Shown: in pieces, positions 1 through 30,315 of the stretch | Layout: each line of letters opens with the position of its first letter | How positions within the stretch are numbered: position 1 is the stretch's first letter | DNA from: Silvanigrellaceae bacterium | GTDB lineage: Bacteria; Bdellovibrionota_B; Oligoflexia; Silvanigrellales; Silvanigrellaceae | Direction of reading: 5' to 3' | Assembly (NCBI GenBank): GCA_049423385.1 | Contig: JBMSQQ010000040.1 | Location: forward strand, 1-30,315 | Length of the DNA: 30,315 nucleotides | Notes under the pieces: generated by a model | What the model was told of the DNA's origin: nothing | Seen by the model: only the letters and a program-made list of their open reading frames with translations | Database searches by the model: none | Program-made: the position numbers and the translations under genes

Positions 1-556
1 GGTTCGAGTTGTAGATGCCCTTGGGCTGACGACCGAAGCACCATGTTCTGAACCATGCCGATGCGGTTGGGGTGTTGACCCGGAACGTGTCGGTACGGCT
101 GATCTGCTCGAGGGGCGAGTTCACGATGGGGCCCCAGTTGTAGCCGCGCGAAAGAACAGGCAGCGGATAACCAAAGAACGATGAGTTGGCGGAAACCCGT
201 GCCGTGGCACCGGCGCCTTTAACCACACCATAGGTGATGGTTTGGGTCAGGTCCGCGAGATAGAGTCCGCGGGCAACTTCAACCGGGACAACGATGCGGC
301 AGTTGGCTCGACCGGTGAGTGCTTGGTCGCCTGAGGGCAGCGCAACACCCAGGTCGGTGAGCAGGACAGAAAGTGTATTTCCTGCGTCGATGAAGAACGT
401 ATTGATATCCTTGATACAAACCTGCTCGGATGAAGCGCCGACGCGTTTGCTGCCACCCGAAATTGCACGGGCGGTGTCCCAAATGATGGTGCTTTGGGCA
501 AAAGCACTGGACGAAATTGCAAGTCCTGCAAGAGCGATTGATGCAACGTGTTTCAT
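1..556 (-). CDS. Secreted DUF4360-like protein, 3' end runs off the window (absent from the ORF track)
   Basis: Manual translation from ATG at 556 (AGGGGG SD upstream): MKHVASIALAGLAISSSAFA|QSTIIWDTARAISGG..C..AGNTLSVLLTDLGVALP..RANCRIVVPVEVARGLYLADLTQTITY..FFGYPL..WC. Open to position 1. Has a signal peptide and is colinear with the ORF at 25465-26118. Confidence 0.75.
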   Translation of the reverse strand, partial: MKHVASIALAGLAISSSAFAQSTIIWDTARAISGGSKRVGASSEQVCIKDINTFFIDAGNTLSVLLTDLGVALPSGDQALTGRANCRIVVPVEVARGLYLADLTQTITYGVVKGAGATARVSANSSFFGYPLPVLSRGYNWGPIVNSPLEQISRTDTFRVNTPTASAWFRTWCFGRQPKGIYNSN

Positions 557-849
557 GGAAACCCCCTGATAATCTGGGTCATTCTGTGACAACACAACCG
601 CGTGCCGTCTGTTTGAAAGGTAACGAAGCCAAACGAGGAAGTCAAATTTTTTGGATATTAAATTTTTTGAGTACCCAAAAAAGGGCAAAAGACAAAAAAT
701 CGTCAAGCGCCTGAATTATTGAAAAAAACTGTCGATACCGAGAAAACCTTCGAAAGGTATGGCTTTTGGAAGAATATTTGAGAACCGGCGCGCTTCCGGC
801 AAAGACCGCGGCCGAAATCAAAATTGAACGGGTCGTCCAATCCGTCCGC

Positions 850-2913
850 ATGAAAAGGCAGGTGTGGATTTGGACCTCATTGGTGTTTTGTTCGATGGTC
901 ACACTGGCCTGGCTATATGGGCTGTCTCCCCGCGCCAGGGACTTTGAAAGAAAAATTGTCTGGGCGCATCAATTTGAGACCCGTGACAAATTCAAGCAGG
1001 ACCCCAAAGTTGATCCGAGGCTGCGCATCCTGATGTTGGATGATTCTACGGTCCAGATCATGAAACGCTCATCACTCAATTTCAAGGAATGGTCTGCATT
1101 CCTCGGTTTCATCGACCGACATCGCCCCAGCAGCATTTACATCGATAAAATTTTTGGATTGATCGATGAAGATGTGGGCGTGCTTCAGGATGCGATGCCC
1201 AATCTTCGAATGTTGAAGGCGCCAGTCTCGATTGGTTCATTCAGCACTCCGCAGCAGATTCCTGGCAGAGATGAACTGATGCGCAAGGCACTGCAATTCA
1301 AGGCGCGCAATTATCTTCCCGATTCCCTCGCAGATATTCCCGAGCAAACGCTGCTTGAAAAGGTCAAGGAGTCGAATCTCAAGGACAGAAGCAGGGCCTA
1401 CGTTTATGGACCGATACCTCAACTCCAGGAAATATTCCGGCAAGGACATATCGACTATTACCTTCCAAACCAGGTTTTCCCGCTCTACGATCTGGGGGGA
1501 AATTCTGTGCTGCCTTCACTTGCATTTTCGGGACGCATCAACCTGAAAATTGAAAATCAGGGAATCACCGTTGGAGGTGCTCCCGTTCCCAGAACCACGG
1601 AAGGAAGTGTACTCGTCAACTGGTTGAGTCCGACGAAGGCTTACAGCTCTGCATTGAGTTTTGCATCGGCATTTGATGCCATGAACCGCGGTGGGCTTTG
1701 GAGTAAAATTCCGGAGGGCTCTCACGTTTTGTTGATGCCTTTGGCGTTCACCGGCAACGTCGATTTCAAGGAATCACCTTACGGCCAAATGCCAGGTGGT
1801 ATCGTTCTTGCATCGTTGATTAATTCAGCATTGACCAAGCAATGGATTTCCGAGTTTTCATGGTCTTTTGAGTTGATGATTCTTTTGGTTGTGTTGGCGA
1901 CGTTGTTGCAGATTACGAAAGGAATCCGCAGCTGGATTTTTCTCTTTTCAGGTACGATTTTTATATATCTTGTTGGCATGCAACAGTTCGTTTTCTCTTC
2001 AACTGACTTTCCATGGTTGGCGGGTCAGGTGTTTTTTGGTGGAACCGGCACCTTGATGCTTTCGGTGAGAAATATCTGGGATTCACGGCGTGAAAAACTG
2101 ATGCAAAAACTCGAAGAAGACTATGCGATTCTGGAAAGGGAAGAGCGGAGGCTCGACAAGGAAATACGTGATGCAATTCGGGTTGCATCCGTGCTTAAAC
2201 CGGAAGATGTTCCGGACTGGCCTGAACTCGAAATCACCGCTTTTCATAAAAGCATGTCGGAGGCGAGCGGCGACTGGTACTTTTTCGAACGCTCACAGTC
2301 GGGCCGGTTCGCGCATTTCATCATGTGTGACATCAGTGGACATGGTGTTCAGGCTGCGCTGGTGGTTTCGGGTTGCAAAACCGTTTTGTCGATGATGAGA
2401 CTGACGCAGGATTGTCTTTTTGAATCGCCGGATTTTCTTTCCGGTTATGCAGAGCGTTTGAACCGGGTTTTGTTCCTGAACGGTGGTGGTAAGCACACTG
2501 CCACCATGGTTGGCCTGACGTTTGATTTTGAATCTGGAAAAGTTTTTTGCGTGAACTGCGGACATCCATTTCCTGTGCTTCATTCGGCTTCAGGCTCGAA
2601 AATTGAGGCTTTCACCACAAGGGCATCGGATCCGATCGGATTTGAGTCAGAAGCTCATTTTCAGATCCATGAGAGGCTTTTGCGGATTGGGGATTGTCTC
2701 ATCACTCATTCTGACGGCGTACCACTGACCCGTGCCCGAAGAGTCCTGGAAAAATACTTTGCCGAAAGCAAACACGGCCAATTGATTTCCGGTCGGCGAT
2801 TGTGTGAAGCGTTGCTGAAACATTTCAAGAAAGAGTCAGTGGAAATTGCAGACGATGACATCAGCATCGTCGTGTTTCGCCGCACAGATTCTGCTCAACA
2901 GAACCAGAATTGA
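850..2913 (+). CDS. Membrane CHASE2 sensor fused to a PP2C/SpoIIE-type Ser/Thr phosphatase
   Basis: N-terminal TM, CHASE2-like motifs (ILMLDDST, IYIDKIF, SPYGQMPGGIVLA), 3 TMs, coiled coil, then PP2C motifs SGDWY, DISGHG, NCGHP, HSDGV, DDISIV. ATG 850 preferred over TTG 766. Confidence 0.85.
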   Translation: MKRQVWIWTSLVFCSMVTLAWLYGLSPRARDFERKIVWAHQFETRDKFKQDPKVDPRLRILMLDDSTVQIMKRSSLNFKEWSAFLGFIDRHRPSSIYIDKIFGLIDEDVGVLQDAMPNLRMLKAPVSIGSFSTPQQIPGRDELMRKALQFKARNYLPDSLADIPEQTLLEKVKESNLKDRSRAYVYGPIPQLQEIFRQGHIDYYLPNQVFPLYDLGGNSVLPSLAFSGRINLKIENQGITVGGAPVPRTTEGSVLVNWLSPTKAYSSALSFASAFDAMNRGGLWSKIPEGSHVLLMPLAFTGNVDFKESPYGQMPGGIVLASLINSALTKQWISEFSWSFELMILLVVLATLLQITKGIRSWIFLFSGTIFIYLVGMQQFVFSSTDFPWLAGQVFFGGTGTLMLSVRNIWDSRREKLMQKLEEDYAILEREERRLDKEIRDAIRVASVLKPEDVPDWPELEITAFHKSMSEASGDWYFFERSQSGRFAHFIMCDISGHGVQAALVVSGCKTVLSMMRLTQDCLFESPDFLSGYAERLNRVLFLNGGGKHTATMVGLTFDFESGKVFCVNCGHPFPVLHSASGSKIEAFTTRASDPIGFESEAHFQIHERLLRIGDCLITHSDGVPLTRARRVLEKYFAESKHGQLISGRRLCEALLKHFKKESVEIADDDISIVVFRRTDSAQQNQN

Positions 2914-2915
2914 AT

Positions 2916-3947
2916 TCATGGCGTTGCATTCGCACGTGCCTGGCGCTTTTCCTTGAGTTCCATGATGGTTGTCGAATGCATCGGCTGTGCTTTTTCCTTC
3001 GGATTTATGAACGTCTTGGCAAAGTTCACCGCAATCGCCGCTTCGGAAAATCCTGTGGCAATCAATTTCAGTTTTCCACGATATTCGGCAATGTCCCCGG
3101 CAGCATAGATTCCTGGTAGGTTTGTTTCCATGCAGTCGTTGACCTTGATCCCGTCGCCATGCAGTTCCAGACCCCATTCGCGGATTTTTCCAAGCGAACT
3201 GTTGAATCCGAACATGATGATGGCATCGTCAACATCAATCGAGCTTGTATCCTGGGATTCCGTGTTCTGGAAATGAATTCTCTGCAAAGTCGAGTCGCCC
3301 TCAAAAGAGGTGATTTCGGTGTTTGTGAGAATACGTGCATTTGTCTTGCGAAGCTTGTTGACGCTGTCGTCATGGGCACGAAAGCGATCTGAGCGGTGAA
3401 CAAGTGTGACTTCCGAGGCAATCGGCACCATCTCGTTCGCCCAGTCGAGGGCCGAGTCGCCACCGCCAACCACAACAACCTTGCGGCCACGGTGAATTTC
3501 CTTGTTGACCACCGCATAGGAGATGCCATTGCCTTCAAAGCGATCGGCACCGGGTGCAACATGTTTCTTGGGACTGTAGGAACCAACGCCTGCTGCGATG
3601 ATGATTGTTTTTGTGAGATGCAGGCCCGCGTTGGTGGTCAATTCCCAGATTCCATCGTCACGACGGTGCAGGCTTTGCGCGATTTCTTCCATGGCTAGAA
3701 CGGGTTTGTAGGCCATGGCTTGGGCAATCAGGTTGTCGACCAGTTCCTTGGCCAAGACTTTCGGGAATCCCGCGACGTCGTAAATGTATTTTTCCGGATA
3801 AACCGCCGTCAGGCGGCCACCCAATGCTGGCATGGAGTCGACTATCTTGCAGCTGGCATTGCGAAGGCCTGCATAGAAGGCGGCAAAAAGACCTGTCGGC
3901 CCACCGCCGAGGATGGTCACATCGAAAACTTGCTGTTCTTGATTCAT
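2916..3947 (-). CDS. Thioredoxin-reductase-type ferredoxin--NADP(+) reductase (YumC-like)
   Basis: GGGPTGL FAD motif, GGRLTAVYPEKYIYDVAGFP, GGGDSALDW, HRSDRFRAH, YAAGDIAEYRGKLKLIATGFSEA. No redox CxxC. Start ATG 3947 with GGGG SD. Confidence 0.9.
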   Translation of the reverse strand: MNQEQQVFDVTILGGGPTGLFAAFYAGLRNASCKIVDSMPALGGRLTAVYPEKYIYDVAGFPKVLAKELVDNLIAQAMAYKPVLAMEEIAQSLHRRDDGIWELTTNAGLHLTKTIIIAAGVGSYSPKKHVAPGADRFEGNGISYAVVNKEIHRGRKVVVVGGGDSALDWANEMVPIASEVTLVHRSDRFRAHDDSVNKLRKTNARILTNTEITSFEGDSTLQRIHFQNTESQDTSSIDVDDAIIMFGFNSSLGKIREWGLELHGDGIKVNDCMETNLPGIYAAGDIAEYRGKLKLIATGFSEAAIAVNFAKTFINPKEKAQPMHSTTIMELKEKRQARANATP

Positions 3948-3987
3948 GAGAACCCCAACTGGGAAAGATCCGCTTTGTGCAGCGAAT

Positions 3988-6144
3988 TCACTTTGACCAG
4001 TCGGCTTTTCCACCAAGGAGTTCGATGCTGTCAACAAGAATGCGACCTGCCTCATGAAGCTGCTCGTCGTCCGGGCGAATCACCACGTTCGGGTCGTCGG
4101 CTTTTGCTTTGTTTGCCTTTGGATTCGCCGATTTGCCCTTGTCGGCTGCCGTGTCCTGGGTTTTCGACCCCAATGGTGCGGTGGAAGCAACTTTTTGGCC
4201 TTTGCCGGCGTCCGTGGCGTCGGCCAGGGGCTTGTCGGGAGCTTTCAAGCTGATTTCCGTGTTGTCCTTGTCTTTTTTGGCTTTCTCAATGGCTACAAAA
4301 GTTGACCTGAAGTCTTCGGAAGCACGAACCCTTGCTTCGCTCTTTTGCTTCAATTGGGGAATCACCTTGCTCAAATCCTGGAGGGGCTTGAGTGCATTGC
4401 TGGCATTGATGGTTGAGTGCGGCAGGGGAAAATCGTTTTCACCTTCACCCACATCACTCACTTCAAAAACATCCGGGATCTGGACATCCGACTCCACTCC
4501 CAACACCTGGTTGCTGCGGCCGCTGGGGCGGAAGAACTTTGAAATTGTCACCTTCATTGCACCGTCTGAATCTCGCGTGCCCGTGCCTGGCAGGTCGATC
4601 ACGCTTTGAACGGTTGCTTTTCCATAGGTCCTTGAATTTCCAATTATCAATCCCCGACCGTAGTCCTGGATGGCGCCCGAAAGAATTTCGCTCGCAGAGG
4701 CACTTTGCTTGCTGATGAGCACAGCCAATGGGCCGGAGTAACGAACTCCTTCTTCGGGGTCATCTTTGCTCTCAACGCTTCCATCCCGATTTTGAACCTG
4801 AACGACTGGCCCCTTGTCGATAAAGAAGCCTGTCAGACGCAGACATTCGTCCAGATCGCCGCCACCGTTCCGACGCAGGTCGAGAACAATTCCGTCCACC
4901 TTTTGAGCTGTGAGCTTCTTGATCTCTCGATCGATGTGGTTGCTTGAGCTGACGTAGTCCGACTTTCCGGACTTGCTTCCTTGATAGTCGATGTAGAAGC
5001 TGGGCAGGTTGATGACACCAATTTTTTTGTTGCCCACAGTCATCACATCACTGTGCGCTTCGCTGTCTGCGATGTGCACAACATCGCGTTCAAGTTCCAA
5101 CAGTTCTCTCTTGGTTTCATTGCTCATCGCGTCCTTGCGGAGAATTTGCAATTTGACAACTGTTCCCTTTTGTCCTCGAATGAGCTGAACAACCTTGCTC
5201 AAATCCATGTCGATGACATCCACGAATCCATTGCCGTCGCCCGAGTCCACCGCGACGATCTTGTCGCCCTTCTGCAATCGTCCATCGCGTGAAGCAGCTC
5301 CGCCCGGAATGAGGGCTTCGACTGTCGTGTAGCCTTCCTGCTGGGTCAGGCTGGCGCCAATTCCGACCAACTGCAGGCTGAACGCAACCCTGAATTCTTC
5401 CTGGTCCTGTGGAGCCATGAATTGCGAGTGTGGATCCAGCGAAGTTGCAAAGGCATTCAGAAAAAAGGAGTTGACCTCGTCCGACGTTCTTTCCTGTGAG
5501 GATTTCTTCAACAGCGAGTATCGCTTGTTGATTCGGCTCGCAATGACGCTCCAGTCCTTCTCCGTTTCGCGCAGGTTCAGGGCCGTGAACTTCAGTAGCT
5601 TACGCCAGCGCTCCTTGCGGTCGGCATCGGTCTTTGCCCAATCAATCTTCTTGCGATCGGTTTCCAGTTTTTCATCGATCGTGAAGTCCATGGGCGTTTT
5701 CAGGACATCACCAATCATGGCGACGCTTTCATCCATGCGCTTCAGGTACAACGTGTAAATGTCGGAAATAAAGTTGCAGTCGTTTTTGGCCAAAGAGTCG
5801 GGAATTGCGCTCTGCATCTTTGCGAATGTTGCGATGTCTTCAGCGAGAAAAAAGTTGCGCCCCGGATCGAGGATCTGGAAATAGCGTTCGAATGTTCGTT
5901 TTGACAACTCTTCATCGAAACGCCGGTATTGATAATGAGCCTTGAGAAAGTCGCGCACGCGCACCTGAATGGTCGAACATCCAAGGAATCCCGCGTTTGC
6001 GGGGCGGCGCGCGCCTTCACGCTGGGCAGCAGCGGGCTGCAGCGTTGAGCGGATTTTGGGATAGACGTAAACCTGGAAACCAAGCGATGCAGCCATCACA
6101 AGTCCAAGTGAAAATGCCAGAACAGCGCCTCTTCTTTTCATCAT
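3988..6144 (-). CDS. prc: Carboxy-terminal processing protease (S41A, Prc/Tsp type)
   Basis: N-terminal anchor, LDPHSQF, PDZ (GIGASL..GDKIVAV..IRGQKGTVVKL), DLRRNGGG, SASASEILSGAIQDYGR, GKATVQ. Confidence 0.92.
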   Translation of the reverse strand: MMKRRGAVLAFSLGLVMAASLGFQVYVYPKIRSTLQPAAAQREGARRPANAGFLGCSTIQVRVRDFLKAHYQYRRFDEELSKRTFERYFQILDPGRNFFLAEDIATFAKMQSAIPDSLAKNDCNFISDIYTLYLKRMDESVAMIGDVLKTPMDFTIDEKLETDRKKIDWAKTDADRKERWRKLLKFTALNLRETEKDWSVIASRINKRYSLLKKSSQERTSDEVNSFFLNAFATSLDPHSQFMAPQDQEEFRVAFSLQLVGIGASLTQQEGYTTVEALIPGGAASRDGRLQKGDKIVAVDSGDGNGFVDVIDMDLSKVVQLIRGQKGTVVKLQILRKDAMSNETKRELLELERDVVHIADSEAHSDVMTVGNKKIGVINLPSFYIDYQGSKSGKSDYVSSSNHIDREIKKLTAQKVDGIVLDLRRNGGGDLDECLRLTGFFIDKGPVVQVQNRDGSVESKDDPEEGVRYSGPLAVLISKQSASASEILSGAIQDYGRGLIIGNSRTYGKATVQSVIDLPGTGTRDSDGAMKVTISKFFRPSGRSNQVLGVESDVQIPDVFEVSDVGEGENDFPLPHSTINASNALKPLQDLSKVIPQLKQKSEARVRASEDFRSTFVAIEKAKKDKDNTEISLKAPDKPLADATDAGKGQKVASTAPLGSKTQDTAADKGKSANPKANKAKADDPNVVIRPDDEQLHEAGRILVDSIELLGGKADWSK

Positions 6145-6163
6145 CCCTGGGTCTCCAAAAAAA

Positions 6164-6673
6164 TTACTTGCGCGTTGGCAGGCGAAGCTGTCTTCGACTC
6201 AAAGTCGAGCTGGCGTCCTGTTCGTCTTCACGCTCATAGATAATAGTCTTGTCGAATCGATTCTTGGCGTGACGGGGTGTCAGAAGGGCAGATCGGGTCG
6301 GCATAAATTCACCGCCCCGCAGCGAATCCGGGTTGGATTCATTGTCGTCCTCATCGAATTCATCCGCCAATGAACCGGTTTCCTGAAATTTTCCCTCGAA
6401 CCAACAGAACCATTGCTCGGTGTGGGACAATACCCGGGCCTGACCCGCCGAGTCGACCCTTTCGAGGATTTCCTCAAGCCGGTCCTGGAGCCGGGCAAAA
6501 TTGTCGTCAAGCCATGAGACCCAGAGGGAAGCTTCCTCATCGGTGCGGACTGTAATGCGTTGTCCGAAGGAATTGCGGAGCCGGTCGCGGATTGTTCTTA
6601 AAACGCGTTCCCGGTCGTTGCTTGAAACTTCCGGCTCGAGGTCGAGGGTGATATGAACGGTGGCCATGTACAT
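6164..6673 (-). CDS. Hypothetical protein with divergent DUF503/YlxP-like N-terminus and acidic tail
   Basis: MYMATVHITLDL..DRERVLRTIRDRLRNSF resembles the DUF503 start. Ends 19 bp upstream of prc on the same strand. Confidence 0.55.
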   Translation of the reverse strand: MYMATVHITLDLEPEVSSNDRERVLRTIRDRLRNSFGQRITVRTDEEASLWVSWLDDNFARLQDRLEEILERVDSAGQARVLSHTEQWFCWFEGKFQETGSLADEFDEDDNESNPDSLRGGEFMPTRSALLTPRHAKNRFDKTIIYEREDEQDASSTLSRRQLRLPTRK

Positions 6674-6687
6674 GTTGGACCGCCTTT

Positions 6688-7563
6688 ATGTTTGCAACGT
6701 CTGAAAATCATTCTAACTGGAATCCCCGCTTTTTTGAACAGGGTGGGTTGTTCGACGTCTTCAAACCCTGGAAAGATTTGTTTTTGCTTAAATCTAAAGC
6801 TTTTCCGGGTATTGAAGAACTTTCTCGGGTTGCCAGATGTGATGCGGTCTCCAGTGTACGCTCGGGCGGCGGCTTTCCGGTGTCGTTCGTCAAGCAGCAG
6901 CGGGTTATGAGAAACCGTCGTGTCGAGCTTGGTTGGCGCGCAAACTACCAGTTGAGGATTTTTCTTTCAGGCGAAGTGCCCACGCGACCCGACAACTGGC
7001 ATGACTTTTTTAATGCCTGGACCTGGATCTATCTTCCCAAATTGAAGGCTGCGATCAACGCGAGACATTTTCATTGCATTGATGAAGTTTCAGAATTTCC
7101 TTGGCGGATGAGTGGTGGTAATCGAAGTCGTGAGCAGGACATGTTGACAATCTTCGACGAGGGTGGACTGATAGTCGTGAGCGACGATGATGATCTCTGG
7201 CAGATGATTGTCGATCGACGTTGGCGAGAACTCTTTCTCGAGAATGGTCCAAAATTACACCAACGGGCCTGTTTCATACCGGTCGGTCATGCGTTGTTTG
7301 AGTGCGCCCTGATAGGCCATCCACGCCTGCACGCCAGCTGCATTCGTGTGTGCAGTGATGCCCATCGTTTTTCCTTTTCAAGCGAAAGGGCCACCCGGAG
7401 ATCCCTGGCGGCCATCGATGAGCTTGCAGCTCTGGAAATTGCGCGTCGGGAGTTACTCATGACTCCCGATCATCTGCACGCTTTGCCAATTTGGGGAATT
7501 CCCGGATGGCATCCGCGCGCAGGAGAAGAAGAGTTCATTTCCGACACGGCCTATTTTCGTTGA
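6688..7563 (+). CDS. DUF3025 family protein
   Basis: YQLRIFLSGEVPTRPDNWHDFFNA, DMLTIFDEGG, GHALFE, LPIWGIPGW, DTAYFR are typical DUF3025 motifs. Start uncertain. Confidence 0.85.
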   Translation: MFATSENHSNWNPRFFEQGGLFDVFKPWKDLFLLKSKAFPGIEELSRVARCDAVSSVRSGGGFPVSFVKQQRVMRNRRVELGWRANYQLRIFLSGEVPTRPDNWHDFFNAWTWIYLPKLKAAINARHFHCIDEVSEFPWRMSGGNRSREQDMLTIFDEGGLIVVSDDDDLWQMIVDRRWRELFLENGPKLHQRACFIPVGHALFECALIGHPRLHASCIRVCSDAHRFSFSSERATRRSLAAIDELAALEIARRELLMTPDHLHALPIWGIPGWHPRAGEEEFISDTAYFR

Positions 7564-7580
7564 GTCTTCGAGTGAAAATC

Positions 7581-7611
7581 AAAAAGCCGCCGAGGAGTCC
7601 TCGACGGCTTT
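7581..7611 (-). terminator. Rho-independent terminator between convergent genes (probably bidirectional)
   Basis: Minus strand AAAGCCGTCGAGG-ACT-CCTCGGCGGCTTT forms a hairpin with one U-G pair, followed by a U-rich tract. Confidence 0.75.
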
Positions 7612-7655
7612 GTTGATGAAGTTGAGACCGGCTTGGCCTTTGCCAGCAGCTTGGT

Positions 7656-8939
7656 TCACTTCGCAGGATAAGGATAGGGCGACCACTCGGTTACGCTGTC
7701 GTTCAGGTGTGTCACACCCTTCAGCACGAGCCCTGGTTTGCCAACCGACTCGGGTTCGAGAGCAGGTTGACCTTGACGCTTGAGAGCAATGTTCAAGCCT
7801 TTTCCTTCCAAGGTTTCTTTGGTGATCTGCGCGATGAAGCGGGCATGATCCTTGTTGGCATCGAAGTTTGGCAGCAGAACCGATTTCACCGGCGCAGCGA
7901 GCTTGCCTTGGCTGGTGAGTTTGGCACTTTCCTCTGCAAACAAGCCACTGGCAACGACGTTCATATCGTACAGAGTGGCGCGGTGATGCGTGGTGAACGA
8001 CAGGCGTCCGTCCATTGCGATGTACTTGCAGCCGTCCTGTACCATTTTCGGTGCGACTTCAGACGAGTTCGGGGAAACCCACTTGGCACCTGGGAAAAAG
8101 TCGTCATTCAAAAAGCCATGGTAAATCTTGTATTCCGGCATTGCCTTACGCAGTTCAACCACAGAACGCTTCATCTGGGTGATTGCCGAGTCGCCCTTGT
8201 TGATGATCCACACCGGCAGGCCGTGGCTTCCGAGCATGATACAGATTTCATTCCGCGGAACACCCGGAAAGTCTTTCTGAATGTCGTCGTCGATCGATTT
8301 GGCCATCACTTGCGTATAGCGATCTTCGTGACCGTACGATGCAACACCCAGAACCTCGACATCATACTCAGGGTGCTTCTTCAAGTACTTCAACACGTCT
8401 TCCATGTTTTCGCCACTTGAAGCGTACGAGAACTGTGCGCCCTTGTTGATGATTACGATCTTGGTGATTCCATCTTTCTTCATCGATTCCATCGCGTCGT
8501 CGATGAAAGGATAAGTGAAGTTGAAACCAACGTACGCCTTTGCATTCGGCAGAACTGTTTTGAATTCTTCGTTGATCGCTTCGATTTGTTTAAGCGAGTT
8601 TGCGTAATAGCGGGTCGGGCCAATTTTGTCGTACTGGGCGCGGACGGTTTTCACAGAAAGACGGTATGCCGGCTCTTCGACAAGTTTGCGGGTCCACATG
8701 GGCAGTGGAATTCCAACATTCTTCTGGAAAGAGACCTTGATGTAGTCCTCTAGTTGCTTGTCTGCATCATCAATGTCGCCATGCGAAGCGAAAAGAAGAC
8801 CGATTTTCTCGGTGCTCTCTGTGGATTTCGCGCCAGCCAAGGATGAATCCGAGGCGCTTCCGCAGCCCTGGAGAGTCGAAATCAAGAGTCCCTGAAGCGC
8901 GAATCCAAAAAACAGGTTGCGAACGGTGCGAGATTTCAT
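7656..8939 (-). CDS. Ferrochelatase-fold (HemH-like) lipoprotein
   Basis: Lipobox LQG|C26. Motifs YDKIG, YVGFNFTYPFIDDAMESMKKDG, AQFSYASSG, GSHGLP..KGD, FTTHHRATLYD. ATG 8939 with AGGGGG SD. Confidence 0.78.
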   Translation of the reverse strand: MKSRTVRNLFFGFALQGLLISTLQGCGSASDSSLAGAKSTESTEKIGLLFASHGDIDDADKQLEDYIKVSFQKNVGIPLPMWTRKLVEEPAYRLSVKTVRAQYDKIGPTRYYANSLKQIEAINEEFKTVLPNAKAYVGFNFTYPFIDDAMESMKKDGITKIVIINKGAQFSYASSGENMEDVLKYLKKHPEYDVEVLGVASYGHEDRYTQVMAKSIDDDIQKDFPGVPRNEICIMLGSHGLPVWIINKGDSAITQMKRSVVELRKAMPEYKIYHGFLNDDFFPGAKWVSPNSSEVAPKMVQDGCKYIAMDGRLSFTTHHRATLYDMNVVASGLFAEESAKLTSQGKLAAPVKSVLLPNFDANKDHARFIAQITKETLEGKGLNIALKRQGQPALEPESVGKPGLVLKGVTHLNDSVTEWSPYPYPAK

Positions 8940-9101
8940 AAATGCCCCCTTGTGGCTTTTCATCGTGTTGGTTGATCAGAAGCGATCGAACCAGCGATGT
9001 TCCGGTCTGTATAAGGGGAGATTGGACTTCGTGGCAAGCAAAATATTGACAAAAAGTTTTTTAATTTCGGATGTTTTTAATCATCTACAAAAGCTGAAAA
9101 A

Positions 9102-9148
9102 GTACAAGAATAACTTAAACTTGTACAAGGTTGATTTAAACTTGTACA
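9102..9148. repeat. 21-bp phased direct repeats, operator-like
   Basis: TTAAACTTGTACA at 9115 and 9136; GTACA core at 9102, 9123 and 9144; palindrome CTTGTACAAG at 9120-9129. Lies in an AT-rich divergent intergenic region. Confidence 0.65.
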
Positions 9149-9150
9149 CT

Positions 9151-9594
9151 GTGAACTTCTTCAGCATTGTTGCGGCTTTCGTGCTGGTGCTGTTATTTTT
9201 TTCGCCCGGCTCTGCGCGCGCCGATGGTTTCGTTTGTGCATCAGGCGTTCTCTACAAACCGGATGGCAGCGAGACGTATGTTGGTGCTGGTGCCTGCGAG
9301 ACGGGCAGGTTTTTTGGTCGTATCGCATGTGTGGCCGGAACGATGTGGTTTTCGGATGGACGTTCAACTTATGTGGGCGTGGACGCTTGCAAGACGGCCA
9401 AGGCGAGTCCGAACTTCTTTTGTGTCAACGGAATTTTGTTCCACAGCAGCGGTTGGAGCCAGTACGTTGGAGGTTCCTGCACGACGGCTCTTTTGTTTTC
9501 CGATTATGCTTGTGCCAATGGAATGCTTTTCAAGACTGATGGTTCCTCGAACTATGTGGGAAGCCAGGGTTGCAGGTCGTTTGGTCCGCGGTGA
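9151..9594 (+). CDS. Secreted Cys-rich protein with four ~31-aa repeats
   Basis: GTG 9151 opens a signal peptide ending ARA, followed by four units of CxxGx(L/M)x3-4(D/S)GxxxYVGx2-3C. Confidence 0.7.
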   Translation: MNFFSIVAAFVLVLLFFSPGSARADGFVCASGVLYKPDGSETYVGAGACETGRFFGRIACVAGTMWFSDGRSTYVGVDACKTAKASPNFFCVNGILFHSSGWSQYVGGSCTTALLFSDYACANGMLFKTDGSSNYVGSQGCRSFGPR

Positions 9595-9748
9595 CGCACC
9601 GTCATTTGTCATCGAGCCAAAGGATAAAGGCTCAGCAAGAGAAAGGGTGGGCGTTATGGTTTGCCAGCTGAAGCTTGAGAGTATCGAGTTGGGCAGTAAA
9701 TTGAAATGGACAACCACCCTCAATTCGCCGCCCGTTCAGAATGGAGGA

Positions 9749-10297
9749 TCACTTTTTGCAAATGACCATCAGGCTTCTCTTCTCATCGCTTCCTGCCGTG
9801 AATTTATATCGTAAATAAGGCTTGGCTCCTGGCATGCATCGCTCTGTTTCGATTTTATTCTCGAGCATTTTTCGGCAGTCTTTTCGTTTGGCGTCGAACG
9901 ATCCTGCAGACACATCTTGTTCATCGAAAGCTTCGCATTTCACGACCTCGTTAATATTTTTCTTATAGTCTGCAATTGCCCCTTTCAATTTCTCCTTTTG
10001 TTCCTTGGTAAGACTTTTCTTTTTCACACAAGACGAAGAGATCTCAAAGGCTATTTTGTAGGAATCACCTTCGCCAGAACAGTTGATTGTTGAAGCCTCT
10101 GCGTGTTTTACACTGCACTCCGGGCTTTGCAGAATCCTCGTCTTCATGTCTTCACAAGATTTTCTCGTTTTCTCTTGTATCCGCATCAGCTGTTCTTGAG
10201 CTTTTTTCAAGCTCTCTTCCCGTTCCGCCTGGGTTTTTGCAGTGGCCGAAAGCGAAAATAAAGAAATGAAGAATACTGACAGTCGATTCATGAACAT
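9749..10297 (-). CDS. Secreted hypothetical protein (8 Cys, Lys-rich)
   Basis: ATG 10297 with GGAGA SD; signal peptide MFMNRLSVFFISLFSLSATA. Confidence 0.65.
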   Translation of the reverse strand: MFMNRLSVFFISLFSLSATAKTQAEREESLKKAQEQLMRIQEKTRKSCEDMKTRILQSPECSVKHAEASTINCSGEGDSYKIAFEISSSCVKKKSLTKEQKEKLKGAIADYKKNINEVVKCEAFDEQDVSAGSFDAKRKDCRKMLENKIETERCMPGAKPYLRYKFTAGSDEKRSLMVICKK

Positions 10298-10615
10298 GTC
10301 TCTCCGGGGTTTCCGTGGGTGGTTATCGGAGCGCAGTGAAGAATCATGAGCCACAAATTTGATGGAGACTTTGGATTCTACCTGTTTCTGCAATTGCAAT
10401 CCGACGGAAGTCTCATTGACATATGTTGGAATCCAGAGAAATGCAGCCACGAACTGAGTGAAGGCAAGCTTTCTTGTGCCTCCAATGTTTGAACTCCATC
10501 ACAGAGTCTGCTTGCTGCTGAGAAATCCGGCACAAAAACTCGCCAAAATCCTCACGTCCAGCCAGCGGGCAAGCCTGAAGTCGGATAAGCTCAAGGACAG
10601 TGGATGGAGGACTTC

Positions 10616-12559
10616 ATGATTAAAGTCGGGCCCTGGCTTTTTGCCCTTTCCTATTTCGTGGTCCCGATGGGATGCAAAAAGCAAAACTCTTCAGGTACAC
10701 AATCTTCATCTTCGACTCAAAAGAAAACGGCCTGCTTGAGTTTTCAGGGCAACGGAGTCTATTTTCCGTCACACATCGGCGCCCTGATTGCCCTGCTTGA
10801 AAACAACATCGAACCCGTATTTGCGGTCGGCGGTTCCAGTGGTTCGATTATTGCGGCTCTGTCGCGTGCGGTGGTCGACAACGCCACCCTTTCACCTTCC
10901 GGTTCATTTCGCCCACAGGACGCTGCTCTGGTCTTGGCAGCAAGCTTACCGATGGTCGAGTCGACTCTTTTTCTTCCGCGTTTCAACACTCCGCTGCGGA
11001 TGCTCGATTCCCTTGATGTCTTCCTGAGTGGTTCCAAACAAGGGGTATTGGCTGCCAGCCCCGACAACGGAATGATCAGTCCCGAATCGATTGTTGGTCA
11101 GTCTGCATTGATCATCAACTTCTTCCGCTCAGCAGACTTCAGGCAGCTGATTCGCATGAACTCACTGCAGGAAAGGGAAAAAGAAATTGTCCGTCTTTGG
11201 AAGAACTATGCGAATGCAATCGCAGTGACTCCCGAGATGTTTGCTGAAGCGTTGCTGGTTGATCGCAACACTTTGATGAACAGCAAGAAAAACGACCTGG
11301 TTGAAATTCAGGACCGCATTTTTGGATTGTTCAGAAGCGTCGGTGGCGAGTATTTCGGAAATTACAAAGACCAACAGGAATCCTGGAATCAGCTTTTGAT
11401 CAGCAATCGAAAAATGCTTGGGGCGGACAACGGAAAAAATAAAATCGAAATGTTCAAGACCGCACTTGAAAAAGCAAAGGCACTGGAAAGTTTTGACGCG
11501 CTTTACGCGACACTCTCGGGTCCATTCCTCCTGCCAGACCCGGTGCGGGTATTCATGGCCTATCAGGGCGTTGAACATGGCTCGCAAAAGCGGATTGAAA
11601 TTCCAACGAACACCATCATCCATGCCACTGCCCGCAGGGCCAGGAAGACAGATGGAAGCTGGAAAGAGTTGAAAGGACTTTCGGCTCTTCATCAAGTCTA
11701 TTTTGCAAACACGCAACAGGCAGAAGGGTTCTCAGCGCGTCTGACAAACCCGCAGCACAATCCGCTTCAACCTCAAAATCGCCAGATGCAACCCGTCATT
11801 CCAGACGAGCGGATTGTTGTCAGTGGACAGTCTCTCGGGCCGAGCCTGACAGCCAGCACCGGCGAGCCGGCAGCTTTTGTTCGAAGTCCCATCAATCTCG
11901 ATGTGGCTTCACGCGGGCGCCTGGGTTGGACGACGCCAGACGAAACATTGGTCGGCTATGGTGGCTGGCTTGAAAAGATTTCGCTGGGCACGGCCATGCA
12001 GTTCGATCAATGTGCACCTGATCGAGTCGATCTCTACTTTTTCACATCAGATGGAGGAGGAGTTGGCAAATTCAACAAGATGGCTTTTCTTGGACTTTTT
12101 GTCGATGAGCCTTATCGGGGCGCCCTGGCAGAGATCGCACAGAACCCTGCCTTGATCAGCAAGCTGTTGTCAGGCAGCACCAACAATTCAGGAATGTTGG
12201 AAGGTCAAGCTCAACGCGAATTCGATGCACTTGTTGTTTCAACCGAACAGCTTTTTGTTGAGGGAAAGAGTGCCAAAGCGAAACAGGGTAACGTGCCCGT
12301 GCTGCTGGAACATGCCAAACCTTCCGACCTGGGTGGAGCCGACGGCGAGCGGCAAAGCATTGTGATCCGTTCGAACCGCAGAGCACTCGTTCTCACGGCC
12401 TACGAAAAAACGCGAAAAATTTTGGATCAACAAAATCTGCTGGGTCGAACGATGATGCTTTGGAATGAGCCTGGTGAGAAAATCAGCATCTCTTCCTTGC
12501 CCACGCCCGAATCTGTGCAGACTGCTATCGAACGCATTGCGCCACGCAGGCAACATTGA
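10616..12559 (+). CDS. Patatin-like phospholipase-fold lipoprotein
   Basis: GGAGG SD; lipobox PMG|C; LSFQGNGVYFPSHIGALIALLE (oxyanion loop) and AVGGSSGSIIA (GxSxG). Confidence 0.7.
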   Translation: MIKVGPWLFALSYFVVPMGCKKQNSSGTQSSSSTQKKTACLSFQGNGVYFPSHIGALIALLENNIEPVFAVGGSSGSIIAALSRAVVDNATLSPSGSFRPQDAALVLAASLPMVESTLFLPRFNTPLRMLDSLDVFLSGSKQGVLAASPDNGMISPESIVGQSALIINFFRSADFRQLIRMNSLQEREKEIVRLWKNYANAIAVTPEMFAEALLVDRNTLMNSKKNDLVEIQDRIFGLFRSVGGEYFGNYKDQQESWNQLLISNRKMLGADNGKNKIEMFKTALEKAKALESFDALYATLSGPFLLPDPVRVFMAYQGVEHGSQKRIEIPTNTIIHATARRARKTDGSWKELKGLSALHQVYFANTQQAEGFSARLTNPQHNPLQPQNRQMQPVIPDERIVVSGQSLGPSLTASTGEPAAFVRSPINLDVASRGRLGWTTPDETLVGYGGWLEKISLGTAMQFDQCAPDRVDLYFFTSDGGGVGKFNKMAFLGLFVDEPYRGALAEIAQNPALISKLLSGSTNNSGMLEGQAQREFDALVVSTEQLFVEGKSAKAKQGNVPVLLEHAKPSDLGGADGERQSIVIRSNRRALVLTAYEKTRKILDQQNLLGRTMMLWNEPGEKISISSLPTPESVQTAIERIAPRRQH

Positions 12560-12690
12560 ATCGGTCGGAGAAGAGTTCGCCACGTCAGCGGAGTATCCGG
12601 CTGATGCAAGTGTGATGACGAGTCGAACTCGGTTGGAATCAAGTGGAGCACGTCACATGCTCTTTGCTGTATCGAAGTCATCTTCTTCGC

Positions 12691-13059
12691 TCACTTGGAA
12701 AGATATTCTGCAAGAAACCTGACCTCATTCTCAGATAGAGGGTCGGCGTATCGGGGCGGCATCGGGTTTTCATTGTCCTGAATACGTGCCAGGGAACGTT
12801 GCCTTACAGATCGGAATTCTGCTTCGATGTTGAAGTCCAGAAGGGGCGTTGAAGCGGGTACAAACTCGCTTTTCTTTTCTGTATGACAAGAAGCACAGCG
12901 CTCCTTCACGAGTTGTCCAACTCCATTTTGCCAAGATGGCACTGTGGCTGAGATATTGACGCCTGTTGGCGTGATGTCAGCTAATGTTTCCGCATGCGAG
13001 CATGCGGAGATTATCGCAACGAAAGATATTGCAATGATGTGTGTTCTGAAATTTCTCAT
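12691..13059 (-). CDS. Monoheme c-type cytochrome lipoprotein
   Basis: Lipobox ISA|C, heme motif CASCH, distal MPP (axial Met candidate). ATGA overlap with the upstream MNIO fusion ORF. Confidence 0.82.
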   Translation of the reverse strand: MRNFRTHIIAISFVAIISACSHAETLADITPTGVNISATVPSWQNGVGQLVKERCASCHTEKKSEFVPASTPLLDFNIEAEFRSVRQRSLARIQDNENPMPPRYADPLSENEVRFLAEYLSK

Positions 13060-15485
13060 CTTTCAACCTCTGCTTTTACGATGGGTGTCTGGAATCTGAA
13101 GAAGAAACGTACCGCGCTCAACCGTGAGGGAATAAAGAGTTGCGCAGCTCCAATCTGAAGTTGCGGTGAAGCCTGCCAGCCCAATGAGACCTGGCCGCCA
13201 AAGCTCCCTTCACCGTGATTTTCATTGAGGTCATTGCTGCCATCTTCAACAAGCAAAAGGTTTTGGTCCTCGGCGATAAAGAACTTGCTCGTCGCATTTC
13301 GTCTGAACGCCATAACTTCAGAATAAATAGCTGATCTCTTGTGGGTACCTGAAATCGAAAAGCCCGAGCTCGAGTTGCTGCTTTTGAAGCTGTCAGCGCT
13401 TCCTGTGGTCGCCGCACTTGAAAAACGACCCGTCAGTTGGGAGTCACCCGTTTGCTGATAAAGGCGTGCTCCCCAGATTATTCCATCCGACAAAATACCC
13501 TGTGTATCGGAGGCCTGAACTTCCAGGCCGAACTTTGTTTGTGTGAATATGCTTCCGCCGCTGAGAAAACTTCTTGATGCTTGTTCCGGAAGCCAACCTG
13601 CAAATCCGCGGATCAAAATCGAGCTCTTGAGCAGGTGGGTTGAAAAGGGTGCAATGGAAACACCCAGGGTTGGCAGCACGTGCACAGGTGCTGAGGGAAC
13701 TCCCTCGGTCTTTGACCCCACCGTTGAGTCGATATTCGGAACCAGGGTGGCAGAAGTGCCAAGGTCGAAGGTCAATTGTCCGGTTGAGGGAGCCGCAAGG
13801 CCCGCCGGAACGTCATCCAACAAGCTCGCGCTGACCTGTATCAGCCTGCGGGTTTGGTCTTTCCAGACTTCTGCAGAAGCGTTGTCACTGATGAAAAAAC
13901 TTGCCAGCAGAATGGTAACGACCCTGGTTGTGAGTCCACCAAGGCGGAAGAGTGTGGTGAGCCAAATTTGAACACCAAGAGCAGCAGAATCTTCATGATG
14001 TTTTCCATCTGAATCAAGTGCCTCTTCAAGCGAAGCGCCATTGTTCAATTGGAGTGCGATGTCCTTGCACTCGTCGGGAATGACAACGGTGTGAAGATCA
14101 CACTCGGACGATCGAAAGAGGATGTGGCCGCCGTGGGCAACAGCGGTCGGCTTTTGAGGACAATTCTCATCAGCAGGCTCCTTCCGCTGCGACGCCCGAA
14201 CAAAAACTGTGGTTGGATTCAAATGGATTTCTCCGAGTGGGGTTTCCGAAGTAGGGGTCGAGATTTCTTTATTTTCACTGGTCAGGACATTCCAGCGGGC
14301 AATGCAGAGTTCGACCATTTGGCTCAGTTCTGGGAATTCTTCATCCAGGTTCCTGGATTTCAGATATCCCGCAAGTCCCAGCAAGTTGTCCTGCAACAAC
14401 ACACCACTTAGGCCCGACGTAATGGCATAATTTGCTATCCATGCCTGAACGCGGTGGTTTCCAAATTTATCGTTCAATGGTGTCAGCAGTGTGTTCGAGA
14501 GTGTCTGTGTGATGCGTGAATAGAAGCAGTCTCTGTAGACGTCGATTTGATGGCTGAGAGATTCTTCGATCTTCAGTCTTGCTGGGTCTGTTTGGGTCCA
14601 TGGAGGAGTGTAGACGGCTTCCACGAAATGGCTTTGCACTTCGGCAAGCTCACGGGGAGTCTCTGGTTCAGTTTCAATCACATTGATTTTTCCAACACCA
14701 TCGTTCAATTCATTGATGAGCGTTGCCAAGCTGGCGTTTGGATCATCATTTTCAAGTACAATGGGATTGAGTCCAAAACGATGCAGGCAGCTTGTGAGCA
14801 GACTCCAACAATTTTCAGATACTGGCTGGTCATGGGTGTCGTGTAGCCATGAACCATGATTTGTGTGACCGGCTATATGGTACTGAGTCACCATCCAGGG
14901 CTCGAGAAATTCAAGTTCATCTTCTGTGGACGTGCCAAGGTTGAAGCTTGTGACAAGCACGTTGTTGACATCAAGAAGAATTCCACAGCCGGTTTCTCGG
15001 CAGAGTCGTGCAAGAAATTCCAACTCGCTCATTTCATCATGTTTGAACCGGACGTACCGGGAAAGGTTTTCCAAGCTCAAACGATGTCCAACAACACGCT
15101 GAACCTCTCTGACCCGATGAGCAACCCAGTGAAGATTTTCCTGCGTGTAGGGAAAAGGCAGGAGGTCGTAGGTTGCTTTTGCGTGAGTGCGTGTAAAGCA
15201 GAGGTGATCTGAAATCACTCGAGGTTGAACCAATTCAGACAACTCTGAAAGGCCATCAAGGTATCGCACATCCAAAGGCGAGGTGCCTGCAATGTTGATT
15301 CCCACTCCGTGCATGACAGTGCGACGGTCTTTTACAGTTTCAGCCAAATGAAAGCGGCCCCGTCCTCCGGCTTGGTGGATATAGTTGTCAGTCATGACCT
15401 CGACCCAAAGTCCTGTGCCGACATTCTTCCATTCATGATAGTGACCCGGGCGAAGTCCCATTCCGATAAAATCCGAGAGTTTCAA
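13056..15485 (-). CDS. MNIO (DUF692, BufB-like) fused to a DUF2063-like partner domain and a C-terminal exported beta-barrel-like domain
   Basis: IGMGLRPGH, VEVMTDNY, HGVG, SDHLCF, YDLLP, LENLSRY, LLDVNN, HIAGH, HDTH, LENDD (DUF692). Then LAEVQSHF..QIDVYRDCFYSR (DUF2063-like), hydrophobic VVTILLASFFI..NASA, and amphipathic beta-strands. Probable start TTG 15485 (GGAGG SD). Confidence 0.88.
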   Translation of the reverse strand: MKLSDFIGMGLRPGHYHEWKNVGTGLWVEVMTDNYIHQAGGRGRFHLAETVKDRRTVMHGVGINIAGTSPLDVRYLDGLSELSELVQPRVISDHLCFTRTHAKATYDLLPFPYTQENLHWVAHRVREVQRVVGHRLSLENLSRYVRFKHDEMSELEFLARLCRETGCGILLDVNNVLVTSFNLGTSTEDELEFLEPWMVTQYHIAGHTNHGSWLHDTHDQPVSENCWSLLTSCLHRFGLNPIVLENDDPNASLATLINELNDGVGKINVIETEPETPRELAEVQSHFVEAVYTPPWTQTDPARLKIEESLSHQIDVYRDCFYSRITQTLSNTLLTPLNDKFGNHRVQAWIANYAITSGLSGVLLQDNLLGLAGYLKSRNLDEEFPELSQMVELCIARWNVLTSENKEISTPTSETPLGEIHLNPTTVFVRASQRKEPADENCPQKPTAVAHGGHILFRSSECDLHTVVIPDECKDIALQLNNGASLEEALDSDGKHHEDSAALGVQIWLTTLFRLGGLTTRVVTILLASFFISDNASAEVWKDQTRRLIQVSASLLDDVPAGLAAPSTGQLTFDLGTSATLVPNIDSTVGSKTEGVPSAPVHVLPTLGVSIAPFSTHLLKSSILIRGFAGWLPEQASRSFLSGGSIFTQTKFGLEVQASDTQGILSDGIIWGARLYQQTGDSQLTGRFSSAATTGSADSFKSSNSSSGFSISGTHKRSAIYSEVMAFRRNATSKFFIAEDQNLLLVEDGSNDLNENHGEGSFGGQVSLGWQASPQLQIGAAQLFIPSRLSAVRFFFRFQTPIVKAEVER

Positions 15486-15579
15486 TGATTTTCCCTCCAT
15501 CCAAGTTCGACAAGGGATACGTTTCGGGGGCGTCAAAAGTGACATGAGCATGCAAAATCATAAGGGGCTTGTCAGTGTT

Positions 15580-15604
15580 GTAACCAAAAACAGGCTCAAT
15601 CGAA
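15580..15604 (+). promoter_or_regulatory. Putative ECF (SigF/ECF16-type) promoter
   Basis: GTAACC-N15-CGAA, 60 bp upstream of the precursor ATG. Close to the Caulobacter SigF consensus GTAACC-N16-CGAA as recalled. Confidence 0.65.
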
Positions 15605-15664
15605 TTACCTCTCGACGGTTTCGGACATGATGTTTTGTCCAACTGATCGAAGGAGTGATACCTG

Positions 15665-16048
15665 ATGAAAAAGACACTTGGATTCCTGGCAACGACAGCG
15701 CTTTTGGCAGCTTGCGGAAATTCAAAGACCGCACAAACCGACGACAACAAGAATACGAGTCCATTGGCCTCTGCGGATCAAAATGAAATTGTACGATGTT
15801 TTGGCATCAACAGCTGCTCATCATACGCGAAATGTGCAGTGACCGCTGCAGATGTCGAGGCAACAAAGAGAGTCTTTGGCGACAAATTTGCAGCGACCGA
15901 GCTTCATGAGTGCGCTGGTCTTGCGAAGTGCGCTGCAGCATCTGGTCAGTTGAATTGGGTTCAGGTCAGTCGCCAGGAATGCGCTCAAAAAGAGGGATTT
16001 CTGATCACAAACGCGGCCGATGGGACAAAAGTCGTCAACAAGATTTGA
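15665..16048 (+). CDS. Bufferin-like (BufA2-type, six-Cys) MNIO RiPP precursor, lipoprotein
   Basis: AAGGAG SD; lipobox LAA|C17; CFGINSC-x5-C ... HECAGLAKC ... W..V...EC (C45, 51, 57, 83, 89, 106); adjacent to MNIO. Confidence 0.8.
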   Translation: MKKTLGFLATTALLAACGNSKTAQTDDNKNTSPLASADQNEIVRCFGINSCSSYAKCAVTAADVEATKRVFGDKFAATELHECAGLAKCAAASGQLNWVQVSRQECAQKEGFLITNAADGTKVVNKI

Positions 16049-16162
16049 GGACGACGATGAACTCCCTGTGACCGGCGTTTTGACATATCAAATATCGTTT
16101 TGCGGGTGTGGGCTGATAGGCTTGCACTCGCGTGCTCGATTTTTTGGAGGAGATTTGGCGAG

Positions 16163-16759
16163 ATGAACCCATCGACAACGCCAAACGACAGGGAGTGGCA
16201 GAATGCGCAACTTTTGTTCATGGCCTATCTATCGGGAGACGCCTCCGTTGTTAATCAACTTTTCACCTTGCTGGGACGAGCCGTCCGTGGTTTTTTCTTC
16301 GCGCGCACGAGATCTCAGGACGACAGCGACGACTTGACACAAGCGACGCTCCTTAAAATTCACCTTGCCAGGCATTCATTCGATTCGCGTTTGTCTTTGA
16401 AAACATGGATGTTTACGATCGCCCATAGAACCTTGATTGATCATTGGCGAAAGAGAGGCCGCAGGGACGCAACCGAGACTCAGGAAGACTCAGGAATTCT
16501 GAGTGATTACAGTGACCCGGAGACTATTGAACTGTCGACACTTGTCGCCCTGCGCGGGGTGCTGGAAAAGGCTCTTGAGTCGTTGAAACCATCCGATCGC
16601 TCGATCGTATATTTGGGTGTGGTGGAGGGGCTTTCCATGTCCGAATTGGCTGTTGTGGTCAACTCCACCGAGGGTGCTGTCAAGGTGAAATTGCATCGTC
16701 TGCTCAGGAACCTGAGAGGATCCTTGAGAGAGATGGAAGCCCAAGGAGACTCCCCATGA
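16163..16759 (+). CDS. ECF RNA polymerase sigma factor (SigF/ECF16-like)
   Basis: Region 2 DDLTQATLLKIHLARHSFD..KTWMFTIAHRTLIDHWR; region 4 EGLSMSELA..STEGAVKVKLHR. ATGA overlap with the next gene. Confidence 0.9.
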   Translation: MNPSTTPNDREWQNAQLLFMAYLSGDASVVNQLFTLLGRAVRGFFFARTRSQDDSDDLTQATLLKIHLARHSFDSRLSLKTWMFTIAHRTLIDHWRKRGRRDATETQEDSGILSDYSDPETIELSTLVALRGVLEKALESLKPSDRSIVYLGVVEGLSMSELAVVVNSTEGAVKVKLHRLLRNLRGSLREMEAQGDSP

Positions 16760-17439
16760 GTTTTGAACAGAATAATCTCTTTGATTATATCGCGAACGAT
16801 GTTGCTTCAGGACAGAAAATGAAGTCGTTGCGTTGGCTGTTGTCCGCAGCAGTGGTTTTGATTCCAGCGATCTTCATTGCGAGTATGGGATTCAATCCAG
16901 GCCTGACCTGGTCTGGATCATGGATGCCTTGGGCAATGCTTCTTTCGTTTGTCGCTTTGGTTCTGCTATTTGGAAGTTCTTTAGGTGGTGCTCCTCGTGT
17001 GCGCTGGATTACATTGTTATGCGCCGCAGTTCTCTTCTTTTCATTGATTTTCCCTCAGTTTGGAGATGCTTTTGATCCTGTCGTGGAAAGTGGTGGTGAT
17101 TGGCTTGACTCGCTGCATTGTTTCGGTTTTGGATTGATGATGGGTGCAGTCACATCATGTGTTTTGATTTTCACCGTTTTCCGATGGGGTCCAGTTCCGA
17201 ATTCAGGAACACGCCTTACGATGAGCCAGGTTGCGGGGCTTGCAGGAGTTGTTGGACTTTTCTTTTATTGTCCCAATTCCGATTTGGTTCATTTGTTTAC
17301 GGGGCACGGGCTACAAACTGCAATAGTTTTTGCTGGCGCTTATCTTTTCTCTCAGTTCCTGTTTTCCCGGATTATTCGTAAACAACTGGGAAAGTCCGCG
17401 GTTCAGTTCGAAAACCTGAGAAAATTCGACAACGATTAG
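16756..17439 (+). CDS. NrsF/DUF1109-like membrane anti-sigma factor
   Basis: About 6 TM helices, HCF and FYCPxxDxxHLxxxH motifs, translationally coupled to the ECF sigma. Confidence 0.72.
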   Translation: MSFEQNNLFDYIANDVASGQKMKSLRWLLSAAVVLIPAIFIASMGFNPGLTWSGSWMPWAMLLSFVALVLLFGSSLGGAPRVRWITLLCAAVLFFSLIFPQFGDAFDPVVESGGDWLDSLHCFGFGLMMGAVTSCVLIFTVFRWGPVPNSGTRLTMSQVAGLAGVVGLFFYCPNSDLVHLFTGHGLQTAIVFAGAYLFSQFLFSRIIRKQLGKSAVQFENLRKFDND

Positions 17440-17627
17440 TTCAGGTTTAGCCGCAAATTCCTGACTTCTCTGACAAGAGCGTCAATGCTGATTAATCTGC
17501 ATAACGTCTATCCTTTTAACTTTTTCGCATCTCGGTCCGCCATGTCAATTTTGATCAAAATTGAATTTTCTTGAAGGCAACGAATTTTTTGGCGCCAATC
17601 AATGCGGGTTGCCGCAGAATGTCAACG

Positions 17628-18827
17628 CTATCGATCATTTGGAACAGAGTCTTTTCTCGCTGAAGATGTCGAAAGGAGATTCCAAAGATAATGCATGAGC
17701 ATCCAAGCGAAGGATAATTTAATCCACAAGAGATAATGCGAAACGATTTGTGCTTCGGACCAATGATACAAATCGCGGAGCTTGTTCAAATCTCCATCGT
17801 TCTCATCGGTTGATATTGCACTTCCCCAGGGTATCCGAGAGGGATCGTTGCGAATCTGAAGCCACTGCATGGCAGCTGCACCAAAAAGCATGCCCCCGAG
17901 TGACACAACGGGGAATCGCCAAAAGTCCCAACGCAGTCGCGGTGGAAGGCGGTAGACAAAAGAAGCAACCAGGAGTGCAGAAAAAACAATTTCGCCTGTG
18001 AATCCAAAGGCGATTCGGTTTTCATTGATTCGCTCCAAAGGCACGAAAAACGTTGCCCAGAATTGAATCAGTAATGCCGCCGCAAAGAAGAGAATCATCA
18101 CGCGTGAACGCCAGTGAATTGCCGTAACGATTCCAGCAGTCCACAATGTGCAGAAGAACAGGATGACAGAATTGGACCTGATTTCATCCCATGAGGTAAA
18201 AAAGGGCAAGGGCGTTGCAGAGATCCCCGCAAACCACGAAGCGGCAGCATGCCCCAATTCGTGCAATGGCATGCTCAGAAATCTCAAGAAAACCCGCAAA
18301 CCTGTCAACTCGAACAAGGCTCCGACAAGTGTCGCCAGAGGAATGGCCAACAGCTCTATCATTAATGTTGTTGGGAGTTCAACATCATCGTTTTGTGTTC
18401 GGATGACATTCGACGTGTTTGATACTCTCGACACATCCCACCGGCCCTGACTGGCATGCCGTTGTTTCACATAGTAAGTTCGAAGGCACTTTGCCGTCTC
18501 ATCCGAAACAAGTTGTCCTTGGCACCCGCGACAATTCCAAAACCGATGGCGCTGCAGGCTCACGACTTGCAACGATGAATCCGGACAGCGCGGGCACCAG
18601 AGATTCGAAGACTCACCCTCTTGAGATTGCTCGTCGTCGAAAGTCGCAATCCCCCGTTCAATTGCCTTGCTCCCAACAAAAAGTTCAAATTCACCGGAGT
18701 CGAACCACGACAATTCACAATCAGAACAGCGATTCAAGACAAGTCTATGATCGACGGAAAAATCCGTAATTTTCGTTCTACATTTGGGACACAAGATCGC
18801 TGCTGGTTGAGTGTGTTCTTCGGCCAT
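17628..18827 (-). CDS. Double Zn-ribbon (zf-TFIIB-like) fused to an M50-like membrane metallopeptidase domain
   Basis: CPKC..CSDC..WFDSGE and CPRC..CRGC; PLHELGH in a TM context; DGDL. ATG 18827 with AAGGA SD. Confidence 0.75.
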   Translation of the reverse strand: MAEEHTQPAAILCPKCRTKITDFSVDHRLVLNRCSDCELSWFDSGEFELFVGSKAIERGIATFDDEQSQEGESSNLWCPRCPDSSLQVVSLQRHRFWNCRGCQGQLVSDETAKCLRTYYVKQRHASQGRWDVSRVSNTSNVIRTQNDDVELPTTLMIELLAIPLATLVGALFELTGLRVFLRFLSMPLHELGHAAASWFAGISATPLPFFTSWDEIRSNSVILFFCTLWTAGIVTAIHWRSRVMILFFAAALLIQFWATFFVPLERINENRIAFGFTGEIVFSALLVASFVYRLPPRLRWDFWRFPVVSLGGMLFGAAAMQWLQIRNDPSRIPWGSAISTDENDGDLNKLRDLYHWSEAQIVSHYLLWIKLSFAWMLMHYLWNLLSTSSARKDSVPNDR

Positions 18828-19206
18828 TGCACAGCATCCTTGTCTATAATTCGATTCCGTCATCTGTGGAACAGCGCACCCCAGTTCAACCAATGACACG
18901 CTCGCAACAATGATATGACCTGCGTTCAGAGCGTGCATGAACGGATTTTTGGCGATCAATGGGATTCAACAAGAATGACTGCTGTGACCGGCATGCGGAA
19001 ACGATCCGGGCCAACGGAAGACCCTTGCCTATTTTGCAAAGCTGTTCCATCGGCCAGTTCCGCAAGTCCAAGCACTTGCAGCGCGTTCCGAAAAATTTCG
19101 AATCGTCTCTTTGCTGGAGTTTGTTGACCGGAGAGGGGCAAGGCGATGTCACTGGGTGACAGTTCGAGTGAGTTGAAACCTGTGCTGTGCACCAAGCCGA
19201 AAGGAT

Positions 19207-19506
19207 CTACCTTCTGCTTGGATAAATTCCCACTGTACAAATAAAGTGGACTACTTTCTCGTTTGGACTGTTCAGATTGGGAACAGCAAAGGTTGTTCGC
19301 GAATCGCCACCGTACCTGTTTCCAAGAAGTGAATATAGCGCCTGGTTTTCGAAAATTTGCAGCAACTGACCATCAGCTCTGACAAACCCTTCAAGCTCGG
19401 TGTTCGGAAAAAGTAATGCAAATGAACGAACCTCTCCCAAATAGCACTCAGACGCGAAAGCACTGGTCGACAGTAAAGTGCCCAAAACAACTGCTGCAGC
19501 TTTCAT
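19207..19506 (-). CDS. Phage tail-collar domain (microcystin-dependent protein-like) mini-protein with signal peptide
   Basis: YLGEVRSFA..DGQLLQI..NQALYSLLGNRYGGD..TTFAVPNL..FICTVGIYPSR; signal peptide ending AFA; AGGAG SD. Confidence 0.85.
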   Translation of the reverse strand: MKAAAVVLGTLLSTSAFASECYLGEVRSFALLFPNTELEGFVRADGQLLQIFENQALYSLLGNRYGGDSRTTFAVPNLNSPNEKVVHFICTVGIYPSRR

Positions 19507-19798
19507 AAATTGAATCTCCTGGACAATTGATGATGATGTTGATCGTATCAAGACGACAGGTAGTATATTCAATTCTATTTGAAAAGAGAAAAGTTTGAGA
19601 AATTTTCAAGGGGTAAGACGCACAATTCACTGGGTTTGCATTGATGCGTTGGTGAAGTGCTTGCAGCTGCTGTTGGCACGCCTTTGAATCCTTCCAAAGT
19701 TCGAACGCAACTGCTGTGCGCGCCATGACGCCTGGAATCAGCTGAATGAATGTAAAGAATTTGCTCGCAGGACGTTGAACTATGCTTGGCAAAAAACT

Positions 19799-21061
19799 TC
19801 AATTTCTTGGCGTTGAATGAAATTGATTGAGCCAAGATGGTTTATCGCTCCGTTGGTCAACCATGCAGACAGAGCTGAATCGAAGCTCAACAGTACGCAC
19901 TGTCTCACTCCAGAGTCTCTCAGTTGACTCCTGAGGCAAAACTCCAAAGCACCTCATGCACTCTCTGTCGGCCCTTCCAATCAGTTCAATTATTTCATGA
20001 GAATAGAACTCTGGCGCAGGAAGCGACTTTATCTTTTTGAGTTCAGACAAAAGGATTTGCGTCATCGAGACGCTGACTCTGGGCAAGAGAAACTGCACTA
20101 TTTCCCAGCTCAGTTCCGAATGAAAATGTTCATCGCTCGCAATAACATCAAGCACTTTCTTGATCTCTGGTTCACGAGCAAGAAGAGCGCCCTCACGCGC
20201 GTGAGCAGCGCTCAAAGCCTCCATCAAACATCCATCAACAAAACATTCAAGGACAAGACTTTCGAGAGAGCCATGGTCGAACGATTGCCTCAAAATCTCT
20301 GGCATAATATCCGGAGAGAATGGTTTACCGGACAACGAAGAAGCAACGGAATAGCAAAGGGTGGCATGGTTGATCTCCTGACTTGCAGCTCTGAACACTT
20401 TTTCCATGAGATCGGGAGGAGCACCCAAAGCGATGAGCTGCAGGCTTAGTTTCGAAAAAGCAGGAATACTGATGTGCTCCTTTGAGGCATTGTCGAGCCA
20501 AATGGCTTCAAGTGCAATCCGCGAATCTATATCCGGCTCTGAATGGAAGTTGATTCTGCAGGCATTCCAGGGGGAAAAATCTTTTGATTTAGATAGCTTC
20601 GATACAGTGGGTTTTCCTTTCATGCGAAAGGGGCGGCCATGACCTTGCAGCCGACTTAGGACAAGCAAGAGTCCGCCAAATGCTGAAACCGGAAACATGA
20701 AAAGTCCAAAAAATAAGGGTTCCCTTATGCTTGCCTTTACCAATTGATCAGAGAACTTGATCGTAACCGTGATCGTTCTGAATACCAATACAATCAATGA
20801 CAGGATGGCAAGCCAAAAATAGAGATAAAGGTTGTTCACTGAGAATTTGAAACTGAAAATAAAGCCTATCAGCGGTAGACCGATTAATATTGAAACAACA
20901 AGCCGACGCGAAAATAACACTTGTCGTGAAATTTCATCGTCATGCACTTCGTTCCTTTCGCTTGATTTCTCATTTCGCACCGCAAAAACAAAAAAAAGTA
21001 AAAATATCGTCAACCCAAACGCGCATACTAGCCCAACAATTAGGAAAAAAATGGAATCCAT
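19799..21061 (-). CDS. Membrane-anchored ferritin-like (diiron) domain protein
   Basis: Four N-terminal TMs, GRP motif, W..A..EH.S..AF..L...L...GAP, EINH, DGCLME, DEHFH..LSW. Confidence 0.75.
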   Translation of the reverse strand: MDSIFFLIVGLVCAFGLTIFLLFFVFAVRNEKSSERNEVHDDEISRQVLFSRRLVVSILIGLPLIGFIFSFKFSVNNLYLYFWLAILSLIVLVFRTITVTIKFSDQLVKASIREPLFFGLFMFPVSAFGGLLLVLSRLQGHGRPFRMKGKPTVSKLSKSKDFSPWNACRINFHSEPDIDSRIALEAIWLDNASKEHISIPAFSKLSLQLIALGAPPDLMEKVFRAASQEINHATLCYSVASSLSGKPFSPDIMPEILRQSFDHGSLESLVLECFVDGCLMEALSAAHAREGALLAREPEIKKVLDVIASDEHFHSELSWEIVQFLLPRVSVSMTQILLSELKKIKSLPAPEFYSHEIIELIGRADRECMRCFGVLPQESTERLWSETVRTVELRFSSVCMVDQRSDKPSWLNQFHSTPRN

Positions 21062-21629
21062 CGAAGTTGGCTCCCTGATAGTCGGCTCTCTTCTTCATCA
21101 AGGCACTAAATGTGGACATTATTTTAGCATGCCAAACAAATGTTTATCTCATTTGAAATCAGATTTCTGACAAAATTCAGTTCGACCTCGCCTTTTCCCG
21201 GGCCTTGGAATCGAAACGACTATCCTTGATCCCGGAATTGCATGCAGCCGAAATTTCGAAATTTTTGGAAGCTTTGTCGCAGCAAGAGTTTGAGACGTCG
21301 CCAACCAGATTCTGAGCGTTGGTTATGACGGCGCATTGAATTTGCGCTCTGTAACCAAGGGAATGAGAGTTCTGGTCAGGCAAATGGCAGCCTTCGCCAT
21401 GCGGCGTGCACCGCAGGACGGACAGAATTCAAGGCCCTATCGGGAAAAAATACAAAATGAAAGTTCTAAAAACATCACAATGCACTCGACCAAGAGGCAA
21501 GCAAAGATTCCGCAGTGAAAGTTGTGCGGGTATCAGCGTATATCTACAATCGACTATCCGAATTTTAACGGCTTCCGGATGCCGTTGGTGAAATCTCTGG
21601 AGCATATTGAGATTTCGCCGTGTTGCATG

Positions 21630-21935
21630 TCATTGGGTCACGCACGTTCCTTCAATGATCAGCTTTTCGGTGAAGGAAAGAAAGCTGAGTTCGGTTCGAT
21701 ACTGGCTGGTGATTCCCGTGATTATCCCGTTTTTGCACTGGCTCACCAGAGATGCATACGCACTTTCAACAAATCCATTGTCTGTTTTCGCAAAAAAGTA
21801 ATGACGAGAACCTTCAGCAACAACTTTTTTACCAGGTCTCATGCCCGTGAAGTCGGTTGCGCCATATTGGTGAACACTGTAGGCACATCCATTCATCACT
21901 ATTGCAAGGGCTGCAATAAACCCAAATTTTTTCAC
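21630..21935 (-). CDS. Small lipoprotein (Bor/TRL-like), third of triplet
   Basis: Lipobox MNG|C; QCKNG..GTCV; GTGA overlap with the upstream gene. Confidence 0.75.
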   Translation of the reverse strand: MKKFGFIAALAIVMNGCAYSVHQYGATDFTGMRPGKKVVAEGSRHYFFAKTDNGFVESAYASLVSQCKNGIITGITSQYRTELSFLSFTEKLIIEGTCVTQ

Positions 21936-22312
21936 TTGGCGGCTCCTTGAGGACTGTTGGCCGCGCTCCGCGAGCGTTTTGAGTCAACACAATAGCCGGT
22001 TGCCGTGATTTGGTCCTTTGAAACAATTAAGTAAAACGTTGTTTCATATTTGGTCATCAGTCCGCTGACTTTTCCATCACAATTCTGTCGCAACTTGGTG
22101 GTGATTTCGTCAACGTAGTCGTTGTCGAAATTCAATCCAAGAAAGATCCACTTGCTGACCGTTGCGACCACGGGTTCGTTGCGGTTTTGGGGAATACTCG
22201 TGACCGAGACGCTTCTCAGTGATGCGCAGCCCGTTGTCATCGAAGCGGAAAGAGCGATAAACGCAAAGATTGAATAAAACCGAAAACCGGAAGAAAAACT
22301 CGGTAGTCTCAT
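21932..22312 (-). CDS. Small lipoprotein (Bor/TRL-like), second of triplet
   Basis: ATG 22312 (ATGA overlap); lipobox TTG|C; WIFLGLNFD, NCDG..GYCV. Confidence 0.75.
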   Translation of the reverse strand: MRLPSFSSGFRFYSIFAFIALSASMTTGCASLRSVSVTSIPQNRNEPVVATVSKWIFLGLNFDNDYVDEITTKLRQNCDGKVSGLMTKYETTFYLIVSKDQITATGYCVDSKRSRSAANSPQGAAK

Positions 22313-22722
22313 TTGACTTCTCCCATGCAATATCCGGTCACACGGACACCTTCTGTGCTTCCAAAGTGAAAGTTTCTGAACTCCCGATTGGACACCAGGC
22401 TGTGAACTTGTCCACTCGGGCATTGCTCAAGAATTTTTTGGCCCAGCTGTGACCAGGCGTTGATGTTGTAAACGGGGTTGCCCGTTCTGGGCCCCCACTG
22501 AAACAGTCCGATAATGTTTTTTACTTGGTCTGCTTCCTTGCTTTTGTTCGCCATGCGTCCAATGGCTTTCGACGAGCTTTCGAGGTTGATGCCGAAGTCT
22601 GTAATTTGGATTTCAAATTTTCGGCCTCCGCTGGCAACGTCTCCGATGGACGTTTTATGCAGAGTCATGCAGCCAGACGTCGCCAGAGTGCAACTGACGA
22701 TTCCAAAAATGTGCGACTTCAT
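22309..22722 (-). CDS. Small lipoprotein, first of triplet
   Basis: GAGG SD; lipobox TSG|C; QCPSG..GYCM. Confidence 0.75.
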   Translation of the reverse strand: MKSHIFGIVSCTLATSGCMTLHKTSIGDVASGGRKFEIQITDFGINLESSSKAIGRMANKSKEADQVKNIIGLFQWGPRTGNPVYNINAWSQLGQKILEQCPSGQVHSLVSNREFRNFHFGSTEGVRVTGYCMGEVK

Positions 22723-22917
22723 GGATAACCTCGATTTGCTGTGAATTCAGAAATAAATCGATATTTAAATTACAACCGTTTTTTAAAAAAAAAGACGCGC
22801 CCCCCTGTTCACCCGTGCGGATTGGGGTCAAGCGATGATGACTCGATGACGGTTCTGGCTGGTTTTGTTTGTTATGCGATCAGTGAGTGGTACAATACAG
22901 CTTTTTCAGGCGGAGGC

Positions 22918-23583
22918 TTATTTTATCCGCTTGAAGTCAATTCGCAATCCGTGAATCTCCCCCCTGGGCAAAAGAATCAGTGCAAGTTTATTTGCAGCTG
23001 CATCCGAGAATCCCAAACATCCGTCAGCCCCTCTCCTGCCAGAAGGAGTTGCTTGGCTGACGTATCTTTTACCCCAGAGTTCATCGCACTGGGCTTTGAG
23101 TGACTTGGGATTGTTTTTAATCCCAAGGTTCTTTCCGACTGAATTCTCAGACGCAGGTAGAAAGACTTGGCTTCCATTCTCACTGACTTCCTTGCCGGAA
23201 TCGCAGTTCCTGAATTGCAAAACGCTTGGAAAGATATCAGGACTCCAGGCAACGGGAATTTTCGATGGCTTCACTGCTTTTGCAAGAGCTGTTTTTTCGC
23301 AAGTCAAAATTGTTTTGAAAACTCCTCTGCCACTCTGATCGATCTGTGTTTCGACTTGCCAATCTTCATTTCTCAGTCCAACCGCGTCGAGTTTGAAGAA
23401 AGACTTTTCACCGAGTGCATTGTATGAAAATCCATCATAAGACTCAGCTATCCAGGTGCCGACGACGGGAAGGGGAGCACCTGCTGACTGAACGACCGTA
23501 GATGAATCAAAGGTCTTTTTAGGAGCGCATCCGAATCCCAAGATTAATGCAAAAAAGACAAATAACACTGGCTGCTGTGACAT
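22918..23583 (-). CDS. Hypothetical lipoprotein
   Basis: ATG 23583; lipobox GFG|C; VVGTW motif reminiscent of lipocalin-like barrels (weak). Confidence 0.65.
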   Translation of the reverse strand: MSQQPVLFVFFALILGFGCAPKKTFDSSTVVQSAGAPLPVVGTWIAESYDGFSYNALGEKSFFKLDAVGLRNEDWQVETQIDQSGRGVFKTILTCEKTALAKAVKPSKIPVAWSPDIFPSVLQFRNCDSGKEVSENGSQVFLPASENSVGKNLGIKNNPKSLKAQCDELWGKRYVSQATPSGRRGADGCLGFSDAAANKLALILLPRGEIHGLRIDFKRIK

Positions 23584-23652
23584 GTTCGATTTTCCCTCAG
23601 AACGAGCAGTGCATTTTTCGGCTGCCTTACAAAAAAAATGAGTCATTTGCGA

Positions 23653-24273
23653 TCACCAGCGCCTTTGCGAAGGGTAGCTCGGCAAAGTCCAACCTCCTGG
23701 ATTTCGGGTTGCCCAATTGGTCTGCCATTCTTGGTTCACACCCGGAAAAGATACGAAACAAGCAGCCAGCCATCCACAAAATCCAGCCTTTTGAGCACTG
23801 CTCCAGAAGCCCATTGACTCGTTTTCAGAGATGAGACCAAGCTCTCCCCGCAAAGCACCAGCCGAATTGACACAATCACTTCCTCGGCCTGTGGAAGACT
23901 TCCGAATTCTCGCAAGATCAGACTCTGTCGAAACTGTCGCCTTTTGTTCATTTAAATCGTCATTCAATCCAAAAACGCGTCTCAACTCCGGACTTTCAAG
24001 AGTCATTGCAAATTCCCTTGAAATTGACTTGGAATGCAATGCGACAACATCCCGGGCACCGGCGAAATTGGCTTCTCTGACTGCCGATTCGGTCACACCA
24101 TCAACTCTAAGAACACAGTATTCGGGTTGTGTCTCCTGACTTTTCGAGATCTGCCCAACAAGGTATGAATACTGGGCCTTCAACGATGTCGGTTGGGAAT
24201 TCTCGTTGCCCGTTGAGCATGCCAACATCAGAACAGTTGAAAAAAAACTGATGGATTTGACGAATGGATTCAA
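23653..24273 (-). CDS. Hypothetical lipoprotein
   Basis: TTG 24273 with AAGGGG SD; lipobox MLA|C. Confidence 0.6.
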   Translation of the reverse strand: MNPFVKSISFFSTVLMLACSTGNENSQPTSLKAQYSYLVGQISKSQETQPEYCVLRVDGVTESAVREANFAGARDVVALHSKSISREFAMTLESPELRRVFGLNDDLNEQKATVSTESDLARIRKSSTGRGSDCVNSAGALRGELGLISENESMGFWSSAQKAGFCGWLAACFVSFPGVNQEWQTNWATRNPGGWTLPSYPSQRRW

Positions 24274-24524
24274 ATTAACTTCCCCTTGTGAAAATGCTTT
24301 TGACTTGATTCTTTGAGTACAGTTCCTTTTTTCACATGTGGTCACAGATTGCCGGTGTCAGTTGCAGCCGTACATTTCCAATTTGCCAAGTTTAAGATTC
24401 TTCAAGTCGTGCAATGGTTCGCAACTTCGTCGCCAAAGAAAAAGGCAACAAAAGTCACTTTCAAAATGCTCGAAAAAAAATAATCTTTTATCATCTTTTA
24501 CGCGAATCTTTTCTCATATCGGAT

Positions 24525-24947
24525 TCAGCTGATGAAAAGATGAATTCGAGTAATTAGATTGAGCAAATTTGAATGGTTGGCACAAAGTGAATTGTGTTGA
24601 TCTCGAATTGTTGTAGTTTCCGAAGGCGTGGAGCGCACGGTGGTTCCGCGGCCAGAAGAAACTCTTTGATTCGCGCCATCAATATTCAGATCCGGTTGTG
24701 GGCATTTTCTGGAACAAGGACTGTGAATAAATCCTGAACGGAACATGTTTCAAAAGATTTGTCAGTCATCGAAATAAAATAAAGGGAGAGGTTGCCGCCG
24801 CTATCTTGTGCGCCAAGATCAGCGTCGAAGTTGGAATCCACAAATCTCTTCCCTCTGTCCACTTTCAAGCGCGTCGCTGTTTTTAGGCTCACAGGCTGCA
24901 ATAACTGAGACGCCTGCCAAAATGGGAATAATTCCTGTAGTACTCAT
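24525..24947 (-). pseudogene. Possible frameshifted lipoprotein remnant
   Basis: Strong SD (AAGGGAG) and MSTTGIIPILAGVSVIAA|C, but stops after 42 aa. Protein-like sequence continues in two other frames. Confidence 0.35.
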
Positions 24948-25464
24948 GAATGACTCCCTTTCGTTCTGGAGGAAATGCAGCAAACTCATTGCCGCCCTTG
25001 CATCAATGTAAAGAATTGAATTGGATGAAATAAGAGTACTCGAACGGTATCCAGGGATTGGACATGACGTTTGCTTGAACGGCAAAACCCGGCATAAAGA
25101 TAGCCCAGGCTTCAGGATCAAACTTCTGCTTTCATTCGGAGATCGCCCAATGGCAGGGGCAGTCGTTCAATTGTTTGATGAGTTTATTCATGTTCCATAT
25201 GTCAAGCTTTCAATCCGTTTCTGCGTTGGTTTTCGGGTTATCCAGCGTCACGAGATTGTGAACATTGAGAGTGTCATCGGTGCAGGAAGAAGTTCCGGTA
25301 CTTCTATTGATGGAGTGGCGATCTTGCTGATCGGCCTTGCAGACTTTTTCAATCAGCCCTTTGTTCACGAGCAGTCAAACCTGCAGCGTGTTGTCATGTT
25401 TCTTGCATTCGCGGAAGGCGTCTGAGGCATTTGACATCTCTGGGTGCAGCTTCAAATTGGTCTA

Positions 25465-26118
25465 TTATTGTTCGGGATAAGGACATCTTGCCCATACAAA
25501 AGTTGATGCATATTTCAAGTCATACTGTTCTGCCTCAATGATCAAGTCTTCTGAGTCGCTGTCTCGTACGCCCTGTGTGGCGCTCCTGAGGCTGATCAAC
25601 CCGTTGGAGTTGAATGACGAAGAGCACCAGTCCACTGTTCGCAATGTGTCCGCCGACAACGGCGTCAACAGTGACAATTCTGCAGACCTTGTGTCGAATA
25701 TTGTTCCTCTCGCAAGGATAATGCTGAACGGTTCCAGTGGAATCCCAAAAAGAGTTGTCTGGCCAGCGATTGCAGCAGTAGCATTGGCCGACTTGTTTCC
25801 CCCGTAGTTCAGGGTCTGGAGTATCGATTTTGGATAAATTCCCGGACTCGTCGTCACGCTCATTGCAATGCTGCAGGATTTGCGTTGGGCAAATGGCAAT
25901 CCGGATCGTGCGGGGAGGCGGATTCCCATGTCTGAATAGATCACTTGGATCTGATCGCCCGCTGTGATCACTTCGATGTTTTCACCCATCTGGCAGCCTG
26001 TTCCGTTTGCAACCGCGGTGTCTGTCTTCCAGAGGATGTTCTGTGGTTCTTCGACGTGGGCGTTTGCTTTAAGAAAAAAAAGGCAGAGTGTGAATGTAGA
26101 GAAGGTCATCAACTTCAT
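25465..26118 (-). CDS. Secreted DUF4360-like protein
   Basis: Signal peptide ending ANA; ANGTGC, AGDQIQVIYSDM, RKSCSI, DWC. ATG 26118 with GAGGG SD. Confidence 0.75.
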   Translation of the reverse strand: MKLMTFSTFTLCLFFLKANAHVEEPQNILWKTDTAVANGTGCQMGENIEVITAGDQIQVIYSDMGIRLPARSGLPFAQRKSCSIAMSVTTSPGIYPKSILQTLNYGGNKSANATAAIAGQTTLFGIPLEPFSIILARGTIFDTRSAELSLLTPLSADTLRTVDWCSSSFNSNGLISLRSATQGVRDSDSEDLIIEAEQYDLKYASTFVWARCPYPEQ

Positions 26119-26280
26119 GGTGGTTTCCCTCACGCAGATAGAGAATCACGCGAGCTACCCGATTGATGGCGAGTATATAATTGCTTGTGAATCTACTCGC
26201 GGCACAAAACTGATTTATTCAAAATGAAAATTGATATGCTTGAAAAAAAACAGCGCCGGAGGCGGAACCAGAAAAAGGTT

Positions 26281-27183
26281 TCAGCTTTTGCCGGCTGCCT
26301 TGCGCGCTGCAATGTATTCGCTGCGCATGAATTTTTGACGCGAGGTCAACAGCAACTTGAGGTCAAACGCCGAACCAGCGTTGAATTGCTTGAACCACTC
26401 CGATGCGTTGAACTTGTTCGAGAACTGAGGCAACGGACGAAACTTGTCGGTTTCAATGTTCCACTTGAATCCGCCCCAGGCCACTTCTGTTCCGCTCGCC
26501 GGCAACAGCTTCAACACAACGCACGTGACGTCTGTGCAGTTACAGCTGGGATTGGTGCAGTAGAGGTCATCGATCACATACCGTTCGCCATCAACAAATC
26601 GTTCGATGGGCTGCCCATTGGGGAAGAGCATCTGGAAAGGGACGAGTTTATCGGCCTGGATGGATTTCAGGTCCTGGTCTTTCCACAGGGTTGAAAGTTC
26701 AGGAGCGAAAGCAATGAACGGCTGGCGCAATGCCTCCAGAACAGTGGGCGTGAACGATGCGTTGATGCTTTTTTCGAGCTCTTTTCGTTCCGCATCGGAA
26801 AGGTTGAGCACCTGGGCGGCCTCGCTGAGGAAGTCGACATTTTCTGTCGGATTTGCGCCCACAGCTTTGCGCACATCTTCAATGGCATTGATTTTTCCGG
26901 ATCTGACGTTGACCTGCACAACAAGTCCAAACACTTCGGTCTGGCTCGCCAGGCCATTCTCGGAATCCGAGAGAGTAGCCAAAATCTTGGTGCGCAGGGC
27001 GGATCTGAATTCAGTCAGCTTGAGCACCAGTTGTGTACTTTCGATCATTTCGGCGGCATCGAATGTGGTTGTGACTTTGCGTGGCAGCACCAACGCACCC
27101 TTGGCTTGAAAGTAGCGGCCGTTCCAAGTGATTCGAAAAGTGTCGTCTTTGCCAATGTTCAAGGGGAGGACTAGCGGGTTCAT
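26281..27183 (-). CDS. Hypothetical protein with YCxNPxCxC metal-binding motif
   Basis: DDLYCTNPSCNCTDV, a motif type I associate with SEC-C-linked proteins. ATG 27183 in ATGA overlap with the DMT gene. Confidence 0.7.
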   Translation of the reverse strand: MNPLVLPLNIGKDDTFRITWNGRYFQAKGALVLPRKVTTTFDAAEMIESTQLVLKLTEFRSALRTKILATLSDSENGLASQTEVFGLVVQVNVRSGKINAIEDVRKAVGANPTENVDFLSEAAQVLNLSDAERKELEKSINASFTPTVLEALRQPFIAFAPELSTLWKDQDLKSIQADKLVPFQMLFPNGQPIERFVDGERYVIDDLYCTNPSCNCTDVTCVVLKLLPASGTEVAWGGFKWNIETDKFRPLPQFSNKFNASEWFKQFNAGSAFDLKLLLTSRQKFMRSEYIAARKAAGKS

Positions 27184-28301
27184 TTTGTGCGCAACCTTTC
27201 TTTCACGGCGGAGACGAATCCTTCCGGCAATGAATAAATTCTCCGCTGAACGCCTTGTTCGCTGAAGAGCGGCATCATGACTCCAAAACAGATGGTCACG
27301 CCCGCTCCCAACCATTGAAGAGCGCTCAGTGACTCACCAAATGCCACAAACCCAAGAAGGGCTGCAAATACTGGACCGGTGAATTGTCCCAGGGAGACAA
27401 ATCCTGCCTCTGCCGCCTGAAACGCCCAGGTCATGAGATATTGAGCGAAAATAGCGGGAATACCTGATAAACAGAGGAGTGCCAGGACTGTCGGGTCGGA
27501 AGGGATTCGCAGCGGCGAAATAAAAATGCCCACCAAAAGAGCAAGTAGGACACCTGCGAGCGACAAGCTCAAGATGATCGTGTTTCCTGGTACGTTCTTC
27601 ATTTTTCTAACGCTGAAATAGGCCACTGCTGAAAGAATGCCCGACAGGAAGGCTATGAAGAAATCACTGGCTTTGCTGTTTGAGACGAAGTCTGAAAATC
27701 CGCGACTACTCCCAACAGTGGCGCTGCTGGTGGGCAAAAAGCCTGTCGACAAAACCAATACGATGCCCGCAAACCCCGCCACGGCGAAAAAGACCCGCTT
27801 GGGGGTCAGGCGTTCAGCCAAAAAAATGTGTCCCAAAATCCCAATTAGAAACACGCTGGAGTTGGCAAACAATGAGGCAATCGCAATTGGGATGTGAAGA
27901 GTTCCATAGAAAAAACAAGCCATGCTGATGGCACCGATCACACCACGGGTGATCAACCATCGCCATTCACCGGTCGTGAGCCTCGGATGACTTTTTCCAG
28001 CAGACCTTCTGCGCAAAAGAACAAACAGGCAAATGAAGGTCATGGGTAGGCTGCGAAACAGAACGCTCTCCCATGTTCCAAAATTTGACGAAACGTTTGC
28101 ATCGATGTGGCGCTTCAGTTGCAGATGCTGAGCTGCCTTGATGATGGCGATCATCAGTGAAAAGCAAAAATGGGCTCCCACCATCATGAGCAGGGCCCTT
28201 GCGGGATGTGAATTGGAGTGGACTGGCAACCTGGAACCCTCACAGCGTCTCGTGGGGTTGAGTCTTGTAGAGTTGTTGAACCAAGTCAATTCCTGGTTCA
28301 A
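27180..28301 (-). CDS. DMT/EamA family transporter
   Basis: About 10 TMs, VLFRS, LITRGVIG, IFLAERL, FGESLSALQWLG. Start uncertain, probably about 28190-28230. Confidence 0.88.
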   Translation of the reverse strand: MNQELTWFNNSTRLNPTRRCEGSRLPVHSNSHPARALLMMVGAHFCFSLMIAIIKAAQHLQLKRHIDANVSSNFGTWESVLFRSLPMTFICLFVLLRRRSAGKSHPRLTTGEWRWLITRGVIGAISMACFFYGTLHIPIAIASLFANSSVFLIGILGHIFLAERLTPKRVFFAVAGFAGIVLVLSTGFLPTSSATVGSSRGFSDFVSNSKASDFFIAFLSGILSAVAYFSVRKMKNVPGNTIILSLSLAGVLLALLVGIFISPLRIPSDPTVLALLCLSGIPAIFAQYLMTWAFQAAEAGFVSLGQFTGPVFAALLGFVAFGESLSALQWLGAGVTICFGVMMPLFSEQGVQRRIYSLPEGFVSAVKERLRTK

Positions 28302-28365
28302 AATCCAAATAAATCAGCCAGTAAGAGCTCTCAAGTTTCCTCTGAGAAAGTCCGATACCAGGCGG

Positions 28366-30003
28366 ATGATGAGGCGAAGCATAGAATTTTCATTCCTTTG
28401 GGTCGTCGTGGGTTGCTCACTTGCAGCATGCAAGCCCACGAGCACTTCCGGCTGTTTATCGGTGTCCTCGTCAGCGTCCTCTATTGAGCCTGGAAAAACA
28501 TCGTCCTTTATTCAAGGGGGGTATGTTCGTCTTGGCGATAAACTCTGCACAGCGACTTTTGATATTGTCGATGTGGGTGAAACCGAGATCAGGCTTAAGG
28601 CTTATTCAGCGCGCCATTGTCGTTTTGAATCGGCAACGAGCAACGCGCGCAATTCAGTGAGTCTGTATTTTGACCAGACGACTCAACGCAGTGCCGGTTA
28701 CGTGAGCAACCTTCCTGCTGAAGAGTCGTTTTCAACCCGGGCTACAAAGATTGTTGCAGACGTTGGAACTCTGAATATTCCCTTGGCAACAAGTTTGTTT
28801 CGAGATGCTTTGGACGTACCCGTTCAGTATGATCCCTGGGGTGGCAAACCACTGAGCGGAGAAAGTTCAATCGTCTGCAACAATTTCGACATCGCTCCCG
28901 CGATAGCCGATCCTGCCAGGAATTTGAGTCAATCCTGCTGGAGCTATCTGGATTTGGGTACGTTTGATTTGAGGCTCAAACGTGACTCTATTTCCGCCAA
29001 GGACTTCAAGTTTGTTTCAGAACAGCTCAAGAAGAAACAGTTCAATTTGAGTGAGCATCTGAAAGCAAATCCCGCCCTGGCTGCAAATTCGTCGGAAATC
29101 AAGAAAGAAGTGGATGGAGTTGTTGGATTGCTGCGACTCCAGCGTTCCGCACAGCTGGCATATCTGTTGAGCATGGATCTGTGCAAGGTTTCGTCCGACT
29201 CGGGTTTTGATTCAGGCAAATTTTGCTCCGCGCAAAAAAGGATGATTGAAATTGCCGGGCAGAACTTTGTTGAGACAGATGAAAACGGCGAAGCTGTGAA
29301 CATTTTCGACAAATTATCGCGGATTGGTGATCCCGGTTTTCCGGGGTTGAGTTACAGCAGACTTCTTGCGGGCGAGAGATTGGCGCTTGGTTCCAATCCG
29401 CTCGACTATCCATCGGCAAGCATGTTGGCAAAGGAGTTCGCCCAATCATTGAGAGAGATCTACAGCAACAGAAGTTTCATCACGGTTGGAAAAATACGAA
29501 GTGCCGTCAAGGCTGCAAGTGGAACGAGCCCCGAAGAACGTCTTTCGCCTGCATTTGTGCTCGGAACAAATTTTGTCACTTCTGATCTTACGGGTCGACA
29601 GCAAATCCAATATCTTCAGTTTCCTTTGACTTCAATCGGTGAAAAATCCTCAAATTTCATTCTTTCGCCTGTTTCGGGGAACCCAGGCACTTCTGTTGGA
29701 GACGTTTTCGGTGTGAGTCGTTATGGAATTCTTCGCTTTGCGCTTCAAAAGCAATCGGAGTTGATTTCGTTTTTTCCCTCCGACAGCGGCTCGCTCATCT
29801 CTCTGGGCGGAGTCGTGCCACTCTTTGCGCTCAACACGGTCAACGATCAGCCAACGTCGGGGGGAGCTTCCATTTTGGCTTTGCCGGAGGCTTCCGAGGA
29901 GTTGGTTTCGTCCCGACCTGGTGCAACGATTGCCAACAACGGAAACGCCTCTGGGCAGGCAAAAATCAAGCCAGGAATGTCGACAGCTGGGCGATGCTAC
30001 TAA
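28366..30003 (+). CDS. Lipoprotein with split trypsin-like (S1) serine protease motifs
   Basis: Lipobox LAA|C; LCTATF, YSARHC (His), DLGTF (candidate Asp), PSDSGS (Ser). Start moved to avoid overlap with the DMT gene. Confidence 0.65.
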   Translation: MMRRSIEFSFLWVVVGCSLAACKPTSTSGCLSVSSSASSIEPGKTSSFIQGGYVRLGDKLCTATFDIVDVGETEIRLKAYSARHCRFESATSNARNSVSLYFDQTTQRSAGYVSNLPAEESFSTRATKIVADVGTLNIPLATSLFRDALDVPVQYDPWGGKPLSGESSIVCNNFDIAPAIADPARNLSQSCWSYLDLGTFDLRLKRDSISAKDFKFVSEQLKKKQFNLSEHLKANPALAANSSEIKKEVDGVVGLLRLQRSAQLAYLLSMDLCKVSSDSGFDSGKFCSAQKRMIEIAGQNFVETDENGEAVNIFDKLSRIGDPGFPGLSYSRLLAGERLALGSNPLDYPSASMLAKEFAQSLREIYSNRSFITVGKIRSAVKAASGTSPEERLSPAFVLGTNFVTSDLTGRQQIQYLQFPLTSIGEKSSNFILSPVSGNPGTSVGDVFGVSRYGILRFALQKQSELISFFPSDSGSLISLGGVVPLFALNTVNDQPTSGGASILALPEASEELVSSRPGATIANNGNASGQAKIKPGMSTAGRCY

Positions 30004-30112
30004 GGATAAAACAAAATAGTCCCAATTGACTCGTTGCATGGCCTGAAATGTTTCAGTTCTCATGGGATTTGCTGCGCCGGGTCTACTGAAGTCAGGGTCC
30101 GGTGCATCCCTT

Positions 30113-30315
30113 TCAGCCTCTCTTGGTGATATGGGCTTTGAGTTTGAACATCGCGGTTGTCTGGACCTTCTTTTGGAAAAACGGGAACGGGCCCAGAACG
30201 AGACCGACAGGGCCCAAAGCCTGGCGTGCCCAGCGCGGAAATGAAAAATCATCCACGTGTCGAACAATTTTTCCCTCAGCAAATTCCATTCGGGTTGAAA
30301 CCTGGTTTTCCACCC
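30113..30315 (-). CDS. SnoaL/NTF2-like protein, C-terminal part (5' end outside window)
   Basis: EFAEGKIVRHVDDFSFPRWARQALGPVGLVLG is typical of a SnoaL-like subfamily. Confidence 0.8.
   Translation of the reverse strand, partial: VENQVSTRMEFAEGKIVRHVDDFSFPRWARQALGPVGLVLGPFPFFQKKVQTTAMFKLKAHITKRG

Follow-up and report, generated by a model that had tools for sequence, protein, structure and literature searches.

The locus analysed here lies in a window of 30,315 nt, which is the entire 30.3 kb contig JBMSQQ010000040.1 of a Silvanigrellaceae bacterium, and it is organized as two divergent units (Table 1). Genes for a precursor peptide, an ECF sigma factor and a membrane anti-sigma factor occupy the plus strand, and a long fusion gene followed by a cytochrome c gene occupies the minus strand, with the ATG of the cytochrome gene overlapping the stop codon of the fusion gene (ATGA). 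The five open reading frames reported by the first-pass annotation were confirmed in position and strand. That annotation had also described an MNIO locus of the bufferin type whose precursor is Cys-rich, exported and predicted to be lipidated, precursor and enzyme placed in divergent units, an MNIO fused to a DUF2063 partner and a beta-barrel, a c-type cytochrome behind the fusion and a SigF/NrsF-type regulatory pair, and each of these descriptions was borne out by the evidence given below.

Table 1. Genes, protein domains and promoter-like motifs of the locus, by position in the window
Feature	Position	Strand	Remarks
Cytochrome c gene	12691..13059	-	122 aa
Fusion open reading frame	13056..15551	-	831 aa as open frame
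Fusion gene start, likely TTG	15485	-	809 aa; SD GGAGGG 7 nt upstream; N-terminus fits homologues
MNIO (DUF692) catalytic domain	14703..15467	-	Pfam PF05114, E 1.6e-76
Partner (PME) domain, DUF2063-like and RRE-like	13953..14654	-	Residues ~300-533; from homologues and fold
Internal signal-peptide-like segment	13872..13952	-	Residues 534-560, between partner domain and barrel
C-terminal barrel domain	13059..13871	-	ORF residues 561-831; modelled as an N-terminal helix, then a 10-12-strand outer-membrane-type beta-barrel
ECF-type promoter-like motif facing fusion gene	15517..15543	-	GTCACT-N16-CGTAT
ECF-type promoter-like motif facing precursor	15580..15605	+	GTAACC-N15-CGAAT, 59 nt before ATG
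Precursor gene	15665..16048	+	127 aa
ECF sigma gene	ORF from 16100, likely ATG 16163, to 16759	+	Start picked by SD GGAGGAG
Membrane anti-sigma gene	16756..17439	+	227 aa; 4 nt overlap with sigma gene

The protein of 809-831 aa encoded by the fusion gene is a triple fusion in which an MNIO domain is followed by a partner domain, an internal signal peptide and a barrel domain of ~270 aa. A long reading frame of this kind could reflect separate genes merged by an assembly or frameshift error, given that the genome to which the window belongs, as one of 183 contigs, was assembled from a metagenome (90.6% complete). However, contigs from four other public runs, belonging to two studies, cover the region without an indel (in full by one contig of 5.6 kb, with three more bridging the junction), although one of these runs is possibly the source of the present DNA. 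The continuous frame is also kept in seven other protein clusters and in four other genomes. The fusion junction is genuine, and we consider an artefact extremely improbable.

Solved MNIO structures match the MNIO domain (3bww, E 2.2e-28; also TglH and MbnB), and its best NCBIfam match is BufB at 251.6 bits, below the cut-off of 310. The Pfam scan of the fusion protein gave no direct PF09836 (DUF2063) match for the partner domain. However, phmmer found 17 proteins that match across this domain, and PF09836 was present at E ≤ 0.01 in all eight of the partner-domain homologues scanned, seven of them above the cut-off. With a predicted model of the domain (pLDDT 84.2), the top three Foldseek matches were TglI (8hi7_A), NGO1945 (3dee) and 8hci_A, each with probability 1.00, before the fourth fell to E 0.37. 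The middle domain thus shares the fold of TglI and NGO1945 (PME types 1 and 2), but unlike them it lacks a direct PF09836 match. Natural fusions of an MNIO to its partner were found in five proteins of 547-598 aa, four of which carry PF09836. The order of enzyme and then partner is also that of an engineered HvfB-HvfC fusion, which is described in a preprint as active, and more active than the separate proteins (bioRxiv 10.64898/2026.07.17.739211). In contrast to that construct, the fusion described here is natural and runs on into a domain that is predicted to be exported.

The precursor combines a lipoprotein signal peptide (lipobox LAAC, within LLAAC), a linker of ~28 residues and a BufA2-like domain, with six Cys beyond that of the lipobox. 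BufA2 is its sole NCBIfam match (E 1e-4, 22.4 bits against a cut-off of 60) and the top NCBIfam match in all seven relatives scanned, with scores across the family of 17-29 bits against the same cut-off. The Cys pattern is conserved in the alignment, and the lipobox is present in all six fused-locus orthologues that were aligned. Of 131 genomes from the phylum, 45 contain members of this precursor family, which lie directly upstream of an MNIO gene in 13 of 26 other loci. From these features the precursor is predicted to be a lipoprotein and a distant relative of BufA2. It has the six Cys in an exported domain and the Sec-type signal peptide of Buf2/BufA2 (Buf_6/12Cys) peptides, but differs from them in an insertion of ~25 residues between two Cys clusters and in family scores that lie far below the cut-off. 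That Buf2-type bufferins can be lipid-anchored has been published before, about 16% of Buf2 being predicted lipoproteins (PMC12452194, section 14).

The sigma factor matches Sigma70_r2 (E 6.7e-15) and Sigma70_r4_2 (E 1.8e-8). Its neighbour is an anti-sigma factor of NrsF/DUF1109 type with six helices (Pfam NrsF, E 0.016, 15.5 bits, below the cut-off of 26.8), and a homologue with 64% identity carries the NCBI name ‘DUF1109 family protein’. Cys122 and Cys172, 50 residues apart, are invariant and comparable to C131 and C181 of NrsF (PMC3511200), and a Cys/His-rich loop is placed at the periplasmic face by manual reading of the topology. Judged by sequence, the pair resembles SigF/NrsF, for which the features of NrsF and a sigmaF-controlled bufferin regulon have been described in Caulobacter (PMC3511200). 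The pairing with a Buf2-like precursor is atypical, because the published bufferin landscape found sigma/NrsF genes in Buf1 and not in Buf2 clusters (PMC12452194, section 14).

In Caulobacter, the sigmaF site is GTAACC-N16-CGAA (PMC3511200). The whole window contains two matches to a pattern of this kind, which was relaxed after the data had been seen, and both fall inside the 180-nt divergent spacer, compared with a mean of 0.125 in 200 dinucleotide shuffles; the enzyme-side -35 element in the window is GTCACT and differs from GTAACC. At the same position before the fusion gene, GTAACC-N15/16-CGTAT occurs in four related loci (L039, L040, L041 and L061), and the precursor-side motif is conserved in L039, L040 and L061. 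The motif therefore precedes the fusion gene in five of five genomes and the precursor in all four that have sequence there.

Among the families for which the first-pass annotation had proposed profile searches, DUF692 was recovered and DoxX was absent as claimed, whereas DUF2063 gave no direct match and both BufA2 and NrsF stayed under their cut-offs. Because the BufB, BufA2 and NrsF scores all fall short, membership of these families must be regarded as remote.

The internal signal-peptide-like segment was missed by the first-pass annotation. Its hydrophobic core of 11 residues (VVTILLASFFI) follows a basic residue and leads to SDNASA, after which comes EVWK. The Ala residues at -3 and -1 (A-x-A) are invariant in all eight fused proteins, where the core measures 11-13 residues. 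In 27 of 29 stand-alone barrel homologues the N-terminal signal peptide aligns with this segment, the remaining two being truncated, and two fused homologues keep a Met at the presumed ancestral start position. There is no internal start codon in the segment itself, L537 being encoded by CTT. On this motif argument, we predict that the protein is cleaved here. The Bradyrhizobium cytochrome b-c1 polyprotein FbcH is likewise a single bacterial polypeptide for which a signal peptidase cut at an internal signal sequence has been proposed. Both halves of FbcH are membrane or periplasmic respiratory proteins, whereas in the present locus a cytoplasmic enzyme would part from an outer-membrane protein.

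An AlphaFold2 model of residues 561-831 (pLDDT 86.1, pTM 0.81) suggests that the C-terminal domain is an outer-membrane-type beta-barrel. In VIA-align, outer-membrane or designed membrane barrels account for the best eight matches; Z is 14.4 for OmpT, 14.3 for OpcA and 13.2 for the beta-domain of the Hbp autotransporter. Foldseek returned 40 matches at E ≤ 0.001, and those listed are outer-membrane barrels. At sequence level there is no similarity to such barrels, a profile search of the PDB giving no match for this domain. The modelled 10-12 long strands after a helix recall the autotransporter beta-domains of Hbp, NalP and EspP as well as FapF, and OmpT/Pla and OpcA are also among the outer-membrane barrels to which the model can be likened. 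Alignments to Hbp, NalP, EspP and AIDA-I take in the helix (model ranges from residue 13-22), and as in pore-helix barrels, the helix might lie within the barrel. Unlike the autotransporter domains, this barrel has no passenger domain, and its partner is a lipoprotein cytochrome c.

The barrel belongs to an unnamed family whose other members are exported proteins that stand alone: 56 stand-alone homologues were found, and none of the 18 that were scanned has a Pfam match. In the tree, all rows with fused barrels (10 of 10) group in a single clade with SH-aLRT 100, which is nested among cytochrome-adjacent barrels and sits on a long branch of 1.86. Many stand-alone barrels end in an aromatic residue and the fused barrels do not, which, together with the long branch, could reflect a changed role.

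These peculiarities bear on a different reading, in which the hydrophobic segment is an uncleaved signal-anchor that tethers the maturase in the inner membrane, and the beta-rich domain, rather than forming an outer-membrane barrel, acts in the periplasm to dock or chaperone the cytochrome or the exported precursor. Single-pass proteins with an N-in/C-out topology and large periplasmic domains are common, and soluble 8-10-strand barrels, nitrobindin and Rv2717c among them, likewise give matches to the model (Z 10-11.6). However, the short core with its A-x-A site in every fused protein is built like a cleavable signal peptide and not like a 20-residue anchor, the nearest homologues are free exported proteins, the best structural matches are membrane barrels, and a lipid-facing barrel surface would be expected to be insoluble. 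We therefore regard this reading as unlikely and retain the cleaved outer-membrane barrel.

The cytochrome has a single haem motif (CASCH) and a lipobox (ISAC), and is predicted from these to be a lipoprotein monohaem c-type cytochrome. C55, C58 and H59 of the CxxCH motif, the Met ligand in PMPP and the lipobox Cys20 are invariant across 16 homologues, and the Pfam Cytochrome_CBB3 score of 24.9 bits is slightly below the cut-off of 27. Barrel-cytochrome pairs that lack an MNIO are found elsewhere in the same genome, on contigs C91 and C32, with a 4-nt overlap; the dihaem cytochrome of the C91 pair scores 58.5 bits with the same profile and shares 31% identity (E 5e-15) with that of the locus. 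Among 16 stand-alone barrel loci examined, a lipoprotein cytochrome c is usually adjacent (11 of 16), and in no case does an MNIO lie within 4.5 kb. The barrel-cytochrome pair is thus a separate two-gene module that was captured by a bufferin locus.

The first-pass annotation had instead placed the barrel and cytochrome where DoxX would be expected, so that the two would replace DoxX functionally as the redox or membrane component of a self-contained bufferin system. There is indeed no DoxX in the window, the sole match in the genome being on contig C11; in each of the five genomes the layout predicts one transcript for maturase, barrel and cytochrome, and fusions of the Buf1|Cytochrom_C type are on record (PMC12452194, section 14). 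However, five canonical loci of this lineage, with precursor, MNIO and partner, all lack an adjacent DoxX; every DoxX match is more than 0.5 Mb distant or located on a different contig, which leaves no DoxX position for the pair to occupy. Since the module is also widespread without an MNIO, the claim is not supported as worded, and we judge functional replacement improbable.

As the first-pass annotation anticipated, the arrangement recurs in related genomes. Within one genus, five of 13 genomes have the fused layout, and the same architecture is found in seven further protein clusters with 48-76% identity. A search of 185,579 species genomes with the patterns used yielded the fused form at only four loci besides the present one. 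This restriction to one genus-level lineage, and the occurrence of the module without an MNIO, would suit an evolutionary accident in which a deletion joined neighbouring operons and the module keeps an unrelated envelope job on a shared transcript. Against this, the fusion persists in proteins that have drifted apart to 48% identity, every member conserves the junction, the A-x-A site and a cytochrome downstream (directly downstream and monohaem in all four other fused loci), and the conserved ECF-type motif precedes the whole unit. An accident accordingly seems to us quite unlikely, and we continue with a captured module that has become part of the bufferin locus.

Comparison with the Caulobacter bufferin operons (DUF2282-DUF692-DUF2063-DoxX, SigF/NrsF) reveals the same exported Cys-rich precursor, MNIO and DUF2063-type partner (PMC12452194, PMC3511200), the same type of ECF sigma factor and six-helix anti-sigma of ~220 aa with two conserved Cys 50 apart, and a GTAACC...CGAA-type promoter before the precursor (PMC3511200). 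In contrast to Caulobacter, the precursor is a remote six-Cys BufA2 relative and predicted lipoprotein rather than a DUF2282 protein, the enzyme and its partner are fused, DoxX is absent, precursor and enzyme lie in divergent units, and a barrel domain and a cytochrome c are added.

We give slightly better than an even chance to the following mechanism as a whole, from its regulation to the module: an unrelated outer-membrane module taken up by a RiPP stress locus of the bufferin type. The NrsF-like anti-sigma would hold the sigma factor at the inner membrane, where its two invariant Cys and Cys/His-rich loop might sense envelope metal or oxidative stress. Released sigma would fire the two back-to-back sigmaF-type promoters, one driving the fusion gene and cytochrome c and the other the precursor, sigma and anti-sigma genes, so that the system would be autoregulated. 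Oxidation of precursor Cys residues, probably to 5-thiooxazoles by analogy with BufBC, would be carried out in the cytoplasm by the MNIO with its permanently attached DUF2063/RRE partner. The precursor would then exit via Sec, be lipidated at Cys17 and, given the Gly at +2, be directed to the outer membrane (following the +2 rule as given in PMC13056109), where the lipopeptide could chelate copper or a similar metal. Sec would also translocate the C-terminal 271 residues of the fusion protein, and signal peptidase I may cut after ASA560, which would release helix and barrel for outer-membrane insertion while the maturase stays at the membrane beside the translocon.

The copper-defence system itself is known, whereas the layout is new: a maturase, a helper domain and an outer-membrane barrel in one protein beside a small cytochrome. 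The barrel and its translationally coupled lipoprotein cytochrome c would represent an older two-gene module that was fused once to the maturase in this clade, and the fusion would put that module under the same sigma factor as the bufferin genes. The target of the module at the outer membrane is probably the metal or the lipidated peptide.

The five-gene locus of this window would operate in the manner of a SigF/NrsF-controlled bufferin system, and the overall scheme that we favour, in which a bufferin-type locus has become joined to a module of a β-barrel and a c-type cytochrome, is one to which we give slightly better than an even chance. The window comprises the entire contig C40 (30,315 bases) of a metagenome-assembled genome (MAG) of 3.47 Mb in 183 contigs that is 90.6% complete. 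All five open reading frames described by the first-pass annotation were found on the strands it assigned, and the start codons of the fusion and sigma genes were picked from homologue N-termini and ribosome-binding sites. The two genes that flank the locus are not kept beside it in other genomes, and no other phage genes were noticed near the tail collar gene further along the contig.

Features of the locus and of neighbouring genes in the window
Feature	Position	Strand	Remarks
Lipoprotein-like protein, flanking	10604-12559	+	651 aa; without family
Cytochrome c	12691-13059	-	122 aa; its first codon overlaps the stop codon of the fusion ORF (ATGA)
Large fusion ORF	13056-15551	-	831 aa; probable start TTG 15485, giving 809 aa
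Cys-rich precursor	15665-16048	+	127 aa
ECF sigma	16100-16759 (ORF)	+	probable start ATG 16163
Membrane anti-sigma	16756-17439	+	227 aa; 4-nt overlap with sigma gene
Zinc-ribbon protein, flanking	17628-18959	-	443 aa; PF13453 and several membrane helices
Exported protein with phage tail collar domain	19207-19572	-	121 aa; PF07484, E 6.8e-16

The enzyme at the N-terminus of the fusion is readily recognized as an MNIO, as the DUF692 assignment had proposed (residues 29-283; PF05114, E 1.6e-76, 257.5 bits against a cut-off of 25). Its best NCBIfam match is BufB (NF050167) at 251.6 bits, which lies below the equivalog cut-off of 310, HvfB scores 185.9 bits, and the solved MNIO structures that match it are 3bww, TglH and MbnB. 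The proposed DUF2063 partner, of the type that also includes an RRE-type domain, is identified by homologues and by fold, and not by a direct Pfam match, since the region of residues ~300-533 gives none even at E 10. When residues 290-831 were searched against 1.84 billion cluster representatives, 77 proteins were retrieved. Seventeen of these match the partner region, and all eight that were scanned carry DUF2063 (PF09836), seven of them above the cut-off. An AlphaFold2 model of the partner domain built from 15 sequences (pLDDT 84.2) has TglI (8hi7_A), NGO1945 (3dee) and 8hci_A (TglHI) as its top three Foldseek matches, each with probability 1.00 and the next match at E 0.37; proteins of the TglI and NGO1945 type are MNIO partners (PMC12452194). 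A PDB sequence-profile search with the same domain gave one chance match (E 0.13). Enzyme-partner fusions that lack the barrel also exist (five found, 547-598 aa, PF09836 in four), and an engineered HvfB-HvfC fusion with the same enzyme-partner order is reported to outperform the separate proteins (bioRxiv 10.64898/2026.07.17.739211). A natural fusion of the kind that raised activity when engineered would aid biochemistry. The genome holds two more MNIO genes, and behind each lies a gene of partner size (C94:3039-4696 and C14:16778-18383). The C94 enzyme shares 45% identity with that of the fusion, and no precursor gene was recognized upstream of either MNIO gene in six-frame translations.

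The segment after the partner domain reads FRLGGLTTR-VVTILLASFFI-SDNASA followed by EVWK and has the parts of a signal peptide, namely a basic residue, 11 hydrophobic residues as its core and an A-x-A site. Neither the alanines at -3 and -1 nor the EVWK after them vary among the eight fused proteins. Two of 29 aligned stand-alone homologues of the barrel are N-terminally truncated, and the other 27 each begin with a presequence of 18-53 residues that ends at the same column; directly after this column the alignment keeps a helix, V-T-W-E-x-Q-A-E-R-L-Q. Alignments and models together show the predicted domain anatomy of the fusion and its conserved A-x-A site. Two fused homologues keep a Met at the would-be ancestral start of the barrel. 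In the window this codon is CTT, which rules out separate translation from an internal start. As only ~35 residues lie between the hydrophobic segment and the first barrel strand, an uncleaved fusion could hardly place the barrel in the outer membrane, and we infer from the conserved site that signal peptidase probably cuts the protein here. Linkage of a cytoplasmic enzyme to an outer-membrane protein by way of a conserved signal-peptidase site would be very unusual in bacteria. Papers on viruses were all that came up when the literature was searched for bacterial polyproteins that have internal signal peptides.

The domain beyond this site is predicted to be an outer-membrane barrel. Fifty-six of the 77 retrieved representatives match only downstream of the internal signal peptide, as free proteins mostly of 250-390 aa. 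None of 18 scanned stand-alone barrels contains a Pfam family, and a PDB sequence-profile search with the barrel gave no match. An AlphaFold2 model of the C-terminal 290 residues from 30 sequences (pLDDT 86.1, pTM 0.81) shows a long helix and then 11-12 strands. VIA-align, run against 48,161 chains, places this model closest to OmpT (Z 14.4, 207 residues aligned, rmsd 4.1), then OpcA (14.3), a Legionella porin (14.0) and the Hbp autotransporter β-domain (13.2), with soluble barrels matching only from Z 11.6 downward, and Foldseek concurs (E <= 0.001 for 40 matches). For Hbp, NalP, EspP and AIDA-I, the VIA-align superposition takes in the helix as well. ESM Atlas leads are weak (DUF3943 and DUF6850 clusters, with the recognition value below its mark). 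A C-terminal Phe occurs in 8 of the 29 aligned stand-alone barrels, and none of eight fused members has an aromatic end. Such a barrel would insert into the outer membrane.

Survey of the phylum reveals that barrel and cytochrome c form an older module that exists independently of the MNIO. The barrel profile matches 33 of 131 genomes, with four copies in the genome of the window. Two of these are stand-alone barrels (C91:3020-4168 and C32:30753-31733), and a gene for a dihaem lipoprotein of the cytochrome c type follows each with a 4-nt overlap. Between the cytochrome of the window and the N-terminal domain of its C91 counterpart, identity is 31% (E 5e-15). In these translationally coupled modules (C91:3020-4830, part of the fetched locus L028, and C32:30055-31733), the C32 pair is followed by a gene for a 649-aa protein with two CxxCH motifs and one for a Tat-signal protein. 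At 16 stand-alone loci from other genomes, a CxxCH protein directly adjoins the barrel on the same strand in 11, and an MNIO lies within 4.5 kb in none. A monohaem cytochrome of 122-127 aa lies directly downstream in all four other fused loci. A complex prediction for barrel and cytochrome c scored 0.30 against a mark of 0.32, which counts neither way on binding. A third group of barrel paralogues has no cytochrome (C30:27862-28947 in the genome of the window, L055:7587-8423 and L056:7463-8308); in three genomes from the genus, the barrel gene converges on a RelA/SpoT-like gene (product ~775-786 aa), and the group forms a clade of its own (SH-aLRT 100).

A quick maximum-likelihood tree was built from 29 rows: 10 fused barrels, 16 from stand-alone loci and 3 paralogues from the genome itself, with the fused loci L040 and L041 not separate rows. 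In it, the fused barrels form one clade with SH-aLRT 100 and a long stem of 1.86, placed among cytochrome-adjacent barrels. This monophyly points to a single fusion event as the probable origin of the MNIO-partner-barrel protein. The arrangement recurs in related genomes, with seven full-length protein clusters besides that of the window (801-822 aa, 48-76% identical). Two peptide patterns, searched in one genome for each of 185,579 species, yielded four fused loci, all in river-water MAGs labelled 'Pseudomonadota bacterium', and the fused form occurs in 5 of 13 genomes of the genus, the other four being the same genomes as in the pattern search. Near-identical DNA (at least half of the sampled words) is present in six sequencing runs of two studies. 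Contigs from four runs show no indel; one of 5.6 kb, from a run that may be the source of the DNA, spans 12600-16100 with three substitutions, and three other run contigs bridge the fusion junction.

The first-pass annotation also regarded barrel and cytochrome as standing where DoxX would be expected. DoxX is indeed absent from the locus, its sole match in the genome being on contig C11. However, there is no DoxX slot for the two to occupy, as DoxX is also missing near five canonical precursor-MNIO-partner loci of the phylum, in genomes whose DoxX matches lie either on a different contig or at a distance of over 0.5 Mb. Its absence is therefore a trait of the lineage. Three of the five scanned canonical loci are preceded by a YceI-family gene (L093:6135-6791, L094:1886-2527 and L096:2594-3298). 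Genes of this periplasmic family (PF04264, E 1e-44 to 1e-49) also adjoin a stand-alone barrel-cytochrome pair (L045:5837-6484) and, in genome G110, one lies at a distance of 2 kb from the fused locus (L039:11244-11858). In G110, the cytochrome gene is followed on the same strand by one for a membrane protein of the HupE/UreJ family, which is linked to Ni/Co uptake (L039:9188-9997; PF13795, E 5.7e-51).

The Cys-rich precursor begins with MKK and a hydrophobic stretch, and has a lipobox (LLAAC17), a linker of ~28 residues and six further cysteines (45, 51, 57, 83, 89 and 106). Of the two families suggested for it, DUF2282 gave no match in a Pfam scan, and BufA2 is its sole NCBIfam match, at 22.4 bits (E 1e-4) far under the cut-off of 60. 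BufA2 is likewise the best match of all seven scanned relatives (16.6-29 bits), and we regard the precursor as a probable BufA2 relative, a remote one only. The family is present in 45 of 131 genomes of the phylum, and its genomic neighbourhoods show an association with MNIOs: in 13 of 26 loci outside the fused type, a family gene, often as a tandem pair, lies directly upstream of an MNIO gene and then a partner gene (one further locus of the 26 runs off its contig). Conserved in the alignment are C-[FWY]-G-x-N-x-C...C and H-x-C-x-G-x3-C...W...C...GGF. By analogy with the conversion of Cys to thiooxazole by BufBC (PMC13056109), the fused enzyme would modify these cysteines in the same way, and the product may bind metal.

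The genome of the window also carries an orphan 133-aa precursor paralogue with six Cys and an ordinary, non-lipoprotein signal peptide on a 2-kb contig (C182:1008-1409; BufA2 29 bits, E 9e-7), whose orthologues in the genus (e.g. L074, L075, L085 and L087) likewise do not adjoin an MNIO. Besides the divergent precursor orthologue, which is on a different contig, genome G112 has a further precursor-like gene (L042:3503-4135, contig C336; 63% identity across residues 25-124) directly 3' of cytochrome c on the same strand.

Lipoproteins are marked by an N-terminus that is first basic and then hydrophobic and leads into the lipobox consensus [LVI][ASTVI][GAS]C. Such a motif is present in both the precursor (MKK...LLAAC17) and the cytochrome (MRNFR...IISAC20) and is kept in their orthologues. 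Within the precursor alignment, it is limited to the clade of the fused loci, where all six aligned members have it; a predicted lipidation of ~16% of Buf2 bufferins is already in print (PMC12452194). The residue at +2 is Gly in the precursor and Ser in the cytochrome, so that both lack the acidic residues that in this region act as an inner-membrane retention signal (PMC13056109). Both proteins are predicted to be lipidated and would be sorted to the outer membrane. The cytochrome falls just under two Pfam models (24.9 bits against 27 and 20.8 against 21.3), and its C91 homologue passes at 58.5 bits. Its CASCH and PMPP (axial Met) motifs are invariant, as are the lipobox Cys, Trp43, CxxCH and Met-Pro among 16 aligned cytochromes.

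Control of the locus would resemble that described for Caulobacter. The ECF sigma factor has regions 2 and 4 (Sigma70_r2 55.1 bits, r4_2 34.4 bits). As to the DUF1109 identity suggested for the anti-sigma, its match to Pfam NrsF (PF06532) reaches 15.5 bits (E 0.016), under the gathering cut-off of 26.8, and a homologue with 64% identity carries the NCBI name 'DUF1109 family protein'. A scan of four anti-sigma homologues gave weak NrsF matches in two and none in two. The protein has six hydrophobic segments, counted by eye, with Cys122 and Cys172 invariant in all seven sequences; Caulobacter NrsF has 214 aa, six transmembrane segments and the conserved residues C131 and C181, through which sigmaF is controlled (PMC3511200). 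Residues 172-185, after helix 5, form the invariant loop C-P-x-S-D-x-x-H-L-F-x-G-H-G, which on our reading of the topology would face the periplasm and is a candidate metal-sensing site. We infer that the anti-sigma senses stress.

The Caulobacter sigmaF regulon consists of DUF2282-DUF692-DUF2063(-DoxX) operons with the site GTAACC-N16-CGAA (PMC3511200). In the 180-nt divergent spacer of the window, GTAACC-N15-CGAAT occurs 59 nt before the precursor ATG, its spacer one base shorter than that of Caulobacter, and GTCACT-N16-CGTAT occurs on the other strand ~31 nt before the TTG of the fusion gene. The two divergent units carry common promoter-like motifs. The enzyme-side motif is present in five of five genomes and the precursor-side motif in all four with that DNA, and in G110, where the precursor has been relocated behind the anti-sigma gene, it has kept its own motif. 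A relaxed pattern has only these two matches in the window and 20 in the genome; 200 dinucleotide shuffles gave a mean of 0.125, with 3 of 200 reaching two, a figure that is indicative only because the pattern was relaxed after the sequences had been seen. The strict pattern has eight matches in the genome, of which only that of the precursor is placed like a promoter, and none lies near the stand-alone barrel-cytochrome pairs.

Given that the BufB, BufA2 and NrsF cut-offs are all missed and DoxX is absent, the locus represents a remote variant and not an equivalog-level member of the bufferin systems. In the boldest version of the scheme, signal peptidase would split the fusion at the internal signal peptide, which would leave the MNIO and partner parked on the membrane side at the Sec translocon. 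The helix-plugged outer-membrane barrel and the lipoprotein cytochrome c would then receive the lipidated thiooxazole peptide, and either display it on the outside of the cell or donate electrons to its bound metal. We consider such a trans-envelope assembly line, with a Sec-side maturase, to be an improbable version.

Among the texts searched, which exclude the PDF supplement of PMC12452194, we found no barrel-cytochrome gene pair and no sigma/NrsF genes beside a Buf2-type precursor, nor any MNIO fused to an exported barrel, although that supplement might list one. In PMC12452194, the words 'barrel' and 'outer membrane' are absent from the main text, where cytochrome comes up solely through Buf1|Cytochrom_C fusions, and its two spreadsheets contain neither 'cytochrom' nor 'YceI'.

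Bufferins are among the largest RiPP families. Through this locus, a system of bufferin type is tied to a predicted outer-membrane barrel and a c-type cytochrome, and the analysis brings to light an unnamed family of exported barrels that are paired with lipoprotein cytochromes c, occur in a quarter of the genomes surveyed and have no Pfam model. If the boldest version of the scheme is true, the stand-alone barrel-cytochrome pairs of the phylum would be a new, small type of porin-cytochrome, acting as a redox module of the outer membrane.
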